Assembly (NCBI GenBank): GCA_963807035.1
Contig: CAWEAL010000006.1
Coordinates: forward strand, 81,994-145,993
Length of the DNA stretch: 64,000 bases
Direction of reading: 5' to 3'
Source: an uncultured Chloroflexia bacterium
Lineage (GTDB): Bacteria; Chloroflexota; Limnocylindria; Limnocylindrales; CSP1-4
Below are positions 1-64,000 of the stretch, piece after piece (position 1 is the first letter of the stretch; every line of letters starts with the position of its first letter). A model generated the notes under the pieces. The model searched no databases, was not told the DNA's origin, and was given only the letters and a program-made list of their open reading frames with translations. The position numbers and the translations under genes are program-made.

Positions 1-159
1 GTGTCCGTGATCGAGATCCTGGTCTCGATCGGGATCCTGGTCCTGGCGATCGCAGGCTCGCTCTGGTTCGCGGCGCGGGTATACGCGGCCGGCGTCCTCC
101 TCTACGGGCAGCGTCCTGGGCTTCGTGCAACGTGGCGCCTGATCCGGGAGGGAAACTGA
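1..159 (+). CDS. 3' end of an integral-membrane permease gene (ABC-2-permease-like C-terminus); the 5' part lies outside the window
   Basis: Own translation of frame 1 gives VSVIEILVSIGILVLAIAGSLWFAARVYAAGVLLYGQRPGLRATWRLIREGN, then TGA at 157-159. It is a hydrophobic helix plus a basic tail, and too short for the ORF track. Confidence 0.4.
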   Translation: MSVIEILVSIGILVLAIAGSLWFAARVYAAGVLLYGQRPGLRATWRLIREGN

Positions 160-216
160 TCCCAGGGAGGGCAGCCAGGCGCACCGCGTCGCACGGCGGC
201 AGCCTCGACGTGACGC

Positions 217-263
217 TAGAATGGGCCGCCTGGGTGGGGACTGGACCATCGTGAACCTCGCTG
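217..263. repeat. Left copy of a perfect 47-bp direct repeat (tagaatgggccgcctgggtggggactggaccatcgtgaacctcgctg)
   Basis: The identical 47-mer recurs at 5904-5950. Identity extends to 53 bp with one mismatch (211-263 vs 5898-5950). Confidence 0.9.
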
Positions 264-294
264 GGCGCGACGCCTATTCGATCGTGCGAACCAA

Positions 295-373
295 GGTCTA
301 CGGGCCATGACCGGAGCGTGCGGCTCTCGGTCCAACGAGCGGGTCTACGGGCCATGACCGGAGCGTGCGGCTC
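295..373. repeat. Two copies of a 32-bp direct repeat (ggtctacgggccatgaccggagcgtgcggctc) separated by 15 bp
   Basis: Copies at 295-326 and 342-373, read directly from the sequence. Non-coding, just inside the left 47-bp repeat. Confidence 0.85.
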
Positions 374-396
374 CCTTGCTGGTCGTGTCGACCGGC

Positions 397-873
397 TCAG
401 CCCACGGCCTTCTTGACCAGCTCGGCGATCCGCTTCTCGTCCGCCGCCGTGAGGCGCGTGAGGGCGAAGGCGGTGGGCCACATCTGTGGTTCGTCGAGCC
501 GGGCATCGTGCTGGAAGCCAAGCGTGGCGTAGCGCATCTTGAACTTCGACTTCGCCTGGAAGAAGCAGATCACCTTGCCGTCCCGGGAATAGGCTGGCAT
601 CCCGTAGAACGTCCGGGGCACGAGCTCCGGGGCGGTCTCGAGGACGATCTCATGGATGCGGGCTGCCATCGCCCGATCGTCGTCGGACATCTCGGCGATC
701 TTGGCCTGCACGTCGGCCTCGCCCTCGACGCGCTGCTCCTCCGGGCTGCGTTTCGCCGCCTTCTTTCGCTCCCGGATGGTCTCCTGCATCGCGGCGCGCT
801 CTTCGTCGCTCAAGACATTGGCGGACGCCCGCGTCGAGCTGCGACGCTTGGTCGTTGTCTTCGGATCGGTCAT
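397..873 (-). CDS. DUF1801 (YdhG-like) domain protein
   Basis: ORF 397..978(-). The internal ATG at 873 gives MTDPKTTTKRR... The C-terminal part, ...FYGMPAYSRDGKVICFFQAKSKFKMRYATLGF...TAFALTRLTAADEKRIAELVKKAV, is typical of the DUF1801 family. Confidence 0.7.
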   Translation of the reverse strand: MTDPKTTTKRRSSTRASANVLSDEERAAMQETIRERKKAAKRSPEEQRVEGEADVQAKIAEMSDDDRAMAARIHEIVLETAPELVPRTFYGMPAYSRDGKVICFFQAKSKFKMRYATLGFQHDARLDEPQMWPTAFALTRLTAADEKRIAELVKKAVG

Positions 874-1269
874 GTCGCTTCGTCCTTTCGCTCGTCCGAC
901 TCGATCTTGGCGCTCCTGATTGCTGATCTTGTGTCTTTCACCTGCACATCTCCCTCTCCTCCCGAGGCGATGGCGCACTCGAGAGCGTCACCTGAGACGG
1001 TGCGCTATGAACGGATCGTGAGAAGGAACTGACCCGGGATCATCGCGGACACGGCCCGGCGGGCCAACGGCTCAGAGCGAGATCCCCGAGCGATTGTCGA
1101 AAGTCCGAGTCGAGGCGGATGACACGTAGGCCACCACGAGGCTGCGGCGCTTGGCGATCCCCCATTGCCAAGTCGCTCCCGCCCGTCCAAGACTGCTCCT
1201 GTTCAGGTTCGGGGCAGACGGTACCAACCGGTTGCAGACCCTGTGAGGCCCGACCGTTGGAGGTGTCAG

Positions 1270-1752
1270 ATGGCCGATCTCCCACCGCCCCCTGAGGGGA
1301 TTGTGCTGGCCCACTTCATCGTCTCGGACGATGTCGAGCGCTCGCGGCGCTTCTATACCGAAGTCCTCGGCGGCAGGGTGGCCTTCTCCGGCCCCGGAGG
1401 GCTGACCTACGTCGCACTGTCCAACACGTGGGTCATCATCAATGTCGGCGGAGGCCCGACCGACGACAAGCCTTCGGTCACCCTGGAGACACCCCGCGAT
1501 CCCGACCGGGTCAGCAGCTTCCTCAATATCCGGGTCAGAGACATCGAGGCCGTGTACCACGAGTGGAGCGCCAGGGGTGCTCGATTCCTGACGCCACCGA
1601 AACGGCACCAATACGAGATCCGTTGCTATCTCCGGGATCCTGACGGCCACCTGATCGAAGTGGGGCAAACCACGGACCCGGACGGGGACTGGTCCCCCGA
1701 TCACTGGCCTGCGAGCACCGCCGGCCAGGAGTCAGAGGGAATGCCGAGTTGA
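1270..1752 (+). CDS. VOC (glyoxalase/bleomycin-resistance/dioxygenase) family protein
   Basis: ORF 1165..1752. The ATG at 1270 gives MADLPPPPEGIVLAHFIVSDDVERSRRFYTEVLGG...YLRDPDGHLIEVGQ, a classic VOC fold signature. Confidence 0.8.
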   Translation: MADLPPPPEGIVLAHFIVSDDVERSRRFYTEVLGGRVAFSGPGGLTYVALSNTWVIINVGGGPTDDKPSVTLETPRDPDRVSSFLNIRVRDIEAVYHEWSARGARFLTPPKRHQYEIRCYLRDPDGHLIEVGQTTDPDGDWSPDHWPASTAGQESEGMPS

Positions 1753-1862
1753 CCAGCAGGTTGGACTCGCCCCGCACAGTTGCGATCACGGACTTGGCTG
1801 AGGACCGAACCCAGCCAGCACGATGACCAGATGGTCACGGTCCCCGTGAAAAGCGACCTCGC

Positions 1863-2333
1863 TCACCCGACCGACACACGTGTCTTCAGGTCCTTGACGG
1901 TCCGGCCATTCTTCAGGTGATAAGCGAGAAGACCTACAGACACGCCGGAAGGGGCCCCGTGGATAACACACTCACCACCGAGAAGGTCTTCGCCGGACGC
2001 CCGTCCGCTAGCTCGACAGCGTGTCGGTCGGAGAAGAAGACGCTGCCAACGGCGGTTTCTTCGCCGCAGCTGGCGCAGGGCTCTGTCGGAGGCTCGTGAC
2101 CCGCGGTGGTCGGACTGAGCGGGCGGACAACGCCCGATCGGATCGAGTGCGGCACGTTTGATCCTCCTGGGTAGGGTTCTTGGACATCGACGCTGCGCGT
2201 CCACCCGATCCGCGTCAAGTGCTCGATCAGCCGCGCAGTGGCGTGCCTCGACCACGACGTTCTCATCGTGCGCCGGCGGGTCGATCGACCTTGGTGCTCG
2301 GGAAGTGTCTGCATCGAGGCCGTGGTCTGTCAC
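1863..2333 (-). CDS. Possible hypothetical gene, probably frameshifted; function unknown
   Basis: Three overlapping minus-strand ORFs (1786..1971, 1863..2333, 1934..2314) each carry protein-like stretches (PCASCGEETAVGSVFFSDRHAVELADGRPAKTF; GLLAYHLKNGRTVKDLKTRV). I recognised no family. Confidence 0.2.
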   Translation of the reverse strand: MTDHGLDADTSRAPRSIDPPAHDENVVVEARHCAADRALDADRVDAQRRCPRTLPRRIKRAALDPIGRCPPAQSDHRGSRASDRALRQLRRRNRRWQRLLLRPTRCRASGRASGEDLLGGECVIHGAPSGVSVGLLAYHLKNGRTVKDLKTRVSVG

Positions 2334-3583
2334 CCGGTCGAGTCGGGCCCGTGGTTCACGGATCCCAGCTGACGTGACGAGATCGCGGGCAGTGCCGCGC
2401 CGACGAGGACCGCGAGAAGAACGAGAGCGGACCCGTTGAGGCCTTGGGCGAACGGAGCGCCCAGGAGTCCGCCCAGGAGTCCAGTCTCGATATGCCCGGC
2501 CAGGCCCAGTCCGACGCAGAACATCCAGACGCCCATCGCCGATCCCCGCTGCTCCTCGGAAACAGCGTGCTGCAGTTGTGCCTGCCCGACCGCATCGACC
2601 GCGGCACCAGCGGCACCGATCGCGCCAGCCAGGATCAGTGCGACGCCGAGCATCGGCGTGATGGCGAAGGCGATGAGGGCGACACCGAACGCTCCGGCGA
2701 GCAAGGCGAACGAGCCGACCGTTCGCCAGCGCGACGAGGTCGTCGCAATCGCCAGGAGTCCGAGCGTGCCGCCGACCGCCCGTGCACTCAACAGCCAGCC
2801 CAGGCCGGCGGCGCCGATCCCGAACACATCACGGGCGAAGCTCGGCAGGAGGGTCATGCTCGAAAACGCGAACAGCTCGGCCCCCGCGACGACGATCGCG
2901 ATCATGGCGACCTGACGGTTCCGGATGATCGCGGCGGCGGCCCGTCCCACGGCCACGGGTGCTCCGCTGACTTTGGCAGCGGGAGGAAGGACGCCCCGCG
3001 GGACGAGCAGGGCGCCTGCCAGGTAAGCAACCGCCGCAAGGAGCAAGGTCGACGTCGGACCCAGGGCAGCAAGGCCATACCCGCCGACGATCCCGGCGAA
3101 GATCCCGGAGACCTGGGCCGCGAGGTTGCTCAAGGCGATCGCATTCGTCGCCGATCGGCGCCCGACGAGGTCAAACGCCATCGCCGATGCGGCAGTCACC
3201 CGGACGGCGTCACAGACACTGACCAGAAAGGCTCCCGCGGCGAGAATGGGCAGGCCGATGGCGCCACCGACCGAGGCGAGGCAGAGGAGCCCGATGACCG
3301 CGCCCGAGCCGACATTGGCGGCCAGCACGAGGTGCGACCGCGAGAATTGGTCCGCCACGGCGCCGGCCGGAATACCGAAGAGAAGTTGGGGCAGTACGCG
3401 GGCCGCGAGCAGCACGCCAACTGCCAGGGTTGAGCCCTGCGTGCCCAGGGCCAGCCAGCTGAGCACGAGCACACTCGAGTACATCGCGAAGCCGCTCAGC
3501 AACCCCGAGGCCCACAGCCAGCGGAACGAGGCCAGGCGGAGGGAGGCGAAGATACCCTCGTTGGCCCGTGGGACGGGAGTCAC
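2330..3583 (-). CDS. MFS transporter
   Basis: ORF 2330..3907(-). A GTG at 3583 precedes FASLRLASFRWLWASGLLSGFAMYSS...VGVLLAARVLPQLLFGIPAGAVADQFSR, followed by about 12 hydrophobic segments. The upstream 108 codons look non-coding. Confidence 0.85.
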   Translation of the reverse strand: MTPVPRANEGIFASLRLASFRWLWASGLLSGFAMYSSVLVLSWLALGTQGSTLAVGVLLAARVLPQLLFGIPAGAVADQFSRSHLVLAANVGSGAVIGLLCLASVGGAIGLPILAAGAFLVSVCDAVRVTAASAMAFDLVGRRSATNAIALSNLAAQVSGIFAGIVGGYGLAALGPTSTLLLAAVAYLAGALLVPRGVLPPAAKVSGAPVAVGRAAAAIIRNRQVAMIAIVVAGAELFAFSSMTLLPSFARDVFGIGAAGLGWLLSARAVGGTLGLLAIATTSSRWRTVGSFALLAGAFGVALIAFAITPMLGVALILAGAIGAAGAAVDAVGQAQLQHAVSEEQRGSAMGVWMFCVGLGLAGHIETGLLGGLLGAPFAQGLNGSALVLLAVLVGAALPAISSRQLGSVNHGPDSTG

Positions 3584-3972
3584 GCCCAGGAAGCTGGGTC
3601 GGGCCGTGCGTCGTGGGCACACACGAACCCAACGTTCGGGTGGAAAGGCAGCGCAGGTCCACCCATTCGGCACTCGTCCATTTCTCGATCGCCCCGGCGC
3701 CTGCGCAACCGATTGCAAGACACTAGCCGCGGCCAGTGGTTGCGTCAAGAGAACAGCCACTCGTGGCCACCCCCACACGAGTTGGTCATCGTGTGGGATG
3801 CGATCCAGCAGACCCGCGTGGTGCCCAGCACGGGACCACGCGATCCCGATCGACACGACCGTCGTCGCGACCTCGGCCTCGAGGGTCGCCAGGTCGGGGC
3901 CGCGCACGACGGCGAGGCTGCAGTAGAGGTCGCGGCCTTGTGCGGCTATCCACCGACCTGGGAGATCACGAC

Positions 3973-5179
3973 ATGCGTGTCTTGCTGACGGCGTGGGGCT
4001 CGCGGGGCGACCTCCAGCCCCTCGCGGCCCTCGCCCTCCGGCTGCGCGAGCTCGGGGCAGAGGTCCGGGTGTGCGCGCCGCCGGACGAGGAGTTCGCGGA
4101 GCTCTTCGCCCGCGTAGGCGCGACGCTCATCCCGCTCGGCCCATCGACGCGATCCGTGACGGCCGGGCTGAAGGCGCCGTCGCCGGACGCCGCGTTCCGG
4201 CTCGCGGCGGAGCTCGTCGCCGCGCGGTTCGAGACACTTCCCGCAGCGGCCGAGGGGTGTGACGCAATCGTCGCGACCGGCCTGATGCCGGCGGGAGCAC
4301 GGGATGTCGCCGAGAAGCTCGGCATCCGCTACGTGCTCGCGACCTTCCACATCTTCGGGCTGCCGTCGCGGCACTTCCCGCCGTCGGCGCGGCCCGGCAG
4401 GCAGTCGCCCGTGGGCGAGACCGACAACCGGGTGCTCTGGGCACAGGACGCGGAGCGCGTCAACGCGCTGTACGCGGAGCCGCTCAACCGGGGCCGCGCG
4501 GCGATCGGCCTGCCCCCGGTCGACAACGTCCGCGACCACGTCCTCACGGACCAGGCCCTGGCTGGCGGCCGACCCGCTCCTCGCCCCGTGGAAGGAGCTG
4601 ACCGATCTCGACATCGTCCAGACCGGGGCCTGGATCCTGCCCGACGACCGCCCACTCCCGAACGAGCTGGAGGCGTTCCTCGACGCGGGCGAGCCACCCG
4701 TGTACGTGGGCTTCGGAAGCATGGCGATGCGCGCCTCGGCGGACCTCGGCCGGGTGGCGATCGAGGCGAGCCGCGCCCACGGCCGCCGCCTCATCCTCGG
4801 CCGAGGCTGGGCCGATCTTTCGCTGACCGACGACCGGGCCGACTGCCTCGTCGTCGGCGACGTGAACCACCAGGCGCTGTTCCCCCGCGTCGCCGCCGTC
4901 GTGCATCACGGCGGCGCGGGCACGACGACGACGGCCGCCCTGGCGGGCGCGCCGCAGGTCGTGGTGCCCCAGGTCGTCGACCAGCCGCACTGGGCGCGCC
5001 GGGTGGCCGAGCTCGGTATCGGCGCGGCACACGACGGTCCCGTTCCGACCTCGGAATCCCTCGCGGGCGCGCTCGGAACGGCCCTGGCCCCCGAGACGCG
5101 GGCACGCGCGACCGCGGTGGCCGTCCAGGTCCGCACGGACGGAGCCACGGTGGCCGCGAGGCGGCTGCTCGAGTCGTGA
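3973..5179 (+). CDS. GT1-family glycosyltransferase (MGT/UDP-glycosyltransferase-like), interrupted by one frameshift near 4555-4565
   Basis: [37 protein letters not shown]... is in the frame of ORF 3736..5247. The sequence continues as [12 protein letters not shown]...[10 protein letters not shown]...[32 protein letters not shown] in ORF 4304..5179. Confidence 0.8.
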
Positions 5180-5267
5180 GCACACTGTCCGCCGCTTCTG
5201 AGCGCCGGTCATCCAGGGCGACGATCGTCGCCGCGCCACCTGGTTGACTCGCCGCGCCACCCGCTAG

Positions 5268-5457
5268 GGTGACCTACGAATACCGGGGCCCGACCCAACC
5301 CACCCAGCAACTCCCGTTGGCCGCGCCGAACACCGGCCTCTCGTAGGACGGCTATCGCAGCTTGACCAGGCAAAGGCCGCGGGACTGATTTCCGACGAGG
5401 AATATGCCGCGAGGCGAGCCAAGATCCTCGACACCGTCCGGACGGGCCGCGGCTAAC
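5268..5457 (+). pseudogene. SHOCT-domain remnant without a usable start codon
   Basis: Own translation gives ...GRLSQLDQAKAAGLISDEEYAARRAKILDTVRTGRG*. This fits the SHOCT pattern (L..L...G.I.deEy...r.kiL). A TAG lies just upstream at 5265-5267, and there is no ATG/GTG/TTG in frame. Confidence 0.35.
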
Positions 5458-5603
5458 GAGCTCGTCGCGCCATGCGTCGGCAAACTCGTGCTCCGGCTCG
5501 TCGATCAGCCGCAAGGTGTCGTGGGCGTACTCGAGTGCCCGCTCCTGCTCGTTGCGGAGCACGGGCGGGACCGGGTGGCGCATTTGCTCCTCTAGCTCGG
5601 CGA

Positions 5604-6011
5604 TCAACGCCCGCAGGGCGAGCCGTTCGGGACCTCGCCTTCTTCCTCGAGCCAACGGAAGGACTGCTGCAACGAGCGGAAGCGCTGCGAGACGGTCGCG
5701 GGCCTGGCGCCCCGATCCTGCATCGCCACGAGGAACGCCTCGACATGCTCCCGGTGGATATTGGCCACGTCGACCGGCATCCCGGATGCCTCGAGGAAGT
5801 CGGCGAGCTGGTCGACCGCCTTGCCGTAGGTCGCGATCGTCGACGGGGCCTTGTTCGTCGCCCGGAGATGCCGGTTGAACGGCGGCACGTTGGACCTGAC
5901 GGTAGAATGGGCCGCCTGGGTGGGGACTGGACCATCGTGAACCTCGCTGATCGTCGGGTTTGACCGCCTCGACGCTGATGCGCCGTACGAGCGATGGAGG
6001 TATGCCACCAT
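5604..6011 (-). pseudogene. Tyrosine recombinase (phage integrase) N-terminal SAM-like domain only; the catalytic domain is missing
   Basis: ORF 5604..6119(-) contains FNRHLRATNKAPSTIATYGKAVDQLADFLEASGMPVDVANIHREHVEAFLVAMQDRGARPATVSQRFRSLQQSFRWLEEEGE and then stops. No R..HxxR..Y catalytic region follows in any frame. The ORF's 5' extension overlaps the tRNA and is spurious. Confidence 0.6.
5904..5950. repeat. Right copy of the perfect 47-bp direct repeat
   Basis: Identical to 217-263. It lies within or just upstream of the integrase fragment's 5' end, 118 bp from tRNA-Met. Confidence 0.9.
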
Positions 6012-6068
6012 CCGGCTCGAAACCCGGGCATGGGCTCCAATTGAGCACAGACTGGGGACGATGCACGC

Positions 6069-6143
6069 GGCGGAGTAGCTCAGTGGTAGAGCAGGGGACT
6101 CATAAGCCCTTGGTCGCAAGTTCGACTCTTGCCTCCGCTACCA
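6069..6143 (+). tRNA. tRNA-Met (anticodon CAT; could alternatively be a lysidine-modified tRNA-Ile2), CCA encoded
   Basis: Hand-folded cloverleaf: acceptor ggcggag/ctccgct, D arm gctc-agtggta-gagc, anticodon loop ctCATaa, T arm gcaag-ttcgact-cttgc, then a-cca. Confidence 0.85.
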
Positions 6144-6173
6144 ATCCCTGATTCAGGATCCAGGACGGCCTCC

Positions 6174-6482
6174 ATGTCCGAGACGATCCGGAAGCTGTTC
6201 CGGCTGGCGGCCATCGAGACGTCCGAAGGTCCGCTCCATATCCTGTGGACCCTCGACGAGGAGGGGGTGTGGGTCCTGCCCTGGGCATCGCACCAGGCCG
6301 CCGACCAGCGCCGGCTGGGCGAGACGATCGGGCGGGTCGGCTCGTTCGCCGACCCGCGAATGCCCGCCGAGATCGTCGAGCTGACCCGGTCCGGGGCGAC
6401 CTTCGTCGAGCTGACCGGTTCGCAGGCGGCCGCGATCGCCCGCGAGGTAGCCTCTGCGCTGCCGGCGGTCGCCAGCGCCTGA
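6174..6482 (+). CDS. Hypothetical protein
   Basis: ORF 6129..6482. The ATG at 6174 gives MSETIRKLFRLAAIETSEGPLHILWTLDEEGVWVLPW... The composition is protein-like, but I recognised no family. Confidence 0.5.
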   Translation: MSETIRKLFRLAAIETSEGPLHILWTLDEEGVWVLPWASHQAADQRRLGETIGRVGSFADPRMPAEIVELTRSGATFVELTGSQAAAIAREVASALPAVASA

Positions 6483-6638
6483 CCCGCGCACGGAGCTCAT
6501 CCGGCAGGGGTTCCACCCCGTACTACCGGTGTAATGACCAGGAGCGACTGGTTAACGGGCCAGGATCGGGGCCGAGGGTATACTCGGTTTCGAGGCTGGC
6601 GCACCGTCGCCCGCCGACCGACTCGGAGGCTCTCTTTC

Positions 6639-8560
6639 TTGAACGCCAAATTCGCCCGCAACGGGATCGTGATGCTGGTCCTCGTGGTCGGGACCCTCGT
6701 GCTCCTCTACCAGTTGCTCGGCCAGTCCAGCCAGCCCAACTCGACCGCCTACTCGCAGTTCCTGGCGTACGTTCAGGGCGGCAAGGTCGCCAGCGTCACC
6801 CAGGAGCAGTCGACCCTGACCGTGACCCCCACCGACCCGACGGCTGCGACGTACACCGTCACCGTGCCGCCGATCCTGACCAATGTGTATCAGGACATGC
6901 AGGCGGCGGCGAAGGCCGGCAACGTGACCCTCCCGCAGGGGGTGTTCACGGCCAAGGACGCGCCCGACACGTCGTGGATCGGCCTGCTGCTGACCGGCCT
7001 GCCTGCCGCTGCTCGTGATCGGCGGCTTCATCTTCTTCATGATGCGCCAGGCCCAGGGCACCAACAACCAGGCCATGTCGCTTCGGCAAGAGCCGGGCCC
7101 GGATGTTCCTGGGCAACAAGACCGTCGTGACGTTCGCCGACGTGGCCGGCGTCGACGAGGCCAAGATGGAGCTCCAGGAGGTCGTCGAGTTCCTGAAGTA
7201 CCCCGAGAAGTTCAACTCGCTCGGCGCCCGCATCCCGCGCGGCGTGCTCCTGGTCGGGCCCTCCCGGCACCGGCAAGACGCTGATGGCCCGGGCCGTCGC
7301 CGGCGAGGCCGGCGTGCCGTTCTTCAGCATCTCCGGCTCGGAGTTCGTCGAGATGTTCGTGGGCGTCGGCGCCAGCCGCGTCCGCGACCTGTTCGACCAG
7401 GCCAAGCGCAACCGCCCGTGCATCGTGTTCGTGGACGAGATCGACGCGGTCGGCCGCCAGCGCGGCGCCGGCCTCGGCGGCTCGCACGACGAGCGCGAGC
7501 AGACCCTCAACCAGATCCTGGTCGAGATGGACGGCTTCGACACGAACACCAACGTGATCGTGGTCGCCGCCACCAACCGCCCGGACGTCCTCGACCCGGC
7601 GCTCCTGCGGCCCGGCCGCTTCGACCGCCAGGTCATCCTCGACCGGCCCGACATGAAGGGCCGCACCGCGATCCTCAAGGTCCACACCAAGGGCAAGCCG
7701 CTCGACAAGAGCGCTCGACGTGGAGGAGATCGCCCGCCAGTCGCCCGGCTTCTCCGGCGCGGACCTCGCCAACCTCGTCAACGAGGCGGCGATCCTGGCG
7801 GCCCGCCGCAACAAGAAGGTCATCGGGATGAACGAGTTCTCCGGAGGCCCTCGAGCGCATCGTCGCCGGCCCGGAGCGCAAGAGCCGGGTCATCTCGGAC
7901 GAGGAGAAGCGGATCATCGCCTACCACGAGGGCGGCCACGCTGTCGTGCAGCGGATCCTGCCCAAGTGCGACCCGGTCGCCAAGGTCACGGTCATCAGCC
8001 GCGGCATGGCCCTCGGCTACACGATGGCGCTGCCGACCGAGGACCGCTACCTGCAGTCGCAAGACCGAGTTCGAGGACAAGATCGCGGGCCTGCTCGGCG
8101 GCAACGTCGCGGAGCGGCTCGTCTTCGGCGACACGACCACCGGCGCGAGCAACGACATCGAGAAGGCGACCGACCTCGCCCGCCGCATGGTGACCGAGTT
8201 CGGCATGAGCGACCGCTCGGTCCGCTCTCGTTCGGCAAGCGCGACGAGATGGTCTTCCTCGGCCGCGACATCGGCGAGCAGCGCAACTACTCGGACGAGG
8301 TCGCCAAGATGATCGACGAGGAGGTCCGGGCGATCATCGACCGCGCCTACGAGCGGGCCACCGAGGTCCTGACCACGCACCGCGACCGGCTCGACCGGCT
8401 GGCCGAGAAGCTGATCGCCGAGGAGACCGTCGACTCGGCGAGCTTCGAGACGCTCTTCGACGACCTGCCGCCCAAGTCCGACGTGCGGAATCCCGCGGTT
8501 CGATCGTCGCCCCCGGCGACACCGGACCAGCTGGCCGAGCCCGCGCCGCATCCGATCTGA
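6639..8560 (+). CDS. ftsH: ATP-dependent zinc metalloprotease FtsH, broken by at least 7 frame changes
   Basis: The conserved FtsH sequence is spread over ORFs 6534, 7015, 7103, 7284, 7720 and 7946. Blocks include [105 protein letters not shown] (the HEXXH zinc site) and [21 protein letters not shown] start at 6639. Confidence 0.9.
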
Positions 8561-8662
8561 CCCCCCGAGCGGCTGAGGCGAACGGGCGAGCCCTGGCGGT
8601 TCGGCCGTTCCAATTCCGGCGGCGACGTACCGCCGGCCGAGGCGACCGCCTCACCGCTACAC

Positions 8663-10138
8663 TTGGCCGGGGCTGCCCACGCCCGCCCCAACCATCGAGA
8701 CCGAGGCGCCCGAACGCCGATCGACAGCGACCTCGAAGCCTCCCTCGAGACGACCGCCGACCGACGGATCGAGTCGCTCCTCGAGTTCGCGCGGATCCCG
8801 AGCATCTCGGCCCAGCCCGAGCACGCCGGGGACATGCCGCACGGCGGCCGAGTGGGTGGCCGGCCAGCTGCGCGGCGTGGGCATCGACGAACGTGGAGGT
8901 CGTCCGAGACCGGCGGCCATCCGATCGTCTACGGCGACTGGCTCCACGAGGCCCCGGCGCGCCGACGGTGCTCGTCTACTGCCACTACGACGTCCAGCCG
9001 GTCGATCCGGTCGAGCTGTGGGAGACGGCCCCGTTCGAGCCGTTCGTGCGGGACGGCCGGTTCGTCGGGCGCGGCGTCGGCCGACGACAAGGGCCAGCTC
9101 GCTCATGCACCTCTCGGCGACTCGAGGCGCTCCTGGCGACCCGGGGCGGCGCTGCCGGTCAACCTCACGTTCGTCTTCGAGGGCGAGGAGGAGTTCGGCT
9201 CCGACAGCCTGTACGCCTGGATCGAGGCGAACCGCGACCGCCTGGCGGCCGACGTCGCGGTCATCAGCGACACCGGCTTCTTCGAGGGCAACGTCCCGGC
9301 GATCACGGTCGGCCTGCGCGGGCATCATGTACGCCCAGATCGACGTGCGACGCTCTCGCCGGTCGACCTCCATTCGGGCAGGTACGGCGGCTCCGTCGAG
9401 AACCCGGCCAACGCGCTCGCCCGGATCATCGCGGCGCTCAAGGGCCCCGACGGCCGGATCCGCGATCCCGGGCTTCTACGACGACGTCGTGGCCCTGACC
9501 GGCGGCCGACCGCGCGGCGATGCGCCGCGCTGCCGTTCGACGAGGAGGCCTACCGGGCCGAGATCTCGGCCTGCCGGCGCTCGTCGGCGAGGCGGGCTGG
9601 ACGACGCTCGAGCGCCGCGACGGCCCGCCCGACGCTCGACGTCAACGGGATCTGGGGCGGCTTCCAGGGCGAGGGCGCCAAGACGATCATCCCGGCCCAC
9701 GCCCACGCCAAGGTCTCCGCGCGGCTCGTGGCGGACCAGGACCCGGCGACGATCTTCGAGGCGCTCCGGGCGCTACGTCGCCGAGGTCGCGCCGCCGGGC
9801 GTGACGGTCAGCGCGACCGTACATCCACGGCGGCGAGCCGAGCCTGACCCCGACCGACCACCCGGCGACGCAGGCCGCCGCCCGCGCCCTCGAGGCCGTC
9901 CACGGCGTGGCACCCCGTGTACATCCGCGAGGGCGGCTCGATCCCGGTCACGTGCCAGCTTCGACAACGATCCTCGGGCTGCCGGTCGTGCTGCTCGGCT
10001 TCACCCAGCCCGACTGCAACGCCCACGCCCCCAACGAGTCGCTCGTCGCTGCGCAACTTCGAGACGGCGATCCGGATCATCGGCGCGGCTCTGGGACGAG
10101 CTCGCGCCGCCTGCCGCGCTGAGACCCGCACCGGCTAG
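8663..10138 (+). CDS. M20-family metallopeptidase (dipeptidase/ArgE-DapE-like), with many frame changes; the 3' end is uncertain (10138 or 10193)
   Basis: Motifs are spread over ORFs 8663, 8856, 8893, 9520, 9907 and 9917: LLEFARIPSISAQPE, TVLVYCHYDVQPV, ADDKGQL, NLTFVFEGEEEFGS, HSGRYGGSVENPANALARIIAALK, PTLDVNGIWGGFQGEGAKTIIPAHAHAKVSARLV, YIREGGSIP and NAHAPNES. Confidence 0.8.
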
Positions 10139-10232
10139 TGCAGACATGCGGGACGATCTGGCTGGGTGGGTCGCGACGCTGCGCGGGTGCTAGGATGCCG
10201 CCACTGCGATCACGCGGGAGGATCCATGACGC

Positions 10233-11320
10233 GTGACGACCGAAGCAGCCGAGCCGGCCACCGGCCGAAGGTCGGCGTGGCGCCTCGACGAGCCCCAACG
10301 GGAGCATGGCGCCGCGCTCGGCGATCGAGGTCCTGGTCGACCTCAACGACAAGGTCGACCACCGGCAAGGTCGGCGAGTACCAGCCGATCCCGCTCGGCT
10401 TCACGCCGCTCGACAAGACGATCGGCATCGGGCCTCCGGCGCCGGCGAGCTGCTGCTGATCGGCGGCGCCCAGGGCACCGGCAAGACCACGATGGCCCTC
10501 CAGATGGCGCGCAACGTGGCCTCGGGCGGCCAGGCCAACGTCCTGTACATCTGCTTCGAGCACGACGAGCAGTACCTGCTCAACCGGCTGATCGCCGCGG
10601 AGTCGGCGCTCGCCCACCTGCCCCACAAGACCGGGCGCCATCAAGATCCAGGACGTCCGCAAGGAGATCCTGGGCACCTGGATGGCCGAGGGCGGCGGCG
10701 CACGCCCAGCTGGCCGCCAACCCGCGCCTCCGGCCGTCGCTCGACCGGATCGCCCGCTACGGCCAGAACCTGTTCCTGCTGCGCGGCACGCAGACGGCCA
10801 GCACGGTCGACGGCATCCGCGAGCTCGTCCGCCAGCACCGCGAGCTGTCCGGCGACCGCCGGCTGATGGTGGTCGTCGACTACATGCAGAAGGTGCCGGT
10901 CATCCCCGAGCCGCCGACCGAGACCGAGAAGGTCACCTTCGTGGTCAACGGGCTCAAGGACATCGCCCTGTCCGAGGACGTGCCGATGATCGCGATCGTC
11001 GCCGCGGACAAGGAGGGCCTCAAGGCCGTCGCGGCTGCGCAACTACCACCTGCGCGGCTCGTCGGCGATCAACTACGAGGCCGACATCATCCTGATCCTC
11101 AACGAGAAGTACCAGATCGTCGCCAAGGTCAACATCGAGTTCAACCCGTACCAGGCGCAGCGCTTCCGCGACTGGGTGATCGTCTCGGTGGAGAAGAACC
11201 GCGGCGGCCAGGACAACGGTCGACCTCGAGTTCGAGAAGCACTTCGAGTTCTCCTGCTTCGACCCGAACGGGCGCACGGTGCAGGAGAAGCTGATCGAGG
11301 AGCGGCTCTACAACGACTGA
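10233..11320 (+). CDS. DnaB-helicase C-terminal-domain-like (RecA-fold) ATPase, at least 5 frame changes
   Basis: IPLGFTPLDKTIG..GELLLIGGAQGTGKTTMALQMARNVA (Walker A), MVVVDYMQKV (Walker B-like), VPMIAIVAADKEG, NYEADIILILNEKY and VSVEKNRGGQ are spread over ORFs 10233, 10306, 10166 and 11176, and a last frame ending in LIEERLYND* (TGA at 11318-11320). Confidence 0.75.
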
Positions 11321-11348
11321 GCAGGCCGGCCCGACCGGCTCCTTTCCG

Positions 11349-11852
11349 GCGATCGTCGAGATCGTCGTCGAGATCCCGCGGGGGAGCCGGAACAAGTACG
11401 AGTTCGACGAACGGGCCGGCGTCTTCCGGCTCGACCGGGTCCTGTCGTCGGCGGTCTACTACAACTTCGACTACGGCTTCATCGACGGAACCCGCTCCGA
11501 CGACGGCGACCACACCGACGCCCTGCTCCTGATCGACGAACCGACCTTCACCGGCTGCCGGGTGTGGGGCCGGCCGATCGGCGGGCTCGAGATGCGCGAC
11601 GAGCACGGCCCCGACTTCAAGGTCCTGTGCGTCGCCGTGGGCGATCCGCACCAGGCCCACGTCGAGCGGCTCGACCAGGTCCGGCCGCATCGGCTGGTCG
11701 AGATCGAGCATTTCTTCGACACGTACAAGTTGCTCGAGGAGAAGGCGACCGACGTGCTCGGCTGGCGAGACCGCGACGAGGCCCAGGCAATCCTGCGGAC
11801 CGACCGGCAGCGCTATCTCGACGAGATCGCCGGCACGACCGGACCCGCTTGA
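11349..11852 (+). CDS. ppa: Inorganic pyrophosphatase (family I); the N-terminal start codon is not identifiable
   Basis: Own translation in the frame of ORF 11562..11852 gives AIVEIVVEIPRGSRNKYEFDERAGVFRLDRVLSSAVYYNFDYGFIDGTRSDDGDHTDALLLIDEP...DFKVLCVAV.DP. There is no ATG/GTG/TTG/CTG between the upstream stop (11292-11294) and the conserved core. Confidence 0.85.
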   Translation, partial: AIVEIVVEIPRGSRNKYEFDERAGVFRLDRVLSSAVYYNFDYGFIDGTRSDDGDHTDALLLIDEPTFTGCRVWGRPIGGLEMRDEHGPDFKVLCVAVGDPHQAHVERLDQVRPHRLVEIEHFFDTYKLLEEKATDVLGWRDRDEAQAILRTDRQRYLDEIAGTTGPA

Positions 11853-12499
11853 TCGAGTCGCGCCCTGGCCGGTTCCCGCCGGCCGACGACGAGATCGAAG
11901 GACCGCGCCTGTTCGTCGCGGTGCCCCTCCCCGTCGATGCCGTGGCGGCGGTCGCGGCCCTGGTCGCGGGCATCCGCCTGGCCCCGGAGCCGGCCCCTGG
12001 GGAGCGCCGCGACCGGCAGGATGTCCGCTGGGTGCGCATGGACAGCCTCCACCTGACCCTGCGCTTCCTCGGCCCGACCGACCCGGCCCGGTTGCCCGAC
12101 GCGCGCGCCGCGGTCGTTGACGCCGCGGCCGGCCGGGCTCCGTTCGAGGTGGGCCTGGCCGGCGCCGGCGCGTTCCCCAGCCCGGCCCGGCCGCGCGTGC
12201 TGTGGCTGGGCGTCGGCCGCGGCCTGGCCTCGCTCGAGGCGCTCACGGTCAGCCTCTCCGGCGCCCTCGCCGCGCACGGCTGGCCCCACGACGACCGGCC
12301 GGTTCGGCCGCACCTCACCCTCGCCCGGAGCGACGGGGTCGCCTCTGGCGCAACCGTGGCCGGCCGCCTCCTGGCCGCCGCGGCCGAGCTCGACGTGCGC
12401 TGGATCGCCGATCGCGTCGTCCTGTTCGAGAGCCAGACCGGCGGTGGCCCGGCCCGCTATCTTGCGCACCTTGAAGTTCCGCTCGGCGGGCCCGCCTGA
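11849..12499 (+). CDS. thpR: RNA 2',3'-cyclic phosphodiesterase (2H phosphoesterase, ThpR/LigT)
   Basis: Tail of ORF 11564..12499. RLFVAVPLP leads into two HxTx motifs (HLTLRF and HLTLAR). The TTG at 11849 overlaps the ppa stop (TTGA). Confidence 0.8.
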   Translation: MIESRPGRFPPADDEIEGPRLFVAVPLPVDAVAAVAALVAGIRLAPEPAPGERRDRQDVRWVRMDSLHLTLRFLGPTDPARLPDARAAVVDAAAGRAPFEVGLAGAGAFPSPARPRVLWLGVGRGLASLEALTVSLSGALAAHGWPHDDRPVRPHLTLARSDGVASGATVAGRLLAAAAELDVRWIADRVVLFESQTGGGPARYLAHLEVPLGGPA

Positions 12500-12563
12500 T
12501 CGGCGCGATCCTGCCGGAAGGATCACCCGCGACGAATCGCGCGGCTGGGGGTACGATCCGTTC

Positions 12564-12851
12564 GTGCCCAGACTCGCCTGTCGCTCGTGCGGGCGGCAGA
12601 TCTACACGACGGCTCCGCTCGAGGCGCTGTTCGCCGAGGAGCGCCGCTGCTCGCGCTGCGGCGCGAGCCTGAAGGAAGAGCGCCGCGAGGCGGATCGACG
12701 CGTGCGGATCCGGCGGGTCAACCCGCCCGACGAGCCGGGTCCGCCCGCCGACGCCGAGCGCCGGGTCGATGCTCGCCGGCAGGGAGCGCGGCGCCAGGGT
12801 GGAGCTCGCGCGACGGTCCCGGCAGCCAGCGGACACGGCTGGGTCGACTGA
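12564..12851 (+). CDS. Small zinc-ribbon protein (CxxC...CxxC), hypothetical
   Basis: A GTG at 12564 within ORF 12117..12851 gives VPRLACRSCGRQIYTTAPLEALFAEERRCSRCGASLKEERRE... with an Arg-rich tail. Confidence 0.4.
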   Translation: MPRLACRSCGRQIYTTAPLEALFAEERRCSRCGASLKEERREADRRVRIRRVNPPDEPGPPADAERRVDARRQGARRQGGARATVPAASGHGWVD

Positions 12852-12864
12852 GAGCCGCCGCCGG

Positions 12865-13746
12865 GTGCACGTCGCGATCCTGGGCTTCGGTCTGATCGGT
12901 GGCTCCGTCGCGCGTGGAATCCGGCGCGGCACGGCGAACCCGCCCGGCGGCCACCCGGTCGAGTCGATCACGGCCTGGAGTCCGAGCGGCCGGGGGCCGA
13001 GGGCGGCCCTCGCGGACGGGGTGATCGAGCGCGCCGCGCCGTCGGTCGCGCGGGCGGTCGAAGGCGCCGACCTGGTCGTCCTCGCTGCCGATCCGCTCGC
13101 CTGCCTCGAGCTCCTCGACGCACTCGCCCGGCTGCCCGACGGCGACGACCCGCCCACGATCACCGACGTCGCCAGCACGAAGGTCGTTCTCGGCCGGCGC
13201 GCCGACGCGCTCGGCCTGCGCTACGTCGGCGGCCACCCCCTGGCCGGCCTGGAGACATCGGGTTATCGGAGTGCCCGGGCCGACCTCCTGGCCGGCCGGC
13301 CCTGGGTCCTGTGCCCTGGGGCGCATGCCCGGCCGGTCGACCTCGAACGGACCGAGGCGCTCGTCGCGGCCTGCGGAGCCGAGCTTCGCTGGCTCTCCGC
13401 TCACGAGCACGACCGGGCGGTCGCGGCGATCAGCCACCTGCCCCTCGTCCTCGCCGCGGTGCTGGTCGACAGCGTCGGCCGCGCGAGCGACTGGCCGCTC
13501 GCCTCGAGCCTCGCGGCCGGCGGGTGGTCGAGTGCCACCCGGCTCGCCCGGGGCGATGTCACGATGGGCGCCGGGATCGCCGGCACGAACGCGCAGGAGC
13601 TGGCCCTCCGGTTGCGCTCGATCCAGGCCCGGATCGATGACTGGCTGGCCGACCTCGAGGCCACGCCCGATGATCCGAACGCGATCGCCGCCCGGATGGC
13701 TCCCCGCCTGCGCGCCGCGCGGCGCGCCCTGGACGTCCCGGATTGA
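12865..13746 (+). CDS. tyrA: Prephenate dehydrogenase
   Basis: The GTG at 12865 gives VHVAILGFGLIGGSVARG (a Rossmann GxGxxG). This is followed by ITDVASTK, GGHPLAG and HDRAVAAISHLPLVLA, as in TyrA/PDH. Confidence 0.85.
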   Translation: MHVAILGFGLIGGSVARGIRRGTANPPGGHPVESITAWSPSGRGPRAALADGVIERAAPSVARAVEGADLVVLAADPLACLELLDALARLPDGDDPPTITDVASTKVVLGRRADALGLRYVGGHPLAGLETSGYRSARADLLAGRPWVLCPGAHARPVDLERTEALVAACGAELRWLSAHEHDRAVAAISHLPLVLAAVLVDSVGRASDWPLASSLAAGGWSSATRLARGDVTMGAGIAGTNAQELALRLRSIQARIDDWLADLEATPDDPNAIAARMAPRLRAARRALDVPD

Positions 13747-14345
13747 GCGGAACGACCCTCGAGGCGATCGAGGAGCAGGTCCTGGTCGTGCCCCGCTCGC
13801 GGGTGATCGACGGGGCGGGCTGGCGGGGCGTCCGGACCGGCGAGCCGGCCGACGTCCTCGACCTGCTGATCGCCGAGGGCCGCTTCGAGCCGCGGAGCGC
13901 GGTCGAGTCGGATCCCCGCTGGAAGCAGGTCATCCCGTACCTCGTCATGCGCGACGGATCCGACTACTTCCTGATGCAGCGGACGCGCGAGGGTGCCGAT
14001 GCCCGCCTCCATGACCGGTGGTCGATCGGCATCGGGGGTCACCTCAACCCGGGCGACGGAGGAATCGCCGGCGGGCTCGAACGCGAGTGGCGCGAGGAGA
14101 TCGACGCCGCGTTCGATCCGGAGCCGCGCTTCCTCGGGCTCCTCAACGACGATTCGACCGAGGTCGGCCGGGTCCACCTCGGGGTCGTGTTCGTGGCCGA
14201 CGCGCGGGGCCGGTCAATCGCGATCCGGGAGACGACCAAGCTCCGTGGCAGGTTCGCGACGCAGGCCGAGGTCCGGGCCCGGGCCGACAACCTCGAGAGC
14301 TGGAGTCGGCTCGTCTTCGAACAGCTCGAGACCAGCCCGGCGTAG
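13743..14345 (+). CDS. Nudix-like hydrolase
   Basis: ORF 13743..14345. GIGGHLNPGDGGIAGGLEREWREEIDA resembles the Nudix box GX5EX7REUXEEXGU. It overlaps the tyrA stop. Confidence 0.6.
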   Translation: MSGTTLEAIEEQVLVVPRSRVIDGAGWRGVRTGEPADVLDLLIAEGRFEPRSAVESDPRWKQVIPYLVMRDGSDYFLMQRTREGADARLHDRWSIGIGGHLNPGDGGIAGGLEREWREEIDAAFDPEPRFLGLLNDDSTEVGRVHLGVVFVADARGRSIAIRETTKLRGRFATQAEVRARADNLESWSRLVFEQLETSPA

Positions 14346-14405
14346 CACGGGGGCGCCTATAATCGGCCGATCGAGCCGACCGGCGGCTTGGCACCTGGGG
14401 AGGCG

Positions 14406-15578
14406 ATGGCCGCCAAGATCCTCGTCATCGACGATGACCCGAATGTCCAGCGGCTGCTGACCTACACCCTCAAGCAGGAAGGCTACGACGTCCTCGTCGC
14501 ATCAGACGGCCAGGAGGGGATCCGCCTGTGGTCGGCCGAGGCTCCCGCCCTGATCCTGCTGGACATCATCCTGCCCAAGCTCGACGGCTACCAGGTCGCG
14601 ATGAAGATCCGGGCCGATGAAGGCTCGGGCGCGCACGTTCCGATCATCATGCTCACCGCCGAGCGGGAGGTCGAGCAGAAGGTCAAGGGCCTGCGGGCGG
14701 GTGCCGACGACTGCCTGATCAAGCCGTTCCACCCGGCCGAGCTGCTTGCCCGGATCAAGAGCCTGCTGGCCCGTTTCGCGCCGCGCGACCTGCTCGTCGG
14801 CCGGCCGCCCCTCGGCCGCGTCCTCACCTTCTACGGCGCGAAAGGTGGGGTGGGCACGACGACGATCGCAATCAATGCGGCAATCGCCCTCCATCGCGAG
14901 CTCGGCCGCAAGGTCGTCCTGGTCGACGCGAACCTGCAGTTCGGCGACCACCGGGTCTTCCTCGACCTGGGCCTCGACCGCAAGAGCATCATCGACATCG
15001 TCACGGCACCGACGATCGACGTCGACCTGGTCAAGCAGGTCCTCGTCCATCACGACTCGGGGATCGACCTGCTCCTTGCCCCGCCCTCGCCCGAGACCGC
15101 CGAGCTGGTGACCGAGGAGCACCTGCCCCAGATCCTCGACCACCTCCGGACGCTGTACGACTACGTGATCCTCGACATCGACAAGCGCCTCGACGAGATC
15201 AACCTGAAGATCCTCGACCAGGCCGACCAGTTCTTCGTCGTGATGACCGCCGACCTGTCGTGCTTCAAGAACGTCCGACTCGTGCTCGAGACGATCAGCC
15301 ACCTGGGCGTCGAGCCGGGCAAGGTCCACCTCGTCCTCAACCGCTCGAACGCGTTCACCGGGATCAGCGTGAAGAACGCCGAAGGTGCCCTGAAGCGAAC
15401 GATCGAATTCCAGGTGATCAACGAGTACCGCGGGGCGATCAGCGCCCTGAATAGTGGCGCCCCGTTCATGTACACGAAGGCCAATTCGCCGCTCGGCCGA
15501 TCGCTCCTCGATTTCGGCCGGACGATCGACAAGGCCGCCTCGGGCGGGGCACCCCAGCCGGCCCTCGGCACGCGCTGA
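14406..15578 (+). CDS. Response-regulator receiver domain fused to a ParA/MinD-type ATPase (CpaE/TadZ-like)
   Basis: MAAKILVIDDDPNVQRLL...LILLDIILPKLDGY...KP is the REC domain. It is followed by LTFYGAKGGVGTTTIAINAA (a deviant Walker A) and VVLVDANLQFGD. Confidence 0.85.
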   Translation: MAAKILVIDDDPNVQRLLTYTLKQEGYDVLVASDGQEGIRLWSAEAPALILLDIILPKLDGYQVAMKIRADEGSGAHVPIIMLTAEREVEQKVKGLRAGADDCLIKPFHPAELLARIKSLLARFAPRDLLVGRPPLGRVLTFYGAKGGVGTTTIAINAAIALHRELGRKVVLVDANLQFGDHRVFLDLGLDRKSIIDIVTAPTIDVDLVKQVLVHHDSGIDLLLAPPSPETAELVTEEHLPQILDHLRTLYDYVILDIDKRLDEINLKILDQADQFFVVMTADLSCFKNVRLVLETISHLGVEPGKVHLVLNRSNAFTGISVKNAEGALKRTIEFQVINEYRGAISALNSGAPFMYTKANSPLGRSLLDFGRTIDKAASGGAPQPALGTR

Positions 15579-17572
15579 ACGGCGACCCGGCCCCGGCCGA
15601 GGCGATCCTCGACGGCCTGAACGAGGCCCAGCTCCGGGCGGTCGTGGCCACCTCTGGCCCGGTGGCGATCCTGGCCGGAGCCGGAACCGGCAAGACCCGG
15701 GTGATCAGCCGGCGGACCGCCTACGCGATCGCGACCGGGATCGTTCCTGCCGGCGAGGTCCTGGTGGTGACCTTCACCGACAAGGCCGCCGCGGAGATGG
15801 CCGAACGCCTCCGCAGCCTGCGCCAGCCGACCGTGACCGCCCGGACATTCCACGCCCACGCCCTGTCCCAGCTCCGCCACTTCTGGCCGCTCCGACACGC
15901 CGGCGCCCCGGCCCCGGTGATCCTGGAGTCGAAGTTCCCGATCGTCGGCCGGATCGCCCGCGGCCTGCCCGGCGGGTATCGCTACACGCCGGCCAAGGAC
16001 CTCGCCGGCGAGATCGAATGGGCGAAGAACCGGCGGATCGGGGCGGCGCAGTACGTCGCGGCGGTCCTCGACCTCGGTCGCCAGCCGCCGCTCCCAGTCG
16101 AGCTGATGGCCCGGGTCTACGGCGACTACGAACGGGCGAAGGCGCGGGCCGGTCGGATCGACTTCGAGGACATGCTCGGGGCCACGATCGACCTGCTCGA
16201 GACCGATGCCGAAGCCGCCGCGATCGTCCGGGCGCGCAAGCGCTGGTTCTGCGTCGACGAGTACCAGGACACGAACCCGCTCCAGGAGCGCCTGCTCGGC
16301 CTGTGGGCCGGGGACAGCCGCGACGTGTGCGTGGTCGGCGACGAGGACCAGACGATCTACAGCTTCACCGGCGCGTCGAGCCGCTACCTGCGCGACTTCG
16401 CCCGGACCCATCCCGGGACGACGGTCGTCGAGCTCACCGAGAACTACCGCTCGAGCCCGCAGATCCTGGACCTCGCCAACCGCCTGATCGCCGGTCCCGG
16501 CCGGACGAAGGTTCTCCGCGCGACCCGCCCGGCAGGCCCACCGCCGCAGGTCGTGGCCTATGCCGACGCGGAGGCCGAGCTGGCCGGCCTCGTCACGTCG
16601 ATCCGGGCCCGGCTCGGCGAGGGGATCGCCCCGGCCGGGATCGCCGTCCTCGTCCGGATGAACGCCCAGCTGGCGCCAGTCGAGGCGGCGCTCACGACCG
16701 CCGCGATCCCGTACACCGTCCGCGGTGGGCGCTTCTACGAGCGGGCCGACGTTCGGGTGGCGATCCGGGCGATCGAACGGGCGACGGTCAGCGCGGTCGG
16801 CCCGGAGCTGCCGGCGGCCCTCGAGGCCGTCTTCGTGGCGGGCCTCGGCTACGACCCGGCCGGCAGCCCGAGCGGGCCCGAGGAGCGCGAGCGAGCCGCC
16901 GATCTCGAGGTCCTCCTGGCGATCTCGGCCGAGCTCGCGACCCGGGGACGCCCGACCGTCGATGAGTTCCTGGCCGAGCTGGCCAGGCGCGACGCCGCCG
17001 AACGGGCGAACACCTCGGGCGGCCTGACCCTCTCGACGATCCACCGCGCCAAGGGGCTCGAGTGGGACGCGGTCTTCCTGCCCGGGCTCGAGGAGGGCAA
17101 CCTGCCGATCGGCCAGGCTGCGGGCGATCCGGGGGCGATCGAAGAAGAACGGCGTCTGCTCTACGTGGGGATCACCCGGGCCCGGATGCGGCTCAGCCTG
17201 TCGTGGGCCGCTCGGCGGATCGGTTCGGGTGGACGCGAGGGCGGCCGGCGCAGATCACGGTTCATCGACGACCTCGGGATTCCCGCCCGCGCCGGCGCGC
17301 CGGCTCGACCGGCCGTGGCGACCGGGGCGCGCCGTGACCCGGCGCTTGCCGGGGGTCCGGGTTTCGAGGCGCTCAAGGCGTGGCGGATGGAACGGGCGAG
17401 GGCGGATGGGGTGCCCGCCTACGTCGTCGCCCACGACGCCACGTTGCTGGAGATCGCCGAAACCAGGCCCGGCTCGCTCGACGCGCTCGGACGCGTGAAG
17501 GGGATGGGTCCGGCGAGGATCGAGCGCTACGGCGAGAAGATCCTGGCCGTGCTGGCCGGGTTGCCGGGCTGA
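15575..17572 (+). CDS. UvrD/PcrA/Rep-family SF1 DNA helicase with a C-terminal HRDC domain; the start is uncertain (only CTG is available upstream)
   Basis: The Q motif LNEAQLRAV lies upstream of the ORF-track start (15644). Other motifs: AGAGTGKT, VVTFTDKAAAEM, VDEYQDTNP, VVGDEDQTIYSFTGA, TIHRAKGLEWD, RRLLYVGITRA and the HRDC-like AYVVAHDATLLEIAE...L..V.G.G..K.E.YG. Confidence 0.85.
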   Translation: MNGDPAPAEAILDGLNEAQLRAVVATSGPVAILAGAGTGKTRVISRRTAYAIATGIVPAGEVLVVTFTDKAAAEMAERLRSLRQPTVTARTFHAHALSQLRHFWPLRHAGAPAPVILESKFPIVGRIARGLPGGYRYTPAKDLAGEIEWAKNRRIGAAQYVAAVLDLGRQPPLPVELMARVYGDYERAKARAGRIDFEDMLGATIDLLETDAEAAAIVRARKRWFCVDEYQDTNPLQERLLGLWAGDSRDVCVVGDEDQTIYSFTGASSRYLRDFARTHPGTTVVELTENYRSSPQILDLANRLIAGPGRTKVLRATRPAGPPPQVVAYADAEAELAGLVTSIRARLGEGIAPAGIAVLVRMNAQLAPVEAALTTAAIPYTVRGGRFYERADVRVAIRAIERATVSAVGPELPAALEAVFVAGLGYDPAGSPSGPEERERAADLEVLLAISAELATRGRPTVDEFLAELARRDAAERANTSGGLTLSTIHRAKGLEWDAVFLPGLEEGNLPIGQAAGDPGAIEEERRLLYVGITRARMRLSLSWAARRIGSGGREGGRRRSRFIDDLGIPARAGAPARPAVATGARRDPALAGGPGFEALKAWRMERARADGVPAYVVAHDATLLEIAETRPGSLDALGRVKGMGPARIERYGEKILAVLAGLPG

Positions 17573-17695
17573 GCAGCGGGCCGTGGCGGTCGGCCCCGAC
17601 CGGCTGCGGCTGTCAGGGTGCCCGGTGAGGATCAGACCTCGGTCAGGCCCAGGGAATCGGCAGGCGCCGGGATCGGGACCCGTCTCGTGTGACCG

Positions 17696-18244
17696 TCAGC
17701 GGCCGGTGCGGAACGGCGCGCCATGACCCGGGATGACGATGTCGGCACCGGCCAGGATCCGGGCGCGGCTCGCCTCGAGGACCGCCTGGTCGGGTGCGTA
17801 CGGGTCAAGCTGTGGCGTCCGGTCGGTGCGCCACCAGGCATGGGTCATCGCATACGTGCCGTCGTCGGCCGTGACGATGAGCGAGGCGTCCTGGTCGGTG
17901 TGGCCAGGCGTGACCCACAGCTGGGCCGCCGGCGACAGGTGGAACCCGTCCCCGTCGTGGTCGAGCCACTCGTCCCCGACGTAGCGCGCCCCGAAGTCGA
18001 TGACGTCGGCCAGCGGGAAGAGGGCCACGTTGATCGTGTGATCGGGGTGGTGGTGGCTGATGAAGACGTGGCTGATCGACTCGGGGGCAACGCCCAGGGC
18101 CGTCAGCGGGTCGAGGATCAGCGAGCGGCGGGCGACCATCCCGGGATCGACCACGATCCGGACATCGCCGTCGACGACGAGCACGACACTGCTCGCCACG
18201 CGATCGCCGGCGTAGCCGGCATGGAGGAGGTGGACAGAGGCCAT
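17696..18244 (-). CDS. MBL-fold metallo-hydrolase
   Basis: ORF 17696..18244(-) contains FISHHHPDHT (the HxHxDH motif), TPGHT and IPGHG. Confidence 0.85.
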   Translation of the reverse strand: MASVHLLHAGYAGDRVASSVVLVVDGDVRIVVDPGMVARRSLILDPLTALGVAPESISHVFISHHHPDHTINVALFPLADVIDFGARYVGDEWLDHDGDGFHLSPAAQLWVTPGHTDQDASLIVTADDGTYAMTHAWWRTDRTPQLDPYAPDQAVLEASRARILAGADIVIPGHGAPFRTGR

Positions 18245-18269
18245 GGCGCGATGATACCGGCGCCGAACG

Positions 18270-18845
18270 TCAGAGCGCGCTCCGGCTGATCCGCGAGTTC
18301 GTCAGCTCCTGGTGGAGGCCGCGCAGGCGCCAGGCGAGGACGAGGCTGGTGATCCCGAAGACGATCGCCCAGATTCCGACGATCCACACGAGCGACAGCA
18401 GGCCCGTGCCCGGAAAAGCGACAAGGAGGATCCCGAAGGCGATCGTCAGCAGGCCACCGACGATGAGCCACAGCTCGCCCGCGATCTCGCGCCGCAGGCG
18501 GATCGCGGCAATCACCTGGGCAGCGCCCAGGGCGATCGCCCAGAAGGCGATGATGTAAAGAAGGGACAGGGCGGTCAGCCCGGGCAGGAAGACGGTGACC
18601 ACCGCGACGACCACCCCGAGGATGCCCATCAGGCCGACCGCGACCTGGTGGCCCCGGGTCGTCGGATCGCCCCGGGCGACCGCCAGGAGCAGGCTCAGGC
18701 CATCGATCAGCATGTACGCCGCGAACAGGGTGATGAGGACGACCAGGGTCAGTCCCGGCCATAGGAAAGCCAGGATCCCGAATGCGATTGCGGCGACCCC
18801 CCGGATCTCGACCAGCCACCAGTTGCGGGCGAGCAGACTCAGCAT
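18270..18845 (-). CDS. HdeD/DUF308 family membrane protein
   Basis: The ATG at 18845 gives MLSLLARNWWLVEIRGVAAIAFGILAFLWPG..., with repeated DUF308-type helix pairs. Confidence 0.8.
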   Translation of the reverse strand: MLSLLARNWWLVEIRGVAAIAFGILAFLWPGLTLVVLITLFAAYMLIDGLSLLLAVARGDPTTRGHQVAVGLMGILGVVVAVVTVFLPGLTALSLLYIIAFWAIALGAAQVIAAIRLRREIAGELWLIVGGLLTIAFGILLVAFPGTGLLSLVWIVGIWAIVFGITSLVLAWRLRGLHQELTNSRISRSAL

Positions 18846-19021
18846 CGAACGCCTCCTGCGCTGAGGGTACGCCCACCTCGGTCGGGTCGCCGAGGAACGG
18901 CTCCGGGCTGGCAAGATAGGCGCCGGGCAGGCCGGGGCGCCGGCGGCGACTGGAGGCAGCGGGTGAAGCGGACACGGCTCGAGCGAATACGGTCGGCGGG
19001 CCGGACCACGGCCAGGTTGCG

Positions 19022-19489
19022 ATGCCCGAGCGCGACGTGCCCATGAGACGGCCGGACGACCCGGTCCGTGCCGAGCGGGACGGGTTCGAGATCAGCACCG
19101 ACCGGTCGCGCCTCGATCTCGATTGGCTGATCGCGGCTCTATCTGAGCGGGCGTACTGGGCGATCGGCCGTTCGGCCGAGCTGATCCGCCGCTCGATCGA
19201 CCGATCGACCTGCTACGGCGTCTACCTCGAAGCCCGGCAGGTCGGGATCGCCCGGGTCGTCACCGATGGAGCGACCTTCGCCTGGCTGTGCGACGTGTTC
19301 ATCGACGAGGCCTGGCGGGGCCGGGGCCTGGGGGCGTGGCTGATCGAGACGATCGTGGCCGAGCCCGACCTGGCGGACATCCGCCGGTTCGTCCTGGCGA
19401 CCCGCGACGCGGACGAGCTGTACCGCCGCCACGGTGGATTCGGGGCGCTGCCGAATCCCGAGCGCTGGATGGCCCGGATCCGTCCCTGA
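19022..19489 (+). CDS. GNAT family N-acetyltransferase
   Basis: ARVVTDGATFAWLCDVFIDEAWRGRGLGAWLIE is the acetyl-CoA binding R/Q-x-x-G-x-G/A motif. Confidence 0.8.
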   Translation: MPERDVPMRRPDDPVRAERDGFEISTDRSRLDLDWLIAALSERAYWAIGRSAELIRRSIDRSTCYGVYLEARQVGIARVVTDGATFAWLCDVFIDEAWRGRGLGAWLIETIVAEPDLADIRRFVLATRDADELYRRHGGFGALPNPERWMARIRP

Positions 19490-19504
19490 CGGCCGGCTTG
19501 CCCC

Positions 19505-20344
19505 TTACTGGCCGAGGCCCGGGATCGTGAAGGGTTGATCGCTGACCTGGTCGGCCGGCGGCGCCGCGATCGTGACGGCGGCGTCGTAGTTCGTCAGGTC
19601 GATCGTGATCGTCACGTTGCCCTGGCTGCCCGCGTCGACCGCGACAACGACCCGGCTCGGGCGCGAGTCGGATGTCTGGGTCCAGACATCGACCGTCAGG
19701 CTGCCCGACGTGCCGTCCAGGACGCCGCTGGCCTGCGGGAAGTCGGCGCTCGTGAGCTTCTCCTGGATGTGGTGGCAGGCCTGTCCGTTGACCGTCTCGT
19801 CCGCGAGCTGGGTCGGCGCCGGCAGCTTGGCCAGCTCGGCCTCGATGTCGGACAGCACGGCCGACGCCTCGGGCGCTGGGGAGTCGGTCGCGCTCAGGCT
19901 CGGCAGCGGCAGGGCGCTGGTCAGCGAGCTCAGGTCGAGCTTCTCGTACTGGGGACCGGTCAGGTTCGTCTTGATGTAGGCGGTGCCGCCGACGGCAATC
20001 ACGCTGGCACTCAGGTTCAACATGGCCGGCACCGTGGCGCTGACCTGGCCGCTGCCGTCGGTGATATCGAGGTCGCCCTCGATCGTCGTCCCGGACAGGT
20101 CGAGCGTCGTCGGGCTGGCGCCCGGCGCGCTGCTCGCGTCCGCGCCGCCAAGCAGGCCGGAGGCGTCGACGGTACCGCTCAGGGCGACCTTGAAGTGGAC
20201 GCTCTTGAGGTTCTGCAGGGCCGTGGTCGAACCGGTCAGGATCGCCCGAGGGTCGGCCGGGGTCGGGGTCGCGCTGCTGCTGCCCGAGCAGGCCGCGAAC
20301 AGGACTGCCGTAGCGGCCAGGAGGGACAGGAGTCGGCGAGACAT
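19505..20344 (-). CDS. LppX/LprAFG-family lipoprotein
   Basis: MSRRLLSLLAATAVLFAACSGS is a lipobox. KSVHFKVALSGTVD...GSLTVDVWT is typical of the LppX_LprAFG family. Confidence 0.8.
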   Translation of the reverse strand: MSRRLLSLLAATAVLFAACSGSSSATPTPADPRAILTGSTTALQNLKSVHFKVALSGTVDASGLLGGADASSAPGASPTTLDLSGTTIEGDLDITDGSGQVSATVPAMLNLSASVIAVGGTAYIKTNLTGPQYEKLDLSSLTSALPLPSLSATDSPAPEASAVLSDIEAELAKLPAPTQLADETVNGQACHHIQEKLTSADFPQASGVLDGTSGSLTVDVWTQTSDSRPSRVVVAVDAGSQGNVTITIDLTNYDAAVTIAAPPADQVSDQPFTIPGLGQ

Positions 20345-20685
20345 CGCGATACCTCAGAAGCGATCGGGGCAATTGCCGGCGAGGGTCGTGGTCGGAGCGT
20401 AACCGTCCTGGTTCGACGGGGCAACCCGCGGGGATGTTGCGCTCGGCGTTGCCAGCCGACCATCCCCCGATCGGCCTACTGCCGGTCAGAGTAGAGTCGG
20501 ATCCACGACCCCGCCGGATCGGGCCGGGTCGATCCGCAGGAGATGTCGATGCAGGCCGATCGGACCAGCCTGACCCGCGTTCGGGGAGGGCGGCCAGCAG
20601 GACGACGACCTGGCGAGCCGACTCAAGCACGCCGAGGCGGTGCTCGAGTCGGCGGCGCAGCCGTGAACGGCCGGATCGGCCGGCG

Positions 20686-21264
20686 ATGATCGACTTCGGC
20701 GCGGTCAACGCCGGAACGGCCGAGCTTGGCGACCTCGCCCGCGGCCTGACCCGGGAGGACCTGGCCGCGGCGACCCGGGCGATGACGGCGGCCCTGCTCG
20801 AGCAGTTGCGCGACGCGGTCGACGAGGATGTCACGTTCGTTCCGCTGGATCCGGCGGCCGAGGACACATTTGCCCTGGATTCGGCCGAGGTCGGGCTGGC
20901 CTGGACGCTCGGCCACGTGATCGTCCACCTCACCGCGAGCGCCGAGGAGGCGGCGATGCTCGCCGCCGAGCTTGCCCGCGGCGTCGAGCCCCACGGCCGC
21001 TCCCGCTCCGAGGTCCCCTGGCAGGGCGTCGAGACGATCGCGGCCTGTCGACGGCGGCTCGACGAGAGCCAGCGAATGATCCTGGCGAGCCTCGACACGT
21101 GGCCGGACGAACCCCACCTCGACGTCGTCTACACGACCGCCCGTGGAACGATTTGCAACGCGCCGGCCCGGTTCCTGGGCGGGCTGCTCCACGCCGACGC
21201 CCACCTCGGCCAGGTCGCGGACATCGTCGGCCAGGCTCAGGCCGCCCGAACCGGCGGTACATAG
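20686..21264 (+). CDS. DinB-family protein
   Basis: The ATG at 20686 lies within ORF 20434..21264. It is helical, with conserved His residues (LGHVIVHL...HADAHLGQV). Confidence 0.7.
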   Translation: MIDFGAVNAGTAELGDLARGLTREDLAAATRAMTAALLEQLRDAVDEDVTFVPLDPAAEDTFALDSAEVGLAWTLGHVIVHLTASAEEAAMLAAELARGVEPHGRSRSEVPWQGVETIAACRRRLDESQRMILASLDTWPDEPHLDVVYTTARGTICNAPARFLGGLLHADAHLGQVADIVGQAQAARTGGT

Positions 21265-21565
21265 ATCGGGTCCGGGGGTTCGCGTCCGGGCGGGTCCGCG
21301 GTGAGGTCCGGATCGGTTTGGTGGCCGCCCTGGCCGGAAGGTCGGGTGGGGTCCCGGACCAACGTGCCAGGCAAGGATTGCCATTTGCCTTCAGACTCGG
21401 CGGGGTCGTCCAGCCACTGACGGGGCTCGACCGACCGCCCATCGTCCAGCGCCGCACCGGGTCAGCGGATCGCTCCCTCGCGGAGGGCACCCCGGCCGGC
21501 AGCCTGGGCAAGTCGTTCAGCGTTCGCCGCCTCCAGCGGCGTTCTGGTAGTGAGGAGGCAGGACA

Positions 21566-22417
21566 TTGGGTTGGTTCGCCAACGGCGCCCATCGGGCGTC
21601 AAAATTGTTCACGGGCGCCCGGACGCTCTTCCTGGCCGCCGCTCTGGCGTGCCTCGGCGGGATGGCCGCCGTGCCGACCGTGGCCGCCGCGACGCCGGTC
21701 AAGGTCGTGATCATCGTCGGGCCGACGGGCACGGGCACGGCCCGGAACGTCGCCGACGCGAAGGCTCTGGCCGCCCAGGCTCGTGGCTTCGGCGCGACGG
21801 TGACCGAGATCTACAGTCCGAATGCCACCTGGAGCCGGGTCGTCGCCGCGGCGCAGGGTGCCAACATCCTGATCGACATGGGGCACGGCAACGGCTGGCC
21901 CAGCCCGTACGGCCCATTCCAGGAGAACACCAAGGACGGCCTCGGGCTGAACGCCAGCCTCAATCACGGCAACCTTGACCTCAAGTACTACGGCGCCAAC
22001 TACGTGCGCAAGTACATCCATCTCGCGCCGAACTCGGTGGTGATCCTTCACGGCATGTGCTACTCGGCCGGCAACTCCGAGCCCGGCAGGCCGATCCCGA
22101 CGATCGCGGTCGGCCGCGAGCGGGTCCAGAACTTCGCTGCAGGCTTCCTCTACGCCGGCGCGAAGGACGTCTTCGCCGAACCGTACGGCGACGTGGGCTA
22201 CATCCTCCAGGCGCTCTTCACGAGCAAGACCACGGCCCGCCAGATCTTCATGGGCCAGCACCAGGCCTACCCTGGGTCCGCGACCGGGATCACGTCCCTC
22301 GCCTACCCGTCGCAGCGAACCGCCGGGGCGCACCTGATCGCCGACCGCGACTCGACGGGCCATTTCCGGCGATCGGTGACCGGCAGCCTCGACATTACGC
22401 TCACCGACATGCGCTGA
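21566..22417 (+). CDS. Secreted hypothetical protein with a caspase/gingipain-like His...Cys arrangement
   Basis: TTG start with GAGGAGG 7 nt upstream. Signal peptide LFLAAALACLGGMAAVPTVAAA. Then VKVVIIVGP..., ILIDMGHGNGW and VVILHGMCYSAGN. Confidence 0.65.
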   Translation: MGWFANGAHRASKLFTGARTLFLAAALACLGGMAAVPTVAAATPVKVVIIVGPTGTGTARNVADAKALAAQARGFGATVTEIYSPNATWSRVVAAAQGANILIDMGHGNGWPSPYGPFQENTKDGLGLNASLNHGNLDLKYYGANYVRKYIHLAPNSVVILHGMCYSAGNSEPGRPIPTIAVGRERVQNFAAGFLYAGAKDVFAEPYGDVGYILQALFTSKTTARQIFMGQHQAYPGSATGITSLAYPSQRTAGAHLIADRDSTGHFRRSVTGSLDITLTDMR

Positions 22418-22506
22418 GAACGCGGCCTGCGCACCGGGCGGCGATGAACGCACCGATCGGGCGTTCGGCGGAAGACCCCGTCCGGCTCGTTCGCCCCAGG
22501 AGAAGA

Positions 22507-22547
22507 GAACGCCCGAATCCCGTCCTCGCGACCGGGTTCGGGCGTTC
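22507..22547 (+). terminator. Strong GC-rich hairpin, candidate intrinsic terminator
   Basis: gaacgcccgaa / ttcgggcgttc form a perfect 11-bp stem, extendable by cccg/cggg. It lies 90 nt after the stop at 22417. There is no clear U-tract. Confidence 0.4.
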
Positions 22548-22817
22548 CCTATTCCCGATCGGTTCGCCGTCCGCGAACGAGGAGGCCGGAGGCCCGCGCG
22601 AGGTTGAGTTGACGATCGGTCGGATCCGGCGCAACCTCGTGGCCTTCCTGGCTGAGGAGCTGAAGCCGATGCGATGGCAGGACTCGGAACCGGCGAGCCG
22701 CAGGCTCAGGCGCTCCGCGATCACGGATGTGGTCGTGTTCGCGATGGTCATCGTGCTGACGACCGTCGACCCGGGCTGGCAGCGCGTGGCTCCCGTCAGT
22801 GGCGTCGGGTCCTGAGT

Positions 22818-23225
22818 GTGGCCACGGTCAGCGTTCGCTACATCGTCAACGACGTCGAGGCGGCGATTGACTTCTACTGCAATCGGCTCGGCTTCCGGGA
22901 GACGATGCACCCGAATGGATTCTTCGCGATGCTCACCCACGGCGATCTTCGCCTGGTGCTCAGCAAGCCGGGCGGCGGACCGGGCGGCGGCCAGGGCAGC
23001 CCGGACGGCCAGATCCCGGAGCCCGGTGGCTGGAACCGCTTCTCGCTCGAGGTGGCCGATCTAGGGTCAACGGTCGAGCGGCTGCGGGACGCGGGCGTCC
23101 ACTTCCGAACAGCGATTATCGTCGGCGTCGGTGGTAAGCAGGTCGTGATCGACGATCCCTCGGGCAACCCGATCGAGCTGTTCGAGCCGATCCTGGCGGA
23201 GGCTCGCCTCGCCCAACCATCCTAG
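22818..23225 (+). CDS. VOC (glyoxalase) family protein
   Basis: The GTG at 22818 gives VATVSVRYIVNDVEAAIDFYCNRLGF...VIDDPSGNPIELFEP. Confidence 0.8.
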   Translation: MATVSVRYIVNDVEAAIDFYCNRLGFRETMHPNGFFAMLTHGDLRLVLSKPGGGPGGGQGSPDGQIPEPGGWNRFSLEVADLGSTVERLRDAGVHFRTAIIVGVGGKQVVIDDPSGNPIELFEPILAEARLAQPS

Positions 23226-23313
23226 GGTTCGAAGGAACCATCGACCCGGTTGCGACGTCTGCTGGATTCAACCCGGCCATCGTGCCGATGCCGCAGATCC
23301 AGGAGCCGAACCG

Positions 23314-23979
23314 ATGGACCGCACCTCGACCGCAGCCGTACTCCGTGTTCCGCGACGCCTCGGCCTGCTCGTACCGCTGGTCGCGCTGCTGATCGGCGGC
23401 TGCTCCGCCGCGACCGTCGCGCGATCGGCAGCGGCCCCGCCGGCGACACCTGCAAATAGCGCTGAGACGTCGACCGTCGGAGCTCCCGTGAGTGGCGCGG
23501 ATGTCGCCGTGGCCGGCACGCCGGGCGTCAGCATGGTTGGCAGCACAGGCTCGGGCAGTGCCACGACGAATGCGGCGATCGCCTATCCCTATCCCGCCCT
23601 CGGCGGCAGTGCGGGTCTTGCACCCGACCACGAGCTGGTCGTCAACGGCACCGGCGAGGCGACCGTGAAGACCGATCTCAGCAACCGGGCCGCCGCCCAG
23701 CGATCGGCTCTCGCTGCGGCGATCGCCGATGCGAAGGCCCAGGCAGAGTCCGCGGCGGCGGATGCCGGCGTACGCCTGGGTGGAGTCGTCTCGTTGAGCG
23801 TCTCGGTCGGCGGCGGCTCCATCGGGATCCTGCCGATGGGAGCGAGCGCGCCCGGGACCGGTGCAATCGCGCCGGACGGGACGACGAGCGTCCCGCCGGC
23901 GGCTGGAGGATCCGCCCCAATCCTGCCTGCGACCGAGCAGCTCGAAGTGACCGTGACCGTCGCCTACTCGATCAGCTGA
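23314..23979 (+). CDS. SIMPL/DUF541 domain lipoprotein
   Basis: LVALLIGGCS is a lipobox. ELVVNGTGEATVKTDL...AIADAKAQAESAAADAGVRLGGVVSL...LEVTVTVAYSI matches the SIMPL pattern. Confidence 0.8.
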   Translation: MDRTSTAAVLRVPRRLGLLVPLVALLIGGCSAATVARSAAAPPATPANSAETSTVGAPVSGADVAVAGTPGVSMVGSTGSGSATTNAAIAYPYPALGGSAGLAPDHELVVNGTGEATVKTDLSNRAAAQRSALAAAIADAKAQAESAAADAGVRLGGVVSLSVSVGGGSIGILPMGASAPGTGAIAPDGTTSVPPAAGGSAPILPATEQLEVTVTVAYSIS

Positions 23980-24132
23980 GCCCGGCCGGCGGCCCGAGCC
24001 AGCGGTTGGGCTCCGCGGGCCCGGAGCCGGGCATGTCGATTCTCGGGCCCGCTCGTTCGACGCATGGATAGAAGCCCGCGAACAGGTCCGCTGGATCACG
24101 TCCGGGCTCCGAACGAAGCGGAAGGAGTCGCC

Positions 24133-24513
24133 ATGCGGGTGCTGGCCCTGCTGAGGGCCGCCGATCCTCGGGACGCGGGTGTCCGCCCCGCCCCGAACCT
24201 CCTGGCAGAGTTGCGCCGGTTCAACGAGGATCTCGTGAATGCCGGCGTTACGCTGGCGGGGGAGGCGGTCGAACCTGGCGCAGCGGGCGTCCGGGTGACC
24301 GTCTCGAACGGGAAGCTGGCCGTCGTCGATCGGCCCGCCGAGCCAGCCGAGGTGCTCACCGGCCTCTGGCTGTGGCAGGTGCGCTCCATCGACGAGGCAA
24401 TCGAATGGGCCAGGCGCTGCCCCAACCCCACCGACGGCGAAGCGGAACTCGAACTCCGTTCGGTCGTCGAGCTGGGCGACTGGGCCAGGCCGGTTGAACG
24501 GCAATACGGGTGA
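24133..24513 (+). CDS. YCII-related/DGPF-family protein (divergent copy)
   Basis: MRVLALLRA...NEDLVNAGVTLAGEAV...WLWQVRSIDEAIEWARRCPNP has the same architecture as the downstream DGPF gene. Confidence 0.75.
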   Translation: MRVLALLRAADPRDAGVRPAPNLLAELRRFNEDLVNAGVTLAGEAVEPGAAGVRVTVSNGKLAVVDRPAEPAEVLTGLWLWQVRSIDEAIEWARRCPNPTDGEAELELRSVVELGDWARPVERQYG

Positions 24514-24553
24514 GCGGCAACACGACTGAACGACAGCACAAGGAGCAACGACG

Positions 24554-24928
24554 ATGCGATTCTTCTGCTACACCCTTGGCGACGAGAACATCTCGATCCC
24601 GCCCCCGAGCGAGACGGAGATGTCGGTCATGGGCAGGTTCATCGGCGAGGCGATCCAGGCCGGCGTGCTGGTCGAGACGGGCGGCTTCGCGCCGACCTCC
24701 CAGGCAGTCAAGGTCCAGTACTCGAAGGGAGGCTCCTTCAAGGTCACCGACGGACCGTTCGCCGAGGCGAAGGAGCTGATCGGCGGCTGGGCCCTGATCC
24801 AGACCGCCTCGCGCGACGAAGCCGTGGAATGGGCCAAGCGCTTCCTGGCGATCGTCGGGATCGACGGTGCCGAGTCGCGGGTCCGGCAGGTCTTCGGTCC
24901 GAGTGACTTCGAGCCTGCCGGCGGGTGA
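24554..24928 (+). CDS. YCII-related DGPF protein
   Basis: MRFFCY...FIGEAIQAGVLVETGG...KVTDGPFAEAKELIGGWALIQTASRDEAVEWAKRF carries the DGPFAE.KE motif. Confidence 0.85.
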   Translation: MRFFCYTLGDENISIPPPSETEMSVMGRFIGEAIQAGVLVETGGFAPTSQAVKVQYSKGGSFKVTDGPFAEAKELIGGWALIQTASRDEAVEWAKRFLAIVGIDGAESRVRQVFGPSDFEPAGG

Positions 24929-26210
24929 CCGGCGACGAACACGATCGGACGATCGATGCGGTCTGGCGGATCGAGTCGGCCCGGCTGATCGCCGGCTCTC
25001 ACCCGGATCGTGCGCGACGTCGGCCTGGCCGAGGACCTCGCGCAGGACGCGCTCGTCGCCGCGCTCGAGCAGTGGCCGGAGTCGGGCGTCCCGGACAACC
25101 CGGGCGCCTGGCTCATGGCGACCGCCAAGCCCGCGCGATCGACCTCGTGCGCCGCCAGAAGACGGCTCGAGCGCAAGCACGAGGAGCTCGGCCGCGAGTC
25201 GGGGCCGGGCAGGAGGCCGCGGCCGAACGGATTCGCACGCGAGCCTCGACGACGACGTCGGCGACGACCTGCTGCGGCTGCATCTTCATCACCTGCCATC
25301 CGGTGCTCTCCACGCGAGGCCCGCGTGGCCCTCACGCTCCGGCTGCTCGGCGGCCTGACGACCGACGAGATCGCGCGGGCGTTCCTCGTCCCGGAGCCGA
25401 CGATCGCCCAGCGGATCGTGCGCGCCAAGCGGACCCTCGCGGAGGCGCACGTCCCGTTCGAGGTCCCGCGCGGCGACGAGCTCGCCGCCCGGCTGGCGCT
25501 CGGTGCTCGAGGTCGTCTACCTCGTCTTCAACGAGGGCTACTCGGCCACGGCGGGCGACGACTGGATGCGACCGGGCTTGTGCGAGGACGCGCTGCGCCT
25601 CGGCCGGATCCTGGCCGAGCTGATGCCCGGAGAGCCCGAGGTCCACGGCCTCGTCGCTCTCATGGAGATCCAGGCATCGCGGTCGCGGGCGCGGGTCGGC
25701 CCGGACGGCGAGCCGATCCTGCTGCTCGACCAGGACCGCGCCCGCTGGGACCGGCTGCTCATCGGCCGCGGCCTGGCGGCGCTCGAACGGGCCGAGAAGC
25801 TCGGCGGAACGCTCGGTCCCTACGCGCTGCAGGCCGCGATCGCCGCCTGCCACGCCCGGGCCCGCACCGCCGACGAGACCGACTGGCCGCGGATCGCGGC
25901 ACTCTACGACGCCCTGGCCGAGGTCGCGCCGTCCCCGGTCGTCGAGCTGAACCGCGCGGTCGCGGTCGCCATGGCCTTCGGGCCGGCGGCCGGTCTCGAG
26001 CTGGTCGATCGCCTCGCCTCTGAGCCGGCCCTGCGAGCCTACCACCTGCTGCCGAGCGTGCGGGGCGACCTCCTCGCCCGGCTCGGCCGGTCGGACGAGG
26101 CCGCGGTCGAGTTCAGACGCGCGGCCGGCCTCACCCGCAACGCGCGCGAGCGCACCCTCCTCCTCGAGCGAGCCGCCGCCTCCATCGCGAAAGGAGCGTT
26201 CGGAGGCTGA
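24925..26210 (+). CDS. ECF sigma factor with a long TPR-like C-terminal extension (ECF42-type), at least 5 frame changes
   Basis: Sigma region 2 (VRDVGLAEDLAQDALVAALEQWP..G.P.NP.AWL), region 4 (LRLLGGLTTDEIARAFLVPEPTIAQRIVRAKRTL) and the extension (VLEVVYLVFNEGYSAT...PYALQAAIAACHA...YHLLPSVRGDLLARLGR) are spread over ORFs 24925, 25010, 24867 and 25503. The GTGA overlaps the DGPF gene stop. Confidence 0.85.
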
Positions 26211-26277
26211 TCAGCCGGCCGATCGCCGCCGCGGCCCGGTCGGGAGCTGCATGGTCGCGACTCCAGCTCTGGGAGCG

Positions 26278-26727
26278 TCAGGCCTTGGCTCGGTCCGCCT
26301 CGAGCTTGTCGAGCTTGTCGAGCAGGACGCCGATCGCGTCGTCCTGGGCCTGGAGGTGGTCCTGGATCTGCTGCGCCTCGTGGAACGTCGCGTCGGCGTC
26401 CTTGTAGGTCATCTCCGCCCGCTTGTCGGATGCGCGCGAGGAGATGTTCTGGCCGACGATGATCACCGACAGGAGGACCAGCTGGATGAACGTCTGGCTC
26501 AGCCACTGGATGAGGGCCAGGGGGCTGCCCGACTGTACCGCCGAAGGCAGGACGACGAGGGCGAGGATGGCGAAGGCATAGGCGCACCACATCGTCCCGA
26601 CTACGCCGGTGACGACGATCGCGATCCGGCCGTTCAGGCCGATGTGCTGATCGGCCGTCTTGGGCGGGCCGGACGCCTGGTGCTCGGCGATCCGCGGGTG
26701 GGGCCGGCGGACAAAGGTCACTGCCAT
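26278..26727 (-). CDS. DUF1003 family membrane protein
   Basis: The ATG at 26727 gives MAVTFVRRPHPRIAEHQ...GTMWCAYAFAILALVVLP...FIQLVLLSVIIVGQNI...DKRAEMTYKDADATFHEAQQIQ. The remainder of ORF 26278..27450 is antisense noise. Confidence 0.75.
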   Translation of the reverse strand: MAVTFVRRPHPRIAEHQASGPPKTADQHIGLNGRIAIVVTGVVGTMWCAYAFAILALVVLPSAVQSGSPLALIQWLSQTFIQLVLLSVIIVGQNISSRASDKRAEMTYKDADATFHEAQQIQDHLQAQDDAIGVLLDKLDKLEADRAKA

Positions 26728-26829
26728 CGTTTCGCGATCTCCCCTGGCTGGCCCATGGCGGGCGCGCGGGTCGGCGACCCGTTGTTGCCCATGATCGCTC
26801 AGGACCCGGGCAGCCGGTAGAGTGCGCGA

Positions 26830-27522
26830 ATGGCGGCCTTTTCCCCCCGCGCCTTCGTCCTGCGCCACACCCGCCTCCAGCCCGTCCCGGGCCTCGAGGA
26901 GATCCGCCTCCACCTGGCCGACGAGGTGCTGCCCCTGTGGGGCGCAGTCCAGGTCGAGACCGGGGATCCCGAGGCGGCCCTGCCGTACTGGGCGTTCGCC
27001 TGGGGCGGCGGGCTGGCGATCGGGCGCTACCTGCGCGACATGCCCGGGGCTGTCGCCGGCCGCCGGGTCCTCGACCTCGCGTCGGGCTCGGGCCTGTGCG
27101 CGATCGCGGCGCGCAAAGCCGGTGCGTCGCAGGTGGTCGGTGTCGACATCGACCCGTTGGCTGCCGCCGCGATCGAGATCAACGCCCGCGCCAACGGCGT
27201 CCGGTTGACGGCCCTCCGCCGGGACATCCTCGATGAGGAGCCGCCCGATGTCGACGTGATCATCGCCGGCGACTTCTGCTACGAGGCAGGCCTTGCCCGG
27301 CGGGTGATGGCCTGGCTTCACCGAGCCGAGGATCGCGGCATTGACGTAATCGTGGGTGACCCGGGCCGGCGCTACCTGCCGGCCGCGGAGCTGGTCATGC
27401 TCGCTTCGTACGAGGTCCGGACGACCACCGAGCTCGAGGATCTCGACCACAAGCAGGGCCGGGTCTACGCTCTGAGCGCCGTCTCGACGGGGGCACGCCG
27501 TGGAGACCGAAGTTCGGGATGA
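26830..27522 (+). CDS. Class I SAM-dependent methyltransferase (PrmA/Nnt1-like)
   Basis: RRVLDLASGSGLCAIAARKAGASQVVGVDIDP is SAM motif I. It is followed by VIIAGDFCYE. Confidence 0.8.
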   Translation: MAAFSPRAFVLRHTRLQPVPGLEEIRLHLADEVLPLWGAVQVETGDPEAALPYWAFAWGGGLAIGRYLRDMPGAVAGRRVLDLASGSGLCAIAARKAGASQVVGVDIDPLAAAAIEINARANGVRLTALRRDILDEEPPDVDVIIAGDFCYEAGLARRVMAWLHRAEDRGIDVIVGDPGRRYLPAAELVMLASYEVRTTTELEDLDHKQGRVYALSAVSTGARRGDRSSG

Positions 27523-27624
27523 CCCGGACGATCAGCCGGTGCCTGCGCCGGGCCCGGGCCGTCACTGGGACCGGCTCCAGGACGTCCAACGCCTGACCGT
27601 TTCCGTACGTCGAGGGTCGAGTCG

Positions 27625-28254
27625 ATGCGCGCTGTCCTGTTGGCGGTCGGTCTGGCCGCGGCCCTCATCGGGTGCAGTGGCGTGCCCACGCCGGTGCCGT
27701 CGTCCGGGCCGTCGTCGGGACCGGCGTCGCTCGCTCCCTCGGCTGGGCCGAGTGGTGCGCCGAGCGCAGCTCCGACGGTCGGCCCCACCCGCACGCCGAC
27801 GCCGACCGCCCAACCGATCGCCGTCTGCCTGGCGACCCAGCTGGCCGCCAAGGTGACGGGCTGGCAGGGCGCCGCGGGCCACCAGATCGCGAGCGTCACC
27901 CTGACGAACGCCTCGACCCACACCTGCACTGTCCAGGGGACCCCGGAGGTCGAGCTGGTCGACGCCCACGGGAACATCCTGATCGACTCCCAGACCGGTG
28001 GAGCGGACGGCCTGCCCCACGTCACGAAGGGCGATCCGGCGTTCCACCTCGCACACGGCGGCTCGGTCAGGACGCTCGTCCAGGACGACAACTACTGCCG
28101 GCCAGCCCCCGCCCTGCCAACGACCATCGCGCTCGTCCTGCCCTCGAATGCCGGCCGGCTCGTCGCGGCGGCCGGCCCGGGCGGTACGGTGCCGCCGTGC
28201 ATGGGCACGCCCGGCTCGCTCGGCTCGATCTCGATGAACGGCTGGGCGAAGTGA
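27625..28254 (+). CDS. DUF4232 domain lipoprotein
   Basis: LAAALIGCSG is a lipobox, followed by a P/S-rich linker. C..QL...V....GAAGH....V.L.N.S...C.V.G.P.V.LVD is the DUF4232 pattern. Confidence 0.75.
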   Translation: MRAVLLAVGLAAALIGCSGVPTPVPSSGPSSGPASLAPSAGPSGAPSAAPTVGPTRTPTPTAQPIAVCLATQLAAKVTGWQGAAGHQIASVTLTNASTHTCTVQGTPEVELVDAHGNILIDSQTGGADGLPHVTKGDPAFHLAHGGSVRTLVQDDNYCRPAPALPTTIALVLPSNAGRLVAAAGPGGTVPPCMGTPGSLGSISMNGWAK

Positions 28255-28264
28255 TGGCGGGATG

Positions 28265-29431
28265 CTAGCGTTGGCTCCGGACCGGCTCGCGCAGCTCCCG
28301 GTCGCCCGAGGTCGGTGGCACGGGCTCGGCCGGCGCATCGGCCGCCAGCACGGCCCGCCGGGCCATCTCGTCGGCGAGCACCTCTCGCAGCTTCGCCTGG
28401 CCGGGCTCGATCATGCTCGCCAGCATGCCCGGGACGAACGCTTGCTCGTCGCGTTCACGCCGGTTCTTGCCCCAGGTGAAACGGATCACGACCCGGGTGC
28501 CGTCCGGCACGTCCTCGAACGCAAACGTCGAGACGGCTTGGAAGCCATTCGGCATCGTCGTCCGATGGGTCACGTGGTCGGTCGGCCGCCAGTCGAGGAT
28601 CTCCTCCACCAGGACCTCGAGGCCGTGCACGCAGTGGTTCGTCGTCCCGGCGCCTCGGCGAGGGGCGGTCGGCAGCTCATCGATCCCGGTGACCCCGAAC
28701 TGCCAGAGCGGCCGGAGCGCCGGGTCGGTCATGAACGACCAGACGAGATCCCGCGGGGCCGGCTGGATCGCCTCGAAGGTGTACCCCGCCTCGCGCTCGG
28801 CCACGACCACGCGCCGGCGCTCGAGCTCGAGAGCCCAGGCGGCCCCCAGGTCCTCGACCCAGCCGACGACCTCGCCGAGGTCGTCGTAGGTGTCGCGATA
28901 CTCGGTCATCCCGAGCGTGGCAGGGTCGATCCCCATGGCCGCGACGCAGGCGGCGCTGAACAAGGCGTAGGCAGGGGTCCCGAGTCGCTCGACGACATGG
29001 TTCTTGAGGAACCGGTGGACGACGATCACGTCGGAGCCGACGAGCTCTTCGTGGCCGGCAATCCGGTGCCGGATGATCGAGCCGTGGTGGGCGACGACCT
29101 TGAGATCGAGCCGGGGCATCAGCGTACAGGCGTTGCACGTACAGGCCGTCGCCTGGGAGATGTCACGCAGGCGGCGCCGGAAGTTGAAATAGGTGCGCTC
29201 GACGGTATCCAGAAGCTGCGAGCCGTCGATCCGATCGCCGAGCGCGTAGGCGAAGGCGGCATCGCCTTCGAGCTTGGCCAGGCGAAAGCTCGGCCGGAGC
29301 GAACCGACGACGGTGGTCATCAGGTCGGCCAGGATGTCCTGGGCGTGGTCCAGCTCAGCACGCGCCAGGTAGCTGGTGTAACCGGAGATATCGGCGATCA
29401 GCAGACAGGCCGGCTCGGCTTGCGACAGCAC
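28265..29431 (-). CDS. DUF2652 (nucleotidyl-cyclase-fold) domain fused to an SRPBCC/polyketide-cyclase-like domain
   Basis: CLLIADISGYTSYLARAELDHAQDILADLM...LAKLEGDAAFAY...LKVVAHHG is DUF2652-like. The C-terminal half is START/SRPBCC-like, with WSFMTDPALRPLW. Confidence 0.65.
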   Translation of the reverse strand: MLSQAEPACLLIADISGYTSYLARAELDHAQDILADLMTTVVGSLRPSFRLAKLEGDAAFAYALGDRIDGSQLLDTVERTYFNFRRRLRDISQATACTCNACTLMPRLDLKVVAHHGSIIRHRIAGHEELVGSDVIVVHRFLKNHVVERLGTPAYALFSAACVAAMGIDPATLGMTEYRDTYDDLGEVVGWVEDLGAAWALELERRRVVVAEREAGYTFEAIQPAPRDLVWSFMTDPALRPLWQFGVTGIDELPTAPRRGAGTTNHCVHGLEVLVEEILDWRPTDHVTHRTTMPNGFQAVSTFAFEDVPDGTRVVIRFTWGKNRRERDEQAFVPGMLASMIEPGQAKLREVLADEMARRAVLAADAPAEPVPPTSGDRELREPVRSQR

Positions 29432-29610
29432 CCGCCTTCTCCTTCTCGTGCGGCAAGGCTCGCCGCGGCGTGACCATCATCGGGCCTCGAGCGCCCCCGC
29501 GTCGAGATGCGGGTCGGCCGCTGTCGAGCTCGCCCGCCCGCCACGCTGTCCCTCGCCACCCGGGAGCTTGACCAAAGCCGCACAATCGGGCGACAACAGG
29601 AGAGCGCCTG

Positions 29611-30006
29611 ATGTCGGACCGCGCAACGGTCAACGACCTCCTCGCAGTGGCCCGCTCGCGGATCGAGCGGCTGGACCCGCACGCCGCTCGTGCCGCGGCC
29701 GAAGCGGGTGCGGTCGTGATCGACACGCGCTGCTCGGAACAACGGCATGAGACAGGCATCATCCCGGGCTCGGTCCACGTCCCACTGTCCGTCCTCTTCT
29801 GGCGCCTCGACCCGGCATCCGGGTTCGACGACCCTGCCTTGGCCAACCTCGAGCGCCAGGTGATCCTCGTGTGTGCGCACGGCTACTCGTCGAGCATCGC
29901 CGCCGCGACGCTGATCGACCTCGGCTACGCGCGGGCCGGAGACCTCGACGGTGGATTCGAGGCCTGGCAGGCCGCCGGCCTGCCGATCGAGGCTGCGGCG
30001 GGCTGA
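29611..30006 (+). CDS. Rhodanese-like sulfurtransferase domain protein
   Basis: VVIDTR...GIIPGSVHVP...VILVCAHGYSSSIAAATL...GGFEAW. The active-site loop is CAHGYSS. Confidence 0.85.
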   Translation: MSDRATVNDLLAVARSRIERLDPHAARAAAEAGAVVIDTRCSEQRHETGIIPGSVHVPLSVLFWRLDPASGFDDPALANLERQVILVCAHGYSSSIAAATLIDLGYARAGDLDGGFEAWQAAGLPIEAAAG

Positions 30007-30060
30007 GTTCGGGCCATTTGGCAGGTGCTCGCCTGGCCGGCCTTCATCGATGCTCAACGC

Positions 30061-30411
30061 GTGAACGTGGTGGTGATCCTGAACGATGGACCCTATGGAA
30101 CCGAGCGCTCGTACAACGGGCTCCGCCTCGCGCTCGCGCTCGCCAAGGTGCCCGAGACGACCCTGCGAGTCTTCCTGATGGCCGACGCTGTTGCCTGCGC
30201 GAAGCCGGGCCAGGTGACCCCCGAAGGCGCCTACAACATCGGCCGGATGCTCAAAGGCCTCACCAGCCGAGGGGTCGTGGTCGGAACGTGCGGCTCATGC
30301 ATGGATGCCCGCGGCTATGCCGATGCCGACCTCGCACCGGGCATCGGCCGTTCATCAATGCCGCAGCTCGCTGACTGGACCGTGTGGGCCGACAAGGTCG
30401 TTACGTTCTGA
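30061..30411 (+). CDS. DsrE/DsrF-family sulfur-relay-like protein
   Basis: The GTG at 30061 gives VNVVVILNDGPYGTERSYNGLRLALAL...VFLMADAV...VGTCGSCMDARG. Confidence 0.8.
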   Translation: MNVVVILNDGPYGTERSYNGLRLALALAKVPETTLRVFLMADAVACAKPGQVTPEGAYNIGRMLKGLTSRGVVVGTCGSCMDARGYADADLAPGIGRSSMPQLADWTVWADKVVTF

Positions 30412-30474
30412 CGAGCGTCTCGCGCATCCAAGCCCGTAGTCCATGGATTGTGATGGCAGGTCCTGGGCTGCAAC

Positions 30475-33400
30475 GTGGGTGGGGTGGGTGGCGTCATAAT
30501 CCGGAGCATGGTGGGCGAAGCGACGTCCGTTGCGCATGGCACGCTCGGGCGGGCGGCCGACGGCGGTGCGCTCGACCCCCTTGTCGGGCCGCAGTGCTCG
30601 CTCGCAGTTCAGCTCCGCCGGGCGTCCGGCGCGGTCATCGGGCGGAACGCCGAGCTGGAGGCGATCTCCCAGGAGCTGCACGAGGCCTCCGGTCGCCTCG
30701 CCGCGGTGACGCTCGAGGGCGAGCCGGGTATCGGCAAGACGCGCTTGCTGCTGGCCGCCGCGGAGCTCGCCTCGGCGAGCGGGTTCACCTGTGTTGCGAT
30801 CACCGCCGACGAGGAGATCCGCGGGCCGTTCCTCGTCGCGCGGAGCCTGTTCGCCTCCAGCGCGGTCCGCAAGACGGCCGCGGGAACGCCGGCGGAGGCC
30901 GCGGTCAGTCGGGTGATCGAGGCCATTTCGGGTCGCGACGAGCGCGGTTTCGAGACGCTCTCTCCGGACGCAAAGCTCCTGCGGGCCTTTGACCTCGGAG
31001 GCGTGGCCATCTCCACCCTCGCCGCGGTCCGCCCGCTTGCGCTGCTCATCGACGACGTCCAGTGGGCCGACGACGACACCCTCCGGCTGCTTCGGTACAT
31101 CGTCCGGAGCGACGCCGATCGGCCGGTCTTCCTGTTCCTGACGATCCGGCCCGACGAGTTCGCGTCGGTGACCGAGGCGGTGAACTTCGTGGCCGACATG
31201 GAGCGGATGGGCCTCGTTCGGCGGTTGCGGCCCGGACGGTTCAGCTCGGTCGAAACGGGGGAGCTCCTGAAGCGCGTTCTCGGTGGCCCGATCGAGTCTG
31301 CGTCCACGGTCGCGATGCACGTCCAGTCCGAGGGCGTGCCGTTCATCGTCGAGGAGCTGGCCCGGACGCACCGCGAAGCCGGCACCCTTCAGCAGATCGA
31401 TGGGGAGTGGCGGCTCGGCCGGAACGCAGCGCAGCTCGTACCGTCCGCAGTGCGGACGCTCATCGATCGCCGCGCCGCGCGACTCCCGGCCCGGACGCGG
31501 GCCGCGCTCGGCGACGCGGCGATCCTCGGCCGGAGCTTCAGCCTTCGCGACATCTCGGCGATCCGAGCGCGGATTGGGGATGGCGAGATCGCCTCGCAGC
31601 CGGCTGCTCGCGACCAGGCCGAGGCCCCTGGGCCGGCGGGGGAGGGCGATGCGAGGGGCCGGGGTGCCGGTGCTGATGCGCTCGCCGACGATCTCGGTCC
31701 GGCCGTCGCGGCCGGCCTCCTCCTGCCGCAGGCGCAGGGCGAGCCGGCGGATTACACGTTCACCCACGAGCAGGTCCGCCAGTTCGCCGCGAACCAGCTT
31801 TCGGCGACCCGGCGCCGGCAGGTTCACGCTGCGGTCGTCGAGCTGTTGCTGGAGGGTGGCGATCCGGCCCCCGCCGGCCTGTCGATGCTCGCCCAGCACG
31901 CCCTGGCCGCCGGCGACACGGTCCGGTCGGCGCGCTTCTCGATCGATGCCGCGGCGGCGGCCCTCGCCTCGAACGCCCCCGAGGAGGCGCTCCGGCTCGT
32001 CGAGCAGGCGCTCCCGGTCGTTTCCACGCCGGCCGATCGGCGGGTCCTGCTCGCGACCCGCGACGACGCCTTCGCCGTCCTCCGCCGGACCAGCGAGCGG
32101 CTCGACGGCCTGACCGAACTGGCCGCGCTCGCCGAGGCGATGCGCGATCCGAAGGTCGAGCTCGACGTCCAGCTCCGGCGTGCGTCGGCGCTCCGGATGA
32201 GCCACGACGAGGACGCCGCCGCGGAGCTGGCCCGTCACGTCCGCGCACGCGCGGCCGGAGCATGGGCGACGCCGCCATGGAGCTCCGGGCGTCGCTCGAG
32301 CTTGGCCAGGCGCTCCTGCGGAGCCCGCTCGGCGAGTCGTTCGGCGGGGCCGCGATCGAGATCGACCTCGACGGTTGCCGAGGAGGCCTACCGCCGCGCG
32401 ATCGAGCTCGCCGAGCAGCTGGGCGACGACCGCAGCCTGGCCGCTGCCCTTCGTGAGATCGGGACGATCGACTTCACCCGCGGGCGTGCCTGGTTCGTGG
32501 GCGAGGTCCTGGCCGGCCGGGCGAACGAGCTGATGGCGAAGGTCGCGGCTGGCGCCAACTTCCTGGACCTCATCCTGGCGTCGCCGATCGGCCCGCTCTT
32601 CGTCGAGCTGAGTCAGGTCCTCGAGCGGGCGCTCGGCATCTTCGAGCGGCTCGGCGACCGAACAGGCGTGATGTCGACGGTCATCGCGATGGCCTACGCG
32701 CAGTACGGGCCGGTCATCCACCTGTCGTCCTCGGCGCGGCATCTCGAGGAGATCCGGCGCGTGACGAGCCGCCTGTCCGAGCTCGTGACCGAGAGCGAGC
32801 GGGCGAGGCTCGACCTCCAGATGCTGTTCGGGGTCCACGTGTACTCCCGGGCGAAGGTGGTGCCCGACCTGGCCCTGGCCCGGGGCGAGGACGCCCATCG
32901 AGCGGCGAAGCTCCAGGGCGACCGGGCGATCGAGTTCCTCGCCGCCGGAGGGGTGGCGATGAGCCTGCTCGAGCTCGGCGATGTCGACGCCGCCGAGCGC
33001 TGGCTCGGCCTCGCGGCCGCGGCCCTGTCGATCGCCCCCTCGCGGACGCGTGCCGCCCAGCTCGAAACCTGGCGTGGGCGGGTCCGGGCGGGCGCCGGCG
33101 ACGTCGAGGGCATGCGTCGCCATCTCGAGCGTGCCGTCGCCATGGCGACCGAAGGGGGTCGGGCCTCCGGGCGGTGTGAGGCGCTCGCCCGACTGGCCAT
33201 CGAAGCGGCGGGGCTCGTTGCGCGCTCCGCCTCCGATGCCATCCCGGCCACCAGGGGCGGTGGCCCGGACCCTGCCCTGGTGGACCTGGTCGAGCGATCA
33301 GCGACGCAGGTGAAGGACCTCGTGCCGCTCCTGCCGGGGCACGCGCCGTGGGGCGCGCAGGCCGACGCGGCGCTGGCCACCGTCGCCCTCGTGCGCGGCG

Positions 33401-33910
33401 ACATCGCGGCCGCCGTCGCGGCCGGCGGCGCGGCCATTCAGGCCCTCCAGTCCGGTCTTCACGAGGACGCGAGCCTGGACATCGTCATCCCGGCCGCCCG
33501 CGCCGTGTTCGCCGGCGGGCCGTCCGAGGTCCAGGGATTCGTCCGAGGCTTCCTCCAGTCGACCCTGTCCAAGATCGCTCAGGGAACGGCCGACGAGGTG
33601 ATCCGCGTGCGCTGGCTCACGGGCCCCGTCGGTCGCCAGCTCGTGGAGCTGGCCGGCCCGATGGACGCACCGGCCCCCGATGCCGCCGCCGGAACGCGGC
33701 GCCGGCCCGCATCTCGACGATGCCGAGCGCCGGCTGCTGCAGCTCCTGACCGAGGGCCGGACGAACGCCGAGATCGCCGCCGAGCTCGACCTCGGCGAGG
33801 ATGACGTGGTCCAGCGCCTGGCGCGACTGCAGGCCCGGCTGGGTACCTCGAGCCGGGCCGAGGCGACCTCGCTGGCGTTCCGCGGACTCGCCACAGTGGG
33901 GTCGGGCTGA
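30475..33910 (+). CDS. Large ATP-binding LuxR-family regulator (AAA_16/STAND NTPase + TPR-like region + C-terminal LuxR HTH), with frame changes near 32262, 32378 and 33690
   Basis: GRNAELEAI...VTLEGEPGIGKTRLL (P-loop) and LLIDDVQWADDDTLRLLRYI (Walker B). The HTH (LDDAERRLLQLLTEGRTNAEIAAELDLGEDDVVQRLARLQARLG) sits in the separate ORF 33680..33910. Confidence 0.85.
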
Positions 33911-34644
33911 TGGCGATCCGGGCGCGCGTCGACCGCCACAAGTGCATCGGCGCCGGCAACTGCATCACCCTCGCCCCGACGGCCTTCGACTGGCTCGCCG
34001 GCGACTACGGGAAGGGCGACGTCGTCGGCGCCGACAGCGTCGATGAGGAGGTCCTCCGCGCCGCAGCCTTCGCCTGCCCGACCGCTGCCATCATCCTCGA
34101 GGATGTCGCCGAGCTCCTGCCGTGGCAGCTGCGCGGCAAGGCCGGTCCGGCCCGGCGGGTCCTCAAGACGTTCATGTTCACCGACATCGTCGGTTCGACG
34201 AACCTCGTCGAGGCGCTCGGCGACGAGGCCTGGGAGACGATGCTTCGCTGGCACAACGCGGCGCTCCGGGAGGTGTTCACGGCCCATGGCGGCGAGGAGA
34301 TCTCGACGACCGGCGACGGCTTCTTCGTCAGCTTCGATTCGCCGGACCTTGCGGTGGCGGCGGCGATCGCGATCCAGCGGCGACTGAGCGAACAGCGCGC
34401 GACCCAGGGCTTCGCGCCCCAGGTCCGGATCGGCCTCCACGCCTCGGATGCGACGCAGGTCGGCGGTGACTTCCACGGCAAGGGCGTCCACGAGGCGGCC
34501 CGGATCGCGGCCCTCGGCGGCGCCGGCGACATCGTTGCGAGCGTCGCGACGGTCGGGGATTCGCACCGGACGTCCGGCCTCCGGAGCGTGACGCTCAAGG
34601 GCCTTTCGGAGTCGGTCGAGGTCGTCAACGTCGACTGGCGCTGA
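33910..34644 (+). CDS. Ferredoxin-like domain fused to a class III adenylate/guanylate cyclase domain
   Basis: N-terminus: VDRHKCIGAGNCITLAPTAF...AAFACPTAAI (the CxxxxxC...CP single-cluster ferredoxin pattern). Then FMFTDIVGST and TTGDGFFVSF (the metal-binding Asp residues) and GKGVHEAARI. The ATGA overlaps the LuxR stop. Confidence 0.85.
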   Translation: MAIRARVDRHKCIGAGNCITLAPTAFDWLAGDYGKGDVVGADSVDEEVLRAAAFACPTAAIILEDVAELLPWQLRGKAGPARRVLKTFMFTDIVGSTNLVEALGDEAWETMLRWHNAALREVFTAHGGEEISTTGDGFFVSFDSPDLAVAAAIAIQRRLSEQRATQGFAPQVRIGLHASDATQVGGDFHGKGVHEAARIAALGGAGDIVASVATVGDSHRTSGLRSVTLKGLSESVEVVNVDWR

Positions 34645-34645
34645 G

Positions 34646-35137
34646 TCACGGATTCATGTTGGCCGCCGCGAGCGCGCCCGCGATCTCGGTCCCTCCGCCC
34701 CGCAGATCCTCGAAGTTGATCAAACGCCTCGCGCCTGATCCCATTGTTTGAACGTTTCTGCGCCGATCCCTCCCAAGGTATGTGTCGTCAAGGCACAGCA
34801 GGCAGGAGTCGGTGGTGCGTGGAGCAGGCACGGCGCGTCTCGAGCGAGCGCTGATCGTGGCAGTGGTGACCTGCCTGGCCGCGTATGCAGGCAGCTCCGC
34901 CCTTGTGCCGTCTCCGGCATCTTCGCCAGCATCCGAGCCGGCGGCCGTCTCTCCGCCGTACGAAAAGGACAGACAGGCGCCCGGCTTTGGCAGGGCTTGC
35001 GGGTTCGTGCAGAACTCCCCGACGAGTTGCCGCCCCTCGGCCGACACTGCGGCAACCGGACCGACGGCGAACAGAGCGGTCAGGAGCGCTGCGATCAATG
35101 GCAGCCGGGTGATCGCCTTCCTCAGGACCACTCCCAT
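34646..35137 (-). CDS. Hypothetical secreted protein (weak call, possibly frameshifted)
   Basis: The ATG at 35137 gives MGVVLRKAITRLPLIAALLTALFAVGPVAAVSAEG, which is signal-peptide-like. The downstream part has low complexity. Confidence 0.3.
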   Translation of the reverse strand: MGVVLRKAITRLPLIAALLTALFAVGPVAAVSAEGRQLVGEFCTNPQALPKPGACLSFSYGGETAAGSDAGEDAGDGTRAELPAYAARQVTTATISARSRRAVPAPRTTDSCLLCLDDTYLGRDRRRNVQTMGSGARRLINFEDLRGGGTEIAGALAAANMNP

Positions 35138-35387
35138 CGCGGTGGTCGGCGGACGGTGAACTGGCCGATCGAGCGGCGCGGTCAGCGGGCTCATCGAAGA
35201 CATCGTCACGTTCTTTCCATCCAAGAACGAGCACACGATGATTCCGCATGCTTCACTCACGTATGGGGCGCGTTTCGGCCCGAGCGTTCAATCTGTGGCC
35301 CCGCCGGCCACATCGCGCCCTCGGCCGGTCACCCCCGATAATCGCCAGGTGACCGAGAGGTGAGGCGCCAGGCCTAGCCTGCCCGGC

Positions 35388-36322
35388 ATGCTCGCGACGG
35401 TCCTCTCAGCATCGCTCCATGGGATCGAAGGCCGGCTGATCCGGGTCGAGGTCGACGTCGCCCCGGGCCTGCCCGGGTTCACGATCGTGGGCCTGCCCGA
35501 CGCCTCGCTCCAGGAGGCCCGCGAGCGGGTCCGGGGCGGGATCCGGAACAGCGGCCTCGTGTTCCCACCCCGGCGGATCACCGTGAACCTCGCCCCGGCC
35601 GACCTGCGCAAGACCGGTGCCTCGCTCGATGTGGCGATCGCGGTCGCGATCCTGCTCGGGTCGGAGCAGGCCCGCGCGGACGGGCCGTGGGCGTTGATCG
35701 GCGAGCTGTCACTGGGGGGCGAGCTCCGGGCGGTGCCCGGCATCCTCTCGATGGTCGCGGCGCTGGCCCGCCGCGGGGTCGCCCGCGTGGTGGTGCCGGC
35801 CGAAGCGGCCGCCGAGGCCGGCCTTGTCGAGCGGATCGAGGTCCATCCGGCGCCCGACCTGGCCGCGGCGCTGATCGCCATCCGCTCCGGCCGGGCGGCC
35901 CGCCACCGCGTGAATCCCGCTCGGGTCGACCTGGTCGGGTCGGCCGCGACCCAGGCGGCGGGCGGGACGCCTGCCGAAGGATCGTCCCCCCTCGCCGACG
36001 TGCCCGACCTGGGCGACGTGCGCGGCCAGGCCGGTGCCCGACGAGCGCTCGAGATCGCCCTGGCGGGCGGCCACGGGCTGCTGCTGGTCGGCCCGCCGGG
36101 CTCGGGCAAGACGCTCCTCGCCCGGACGATCCCGGGGCTCCTGCCTCCCCTCGACACGGCCGATGCCCTGACCGCCACGGCGATTCGCTCGGCGGCCGGG
36201 GAGGGACCGATCAGCGGGCTCGAACGCCGCCGGCCATTCCGCGCTCCTCACCATACGATCTCCTACGCCGGCATGGTCGGCGGCGGTCCCGCGATCGCAC
36301 CCGGCGAAGTGACCATGGCCCA
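35388..36322 (+). pseudogene. comM: comM/yifB (Mg-chelatase-like AAA+ competence ATPase), 5' portion only
   Basis: MLATVLSASLHGIEGRLIRVEVDVAPGLPGFTIVGLPDASLQEARERVR...LLLVGPPGSGKTLLAR...PFRAPHHTISYAGMVGGGPAIAPGEVTMAH. The sequence then loses ComM similarity. Confidence 0.85.
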
Positions 36323-36446
36323 TGCCCGCGTGACGTTCCGTGCACGGCATCCCGTCGCCGGGAGCCCACAGGGAGCCACGCGTATGGTGAGCTGCGCCCT
36401 TTCAGGCGGGGAGAGAAGGATGCGATGGGCGGCGATGGCAAGGCCA

Positions 36447-36972
36447 TGACAACTCGACAGACGCGGAGCGTGCAGGTCGTCCTGTTCCTCGTTGGCGTGC
36501 TGGTGATGCTGCTCGTTGGGCCGCCCGTGGCTCCGAAGGGCTTCAGGGGCTCGATCTTGCTCAGCTCGACTTTTACCTCGGCTTCACGCTGGGCCTCGCC
36601 CTCGTGCTCGGGTGGGTCGTCATCCGGCTACCCCGCCAGGTACACCCGGACTTCCTCCTGAGCACGGTCGTCGTGGCGGCGCTGTTCTACGTCGTGACGA
36701 TCGCCGCCACGTATGCGTACCTGGTGCTGAACTACGAGACGGAGCTAGCACCTTCGCCGCTACTCCCTAGCGCCGGGTCGAACTGGGGCGTCGTCGGGAT
36801 CCTCTTGGGCTTCGGGGTGGCCCTCGGAGCGTCCCTGGTCGGCGGGCTAGCGCTGGCCACGCTGGGCCGCGTGCGGGCCTCGGCCATCGTGCCAGGCATC
36901 GCGGCCGGGTTCGGCGCAGTCCTCCTCATGTACCTCGTATTCCAGAACCTGTTCCACACGAGTCTCATCTAG
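36447..36972 (+). CDS. Hypothetical multi-pass membrane protein inside the comM insert, one frame change near 36525
   Basis: MTTRQTRSVQVVLFLVGVLVMLLVG (tail of ORF 35687..36661) continues in the frame of ORF 36604..36972 as LDFYLGFTLGLALVLGWVVI...GILLGFGVALGASLVGGLALA...AAGFGAVLLMYLVF. Confidence 0.5.
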
Positions 36973-37071
36973 AGGGTTCGACGAAGGGCACGGGACCTCT
37001 GCTCTTGGTCGTGTCGGGGGACCAGCGGTCGCCGCCAGCGTCGCGGAGGCGGCGGGTCGACTCGGTTCACC

Positions 37072-38851
37072 TTAGGCGGGCGCGCCGGATAAAGGCTCCG
37101 CGTCCAACCCGGACCGGGTGACATTGCCGAACCCTGACCCACCAGGGCATTTTTTTTCTCGACGAGCTGCCGGAGTTCGGCCGGGACGTGCTCGAGGCAC
37201 TCCGACAGCCGCTCGAGGAGGGCCGGGTCGCGATCGTCCGGGCCGGCCGGTCGCTTGCGCTGCCCGCCCGCTTCCAACTCGTCGCCGCGATGAACCCGTG
37301 CCCGTGTGCGTTTCGACTACACCGGGGAATTGGTACTCGATCAAGGCCGTGGCGGTCTTCTTGCCGCCATCTGCGGGCAGTTGGGTGTCGATCCGGATTG
37401 ACACCAGAAGCCGGACGATCTCCTGGCGCTCCACGTCGCTCAACCCCGCGTCCAGGCGCGTTCGTAGCTCGTCGAGCAGTGGTTGGGCGGCCTCGGGCTC
37501 TGCGCTCGCCTGTGCGGCCCCTACGGCCGCTACGCGCCGTTCAAGCTCGGCCCGTTGGGCGTCGATCCTGGTGAGTTCGGCATCAAGGCTCGGGTCGTCG
37601 AGCCAACCCCGGGCCGCCTGGCGGATGAGACCGAGGCGTTCGGTCGCCAACCGCTCGAGTTGGCGCTCGAGCATCGTCCGCTCGGCTTCCGCTACCGCGC
37701 CCTGGTCGTCGCGTTCCCTTGAAGCATCCAGCTCGGCCAGGATGTCGCCGGGATCACGGAGCCAGCGTTCGATGTCGGTCCAAACGACCGACTCGATCTG
37801 CTCGGCTCGGATGGCGTGCCCCCAGCACCGCCTGGTGATCGGACCACGCTCGGCGATCTGTCCGTTGCACCGGTACCACCCGACGCCGGTCCGCCCCTGG
37901 GAGCCGCAGTACGTCAAGCCGCAGATCCCGCACGTGATCACCTGCTTGAGCAGATAGCGCCGCGGGCTGTTGCGGGTCACCCTCCGGTTGCGCTCCAGAG
38001 CGTCCTGGGCGGCCTGCCAGAGCTCGTCAGAGACGAGTCGAGGCACTGAGGCGCTGATCAGCTCTCGGGTCTGGCTCGTCCGACGGCCGTACTCGAGGCG
38101 ACCGGCGTACTTGGGCTCGCGGATCATGTTCCGGATCCGACCCGCTCGCCAGATCTCCTGCGTCCGGACCTTGCGCTCCCCGCGCCTGATCTCCCGCCCC
38201 GCCCGGGCATAGCTCGTCGGGACGCCCAGCGCATTGAGCTCGGCCGCCACCTGTGGACACGTCCAGCCGTCGATCGCGAGGCGGCGGTACGCCAGGCGCA
38301 CGACGTCGGCGGCCGAGAGCTCGAGCGAGGCCGAGAGCGGGCGGTCGTCGGGTACGAGCCGGGCGGCCTGCTTGCGCTCCGGGACGATGTAGCCGAAGGC
38401 GATGATCCCGCCGGTGTACCGGTGCTCGAGGACGCGCTAGGAGAGGTGACGATCGGAGCCCCGCGGACCGGCAGTGGCTCCACGGGGCTTCGATCGCTCG
38501 GCGCGCCCCCTAGCGGCGGGCCGCTCCATCATCGTCGGGCGGTCAACACGCCTTGGCCCCGGCCATTCAGCAGTGAGACCAAGTGGTCGGAGCCGCGGCA
38601 AGCCTACCTCGGGGGGCATAGGGAACGCCTCCGGCCCTCTATCCCGTACCCAAGAGGCCACCGGAGGCGTTCGAGTGGAGCGCCGGCCTCGGACGAAAGT
38701 CGGAAACGTCCTGGCCGCTGCCGAATTCTAGGCCGTGTGCCAGCCGTCGCACTCTAGCCCGATGGTACCGACGGCATGGCCCCGAACGAGGGGGGAGTCG
38801 CCCGGGGCCGGCTGTGATCGTACGCCGGGCGCAGAAGAACGCCCGGAGCAT
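37072..38851 (-). pseudogene. Large serine recombinase, decayed. The recombinase, zinc-ribbon and coiled-coil domains are intact (ORF 37072..38301). The N-terminal resolvase domain is degenerate with stops. The last ~80 codons are read-through antisense to the comM fragment.
   Basis: GGIIAFGYIVPE..., VVRLAYRRLAIDGWTCPQVAAELNALGVPT, YLLKQVITCGICGLTYCG...YRCNG and a long coiled coil. Upstream relics in ORF 38639..38851 and shifted frames are MLRAFFCARRT, CRRY, GSGQDVSDFRPRPAL and LPRLRP. An in-frame TAG lies at 38448-38450. Confidence 0.75.
37140..37312 (+). pseudogene. comM: comM internal fragment (sensor/Walker-B-proximal block up to NPCPC)
   Basis: Own translation in the frame of ORF 37188..37574 gives [56 protein letters not shown]. 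This is the exact continuation of ...GEVTMAH at 36322. Confidence 0.8.
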
Positions 38852-38857
38852 GGGGGC

Positions 38858-38977
38858 CTATCGACGTCGGCTCAGGATCCACAACGCGAACACGCCGACG
38901 ATGACGACGAGTGCGACGACCGTCAGGATCCGGCCGCTCACGGCCAGGCCGAGCAACGTGATCCCGAGGTAATCCAT
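38858..38977 (-). CDS. Possible 39-aa single-pass hydrophobic peptide
   Basis: Own translation gives MDYLGITLLGLAVSGRILTVVALVVIVGVFALWILSRRR*. There is no convincing Shine-Dalgarno sequence. Confidence 0.25.
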   Translation of the reverse strand: MDYLGITLLGLAVSGRILTVVALVVIVGVFALWILSRRR

Positions 38978-39182
38978 CGTCACCAGCAGGTCTCACCCCG
39001 CCCACCGGCTCTGGGGGGCCGACAGGCGAGGGGCCTGCAGTGTAGGCCGAGAGAGCAAGCGCCGGAGGGCTTGAAGGCCGCTCCGCGCGTCTGTGGCGAG
39101 GGTGAGGCGTTCTGCGCCCGAGGGGTCGGCACGGGCCGTCGTTGGCCCTCGACGGTGGCGGCAAGGACGGATATGTGATGTC

Positions 39183-39368
39183 TCAGCGAACCCGGCGGAC
39201 CGTGGCAGCCGGCGGATGGAGGCCCAGCCTCGCTTCGTGCTCGACGAGCAGCCGCTCGGTGTCCTCCCGGGCACTTTCCGCCTGAAGCCGCTCAATGATT
39301 CGCTTCCGTTCGTTGCTCCACTCGTCGAGGAGCCGCTTCGTCGACGAGGGGCGAGGGTCATCGGTCAT
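39183..39368 (-). CDS. Possible small helical protein (61 aa)
   Basis: The ATG at 39368 within ORF 39183..39695(-) gives MTDDPRPSSTKRLLDEWSNERKRIIERLQAESAREDTERLLVEHEARLG... I saw no RBS. Confidence 0.3.
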   Translation of the reverse strand: MTDDPRPSSTKRLLDEWSNERKRIIERLQAESAREDTERLLVEHEARLGLHPPAATVRRVR

Positions 39369-39634
39369 GGCCAGGATGCTACGAGCCGCGCTCGGGACCG
39401 CTCGCCGGCGATCGGTCTTCGCCTTTGGGCCGTTCGGCACTGTCGCCAAGGTGGACCTCCGGCTATCCTGCGCCAGGCTCCGACACGAAGGGACGTGCCG
39501 CGGATTTCCGCCTCGACCGGGAGGCCGCAGGGGGTTCGGCGCCCGGTGTCGGAGCCCTTTCTCGGCCGGGAGCTGGAAGAGGATCGAAGCCCGGAGAGTC
39601 GCAGTCCAGATGACGCCGAGGGCTTCCGGCTGGC

Positions 39635-40225
39635 CTAGCCAGCGATCGCGGAGGGGTCTTCTCGGCGGAGGAGGATCCCGAGCGAGGCCTTCCACGGCCC
39701 GACGTCAGCGTCATGCGAGCCGGCGAGGCCGGCGAGGATCTGGCCGATGTGGTCGAGATCGTGGACTGCCCAGGACGCAAGGAGCTCGCGCAACGTCACC
39801 TCACCCATGGTTGGATGCAGGCCGCGGCGATCGAGGTCCGTGTCGGTCACGAGCTCTCTGAGCGCCACGAGGTTGGCAGCTCGGAGAGACGCGAAGCGGT
39901 CAACGAGTTCATCGAGCGTGACCCCGCCATCACGCTCGAGCATGGCAAAGCGCTCGTAGCGTTCGAACGCTCGAGACGTGCCCTCCTTGAGGATCAGACG
40001 AGTCCGTGCCATCCAGTTGGTCTGTTCGCCGGTGATCAGGTGGCCCACGACGTCCCGCGGGCGCCAGCCACCGGCGACATCGGGCGTCCCAGTCCAGGTC
40101 TCGGGCAGCCCGACGAGCAGGATGCGGAGGAGCTCGGGCGTCCGTGCGAGCAGGGAAGTTGTCTCAGCGATGCACCCCGCCCCGTCAGATCGCAGTTGCA
40201 GATGATCCACGCCTGGCAAGGTCAA
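39635..40225 (-). CDS. DinB-family (DinB_2) protein
   Basis: WRPRDVVGHLITGEQTNW...LLASWAVHDLDHIGQI carries the DinB His triad pattern. Confidence 0.8.
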   Translation of the reverse strand: MTLPGVDHLQLRSDGAGCIAETTSLLARTPELLRILLVGLPETWTGTPDVAGGWRPRDVVGHLITGEQTNWMARTRLILKEGTSRAFERYERFAMLERDGGVTLDELVDRFASLRAANLVALRELVTDTDLDRRGLHPTMGEVTLRELLASWAVHDLDHIGQILAGLAGSHDADVGPWKASLGILLRREDPSAIAG

Positions 40226-40344
40226 GATGCTGGAAGCCGATCGTCAAGCGCTTCGATGATCAGCCGGCACGATGGGTGGATCGTGCCGACTCGCGTCGTA
40301 GACCTGACTTCTGCAGGCTGAAGCGGGTCATGAAGACCGCAGCC

Positions 40345-40854
40345 TCACGGCTGTCGCGGGAGGGGGCCAGCGGGTAACGTCAGGAGCATGACGCGTAGCG
40401 TGTCAGTGCCGCCGACGCGCATGAAACCCGCCTGCTCATAGATGTGGAGTGCGACCGGGTTCAGGAGGTGGACGGACAGGCTAAGGGCTCGCACCCCGTG
40501 GGACGACGCATCCTCGATGAGGGCCGTCAGGAGCCGCTTGCCGACGCCCTCTCCCCGATGTCCCGCCAGGACGGCCATGGAGATTTCCGGCACATCCTCG
40601 GCGACGAAGCCGTACCCCGGCTCCGACGCCGGGAACAGGCGACACCAGGCCGCGCCGATCGCACCGGACGCGTCTTCGGCGATGACGCCGAGGTCACCGG
40701 CGCGACCCCACGAGCGCAGGTACCTGCCCGAATGGGGGTCGGTGAGCGCCTCATCGGGCGTAGGCTTGGGGTCGGCCCACGGGGGGTAGGCTGCTTCAAC
40801 CAGCATCGCGGCCATGAACGCGACATCCCGACCTTCGGCCGGGCGGACGTTCAC
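40345..40854 (-). CDS. GNAT family N-acetyltransferase
   Basis: The GTG at 40854 gives VNVRPAEGRDVAFMAAML...ISMAVLAGHRGEGVGKRLLTALIEDA...ALHIYEQAGF. Confidence 0.8.
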   Translation of the reverse strand: MNVRPAEGRDVAFMAAMLVEAAYPPWADPKPTPDEALTDPHSGRYLRSWGRAGDLGVIAEDASGAIGAAWCRLFPASEPGYGFVAEDVPEISMAVLAGHRGEGVGKRLLTALIEDASSHGVRALSLSVHLLNPVALHIYEQAGFMRVGGTDTLRVMLLTLPAGPLPRQP

Positions 40855-41066
40855 AGCCGGGACCCCGTTTCGACCCAGGGCACCGCGACCAAAGTGCAGG
40901 TCATCGTCTGAACGATACGCCGCTACGCACGGGGTTAGGCCTGAGTGCGCCGGGCATTCTCCACACGATGACCACCTTGTGCGGATCATCCTTCGCTTGA
41001 CCGTTGGTCAACCCGGTCGCAAGATGGGCCGACTGGTCCGGACAGGCAGTGTCGGGTGGAGGGACC

Positions 41067-42044
41067 ATGCGCCGATTGATCGTGCTCGTCATCGGGGTGG
41101 CGATCCTCGGTGGCTGCGCGAGCTCGGCCCCGAGCGAGACCGGCGGCGTCCTGCCGACGTTCGCTCCAGGCGCATCAGCCGGCCCATCCACGGGCCCGAC
41201 TGCCGCCTCTTCCTCCGGCCCATCGAGCGGGCCATCGGCTGCCCCTGATGAAGGCAACGGCACGACGATCGCACCTGTCGCGGTCACCCCACCGCCGAGG
41301 GGCTGCGTCCCCACCGACCAGGATCGCTACGTCTACAACCCGGCTCGCCTCCAGGTCGTGACCGCCTGCCTGCAGGTGAGCGGGACGGTCGCCGCGATCC
41401 GGACCGAGGCCGATGGCGACCGGCACATCCTGATCGCGCTCGATCCTGTCGACGCCCACCTGCTCACCCCGGCAAACCAGGGCGAGGAGCTCGGCGATCT
41501 CGTCGTCGAGCCGGTCTGCGTCGGGTCGGTCAGCCAGGCCGATGCGATCGACACCTGTGCGGGGGACGCCGATCCGATCGCGTCCATGCCCTCGACCGTC
41601 GGTGAACACATCTGGCTCGAGGGCCGCTACGTGTTCGATCTCGAGCACGGCGGCTGGGCCGAGCTCCATCCCCTCTACCGCTGGGGCGCCTTTGGAACGG
41701 CTCCACCGCCGGCCGGAGCGACGCCGCGCCCAACACCGATCAGTGCGACCGGCGGTTCGATCAGCGTCCGGATCACGAGCCTCACCTCACCCGTCTCGCG
41801 GGGTTCGTTCGCGAGCATCGGCGCTCGAACGAAGGCGGGTGCCGCCTGCGCGATCACGGTCGAGTACAAGTCCGGGCCCTCGAGCGCAGCCGGTCTCGGG
41901 CCCAAGACGGCGAGCGGCACGGGCAGCGTCAGCTGGACCTGGAAGGTCGGCTCACGGACGACGGTCGGCTCCTGGCCGGTGACGGTCACCTGTCGCTCGG
42001 GCGGCCAGAGTTCCTCAGCCGAGAAGAGCTTCCTCGTCCGCTGA
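41067..42044 (+). CDS. Lipoprotein of unknown function
   Basis: MRRLIVLVIGVAILGGCAS is a lipobox, followed by an S/P/G linker. There are two Cys-containing globular halves. The C-terminal half is Ig-like (SISVRITSL...VTVTC). Confidence 0.7.
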   Translation: MRRLIVLVIGVAILGGCASSAPSETGGVLPTFAPGASAGPSTGPTAASSSGPSSGPSAAPDEGNGTTIAPVAVTPPPRGCVPTDQDRYVYNPARLQVVTACLQVSGTVAAIRTEADGDRHILIALDPVDAHLLTPANQGEELGDLVVEPVCVGSVSQADAIDTCAGDADPIASMPSTVGEHIWLEGRYVFDLEHGGWAELHPLYRWGAFGTAPPPAGATPRPTPISATGGSISVRITSLTSPVSRGSFASIGARTKAGAACAITVEYKSGPSSAAGLGPKTASGTGSVSWTWKVGSRTTVGSWPVTVTCRSGGQSSSAEKSFLVR

Positions 42045-42161
42045 TTTGTCGCCACGATGTCCGCAGCGTGTCGATCGCCAGCACGACCGCGGCGACCAGT
42101 CGGCGGCGGCCGCGTTGAGCCCTCGCGTACACTCGCCACATCCGGAGGGAAAGGCGGGCGG

Positions 42162-43280
42162 ATGACGGTCGATCGAGCCGCAATCGCACGAGCCGCCGCG
42201 GGAGCCGACGGCGGCCTCCTCGTCGACTGGACGGTCGAGCAGTTGGGCGACTCAGGGCTCATGCCCACGACCGAGTCGCTCGAGCGCGTCCGGGGCATGC
42301 TCGACGTCGAGGGCACCTTGCAGGCGTTCTCGCTCGTGGCGAAAACGGTCCGCTCGCTGCGGTTCCTTCCCTCGTTCGCCGCGCTCCCGCAACAAATGCA
42401 GACGCTCATCGAGCCGATGTGGCGGACCGAGCCCGAGGTCTACGCATGCGGCCTCCACGGCGCGTTGCCGCCCGAGCTTCGCGCGCCCCGCCTCTACGCG
42501 ATCGAGACACTCGGGGAGGGTCGCGTCAGGCTCTGGCTCGAGGACGTGGCGACCGCGTCGGCGCCGTGGGACGTCCCGACGTATACGGCGGCTGCATTCG
42601 CCCTCGGACGCCTGGCCGGGCGGTACCCCGCTGCCGAGATCCCGTGGACCTTCACAAGGCCGCCGCTCGACCTCGAGAGCTACCTGAACACGAGGATCGC
42701 GGGCCAGACGCTTCCGATGCTCCGCGACGATCGAATCTGGCAGCATCCGCTGGTGCGGCAGTCGGTGGACGAACGGCTGCGGGAGGACACGCTCCGCCTC
42801 TGGGATCGCGCACATCGTCTCTTGGGTCGCCTGGACGACCTACCACAGACACTCGCTCACGGCGACGCCTGCCCACAGAACCTGCTGATCGAGGGCCGGA
42901 CCGGCTCGGTCCGCTTCGTCGCCCTCGATTGGGGACTCACCGGCACCGCGCCGATCGGCGCCGATCTCGTCCAACTGATCGCGGGTCGCGCCGAGTCGGG
43001 CGAGCTGGATCCGCGGGAGGTGCCGCCCATCGAGCACGCGATCCTGTCCGCCTACCGCGCTGGGCTTGCTGCCGAGGGCATCAGCGAGAGCCGCGAGCGG
43101 ATCGAACGCGGCTATCGCACCCAGCTGGCGGTGCGCTGCGGCTTCACAGCATTGCCACTCGAGCGACTCCAGGGTGCCCGCGACGACGATCCCGGGCTGA
43201 CCCTGCTCTTCGCGCGGAGGGCGCGCTGGGCAAGGATGGTTCTCGATCGGGTGCCGGAGCTCGAGCCGCCCGCTACGTGA
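42162..43280 (+). CDS. Aminoglycoside-phosphotransferase-like (APH) kinase-fold protein
   Basis: LAHGDACPQNLLIE...VALDWGLTG carries the HGD..N catalytic loop and the D.G motif. Confidence 0.75.
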   Translation: MTVDRAAIARAAAGADGGLLVDWTVEQLGDSGLMPTTESLERVRGMLDVEGTLQAFSLVAKTVRSLRFLPSFAALPQQMQTLIEPMWRTEPEVYACGLHGALPPELRAPRLYAIETLGEGRVRLWLEDVATASAPWDVPTYTAAAFALGRLAGRYPAAEIPWTFTRPPLDLESYLNTRIAGQTLPMLRDDRIWQHPLVRQSVDERLREDTLRLWDRAHRLLGRLDDLPQTLAHGDACPQNLLIEGRTGSVRFVALDWGLTGTAPIGADLVQLIAGRAESGELDPREVPPIEHAILSAYRAGLAAEGISESRERIERGYRTQLAVRCGFTALPLERLQGARDDDPGLTLLFARRARWARMVLDRVPELEPPAT

Positions 43281-43559
43281 CAGAGCAAACGCGCGACCCC
43301 CGGTATGCGTCGTCCCGAAGCCCGCGCGACCCAGATGCCCAGGTCCTAGGGGAGCGACCTCATCGCGGCCCTGCGGCCGTCGGGCGTTGGGAGTCCCTTC
43401 TGGACCCGGCTGGGTTGGGTCATCGCGCTTGGAGCGAGAAGCGGTAGACACGATCTGGTCATCGTGCCGGGTAGGCGGCCTCGCGCCCCGTGCTGTCTGG
43501 AGCTGATTTCGCGGCTCTCGTGACCCGTTTGGCATGGCGTCAGGGTCATACAGGCAGTC

Positions 43560-44138
43560 ATGACTACAGTGCTGCGAATGAGACCGACGGTCGCCATCTG
43601 GCGGCCGATACCAAGGGGTCCAGTGACGGTGCGCCATCAACCGACGACCCTCGAGGCAGTCCTGGCCGACGACTACGCCCGGCTCGTCCGGCTGGCCGGC
43701 GTCGTGTGTCGCGATCCTGCCGATGCGCAGGACGCCGTCCAGGCGGCGATCGAGCGGGCCCTGCGCCATCACGGTGACCTGCGGGACCCGGCCAAGGTGA
43801 CGGCCTGGCTCAACCAGATCGTGGTCCACGAAGCGATCCGGATTGATCAGCGCCGGCGAAGATGGTGGTCGCGACTCGGCGCGGTGCCCCGCGAGATCGA
43901 GGTCGCCTCCGGGGAGGGCGATCCGGCCCGACCCGGCGCTGAGACCAACATCGTCCTGCGTGACGCCTTCGACCGGCTACCCGTCGAGCAGCGGGTTGTC
44001 GTCGCTCTCCACCACTACGCCGGCTACTCGATCGCCGAGGCTGCGGCGCTCATCGGGATCCCGCTCGAGACCGCCCGGTCCCGGCTCCGCCTCGCTCGGG
44101 CGCACCTCCGCCGCGTCCTCGACGAGCCCACACGATGA
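43560..44138 (+). CDS. ECF-type sigma-70 family RNA polymerase sigma factor
   Basis: DAQDAVQAAIERALRH...AWLNQIVVHEAI is region 2. LPVEQRVVVALHHYAGYSIAEAAALIGIPLETARSRLRLARAHL is region 4. Confidence 0.85.
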   Translation: MTTVLRMRPTVAIWRPIPRGPVTVRHQPTTLEAVLADDYARLVRLAGVVCRDPADAQDAVQAAIERALRHHGDLRDPAKVTAWLNQIVVHEAIRIDQRRRRWWSRLGAVPREIEVASGEGDPARPGAETNIVLRDAFDRLPVEQRVVVALHHYAGYSIAEAAALIGIPLETARSRLRLARAHLRRVLDEPTR

Positions 44139-45844
44139 CCGACCCGTTCGATCCAGCCGAGGATCCGGTCCTCGATCACGTGCTCGGGCAGCTCCTTCGC
44201 CGGAAGGCGGAGCGGGCCGCGGCGGTGGCGCCGCCGTTTGAGGCCGCTCTGGCAAGGGCCACCTCGCGAAGGACCGACGTCCGGCGCCGAGTCGTGGCGA
44301 TCGGCGTGCTCGGAGTCCTGGCCTTCGCCGCCGTCGTAGCCGGGGTCCGACTTGCCGGCTGGCTCGGTTCGCGCGTGCCAGTCGGGACGTCACCGAGTAC
44401 ATCACCCTCGACCTACGACGTCGCCTCGCTGCGGCGACCACTGGCGATCCCGACGTTGGCACCTGGTGGCGCCTGCCCGGTCACGCCGGTCGGGCTGACC
44501 CTGGAGAGTCTGGGAGCCTTCCAAGGCACTGGTCCGGTCCGGGTCAACAACCTGAACGACGTGCCGATCACGGAGTTGCCACTCCAGAACGGCTGGTACG
44601 GACAGAAGGTGTTCTGGGCGGTCGATGCCCGAGAGTCAGGCCCGATCCTGGTCCGGGTCGCCCGGCTCGATGGAACCGGTGGGATCGGGCTCGGAACCGA
44701 CAACAGCGCCCAGCTGATTCTCTCGAACAGCTTCGGCAGCGACCGGGTCGTCGGTCCCGCGCCGTCGTTCCCGATCGAGCGGATCTTCATCGACGGCGTC
44801 TCGTTCCGCGAACCCGGCTGCTACTTCATGCAGATGGACGGTCCTCTCACGACGAGCACCATCGTCTTCCGGGCACGCGGCCCGGTCTCCCCGAGCCCGC
44901 TGCCATCGCCCGACTACGAAGCGCTCCATCGGCCGCTCCAGCTTCCGACGCTGCCCGTTGGGGCGCCATGTCCGATCACGCCGACGACGACGCCGGCTGG
45001 CCTTACATCGTTGCCCGGCAGCGGTCCGATCTATCCGATGGCGACGACCGTAGGTGGCGTCGTCTACTTCGATCCCGCTTCGCCGCCCAACGGACCGGGT
45101 GCACTCGTCACGTGGATGGCGGCCCCAGGCTTCCGGGGGCCGGTCCTCATCCGCGGGGGATCACTCCGCGGCGGTGGCGCCCTTACCTTCGGTCCAGCCG
45201 AGCAGCCGGAACTGCTGATCCCGACCACGGATATCCCGACCCCGATGGGCCCACCGGGCTGGGCGGCGCTCGAGAGCGACCGGACGGTCTTCCCCGATGG
45301 CGGCTGCTACGGCTACCAGATCGACGGCCCGACGTTCAGCACGGTCATCACGTTCGCGGCGCAGCCAGCCGCCGGTCTTGCCGACGCCCTCCAGCGCCCG
45401 CTCCACCTCCCGACCCTCGCCGCCGGGGCGTCGTGCCCGGCGACAGCGCCCCGCCCAATCGTTACCTGGTCGGGGTCAGCCATTGGGCCTGGTCCTGTCT
45501 ACAGCATTGGCTACGACCCAGCGGGCAACATCAGCTGGGCGGGCAGCCAAGTAGATGGCGGCTGGTTCTACGTCAAGATCCTGTGGCTGACTGCGCCTGG
45601 GACCGGACCGATCCTGATCCGGGGCGGGCAGCTCGACGGAGCGAACCCACTTGGCTTCGGGTCGGACCCGGTTCCCGCGCCCCAGCTTGTGCTTGAGGCC
45701 TCGGACGCCGTCGGGGTGTCCGGTGCCACCCCTGGCTGGCTCAGCTACGTCGCCTACACCCGGGTCCGAGCACCGGGCTGCTACGCCTACCAGGTCGATA
45801 CGGGTCCGGCAGCGAGACGATTCACGTTCGAGGCCGGGCCGTAG
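44135..45844 (+). CDS. Putative anti-sigma factor: cytoplasmic N-terminus, one TM helix, and a triplicated ~155-aa extracytoplasmic module
   Basis: ATGA overlap with the sigma gene. TM helix VVAIGVLGVLAFAAVVAGV. There are three modules, each opening with L(R/H/Q)RPL.(I/L)PTL..G..CP.T and closing with GCY..Q.DG/T...F.A. Confidence 0.7.
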   Translation: MTDPFDPAEDPVLDHVLGQLLRRKAERAAAVAPPFEAALARATSRRTDVRRRVVAIGVLGVLAFAAVVAGVRLAGWLGSRVPVGTSPSTSPSTYDVASLRRPLAIPTLAPGGACPVTPVGLTLESLGAFQGTGPVRVNNLNDVPITELPLQNGWYGQKVFWAVDARESGPILVRVARLDGTGGIGLGTDNSAQLILSNSFGSDRVVGPAPSFPIERIFIDGVSFREPGCYFMQMDGPLTTSTIVFRARGPVSPSPLPSPDYEALHRPLQLPTLPVGAPCPITPTTTPAGLTSLPGSGPIYPMATTVGGVVYFDPASPPNGPGALVTWMAAPGFRGPVLIRGGSLRGGGALTFGPAEQPELLIPTTDIPTPMGPPGWAALESDRTVFPDGGCYGYQIDGPTFSTVITFAAQPAAGLADALQRPLHLPTLAAGASCPATAPRPIVTWSGSAIGPGPVYSIGYDPAGNISWAGSQVDGGWFYVKILWLTAPGTGPILIRGGQLDGANPLGFGSDPVPAPQLVLEASDAVGVSGATPGWLSYVAYTRVRAPGCYAYQVDTGPAARRFTFEAGP

Positions 45845-45930
45845 CCCCAGGCTGGGATGCGGAGCACGTACGTCTCACTCGTTGCTGACCTGTTTGACGG
45901 GCGTGGCTGTGAGACTCAAACTGGCTATCG

Positions 45931-46623
45931 ATGAGTATCACGAATGCGTCCGGAAGCGCGAGCCCGGGCCTGGAGAGGTCCCAGAGACTCGCGCTGTGGG
46001 TTGGTGTCGTGGTTCTCGGGCTGGCGATTGCGGTGGGTATATTCATCGGCGCCCAATCTCGCGACCCGGGCCCGCCTGAGGACGTCCCTCGGGCGATCGC
46101 GATCCCCGCGCTGTATGCGACGATGGGGCTCCTCGCGATCATCGGGGCGCTCCAGCGGCGATCGGCGATCGTCGTTGCGGCGGGGGTCCTCTGTTTCGTT
46201 GGCGCGATCCTGTCGGTCGCGACGATCGAGTTCGTCGTGCCAGGGGTCCTGCTGATCGGGCTCGGATCACGAATCCAAGGTCGGCCTGGCCGGCGCCGAC
46301 GAGAGGCGCTCGTTGGAGCGGTCGCGATCCTGCTCATCGTCAGCGCAGGGGTAGCGCTGCTCTCCATGACGGTGGCGCGTTGCTGGGCGGCCACGGGATC
46401 TCCTGCCAATCCGACGTATGCCGTGATCCCATGCGGCAGTCAGACCGGCCTAACGACCGGAGGCTCAACCTTCGCGAGTGGCTTCGATAGCGGTGTCCTG
46501 ACGATCGACGGCGGTCTCAGCGAGGCCGTGCTGCTCGTCGGCGCCCTCAGCCTGACCATCGTGACAGGTCGAAAGCGAAGGAGCGACCCTGTCGGGCCCT
46601 TGATCGGCCCGACGCCACGCTGA
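45931..46623 (+). CDS. Hypothetical membrane protein (4-5 TM)
   Basis: ORF 45931..46623 has successive hydrophobic helices (LALWVGVVVLGLAIAVGIFIG, ALYATMGLLAIIGAL, ...). Confidence 0.6.
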   Translation: MSITNASGSASPGLERSQRLALWVGVVVLGLAIAVGIFIGAQSRDPGPPEDVPRAIAIPALYATMGLLAIIGALQRRSAIVVAAGVLCFVGAILSVATIEFVVPGVLLIGLGSRIQGRPGRRRREALVGAVAILLIVSAGVALLSMTVARCWAATGSPANPTYAVIPCGSQTGLTTGGSTFASGFDSGVLTIDGGLSEAVLLVGALSLTIVTGRKRRSDPVGPLIGPTPR

Positions 46624-46773
46624 GCGTCGTAAGAATCCGCGAAGCAGCCCTCGGGGCGTGGCTTCGAGTGTGTTGCCGCATCACGATCTCGCCATCGTGC
46701 AGCAGAAGTCGAACTCGTTATTCCGAAGCCGTTTGACAGCCCTGCTAGTGCTCGCGCCTGACTTCGGGCTGCG

Positions 46774-47967
46774 TCAGTTCGCGCCTAACGTCCCGAGTTG
46801 AGTCGAGTCGAGGATCACAAGGTGCGTCGGGTTGTCGTGGCCGGAAGCACCGGGATCGAAGTCTTCCCAAACGGCGAGGGGTCCGCACAGGTAGACCGCG
46901 CTGCGGCCGAAGGTCATCGGCAAGCCGACCAAGCGCTGCTCCGCTCGGTCGTAGACCTGTGTTGTCGTCGACTGAGCCCATGCCACGAGGCGCGAGTTGA
47001 GGGTGATCCATTCGAGGTGGTCGGCAGCGTCGACCCCCTGGGCGATCAGCCGGGGCGCCGGCTGGGCCATGTCATCGATCAGGAAGACCGAGTGCGAGTC
47101 AGGGTCGTTGTAGGCGGCACTCCGCCCACTGAGCGCGATCGTCGGTGGCATCACGTCGAGCCTGGTGCTTTGTCTCGTCTCCAGGTCCTGGATGCGGATA
47201 TAGCCGGTGTCGCCGGACCAGACACCCCAGGCGATCCACGGCCAGGCGATCACCGGCATGCCGGCCGAGGTCGCCAGGGTCGAGACCTTGCCCGAGGCGA
47301 GGTCCGCCTCGCGGACCACGCCATTGGCGATTTCCGAGGGCCCGGCGCCCATCGGACCCACGGCCTGGCCCCAGACCGCGAGGCCATGGCTGACCGACGG
47401 GACCGGATACGGCCCGGGCACGGGCGCGCCATTCACGTTGACCGCCCGGGTGAGTTCGGTAACCGTGCCGCTGGTGAGGTCGTAGGCCCGGAGACGCCAG
47501 TCGTAGAAGTAAGGCTGGTCGGCGGCCTCCGACCAGACCACCCAGTGGCCATCGGAACTGGCCGCTAGAACCTGGCTCGCGGGCGTCTCGAGTTGGGCCA
47601 TCGTCCTCAAAGTGCCATCGGCCACCCGATAGAGGACTGCCTCGCTTGGCCTGGCGGTCTGCGGAAACTCGTTGGGCTGGCTAACGCCAATCAGCCAAGC
47701 CCCGTCGGGGGTGCCGACGTTGTCGAAGACGAACGTTCGGTCCGTCCCGATCGCCAAGGGCAGCTTGCGAGGGGTCGCCGGGCCCCAGGCGGCGACCGCG
47801 CTCAGCGCGCCGGCCGGGCCAAGTGAAGGTGACGGCAGCGCTGACTCAATGACTGAGGGCAAGGCGGCCGGAGTCGGCGTCGCGGAGTTGCCCGATCCGC
47901 AGGCGCAGACGAGGAGCAGCAGGGTGCCAAGGATCGACGCCCTGTGCAGCAGCACGAAATCGAGCAT
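46774..47967 (-). CDS. Lipoprotein, beta-propeller-like (TolB-like repeats)
   Basis: The ATG at 47967 gives MLDFVLLHRASILGTLLLLVCACGSG, a lipobox. It has repeated W/Y-rich strand motifs. The upstream 188 codons of ORF 46774..48531 look non-coding. Confidence 0.65.
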   Translation of the reverse strand: MLDFVLLHRASILGTLLLLVCACGSGNSATPTPAALPSVIESALPSPSLGPAGALSAVAAWGPATPRKLPLAIGTDRTFVFDNVGTPDGAWLIGVSQPNEFPQTARPSEAVLYRVADGTLRTMAQLETPASQVLAASSDGHWVVWSEAADQPYFYDWRLRAYDLTSGTVTELTRAVNVNGAPVPGPYPVPSVSHGLAVWGQAVGPMGAGPSEIANGVVREADLASGKVSTLATSAGMPVIAWPWIAWGVWSGDTGYIRIQDLETRQSTRLDVMPPTIALSGRSAAYNDPDSHSVFLIDDMAQPAPRLIAQGVDAADHLEWITLNSRLVAWAQSTTTQVYDRAEQRLVGLPMTFGRSAVYLCGPLAVWEDFDPGASGHDNPTHLVILDSTQLGTLGAN

Positions 47968-48690
47968 CCTTGACCGCCTACCGGTACGAATGCTCTGCCG
48001 GTCCGAGGTCGCGCACCAGTGCCAATCGGATCGATCGCTTGACGATCCGATCATCGTGAGGGCCGATCGTCCTGATAGTCCGTGCGACATGGACCGTTCT
48101 TGCCGGATGCGAACCGAGACCCGGACCACCCATCCCCCCGGGGGGCTCGTTCGCGGTCGCCAGCCGTAGGTCGTGGTAGCCCCACCCCTGTCCCCGCGTC
48201 CCGATCCCGAGCGCCTACCTAGCCCGGTGCCCTGCCTGGCCTCGATCGATATCCTCCGATTTGTCCGACGCGGTGCTTCCGGGTCGGGAATGAGGAGGCG
48301 AACATGGCTCTGCTGGGCATCATCCTGACGGTCACCGGAGTCATTGCCCTTGTCGTCACCCTCGTTCGAGGACCGAACCTGGGTCTTTCGCGAAGGACCG
48401 GACATATCGCCGGCGTCTATTGCTCGTGCTGGGTGTGGCGCTGCTGATCTATTCACGGTGAGCGCCACCCGACGGGGCACGCGGTGCGGCGCCTCATCCC
48501 CGACATGCCCGTCCCGCCTATCCTGGCCCATCGGGCCGGCCTCTCTCGCGGCTCCACCTTAGTGACGCTGGGATCGTCAAGACGACAGACCCGCTCAGCC
48601 CCCGCGAACCTAGTCGTATTGCAGGCAGATCATGGGTTCATCTTGAATCGTGGTTCCGCCGCTTCGAGCTTCAGTAGGCACCAAGCTCAT

Positions 48691-49230
48691 CTACAGGGCT
48701 TGGAATGCCTCAGAGGCGTCCTCGACCGCCGCCTTCGCCCGGGCCGCATCGAAGTAAGCTCGGACAGGCGAGATCCCGCCTCTGTCTTCAACGGGAGGAC
48801 CAGAGACGGCATACGAGCCGTCCGGCTGTCGTAGACCGCGGAAGTGAGCGACGAGGTTGCGATCAAGGGTGAGGCGCCGTACAGCGGAGCGAGCGGGATC
48901 GCTGCGTGGAGGCTTCTTCCCGGTACGCCTATGGGCTAGTGCCACCCATTTCTGCTCGACGGGCTGGCGTTCGCACGTCGCCCACCATTCGCGATCTAAG
49001 GCGTCGCCCACCTCGTTCATCTGGGCCTCGACCGCGGCGTGAGCACAGAGGATGGCGACGAGACATCGCCGTAGCTCGGTGTTTGGGTTTGGATCGGGCC
49101 GCTCAGCTGCGTCCTGAGACTCGGCTGCAGCCTCGACGGCTTCTTCGAACAGCCTCGGCCCGAGTGATGTGCCGATGCTGGCGCTGAGATAGCCAGTCAA
49201 CCTGACTGTCGCGTCGAAAGCGGGTGCCAT
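48691..49230 (-). CDS. HEPN-like (Abi-type) protein candidate
   Basis: All-helical 179-aa ORF. The RNLVAH motif (residues 124-129, in the context AVRRLTLDRNLVAHFRG) fits Rx4-6H with the typical Asn after Arg. The first helix is LRRCLVAILCAHAAVEAQMNEVG. Confidence 0.5.
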   Translation of the reverse strand: MAPAFDATVRLTGYLSASIGTSLGPRLFEEAVEAAAESQDAAERPDPNPNTELRRCLVAILCAHAAVEAQMNEVGDALDREWWATCERQPVEQKWVALAHRRTGKKPPRSDPARSAVRRLTLDRNLVAHFRGLRQPDGSYAVSGPPVEDRGGISPVRAYFDAARAKAAVEDASEAFQAL

Positions 49231-49296
49231 GCGCGAAGCCTAACGGACAGGGGCTGCGTCGCTCGAGACGAGCCGGTTCGATCGTTTCCGCCACGA

Positions 49297-49683
49297 TCAA
49301 CTCATTGGGTCGAAATCAATCGGAGACATAGCAGCCGGCAGCCAGATCTCCGGGACCAAGGCTCGCCGGGTGAGCTCGGCAAGAACCCGGGCGTCGATCT
49401 TGTCGGTCTTCGCCGCGAGGGGAGCCAGGCCCCGGACCCGCTGGGCGTCGGCGATCAGGACCTCCCAGCCGCCGAACTCGAGGCTGTCATGGACGAACCG
49501 GGCGCCATTCATCAATTCGATCGTGGCCCGGACTGGCTCGCCCTCAGCGGATACCCGTCGAGCCAGCGTTCGGAGCGCATCCGTGTCAGGTGAGACCGCG
49601 GTCACCAGCGCGGTCGTGCCGTCTTCGCGCAGCACGTGCACATCGAGCCTCTTTCGCGACAGGTCCAATCCGGCGTACAACAT
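49297..49683 (-). mobile_element. IS110-family transposase, N-terminal DEDD (RuvC-like) domain only (truncated)
   Basis: MLYAGLDLSRKRLDVHVL...ATIELMNGARFVHDSLEFGGWEVLIADAQRVRGLAPLAAKTDKIDARVLAEL. It ends after ...EIWLP, and the C-terminal Transposase_20 domain is absent. Confidence 0.8.
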
Positions 49684-49942
49684 CAGCTGGGGCCTCCTCG
49701 GTGCTGGTTGCCTGACAACCCAACGTTGTCACCGGCGAGGCCCCTCTTCATGACAGTTCATCGTGCGCGATCGGTGGCGAAGGGGTTTGACCTCGGTCTC
49801 CCTCCACCTGATCAAGCTGGCCGCGAGCGGACGAAGATCGAGCTTGTTAATACGGCGTTGCTACAATTCGCCGGTTCCTCGGCCGCGCGGGAGCAGGGCT
49901 CTGAGGAGGAATTCGGTCGAGGCTACTGGTAAGGAGTCCCGA

Positions 49943-50143
49943 ATGCCCGAGGATCGGGATGAACGGCGCGTCCATGCCATCGCTCAGAGCCTGCGCCACG
50001 CGCTCGCGCGAGGTACCCGCGCCGACGCCCTCGTCCGCCTGACCGGAGCGGCACTGGGCGATCGCGACGCGGAAGGAGATGCCGAGGCTGCCTCAGGCGA
50101 GGTCGATGACGCCAAGCCACAGAATGGCGACCACTCGAGTTGA
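49943..50143 (+). CDS. Small acidic hypothetical protein (66 aa)
   Basis: The ATG at 49943 is preceded by taAGGAGtcccga (a good SD at the correct spacing). It gives MPEDRDERRVHAIAQSLRHALARG... Confidence 0.4.
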   Translation: MPEDRDERRVHAIAQSLRHALARGTRADALVRLTGAALGDRDAEGDAEAASGEVDDAKPQNGDHSS

Positions 50144-50342
50144 TCCGTCGGTAATCGAGCAGCCCGTATCACTCCGGCTGATCCTGCGCTCGGGTCGCTT
50201 GGTGTCTTGATCGACGGTCGGCCGACTGCAGGCGACGGCCTGCGAACGGCCAGATGATCAGGCGACGAGGCGGCTGCGGCGCTGAACGCCCGATGCCGTT
50301 CAACAAGCTCTGGCGAAGAGGACCGGCCCGACGAGGACGAGC

Positions 50343-51113
50343 ATGAGCGACATGGTGATTGAGACGCCGTCCAGCCAAGTGCCGGCGTACGTTGCCCGGC
50401 CCGCCGGTGACGGCCCCTGGCCGGGTGTCGTCGTCATTCACGACGCCGGCGGGATGAGCAAGGATCTCCGCCGCCAGGCGGACTGGCTGGCGGCGGCGGG
50501 CTTCCTCACTGCGGCCCCGAACCTGTTCTCGCGCGGCGGTCTCTATCGCTGCCTGTTCGCCACGATGGGCGACCTGCGGGCCGGCAAGGGCAGCTCGTTC
50601 GACGACGTTGAGGCGACCCGCTCCTGGCTTGCCAACCAGGCGGGCTGCACGGGCCGGGTCGGGGTCATCGGGTTCTGCCTCGGTGGCGGGTTCGCCCTGG
50701 CTCTCGCCCCTGGACACGGGTTCTCAGCCGCGAGCGTGAACTACGGCGCGCTCCCCGCCGAACCGCTGACAGCGCTCCAGGACGCCTGCCCGATCGTCGC
50801 CGGCTACGGCGCGATGGATCGCTCGCTCAAGGGCAGCGCAGTGCGACTGAACGGGATCCTGACGACCCTCGGGGTTGATCATGACGTGAAGGAATACCCG
50901 GGAGTTGGGCATTCGTTCATGAACGACCACCGCGACGAACGGACGCCGTGGCTGTTCGCCCTGATGGGCCGGTTCACCGGCGGGATCGACTTCAACGAGC
51001 CGGCAACGCTCGATGCCCGCGGGCGGATCATCGCGTTCTTCGATCGCCATCTCGGGTCGACGAGTGACGCCCCGACGGACCAGCCCAGAGACCATGGTCG
51101 ACCGGATCGCTGA
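50343..51113 (+). CDS. Dienelactone hydrolase family protein
   Basis: [12 protein letters not shown]...[14 protein letters not shown] (nucleophile elbow with Cys)...YPGVGHSF. Confidence 0.85.
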
Positions 51114-51192
51114 CCTTCGGCACTGTCGCGGCACTGCGCGGCCCGCGAGACTTGTCCCGCGTGGAACGAAGGGATGCGAAGGAGGTGGGCTG

Positions 51193-51597
51193 ATGTCGCA
51201 GAGCGTTGGGCGACTCGTCCTCATCGTGAGCGGTCTCGGGTTCCCGTTGACGCAGCTGGCGATCCGGCGCCTGGACCGGACGGGTGCCGTGCTCGTCGCG
51301 GCGACGAGTGGCGGGCTCCTGGTCCGAGACGTGGCAATGATCGGCGCCGGCGCCCCGAGCCGGTTGCGTCGAGCCCCGGCGATCCTGCTCTGGCTGGAGG
51401 CAGTGGCCGCTGCCGCGGCCGCCCTGACCTGCCTGCCGCTGGTGCTCGACCCACGAGCGCGTGATCGGGCCCGACAGGCGCGGCCCGAGGGCGTCGAGGC
51501 CATCCGCCGGGCGGCCGTCGGCACCCTCTTCGGGCTGCACACGATGCGCTTCCGGATCTACCTGCGGCCCGACCACGGCCGCCGGCCGGCCATCTGA
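51193..51597 (+). CDS. Hypothetical membrane protein
   Basis: The ATG at 51193 within ORF 51013..51597 gives MSQSVGRLVLIVSGLGFPLTQLAI...LLWLEAVAAAAAALTCLPLVL. Confidence 0.45.
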   Translation: MSQSVGRLVLIVSGLGFPLTQLAIRRLDRTGAVLVAATSGGLLVRDVAMIGAGAPSRLRRAPAILLWLEAVAAAAAALTCLPLVLDPRARDRARQARPEGVEAIRRAAVGTLFGLHTMRFRIYLRPDHGRRPAI

Positions 51598-51600
51598 GCG

Positions 51601-51642
51601 ACGGAGGAACCGGATGACGGAACGGAGGAACCGGATGACGAG
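51601..51642. repeat. Tandem 21-bp duplication containing an SD plus ATG (acggaggaaccggatgacgga / acggaggaaccggatgacgag)
   Basis: Read directly. 19/21 identical. It produces two in-frame ATGs (51614 and 51635), each preceded by GGAGGAA. Confidence 0.9.
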
Positions 51643-52915
51643 CACGTCCTCGCAGCGGCCCGCGTACGTCCCGTCGGGCTGGGTGATGCGCTACCTGGTG
51701 AACCCGATCACGGTCGGGCTCGGCGGCCCGACCCTCGTCGTGCGCGGGCGAGGGAGCGGCCGAGCGATCCGGACGCCCGTGCCGCCGTTTGGCTTCGAAG
51801 GCGAGCGCTACCTCGTCGCCGGTGGTGGCGAGACGCACTGGGTCCGCAACCTGCGGGCTGCCGGTGAGGGTGAGCTGCGCCGAGGGCGCACGCACGAGCC
51901 GTTCCGGGCGCACGAGCTGACGGGCGTTGAGCGTGACCGGGTCGTCGATGCTTATCGGACCCAGCTAGGTCGGCGCGTGGGCACCTTCTTCGTTGCGCTG
52001 CCCAATCCGGCCGATCACCCGGTCTTCCGAAATCGAGCCGCTGGCAAAGAACCCGGCATGAGCGTTGCGTCCGCCGACACTGCTGGCCAGCCCGAAACGA
52101 CGGTGTCGGGCGGCGCGACGACGGTCGTGGAGCGCCCCAAGGGTCCCGGCGGAGGACCTCCAGTCGGGAGCTGGGCGCCCGCGCGTGACGCTCACCGCGC
52201 GACGGCGATGGCAGCCGCGGTCATGGCGGGCCTCGCGGGCCTGACGTTCCTGGCGGGCTTCTTCACACCGGTGCCCGGCGGGGGCTTCTGCACGGGCTCG
52301 TGCGCCGCCTACCCGTTCGACGACCCGGCGCTGGTGCGCGACTTCGTTCCGGTCAGCTTCTACTGGATGTACCCGGCGATCGGGATGCTGCTCGCCATGG
52401 TCGTCTTCACGGCGAGCCTCGGCGTCCCGGGACGCGCGGCTACACGCCTGCCGGCGATCCTCGCCCTCGCCTTCACGCTGATGGGGGCCAGCGTCCTGGT
52501 CGGCGACTACGCGATCCAGCTGGCGGTCGTCGCACCGAGCCTCCAACAAGGCGAAGGCGCCGCGGTCGTCGGGTTCTCGCTCTTCAATCCGCATGGCGTG
52601 TTCGTTGCGCTCGAGGACATCGGCTACTGGATCGTCGGGCTCGCGTTCCTCGGTGGGGCATTGGCGCTCGGCGCCTCGGCCAGAGCTGAGCGGATCGCCC
52701 GGTATGTCTTCCTCGTGGGCGGGATCCTCGCGGTGGGCGCACTGCCGGTGCTGATCGTCGCCCTCGGGTCCGATCTCGGCTACGTCTACGAGATCCTCGT
52801 CATCACGGTGGTCGACCTCACCCTCTTCGTCGGCGGCGCCTGCGTCGCGCTCGGCCTGGCGAGATCGACCGGCGGAACCGCCCGGGCCGACGGGGCCATG
52901 TCCCAGACCGCATGA
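51614..52915 (+). CDS. DUF385 (deazaflavin-dependent nitroreductase-like) domain continuous in frame with a multi-pass membrane domain. This is either a fusion, or two genes (second start ATG 52059) with the intervening stop missing.
   Basis: LVNPITVGLGGPTLVVRGRGSGRAIRTPV...GERYLVAGGGETHWVRNLRAAGEGEL...ADHPVFR is DUF385-like. It is followed by MSVASAD... with about 6 TM helices. Confidence 0.6.
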   Translation: MTERRNRMTSTSSQRPAYVPSGWVMRYLVNPITVGLGGPTLVVRGRGSGRAIRTPVPPFGFEGERYLVAGGGETHWVRNLRAAGEGELRRGRTHEPFRAHELTGVERDRVVDAYRTQLGRRVGTFFVALPNPADHPVFRNRAAGKEPGMSVASADTAGQPETTVSGGATTVVERPKGPGGGPPVGSWAPARDAHRATAMAAAVMAGLAGLTFLAGFFTPVPGGGFCTGSCAAYPFDDPALVRDFVPVSFYWMYPAIGMLLAMVVFTASLGVPGRAATRLPAILALAFTLMGASVLVGDYAIQLAVVAPSLQQGEGAAVVGFSLFNPHGVFVALEDIGYWIVGLAFLGGALALGASARAERIARYVFLVGGILAVGALPVLIVALGSDLGYVYEILVITVVDLTLFVGGACVALGLARSTGGTARADGAMSQTA

Positions 52916-53310
52916 GGGCAGGAGTCCGACCGATGACTCCGCTCGCGACGTCCGTTGTCGCCACGCTCGTCGCCGGCCTGGCGAGCGCGGTCGTCGTCCT
53001 CGGTTTCGAGCTCGTGGCGCTCGATCCGGGCTACCGGGCCGCACAGCCGCTGTCACCTTGGGCGGCGGCCGGTGCCATGGCGATCTTCGCGCTGGCGACC
53101 GGGGCGATCTCCACCATGGCCGCTGCCCTCCTCGGCCGCTGGTTCCCGCCCGGCCTCGCCGTGTTCGCGCTGGGCGTCCTCGCTGTCGGCGTCTGGCTCT
53201 CGTGGCTGGCCCTCGACACGAAACCTGTCGAAGCCCCGATGTACCTTGCGCTGCACGTCGTGTTCGTGATCGCCTTCGGGGTCACCGTGCCGATCGCTTG
53301 GTACGTTTGA
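52912..53310 (+). CDS. Hypothetical membrane protein (4 TM)
   Basis: ORF 52912..53310 overlaps the previous stop and has four hydrophobic helices. Confidence 0.5.
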   Translation: MRAGVRPMTPLATSVVATLVAGLASAVVVLGFELVALDPGYRAAQPLSPWAAAGAMAIFALATGAISTMAAALLGRWFPPGLAVFALGVLAVGVWLSWLALDTKPVEAPMYLALHVVFVIAFGVTVPIAWYV

Positions 53311-53518
53311 TCGAATTCTGCGGCACGCGCATCGGGACGTGCACGCTGGCTTCGTCGTAACCCCGGAGGCACGGACACGGGCTGCGTCGCTCATCGTCAC
53401 GATGTCGACGCCGGCCATCTTCTGGTTCTGACGTCCTTGTTGTAATCAAATCGTCATTCCCTCGTCATTTCCGTCGGCCAAGGTGGACCGTGTCCTCCTC
53501 CGCACGTGAGATGCCAAG

Positions 53519-53746
53519 ATGCTTCGAGACAACCTGCCTGCCCGCCGATTGCTGGTCCCATTCGTCATCACGGCGACGATCGGTTTCGCGGCCTGCACGA
53601 CGCCCGCCGGCGCCACGCCTTCTCCGGCGGCCACCCCAGCCCCGAGCGGGATGATGGAAGCGAGCCCGAGTCCGAGCGGGATGATGGAAGCGAGCCCGAG
53701 TCCGAGCGGGATGATGGAAGCGAGCCCGTCGCCCTCAGCGCCCTAG
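53519..53746 (+). CDS. Small lipoprotein with three tandem Met-rich decapeptide repeats (SGMMEASPSP)
   Basis: LVPFVITATIGFAACTT is a lipobox. The 3x repeat is encoded by the 30-bp tandem repeat. The TAG is immediately followed by the ATG of the DipZ-like gene. Confidence 0.65.
   Translation: MLRDNLPARRLLVPFVITATIGFAACTTPAGATPSPAATPAPSGMMEASPSPSGMMEASPSPSGMMEASPSPSAP
53642..53731. repeat. 3 x 30-bp tandem repeat (ccgagcgggatgatggaagcgagcccgagt), coding
   Basis: Read directly. Copies 1 and 2 are identical. Copy 3 differs only in its last bases. Confidence 0.9.
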
Positions 53747-55062
53747 ATGGTCCTGATCCTGGGGTTCGCGATCGTTGCCGGGGTCCTGACGATCCTGGCG
53801 CCGTGCACCCTGCCGGTCGTGCCGCTCATCCTCGGGGCCGCGGCGAGCGATGGCCGGCGGCGGGTGGCCGGCCTGCTCGTCGGGTTTGGGCTGACGTTCA
53901 TCGGAGTGACCATCCTGCTGGCCTCGGCGCTGGCCGCCGCCGGGCTGACCACCGGGACGCTCCGCCTGGCTGGCGCAGTCGTGCTCGGAGTCGCCGGGAT
54001 GAGCCTGGCGCTGCCCTGGGTCGGGGTTCGGCTTGATCGGCTCCTCGGCCCGCTGGCTCGAGGCGGCACGCGTCTTGCGGGTCGATCGACCGGCTCCGGC
54101 CTGGTCGGTGGACTTGTCCTGGGCGGCTCGATCGGGCTGATCTGGGCGCCCTGTGTCGGACCGATAATGGCGGCGGTCATCGCCGTTGCCGTCAGTCGCG
54201 GGCCGAGCGTGGAGACGGTCGCGATCGCCGTCGCGTACGTCTCGGGAGCGGCGATTCCGCTCGGGCTGATTGCCGGCTGGGGCCGGCGAGCTACCCGTTC
54301 GCTCGGGGCAGCCGCCAGGCGGGGCGACTCCAGCGCTCGTTCGGGATCGCGATGGTGTTGAGCGCCCTCCTCGTGGTCAGTGGCCTGGATCTGCCGGTCG
54401 AGAACGGGATCACCGCCTTCCTGCCCGCTGGCTGGACCGGCGCACTGACCTCGGTCGAACAGCAGCCTGAGGTCCAGGACGGGCTGGCAACGTTGGAGGA
54501 TTCGAGCGTGCACAACCAGAGCGGTATGAGCCAGGCTGTTATTGACGGGCCAGGTGCCGCGGCCGGACAATTACAGGCGCCGATCGCGACGACATTGCCA
54601 TCGAATGTCGTGCTCGAGAACCTGGGCGCCGCACCGGAGTTCGAGGGCATCACCGCCTGGATCAACTCGCCGGCGCTGACCATCGCCGGACTGCGCGGCA
54701 AGGTCGTCCTGGTCGAGTTCTGGACGTTCGACTGCATCAACTGCCAGCACGTCCAGCCCTACGTCAAGGCGTGGTCGGATCGCTACGGCCCGTCGGGGCT
54801 CGTCGTCGTTGGGGTCCATACCCCCGAGCTTTCGTTCGAACGCGACCTCGGCAACGTCCGTCAGGCCGTCGCCCAGGCCGGGCTGCGGTACCCGGTCGCA
54901 TTCGATCCCGCCTTTGCGACCTGGAATGCCTATGCCAACAGCTACTGGCCTGCGTTCTATTTTGTCGACAAGACCGGCCAGATCCGCCACACCCACATCG
55001 GCGAGGGCGACTACGCGGGGTCCGAGCAGGTGATCCGCCAGCTGCTGGCGACAGCGGGCTAG
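53747..55062 (+). CDS. DipZ-like protein: CcdA/DsbD-type thiol:disulfide transporter fused to a thioredoxin-like (redoxin) domain, one frame change near 54300-54355
   Basis: ILAPCTLPVVPLILG and IWAPCVGPIMAAV are the two CcdA Cys-Pro motifs (ORF 53747..54361). ORF 54352..55062 then carries VVLVEFWTFDCINCQHVQPY (the CxxC motif). Confidence 0.85.
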
Positions 55063-55302
55063 CACGCCGCGTCCGACTCGCGGTGCGGTTGGGCGAGTGC
55101 GCACGAATCACTCATCGTGGTGAGATCGTCGACTCTCGCCGGTCGTCCTGGACCGAAACGGGCCGGGTCCGCTTGTGCCGGGCGCCGAGCCCGACGCCGA
55201 CGAGGCCGATCGATACGAGCCGCCGACCTCATCGGCTCGGCATGGTATAGGCTGCGCAAGCCCGGCTCCGCAGCGTCCTAGCTCGTACTCCAGGCCCTTG
55301 TC

Positions 55303-57740
55303 TTGGCTATCGACGACCAGCGCCCTGCCGCTAATGTGCCGCCCGAGGGCGGCTCGATCGATAGCGGGCCCCGCTTCCGCCTCCTCGTCGAGCGCAGCTC
55401 GGACGTCTTCTACCGCACCCGGTTGACGCCTGAGCCGGTGCTCGAGTATGTGAGCCCGGCGGCAGAGACCGTCACGGGGTACAGCCCTGCTGAGCTCCTC
55501 GACGACCCGACGCTGTGGCGGGAGCTCGTCCATCCTGACGATCGGGCCCTGATCCCCGACGGCGCGACCTTCGCCGCGGCGACGGCGGACTGAGCTCGAG
55601 GCACCCCTCGTCCTGAGATGGGTTCGCCGTGACGGGTCGGTCCGCTGGACGGAGCACCGAAGCGCCCCGATCTTCGCCGACGACGGCGCTCTGATCGCGC
55701 TCGAGGGCGTCGCCCGGGACGTGACCGCGCAGATCACGGGCGAGGAGCATGTCCGTGCTGCCGATGCCCGCCTCCGCGACCTGCTCTCGGGCATCGATCT
55801 GGGCGCTCTCGTCCTCGATGCCTCGGGTCGGGTCGAGTTCATCAACGACTTCCTCCTTGGCCTCCTGGGCCGGAGCCGCGATGAACTCGTGGGACAGGAC
55901 TGGATCGATATCGCTGTCCCCGAGGACGAGCGCGCTGCCCTGCGCGAGATCTTTGCGGCGGCGCTCGCTTCCGGCGCTGGCGCCGGTCAGCGCGAGGACG
56001 GCATCGTCACGCGCTCAGGAGAGGAACGTCGCCTGCTTTGGACGAGCGTCATCCAGCACGACGCCGACGGCCGGGTCGTCGGGCTGGCCGGCATCGCCCA
56101 TGACATCACCGAGGCTCGCCGGATCGCGGCCGAGCATGCCCGTCTCGCGGCGGCCATCGAGCAATCGGCCGAGTCCGTGATCATCACAGACCCAGCGACC
56201 CGAATCCTGTATGTGAACCGCGCCTTCGAACGACTGTCGGGGTATGCGAGCGCCGAGGTCGTCGGCCAGACGCCGCGAATCCTGGCCAGCGGCGTCCAGT
56301 CGACCTCGTATTACGAGGCCATGGGCGCGGCCCTCGCCCACGGCGTGGCGTGGACGGCGGATGTCGTCTATCGGCGGAAGGACGGCCCGCACTACCGGGT
56401 GAGCTCGGTCACCTCGCCCATCTGGAGCGCGGATGGCTCGATCACGGGGTACGTCGAGGTGGCCCGTGACGTGAGCCACGAGCGGGAGCTCGAGTCGCAG
56501 ACCGAGCAGCTCGTGCGCGAGCGGGCCCTCATCGCCGAAACCCTGCGCAGTCTGCCGTCCGGAGGCGACCCCGAGGCGACGGCCGAGCTGTTCTGTCGCC
56601 AGGTCGCCAGCCTCTCCGACATCGTCGTCGCGTCGGTCCTGGGTTTCGAGTCCGACGGCGCGGCGACACCTCTCGCGTTCGTCGTACCAGGGTCGCCGGA
56701 CGTTGGGCTTCGACGGTTCACGGTGGAGCGAAGCCGATATCTGCACCACCGCGCCAAGGCGGGCCCATGGGTCTCGGAGTGGGTCGACGATCCGACACAC
56801 CCCTATGGCGACATCATCCGGAGCCTCGGCGTCCGCGCGTTCGCCTATGCACCGGTCCAGAGCCAGGGCGTCCCGATCGGCCTGTTGGCGATCGGCTCTT
56901 CAAAGCCCGATGGTGTGGCGCGGCTGTCGGAGCAGCTCGGGGCCCTGGTCGACTTTGCCGATCTCGCCGGCGCGCTGCTCGGGCGGCAGCTCGCCGACCG
57001 AGGCGTCGCGCGACGGATGCATGACGAGATCGAAGGCGTCATCGAGGAGCGTGCCTTCGCGCCGGTGTTCCAGCCGATCGTCGACCTGAGGAACGGCCAG
57101 ACGATCGGGTACGAGGCACTCACCAGGTTCGCCGACGGCACGGCACCCGACCGCCGCTTCGGCGATGCAGCCGCGATCGGCCTTGAAGGCGGGCTCGAGC
57201 TCGCGACGCTCGAAGCGGCGATTGGCGCGGCGAGGCAGGGCGTCTCCCGGAGCAGGTTCCTTCACCTCAACGTCTCGCCCGAGCTCGTCGTCCGGGGGAC
57301 CGAGCTCGGGGCGCTTCTCCGTGACGTGCCGCACCGACTCGTCCTCGAGATCACGGAGCATTCCATCGTCCGGCGACTACGCGGTGTTCCGGAGGAGCAT
57401 CGCGAGGCTTGGCCGCCCCGTGCGCCTCGCCGTCGACGACGCCGGCGCTGGCTTCGCCAGCCTGCGGCACATCCTTGAGCTCGATCCGGCGTTTGTGAAG
57501 CTCGACATCTCCCTGATCCGGGGCATCGACCGCGATCCAGCGAAGCAGGCCCTCGTGGCCGGGATGCGGCACTTCACGCGGACCACGAAGCGCCGGCTCA
57601 TCGCCGAGGGTGTCGAGACAGAGGCCGAGGCCCGGACCCTGGCCGAGCTCGATGTCCGCCTCGTCCAGGGCTACCTGTTCGGCCGGCCGGCGCCGCTTTC
57701 CCCGCGGTCGACCGAGAGGCGCGGGGGCAGCGGTCACTAA
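55303..57740 (+). CDS. Multi-PAS/GAF sensor protein with a C-terminal EAL phosphodiesterase domain, with frame changes near 55590 and 57380
   Basis: Three PAS-like blocks (FRLLVERSSDVFYR; LLSGIDLGALVLDASGRVEFIN; IEQSAESVIITDPATRILYVNRAFERLSGY) and a GAF-like middle. EAL domain: FQPIVDL.NG...GYEALTRF...LEITEH and, in ORF 57165..57740, LAVDDAGAGFASL...KLD...AEGVET...QGYLFGRP. Confidence 0.85.
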
Positions 57741-57868
57741 CGCTCCGCGATCGGCACGATGGCCTGAGGTGGTTGGTCTTCATGTCCCGCGCCCGACGTC
57801 GCTTGCGGCTGGGCTTGCCCGAGAGGCACGCGGTCCATTCCGTGGATGGGCCCGAGAAGAGGTGAGCC

Positions 57869-59286
57869 ATGGCACGGCGACCGATCATGGTCATGGGCTG
57901 CACGAGCGACGCTGGCAAGTCGTTGCTGACGACGGCGCTGTGCCGCTATTTCGCCGATCGGGGCCTGCGCGTTGCGCCGTTCAAGGCCCAGAACATGAGC
58001 ACCAACGCCGCCGTGACGGCCAATGGCCTCGAGATCGGGCGCGCGCAATACGTCCAGGCGCTCGCGGCACGCACCCCGCCCGAGGTGCGCATGAATCCGG
58101 TGCTCCTCAAACCAAGCGCTGAGACGCACAGCCAGGTGATCGTCCTGGGCCGTTACGACGCGGCTACCACCACGCTGCCCTGGCTCGAGCGCCGCGCCCG
58201 CCTGTGGCCGATCGTCCAGTCCGCCCTCGAGGGCCTCATCGCGGAGTTCGACCAGGTCGTCATCGAGGGCGCCGGCAGCCCGGCCGAGATCAATCTGCGC
58301 GCCAGCGACATCGTCAACATGTCGGTTGCGCTTGAGTGTCGAGCCGATGTCTACCTCGTCGCCGATATCGATCGGGGCGGCGCGTTCGCGCACCTGCTCG
58401 GGACCTGGCAGTTCCTCGAACCGGGGGAGCGCGCGCTCATCCGGGGCTTTGTCCTGAACAAGTTCCGGGGCGACCGGGAGCTGCTCGGCAACGCGATGGC
58501 GCTGCTCGAGGAGCGGACCGGCATCCCGACCGTCGCGATCGTCCCGATGCGTCGCCACGCGCTACCCGAAGAGGACGCGTTCCACCATCGCGGCGAGCCG
58601 ATCCCGGGCCGGATCAACGTCGCCCTGCTCCGCGTTCCCGTACGCCAGCAACCTCGACGAGTTCGATCCGCTCATCCACGCGCCCGGCGTAACGGTCACC
58701 CCGATCGTGACGGGCGCCTCGCTGGCCGGCTATGACGCGATCATCCTGCCCGGCAGCACGAACACCGCGGCAGCCTGCGCCACCTGCAAGCCGAGGGCCT
58801 GGCCGACGAGGTCGTCCGAGCCGCGGGGCCGGGACGGTGATCCTGGGCGTGTGCGGCGGACTGCAGATGCTCGGCCGCGAGCTGCGCGACCCGACGACGC
58901 TCGAGGGTGGCGACATCGCGGGCCTGGGGCTCCTCGACGTGACCACGACGTTGGCCGCCGACAAGATCACCCGTCAGTGTTCGGTCGCCTGGGAAGGCGG
59001 CAGGATCGCCGGCTACGAGATCCATCACGGCCGGACCGAGCCGGGCGCACTGGCCGAGCAATGGCTCCCCGACGGGCTCGGTTGGCGGCAAGGCAACGTG
59101 GTCGGCGTCTACGCCCATGGCCTGCTGGACAATGGCGCGTTTCGGCAGTGGTTCCTCGAGCAGCTCGGCTGGCAGGGTCGGGCCGAGGATTGGGCTGCCG
59201 CGATCGACGCTGCGATTAACCAGGTTGCCGCTTTGGTGACCGAGAGTGGCTGGGCCGAGCACCTGGAACGATCGATGGATCGCTGA
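57869..59286 (+). CDS. cobQ: Cobyric acid synthase, with frame changes near 58625 and 58760-58830
   Basis: IMVMGCTSDAGKSLLTTALCRYF...APFKAQNMS...NPVLLKP...VIEGAGSPAEINL...LVADIDRGGAFA...GFVLNKFRGD. The GATase part is ILGVCGGLQMLG...GYEIHHG (ORF 58732..59286). Confidence 0.9.
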
Positions 59287-59630
59287 GGTACAGGAGGCCG
59301 TATGCCGCAGCGTGCGGGTTCGTTCCAACGAATGCAGGCGGTCCTCAAATGCCAGGCCCGGACTGCCACTCCGGCGAGATCGTCGGCGATTCCAGTACAC
59401 GGCGTCCTCATCGTGTCGTCTCGCGAGAGCCAGGGCCTCGCGACGTGAGTTGGGCCCGAGGAGACGTCGAGCTGCCGGTGACTCGTCGTCAAGGATGAGC
59501 CTCCGAGCGCTAAGCGCGGATAGAGAAGCCACAAGAAGCGCCGATCGACAGGATGGGGACAGCCCCGGCCTGTCCGATCGGGTTTGTTTTGAGATCCTGT
59601 CGCGGCCACGGGCGATACGAAGCGGGCGAT

Positions 59631-59680
59631 CCTAGGATATTGCGACTCAGTCTAGACAAGTCCGACCGATATCCAATAGG
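59631..59680. promoter_or_regulatory. AT-richer imperfect inverted repeat upstream of the Fur-family gene (candidate operator/promoter)
   Basis: cctaggatat ... atatcc(aa)tagg flank an internal palindrome, gactcagtc. It ends 9 nt before the ATG at 59689. It does not match any Zur-box consensus I know. Confidence 0.25.
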
Positions 59681-59688
59681 ATCGCTCG

Positions 59689-60129
59689 ATGGCTCAACCC
59701 GATCCGATCGTGACCGCCCTGGATCTGGCCGGCTACCGCCTGACCGGCCCGCGTCGGGCGGTCGCGACCTTGATCGCCGATCACGGCGGACATTTCACCG
59801 CCGCCGAGCTCGAGCTGGCGGCTCGCGAGCGGCGACTCGGCGTGAGTCGGGCGACCCTCTTTCGCGCTCTGGATCTCTTGACCGAGCTCGGCATCGTCGA
59901 GCGACTCGACCTGCCAAGCGGCGAGCACACCTACGTCCCGTGCGCCCCAGCCCATCACCACCACATCATCTGCTCGCGCTGCGGTCGAACGACCGCGGCG
60001 GACGACTCCGGGATCGCCGAGGCGGTCGCCGCGATCGCTCGGCAAACCGGCTACCAGATCGAGCGTCACCGGCTCGAGCTCTTTGGACTCTGCCGGCACT
60101 GCCAGGTCAAGACCACGCTCGACGCCTGA
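59689..60129 (+). CDS. zur: Fur-family metalloregulator (Zur-like by context)
   Basis: RLTGPRRAVATLIADHGGHFTAAELE...GVSRATLFRALDLLTELGIV...HHHHIICSRCG...CRHC. Confidence 0.8.
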   Translation: MAQPDPIVTALDLAGYRLTGPRRAVATLIADHGGHFTAAELELAARERRLGVSRATLFRALDLLTELGIVERLDLPSGEHTYVPCAPAHHHHIICSRCGRTTAADDSGIAEAVAAIARQTGYQIERHRLELFGLCRHCQVKTTLDA

Positions 60130-60185
60130 TCCCAGGCGGGATCAGCTTCAACCGTCCCCCAAGGAGTCCAACACAGGAGGTTCAG

Positions 60186-61197
60186 GTGGATCCAGGAGTG
60201 AGACTCAGTCGCAGCATGCTGGTTCGGGCGAGCACGATCTTGATGGCCCTCGGCCTGATCGGCTGCCAAGGCGCGGTGAGCCCACCTCCGTCCACCGGGC
60301 CGAGCTCGGCGACCGGCGGCTCGTCGGCAGCGGCGAGCCTGCCGACGAACCGGAGCGTCCAGCTTGCCCAGCCCGGTTGGTTCGGCGCCCCCATTGAATG
60401 TCCTGGGCACCGAGAACTTCTACGCCGACCTGCTCAGCCAGATCGGTGGCTCCCGGGTGAAGGCGACGAGCATTCTCAACGACCCCAACGCCGACCCACA
60501 TGCCTTCGAAAGCAACCCCCAGGACGCGGTGCTCACCGCCGACGCCCAGCTCGTCATCGTCAACGGGATCGGCTATGACGACTTCATGCTCAAGCTCCTC
60601 GGAGCGGCGAACGAGCCGAACCGGATCGTGATCAACGTCCAGCGGCTGCTCGGGCTCGCGGACGGCGTGAACGCCCACATCTGGTACGACCCTGCCACGA
60701 TGCCGAAGGTAGCCGCGGCCGCGACGACCGCGCTCGCCAAGCTCGATCCGGCGAATGCCCCGTACTTCGAGGCTCGCGAGCAGACCTATCTCGCGAGCTT
60801 CGCTCCGCTCAGCGCGGCGATCGCCAAGCTCAAGTCGAGCTACTCCGGGACCCCGGTCGCCTTTACCGAGCCCGTCGCGGGCTACCTAGCCAAGGCGATC
60901 GGCCTGCAGGTCCTGACCCCCGAAGGCTTCCAGAAGTCGATCGAAGATGGCACCGACCCGGCGCCCGGCGACGTCGCGGCCGAAGAGGATCTGCTCACCG
61001 GCAAGAAGGTCAAGGTCCTCCTCTACAACAGCCAGGTCACCTCGCCGATCACCGCGACGATCCATGATCTGGCCGTCGCCAACGGGATCCCGGTCGTGGG
61101 CGTGGCCGAGACGATCCCTTCGACCTACCCAACGTTCCAAGCCTGGCAGCTCGCCCAGCTCGAGGCGTTGGACCAAGCCTTGGCGAGCGGCAGTTAG
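60186..61197 (+). CDS. znuA: Metal (Zn/Mn) ABC transporter substrate-binding lipoprotein (ZnuA/TroA family), one frame change near 60375-60395
   Basis: AGGAGG 5 nt before the GTG at 60186. ILMALGLIGCQG is a lipobox. ORF 60364..61197 then carries NVLGTENFYADLLSQIGG..V...IL.DPNADPHAFE...NGIGYDDF...NAHIWYDP. Confidence 0.85.
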
Positions 61198-61284
61198 TTC
61201 CGTCGCCGGCCTTGGCCCCTCGTGCCTGAGGCATTCGTGCAGGTGGCGGGAGGAGGAGGTCACGATCGGCAAGCTCCTATCTTG

Positions 61285-62318
61285 TCAAGCGGCGGCCAGC
61301 TGTAGGTTTGAGCCCTCGAGCAGGAGTCGATAGACCGGCCGGACCAGGCGTCGCTTGAGTGCTCGAATCGCCTCGCGCCAGGTCTTCCCGTCGACCTCGA
61401 TCCGGCGGGTGACGTACGCCTTGGCCTCGGGATGAAAGCGAGCCTGCGAGACCGCGATCACGTGGAGGGCTCGGTTGAGCTGACGGTTGCCGCCCCGGTT
61501 GAGGCGCATCCGCTGGACCTGGCCCGGAGCTCGCCGGGATCGGGGCGACGCCGGCCAGGGCCGCGCAGCGCATCGGCTGTCCGGAAGCGCCGAACATCGC
61601 CGACCTCGGCGATCAGCCGGGCGACGGTGATCGGGCCCGCTCCAGGCAGGCCCATGAGCGGATGGCCCGCGACGCCGGCGGTGATCCGCCGGGTCAGGCT
61701 CTCGACCTCGCGGCCGAGGTGCGCGAGCCGGGCGAGGAGCGAGCGGGCGAGCTCGGCCTGGACGGCGTGAGTTCCCGCGCAGGCGCCGCCCGATCGCCGT
61801 CCGGTTGTGCGTCAGCGACGAGGTTGGCGACCGTCCCGCCATAGCCCGGGAGCAGGATGATCAGATGGGCATGGAGGCGGTTCCGGACGCGGGTCGCCTC
61901 GCCGATCAGATCCTCGCGGGCTTCGACGAGGAGGCGCAGTTCGGTCGTCTGATCAGGCAGCCGGATCGGCGGCAGGCTCGTCTCCCGAGCCGTCACCCGG
62001 GCGATCGCGAGGGCATCGCCAGGGTCGCTCTTGCCCGGTCGTCGGGTCCGTCCGGCGTTCAGCCCGGCTCAGGTGCGGTGGGACCTCGCGGACGCACAGG
62101 CCGGCGCGTTGGGCTGACCGGGCGAGTGGCGCTCCATACGAGGACGAGCCTTCGATCCCGATCGTCGCCCCAGGTGCCTTCGAGCGAGCCCAAGCGATGA
62201 ACGCGAGGTGGCCCTTCGGGTCGTTGGCGAACGTCGCCTCGGCGATCGGTGCGCCGCGTGGATCGACCGCGCAGGCCGCGAGCGTTGCCTTGTGGGTATC
62301 GACCCCGATTGCTGTCAT
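61285..62318 (-). mobile_element. IS110-family transposase gene, full length but with at least 4 frame changes
   Basis: N-terminus: MTAIGVDTHKATLAACAV...IGIEGSSSYGAPLAR (DEDD domain). Middle: LRLLVEAREDLIGEATRVRNRLHAHL. C-terminus: LPGAGPITVARLIAEVGDVRRF...GVAPIPASSGQ...RLNRGGNRQLNRALHVIAVSQ. These are spread over ORFs 61953, 61694, 61458 and 61285. Confidence 0.85.
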
Positions 62319-62556
62319 GTCGCCCTCCGCGCCACCTGCTCGATGGATGTGGGGATGGACGGGCAGCAGTGCGTTGAGCGAGACACGCTCCTATGAGGCC
62401 ACGTCCGGCCCGCTCAACCGGGAAGGCGGGGGCACTTGCCGATATGGCCAGAGCGCGTTGCCCGGCCTCATTGTGGGGAGCCACCCGCCTTCTCGATCGA
62501 ACCATCGCACCGCGGCGATGGCCCGTCGAGGGTGACGCACTCATCGTGTGGCGGGT

Positions 62557-63039
62557 CTACGGCGACGCGTCACACGTGGCGAGCTTCTCTTGTCCTGATC
62601 CGCCGTCGACCTCGAAGTGCTCCAGCCCAAGGGTGACGGACATGTTCGGCTTGTAGTCCGCCTTCGCGACGGCTCCGCAGATCATTGCCGCGCTCGACTG
62701 GCCAAGCGTTGTGTTCGCGATCGACGTGAAGATGATCGCGCTCCCACAGGGTGGTACAGCGTCACCGCAGTGATCAACGCTCACTTGGATGTTTGGGAGG
62801 CCGTTGACCTGCTGAAGCGTCGGATACCAGTCGTCGTTGGCGTACCCGTCTTTGACGTTGCCGGCGAGCAGTTCGGCAATCTGGGCGTCTCTCGGATCTG
62901 GCGAGGAAGTCCCGGCGTTGCACGCGACTGCGACCAGCGCGACAGAGATGACGGCGACCAGGACGATCCGTTTCAAGCCAGCCCCCGAGCGGTCACGTCG
63001 TCGATCCCCGGCGCCGATGCCAGCCATGTCCCTGAGCAT
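62557..63039 (-). CDS. Small lipoprotein, hypothetical
   Basis: LKRIVLVAVISVALVAVACNAG is a lipobox. The mature part contains Cys. Confidence 0.55.
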   Translation of the reverse strand: MLRDMAGIGAGDRRRDRSGAGLKRIVLVAVISVALVAVACNAGTSSPDPRDAQIAELLAGNVKDGYANDDWYPTLQQVNGLPNIQVSVDHCGDAVPPCGSAIIFTSIANTTLGQSSAAMICGAVAKADYKPNMSVTLGLEHFEVDGGSGQEKLATCDASP

Positions 63040-63154
63040 GGTCCCGATTCTTAGGGAGAGTCAATGCTCGGACGATTCACAATGGAGCGCCACGATTGAG
63101 TCATCGTGTCGCGGCACCTTCGTGACATGGCGTGCCTCACGCGAGGCTCTGGCC

Positions 63155-63919
63155 TCACCGCAGCTTCCCCCTGAGCCAGCGGGTCGCGATGCCGAGCGCC
63201 CGCCAGCCCTCGTCGAGATCCTCGAGCGCCGCGACCTTCGCCGGCTCGATGAAGTCGGCCACCTGGCCTGCCACCGAGCGAGCAACAGCCTCAGGTGGCG
63301 GCTGCACAGGCTCGGGCACGCCCTCGAGCTCAGCGAAGCGCACGACGCTCGCCTCGAGCGTCTCGCTGGTCTTGGCCTGCCCCGCCCAGCGGGCGGCGTC
63401 ATCGGGGAACAGGGCGGGATGACCAGCGAGGTAGCGCCGCTCGACCTCATCCCTGGCGGCACCGACGGCCTTGAAGCTTCGCACGCTCAGGCTGATCAGA
63501 TCCCGCAGCTGTTCGACCTCTCGGAGATGATCCGGATTCTTCTCGTCCTCGGGCCCTCGGGTCAGGAGCGCGGTCCGGGTCGAGAACAACGCCGTCAGGA
63601 GAAGCTCGCGCTCGAGCAGGTCGTGGCAGACGGTGTTGATCCGGATCACGAGGCGGAACCGAAAGAGCGTCTCGCGGACGGCCTGGTCCGCGGCTCGGTC
63701 GATCTCGACCCGGGGCTTGCCCTTCATACGCGTCCGCGCGCCATCGGTCGCAGCGTGCCCAAGCCTGTTGATCGGCGGGATGAAGCTTTCGTCCGCCAGG
63801 GACGAGCGCACGAACGCGTCGACCCCACCGTGAGCATGAGCCTCGGTCAACCATGCGACGACGAGCTCGGTCGGGGTCAGAGCGCCTTCGACCGCGGCCA
63901 GCCGTCGTTCGGTCGTCAA
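63155..63919 (-). CDS. Hypothetical helical protein (254 aa)
   Basis: ORF 63155..63919(-). The TTG start overlaps the stop of an upstream partial ORF (ATTGA). I recognised no family. Confidence 0.5.
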   Translation of the reverse strand: MTTERRLAAVEGALTPTELVVAWLTEAHAHGGVDAFVRSSLADESFIPPINRLGHAATDGARTRMKGKPRVEIDRAADQAVRETLFRFRLVIRINTVCHDLLERELLLTALFSTRTALLTRGPEDEKNPDHLREVEQLRDLISLSVRSFKAVGAARDEVERRYLAGHPALFPDDAARWAGQAKTSETLEASVVRFAELEGVPEPVQPPPEAVARSVAGQVADFIEPAKVAALEDLDEGWRALGIATRWLRGKLR

Positions 63920-64000
63920 TCTAGGGCCTGCGTCTCGTCTGCCGGCGAGCGTTGCTTGAGGGCGGCTTCTAGGACTGCCAGTCGATCCTCGAGCTCGCCG
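63917..64000 (-). CDS. 3' end of a hypothetical gene (partial at the window edge)
   Basis: Own translation gives ...ELEDRLAVLEAALKQRSPADETQALD*, translationally coupled to the next gene. Confidence 0.3.

Follow-up and report, generated by a model that had tools for sequence, protein, structure and literature searches.

A comM pseudogene in pieces beside a truncated large serine recombinase gene in an uncultured Limnocylindrales bacterium

Homologues of the Mg-chelatase/ATP-dependent-protease type (ComM/YifB) are the commonest target of large serine recombinases (LSRs), accounting for 12.4% of the site-specific LSRs in the catalogue of Durrant et al. (2022, PMC10083194). In the class so described, the LSR gene lies beside its attachment (att) site, the conserved site is found inside a comM-type gene, many diverged LSR clusters have the one target in common, and the elements are prophages or islands. 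In Wolbachia, the LSR of phage WO sr1WO integrates its prophage into the magnesium chelatase gene, the halves of which are then found on both flanks, and rearranged copies of the arrangement are known (PMC9203015). The AbaR/AbGRI islands of Acinetobacter likewise have comM, within its Mg-chelatase domain, as a recurrent landing site, and strains with such islands in comM show reduced transformation with heterologous DNA; these islands are, however, Tn7-like transposons (TniA/B/C) and occupy a different position in the gene (PMC11472951). An attP inside the integrase coding sequence, such that integration gives the gene a new 3' end, is known from IntP of Myxococcus phage Mx8 (PMC6070905), although in that case Int is a tyrosine recombinase and the attB is associated with a tRNA, not with comM.

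The targeting of comM-type genes by LSRs is already published, and what is described here is a decayed copy of such an element in an uncultured soil bacterium of the Chloroflexota. Whereas the catalogue of Durrant et al. was drawn from isolate genomes, the hosts considered here are uncultured Limnocylindrales and other Chloroflexota, and in contrast to the class as catalogued the LSR at this locus is catalytically dead. The stretch of DNA that was analysed, hereafter the window, is 64 kb long (64,000 nucleotides).

In the window, comM begins as one uninterrupted N-terminal frame of codons 1-312 on the plus strand (35388-36322), which takes in ChlI, the Walker A motif and the first half of Mg_chelatase up to the residues PGEVTMAH (Pfam PF13541; PF01078 positions 1-111), and which is 84-87% identical to residues 1-312 of intact orthologues of 522-524 aa (81-84% over tblastn HSPs). 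The gene resumes on the same strand at 37131-37306 with codons ~309-366, ending in the residues NPCPC (PF01078 positions 103-163). By tblastn this middle fragment is 90% identical to residues 308-366 of the orthologue P0001, which is itself 87% identical to the concatenated pieces. ChlI and the Mg_chelatase AAA+ domain are present but separated by an insert of 808 bp; Mg_chelatase_C (PF13335) is not found in the window, and tblastn with four orthologues finds no match to ComM residues 367-522 anywhere in its 64 kb. In other words, comM in the window is a pseudogene in pieces. The original prediction had read a clean frame at 35388-36322, a comM-derived block after the gap (placed at 37140-37312, here at 37131-37306) and an absence of the rest of the gene from the window, and Pfam, orthologue identity and tblastn agree with it on these points. 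Its statement that comM lacks its 3' third is true of the window but not overall, in that a 141-aa C-terminal fragment of ComM (P0244) occurs on a contig of 350,680 bp, which is also the length of the contig that carries the window's ComM fragment (P0008). The 3' fragment has apparently not been lost from the genome, P0244 being taken as the remaining part. The dN/dS of the 5' fragment against its orthologues is 0.10-0.12, a value uninformative as a sign of decay since pairs of intact orthologues give the same one.

The condition of the gene before insertion can be seen in the closest relatives. An alignment of intact comM orthologues and insertion-free relatives, which had been proposed as a check on the original reading, yields the empty site in two loci (L001 and L002), where comM is uninterrupted, encodes 522 and 524 aa and is followed by dprA, Big_5, topA and xerC.

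Directly past the NPCPC codons, the minus strand reads as the C-terminal three quarters of an LSR, in a frame open from 38436 to 37075. The gene, 5'-truncated and lying at 37307-38436 (minus strand), encodes the recombinase domain (PF07508, E = 9e-15), a zinc ribbon (PF13408, E = 2.5e-9) and a coiled coil, and is matched by the family HMM with an E-value of 3e-183 at positions 152-554 only. From residue ~155 onwards it has 78% amino acid identity to the closest intact gene (P0121, 551 aa), the homology beginning at 38421-38427, and the conserved Cys residues and the region from the zinc ribbon to the C-terminus align with P0121 free of gaps. No native stop closes the frame, which runs 80 codons through antisense comM and insert DNA to the first stop, a read-through tail occupying 37072-37306 (minus strand). 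Both the antisense LSR 3' end directly after NPCPC, with PF07508 and the zinc ribbon present, and a stopless frame of about 80 codons past the junction had been predicted, and both are found. Antisense-comM tails likewise occur on most members of the LSR family, the absence of a stop codon being a family trait because attP lies within the 3' coding end of the LSR.

Missing from the window LSR are the resolvase catalytic domain (PF00239) and the Ser nucleophile (YxRVSS motif), which are invariant in 27 aligned homologues. Relics of this domain, with stops, had been reported at 38448-38851, a claim that does not survive examination. An N-terminal HMM, run with filters off against all six-frame fragments of the window, finds no trace of family-profile positions 1-151; no remnant is returned by tblastn with three intact LSRs, nor by blastn or tblastx with the closest gene; and for 38428-39200 local DNA and protein (Smith-Waterman) alignments to the catalytic domain do not outscore shuffled controls. 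The gene breaks off cleanly at about 38430, and on the sequence evidence the catalytic domain is to be read as deleted, not as decayed in place. With this domain absent, the window LSR is a truncated derivative, not a functional member of its family. The DNA beside the truncation point (38437-39634) is of unknown origin and has no homology to any LSR locus.

The junction itself is far from unique. Among 68 informative genome loci with a related LSR, whose identity to the query is 31-56%, there are 42 in which the comM 5' part, stopping at residue 364-367, abuts the 3' end of the LSR. The hosts belong to the Chloroflexota, the Bacillota and, in one genome, the Acidobacteriota, the taxa listed being Limnocylindrales, Dehalococcoidia, Chloroflexia, Brevibacillus, Paenibacillus, Desulfotomaculum, Dethiobacter, Alkalithermobacter and a MAG labelled Thermoleophilia; IMG/VR proviruses of 36-64 kb show the same comM/LSR junction. 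Intact members of the family have a full-length LSR, a conserved small upstream gene for a protein of 77 aa, and precise att sites.

Comparison of attB (L001/L002), attP (L087, L016 and L030), attL (the window and 30+ loci) and attR (L092 and L025) leaves an 8-bp core, TGCCCGTG, as the sole stretch common to all four. In the attL of the window this core lies at 37299-37306, on the Cys-Pro-Cys codons, and the crossover would fall within it. In the three loci with attP, the site forms an imperfect palindrome within the reading frame of the LSR. The stop codon of the LSR overlaps the gene that follows; attL and attR are hybrid sites, attB and attP having in common only the short central core. The P arm (GGTGTAGT...) is at 37316-37325 in the window, the P' arm is the reverse complement of ...TCC(C/G)TG(C/A)A(G/C)GTC...AACTACAC..., and the sequences of P arm and core are conserved from one junction to the next. 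The other side of the insertion is visible in a close relative (L092), where attR consists of the P' arm, the core and the comM 3' part, followed by dprA-topA, and in L025, where a complete element of ~10.6 kb has both junctions present. Within the window, core and arm motifs occur once only, with no second att site or vestigial attR. The claim of a serine recombinase element at the NPCPC codons of comM is strongly supported by the empty site, the 42 loci and the attR of the relative.

In this regard, the closest LSR in a sequenced phage is the integrase of Acetoanaerobium phage ANDSL2_ph1 (PP197248.1), a 36-kb phage of the Bacillota obtained from culture supernatant, with 29% identity over the full length. 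The last codons of this integrase are the antisense of AAMNPCPC, such that its attP lies inside the integrase 3' end, as in the family of the window; its identity to comM extends over about 24 nt, as against 8 here. The LSR of phage WO is only 24-27% identical to the window LSR family, and the site within the gene probably differs in WO, since the WO recombinase genes that were examined do not end in an antisense NPCPC motif. The comparison with AbaR islands offered in the original prediction is apt for the target gene but not for the kind of element, AbaR islands being Tn7-like transposons and not serine-recombinase elements.

The 808 bp that part the two comM fragments (36323-37130) are unrelated both to comM and to the recombinase element. 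They are flanked by an imperfect 11-bp duplication of comM sequence, the left copy (ACCATGGCCCA) at 36312-36322 and the right copy (ACCCTGACCCA) at 37131-37141, which agree at 9 of 11 positions; aligned to the comM DNA of L001/L002, both copies fall on one and the same 11-nt stretch of the intact gene, and no comM bases have been lost. The insert lacks terminal inverted repeats and a transposase domain, and it occurs once only in the window. It carries one gene (36426-36972, plus strand) for a membrane protein of ~182 aa and roughly five helices, with a 1-nt frameshift near 36563, which belongs to a rare family with 6 phmmer matches among 1.84 billion representatives and has nothing corresponding to it in Pfam, NCBIfam or PADLOC; once reconstructed, the protein can be aligned to P0362 over the whole length, with 74% identity. 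At the DNA level, 36320-37006 is 89% identical to a JGI contig (L095) and 78-81% identical to two further loci (L093/L094), all in non-comM contexts, and these copies have the gene, but not defined ends, in common with the insert. The description of the insertions as nested is inaccurate, because the 808-bp insert interrupts the 5' part of comM at a distance of 168 bp upstream from the junction with the recombinase gene. It stands outside the recombinase element, from which it is separate and independent. A second breakpoint common to this insert and locus L008 is ruled out, the positions differing by at least 15 nt.

Very probably, then, the locus is the product of a ~30-kb mobile element that was integrated into comM at NPCPC by its LSR and later became catalytically dead, together with the separate 808-bp insertion. 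According to this reading, the chromosome of a bacterium of the Limnocylindrales (Chloroflexota) would have received the element in comM when the LSR recombined an attP, inside the 3' end of its own gene, with the attB formed by the Asn-Pro-Cys-Pro-Cys codons of comM, by way of the core TGCCCGTG. Integration would have left the LSR gene convergent with the 5' two thirds of comM at attL (37299-37306), would have replaced the last ~25 native codons of the LSR and its stop with antisense comM, and would have moved the genes that follow attP (a helicase-like ATPase, a ParB-methyltransferase, g111 and X) to the far end of the element, beside attR and the comM 3' third. A later deletion may then have taken the LSR catalytic domain, along with the small gene that is otherwise conserved upstream, and the element would therefore be no longer excisable and comM permanently split. 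Separately, the 808-bp piece with its one small membrane-protein gene would have entered 168 bp upstream of attL with the 11-bp target duplication.

The extent of such an island can be estimated from the right edge of the window, where homologues of two of these displaced genes appear. Gene X, which in intact relatives is fourth in line after attP, has a homologue at 63155-63919 (minus strand) that aligns with 254 of the 275 residues of L087 X275 at 44% identity (tblastn), in an orientation that fits an element running rightwards from 37307. It is followed by the 3' end of a g111 homologue, cut by the window end (63916-64000, minus strand), for which the match of 71% over 21 residues (tblastn, E = 0.006) is weak alone; gene order and overlap are as in L087, the g111 stop overlapping the start of gene X as TTGA in the window and ATGA in L087. 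From these two homologues an island of ~30 kb is predicted, with its far end and attR expected 2-3.5 kb beyond the window; the right boundary is thus a prediction, which matches the element spacing of 33.6 and 34.5 kb in two related contigs.

Between attL and this edge, 39635-63154 is presumed to be island cargo, with Pfam matches to DinB_2, GNAT, an APH-like kinase, an ECF sigma factor, dienelactone hydrolase, an F420-dependent reductase, redoxin, a PAS-GAF-EAL protein, a CobQ-like protein, Fur, ZnuA and two IS110 transposase remnants. The window shows no phage structural or conjugation genes, and its proteins return no defence systems, known families or phage families from PADLOC, NCBIfam and PHROGs; Rfam finds one tRNA-Met only, far from the locus. 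The genes between 38.4 and 63.1 kb resemble ordinary accessory chromosomal genes, and when this region is compared with the fetched loci only the IS110 sequences (49.5 kb and 61.3-62.4 kb) and DinB_2 (39.6-40.2 kb) match. The chromosomal look of the presumed cargo, and the truncation of the LSR at ~38430 against DNA unlike any element interior, would suit a different account, in which the LSR fragment is no more than a stranded remnant, the comM halves were parted by some larger rearrangement, and the DNA to the right is ordinary chromosome without any ~30-kb island. The rearrangement would have been an inversion or translocation that broke inside the element, or a recombination of two copies of the element. 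Related genomes do carry tandem or multiple LSR copies, which could support such recombination, and in Wolbachia rearranged sr1WO prophages have one Mg-chelatase piece per fragment (PMC9203015). Such a history is nevertheless improbable, since the gene X and g111 homologues stand at the right edge in the exact order and orientation of one element's far end, the predicted ~30 kb agrees with the spacing in the two related contigs, and the GC content, at 68.5% to the right of attL as against 70.7% to the left of comM (2.2 points lower), is shifted uniformly over 37-64 kb. Part of the region from 38.4 to 63.1 kb could still stem from a later rearrangement.

It might also be supposed that the junctions are artefacts, whether of a chimeric contig or of repeats that collapsed when the metagenome-assembled genome was put together. 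Breaks at LSR elements are frequent in related MAG assemblies, and several apparent frameshifts in the window (in the membrane gene at ~36563, and possibly in the genes for the CobQ-like and PAS proteins) could reflect faulty assembly instead of decay. This explanation is very hard to sustain for the junctions, given that the comM/LSR architecture recurs, base for base, in over 40 independent assemblies and that a chimera would not give a target duplication flanking the 808-bp insert without loss of comM. That the element might be a reversible switch ('active lysogeny'), excision restoring comM when competence is needed as with recombinase-controlled interrupted genes of other bacteria, is scarcely credible for this copy, despite the full-length LSR, precise att sites and small upstream gene (a candidate directionality factor) of intact members and the enrichment of DNA competence genes among LSR targets (PMC10083194), since with the catalytic domain absent, the upstream gene gone and comM doubly interrupted no switch could operate in the window.

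The position of attP inside the recombinase frame has a consequence for the recombinase itself, in that integration exchanges the native LSR tail, which is conserved (...NYT-V/T-x-RRVIE-L/I-P...), for a long antisense-comM extension. The change from IntP to IntX in Mx8 is the analogue proposed for a switch of this kind. It is conceivable, if unlikely, that the exchange of tails serves as an inbuilt switch for the activity or directionality of the recombinase in a comM-targeting LSR clade of several phyla, and that the 808-bp insert is an undescribed and very small mobile cassette.

The window itself is mostly ordinary, being a fixed, dead island and a comM pseudogene. LSR elements that land in the competence helicase gene comM, known from cultured bacteria, are now seen in uncultured Limnocylindrales of soil and peat, and the comparative set gives the exact attB, attP, attL and attR for an LSR clade together with an attP inside the recombinase gene. 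Such a set, and the position of attP, could help to delimit islands in the Chloroflexota and to choose new integrases whose target is defined and highly conserved. Provided that ComM has the same role here as in the bacteria studied, efficient recombination of heterologous transforming DNA has probably been lost in this organism.

Two matches to the right of the truncation point were considered and set aside. The match of 61.3-62.4 kb to the LSR locus L022 is an IS110 transposase and is rejected as element backbone. The DinB_2 gene at 39635-40225, which was considered as evidence for a local inversion, has 60% amino acid identity to the DinB_2 beside comM in L002, as against ~83% for ComM, and is probably a paralogue of the L002 gene.

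The reading at the core of the original prediction, that a large serine recombinase (LSR) element lies in comM, is right, and the feature is real. In this DNA of ~70% G+C, the ComM N-terminal open reading frame (35388-36449) carries a ChlI domain and positions 1-111 of the Mg_chelatase profile, and a middle piece, made up of the frame 37188-37574 and the bases preceding it, carries positions 103-163. Four intact orthologues (522-524 aa), used as tblastn queries, place ComM residues 1-312 at 35388-36322 and ~309-366 at 37131-37306, with no match to residues 367-522 in the whole 64 kb, such that the gene is indeed split and its 3' third missing from the window. The 3' end had also been taken as missing; instead, it is placed beyond the window, and a 141-aa ComM C-terminal fragment (database protein P0244) exists on a contig whose length, 350,680 bp, is exactly that of the contig carrying the window's own ComM fragment (P0008). 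The nearest relatives of the latter are proteins from metagenome-assembled genomes of Candidatus Limnocylindrales (Chloroflexota). Loci L001 and L002, from the two closest relatives represented by long contigs, have an uninterrupted comM; behind it come dprA, a gene for a Big_5 protein, a small gene, topA, xerC and murJ, none of which is present in the window.

Directly after the comM block, as predicted, comes the antisense 3' end of the LSR gene; it occupies a single open frame of the minus strand (38436-37075) that encodes Recombinase and Zn_ribbon_recom domains. This remnant is 78% identical to an intact LSR of 551 aa (P0121), from residue 155 on only, and its frame passes the comM junction to read 80 further codons to a stop at 37072, in keeping with the suggestion that the gene has no stop of its own. 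The catalytic resolvase domain, on the other hand, does not survive as relics with stops: similarity to the closest intact LSR gene starts at 38421-38427 at both nucleotide and translated levels, the full-length family profile matches the window at positions 152-554 only, an N-terminal profile (the family's first 165 alignment columns), run with filters off against all six-frame fragments of the window, gives no match, and local alignments of 38428-39200 with the DNA that encodes the LSR N-terminus do not outscore shuffled controls. The catalytic domain has thus been removed rather than eroded. The ~1.2 kb between the truncation and a DinB_2 gene (38437-39634) contains no convincing gene and has no similarity to any fetched sequence; its only notable open reading frame encodes a hydrophobic 41-aa product (38858-38983, minus strand).

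The junction of comM with an LSR gene is widespread. Most of 27 aligned homologous LSRs end in EY(R/Q)FPGVV..T.TGTGSS, a tail that reads as comM up to NPCPC translated from the antisense strand; these LSR genes too, therefore, were called in the integrated state. When the alignment was used to scan one genome per species, 79 loci were returned, 68 of them informative because they include both the LSR 3' end and 300 nt or more of flanking sequence. Of these 68, 42 have the comM 5' part, ending at residue 364-367, directly against the LSR 3' end in convergent orientation. The hosts are Limnocylindrales, Dehalococcoidia and Chloroflexia within the Chloroflexota and, beyond them, Brevibacillus, Paenibacillus, Desulfotomaculum, Dethiobacter, Alkalithermobacter and a Thermoleophilia-labelled metagenome-assembled genome; the junction is also found at the ends of 36-64 kb IMG/VR proviruses, and in a Bryobacteraceae locus (L083) the comM 5' part stops near the same residue next to a truncated LSR. 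Moreover, the junctions align base for base, with a conserved P arm (TAYCGNTTCCC..GTGTAGT..) followed by CACGGGCA and then antisense comM. Two loci with a more distant LSR (33-34% identity), L053:5672-7716 from Peptococcaceae and the IMG/VR provirus L113:10001-12069, have the comM 3' part following on the same strand from residue 362-364; in these, the site within comM is unchanged and the recombinase sits at the other end of the element.

Loci in which no comM lies beside the LSR reveal the unrecombined element site, attP, for example GTGTAGTTcccACTTGCAcgggcatcccTGCAAGTcacAACTACAC in L087, which is an imperfect palindrome within the LSR reading frame. The native, unintegrated protein continues from TG into IPASHNYTVLRRVIELPVGR, and its stop codon and the start of the next gene, which encodes a helicase-like AAA_25 protein, overlap; after this come genes for a ParB-N6-methyltransferase, a 111-aa protein (g111) and a 275-aa protein (X). 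Since attP lies inside the reading frame, the missing stop codon is a property of the LSR family. The only sequence common to attP, the empty comM site (attB, in L001 and L002) and the two element/comM junctions (attL and attR) is TGCCCGTG, the Cys-Pro-Cys codons, at 37299-37306 in the window. In a close relative (L092) the other junction consists of the P' arm, TGCCCGTG and the comM 3' part, then dprA-Big_5-topA, and both junctions are present in L025, at the ends of an entire element of ~10.6 kb. Two contigs, CAVYIM010000007.1 (L013 and L011/L087) and PMBR01000117.1 (L015 and L039), each carry two LSR copies in the same orientation, spaced by 33.6 and 34.5 kb, respectively, with an attP-type junction between them; in each, one LSR directly adjoins the comM 5' part and its partner stands at the intact attP-type junction, after which comes the helicase/ParB-methyltransferase module. 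These appear to be tandem elements at comM.

Directly upstream of the LSR and next to its start, about 45 loci across the Chloroflexota (L003-L057; e.g. L087:9771-10004) have a gene of ~77 aa that is missing from the window. Its product, conserved in the C-terminal ~40 residues and with no Pfam or PHROG match, is a candidate recombination directionality factor or regulator. The LSR nearest to that of the window (P0121, in L003/L004; 78%) adjoins neither comM nor the helicase module; past the core the sequence diverges, then a tRNA-like sequence and a Ribonuc_L-PSP gene follow, and this junction may represent a further variant of attP or else a secondary site.

The element in the window belongs, in decayed form, to a known and very common class, and the significance of the finding is modest, its main addition being the position of attP inside the recombinase gene. 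Durrant et al. (PMC10083194) name Mg-chelatase/ATP-dependent-protease homologues as the commonest LSR target, hit by 12.4% of site-specific LSRs. In Wolbachia, an LSR integrates phage WO sr1WO into a magnesium chelatase gene (PMC9203015), but that recombinase is only 24-27% identical to the window's LSR family and, unlike it, is without the NPCPC motif at its end. In Acinetobacter, comM is likewise a hotspot, for Tn7-like islands among others (PMC11472951). The tyrosine integrase of Mx8 has attP inside its own gene, integration changing the C-terminus of the protein (PMC6070905). In the closest sequenced phage, Acetoanaerobium phage ANDSL2_ph1, the integrase gene ends in the antisense of AAMNPCPC, such that the attP-in-gene arrangement occurs in a real phage.

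The insertions had been described as nested. Instead, the 808 bp separating the two comM pieces result from a separate insertion event in the comM 5' part, independent of the LSR element and outside it. When both pieces are aligned to orthologous DNA, every comM base is accounted for and 11 nt of comM are seen to be duplicated around the insert (ACCATGGCCCA at 36312-36322 and ACCCTGACCCA at 37131-37141), a duplication that suggests insertion at a staggered cut. The insert lacks terminal inverted repeats and occurs only once in the window. Its single gene (36426-36972), for a ~182-aa protein with ~5 hydrophobic segments by inspection, is broken by one missing base near 36563 relative to a 194-aa homologue (P0362). 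Relatives of the protein amount to only six cluster representatives among 1.84 billion; three JGI contigs bear the gene (nucleotide identity 78-89%), each time away from comM and with differing flanks. Two of these contigs, from peat/soil (L093:749-2171 and L094:1-935), have the gene unit in common at 96% identity and differ by a 484-bp indel upstream of it and by divergence ~45 bp past the stop, and thus the unit sits in a variable context. A Dehalococcoidia locus (L043:7823-17449) is another instance of multiple hits in comM: besides its LSR/comM junction, the comM 5' part is interrupted a second time, such that residues 1-159 lie 8.7 kb away from residues 212-366.

At the right edge of the window lies a full-length homologue of X (63155-63919, minus strand; 44% identity), and the last 63 bases match the C-terminus of g111 with the same start/stop overlap with X as in L087, an order and orientation expected for an element running rightwards from 37307. 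As X starts 2.2-3.5 kb from attP in relatives, we expect attR, or else a tandem copy's attP, at that distance past the right edge of the window. G+C is 68.5% to the right of attL against 70.7% to the left. The genes between the LSR and the right edge are accessory-looking, and their status as island cargo is only presumed, since few of them match anything in other loci; the only matches are IS110 transposase sequences at 49.5 kb and 61.3-62.4 kb, both on the minus strand (an N-terminal 128-aa fragment at 49297-49683 and a frameshifted copy split over overlapping frames at 61285-62318), and the DinB_2 gene (39635-40225, minus strand). The latter shares 60% amino acid identity with the DinB_2 gene directly upstream of comM in L002, of which it is probably a paralogue; its position just inside the island is a curious coincidence. 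On the plus strand, a CobQ/CobB-like gene (57866-59286) appears split into overlapping CbiA and GATase_3 frames, and a PAS-PAS-GAF-EAL gene (55282-57478), with a partial EAL match, has its start overlapped by a short PAS_3 frame; these splits may be frameshifts due to decay or assembly error.
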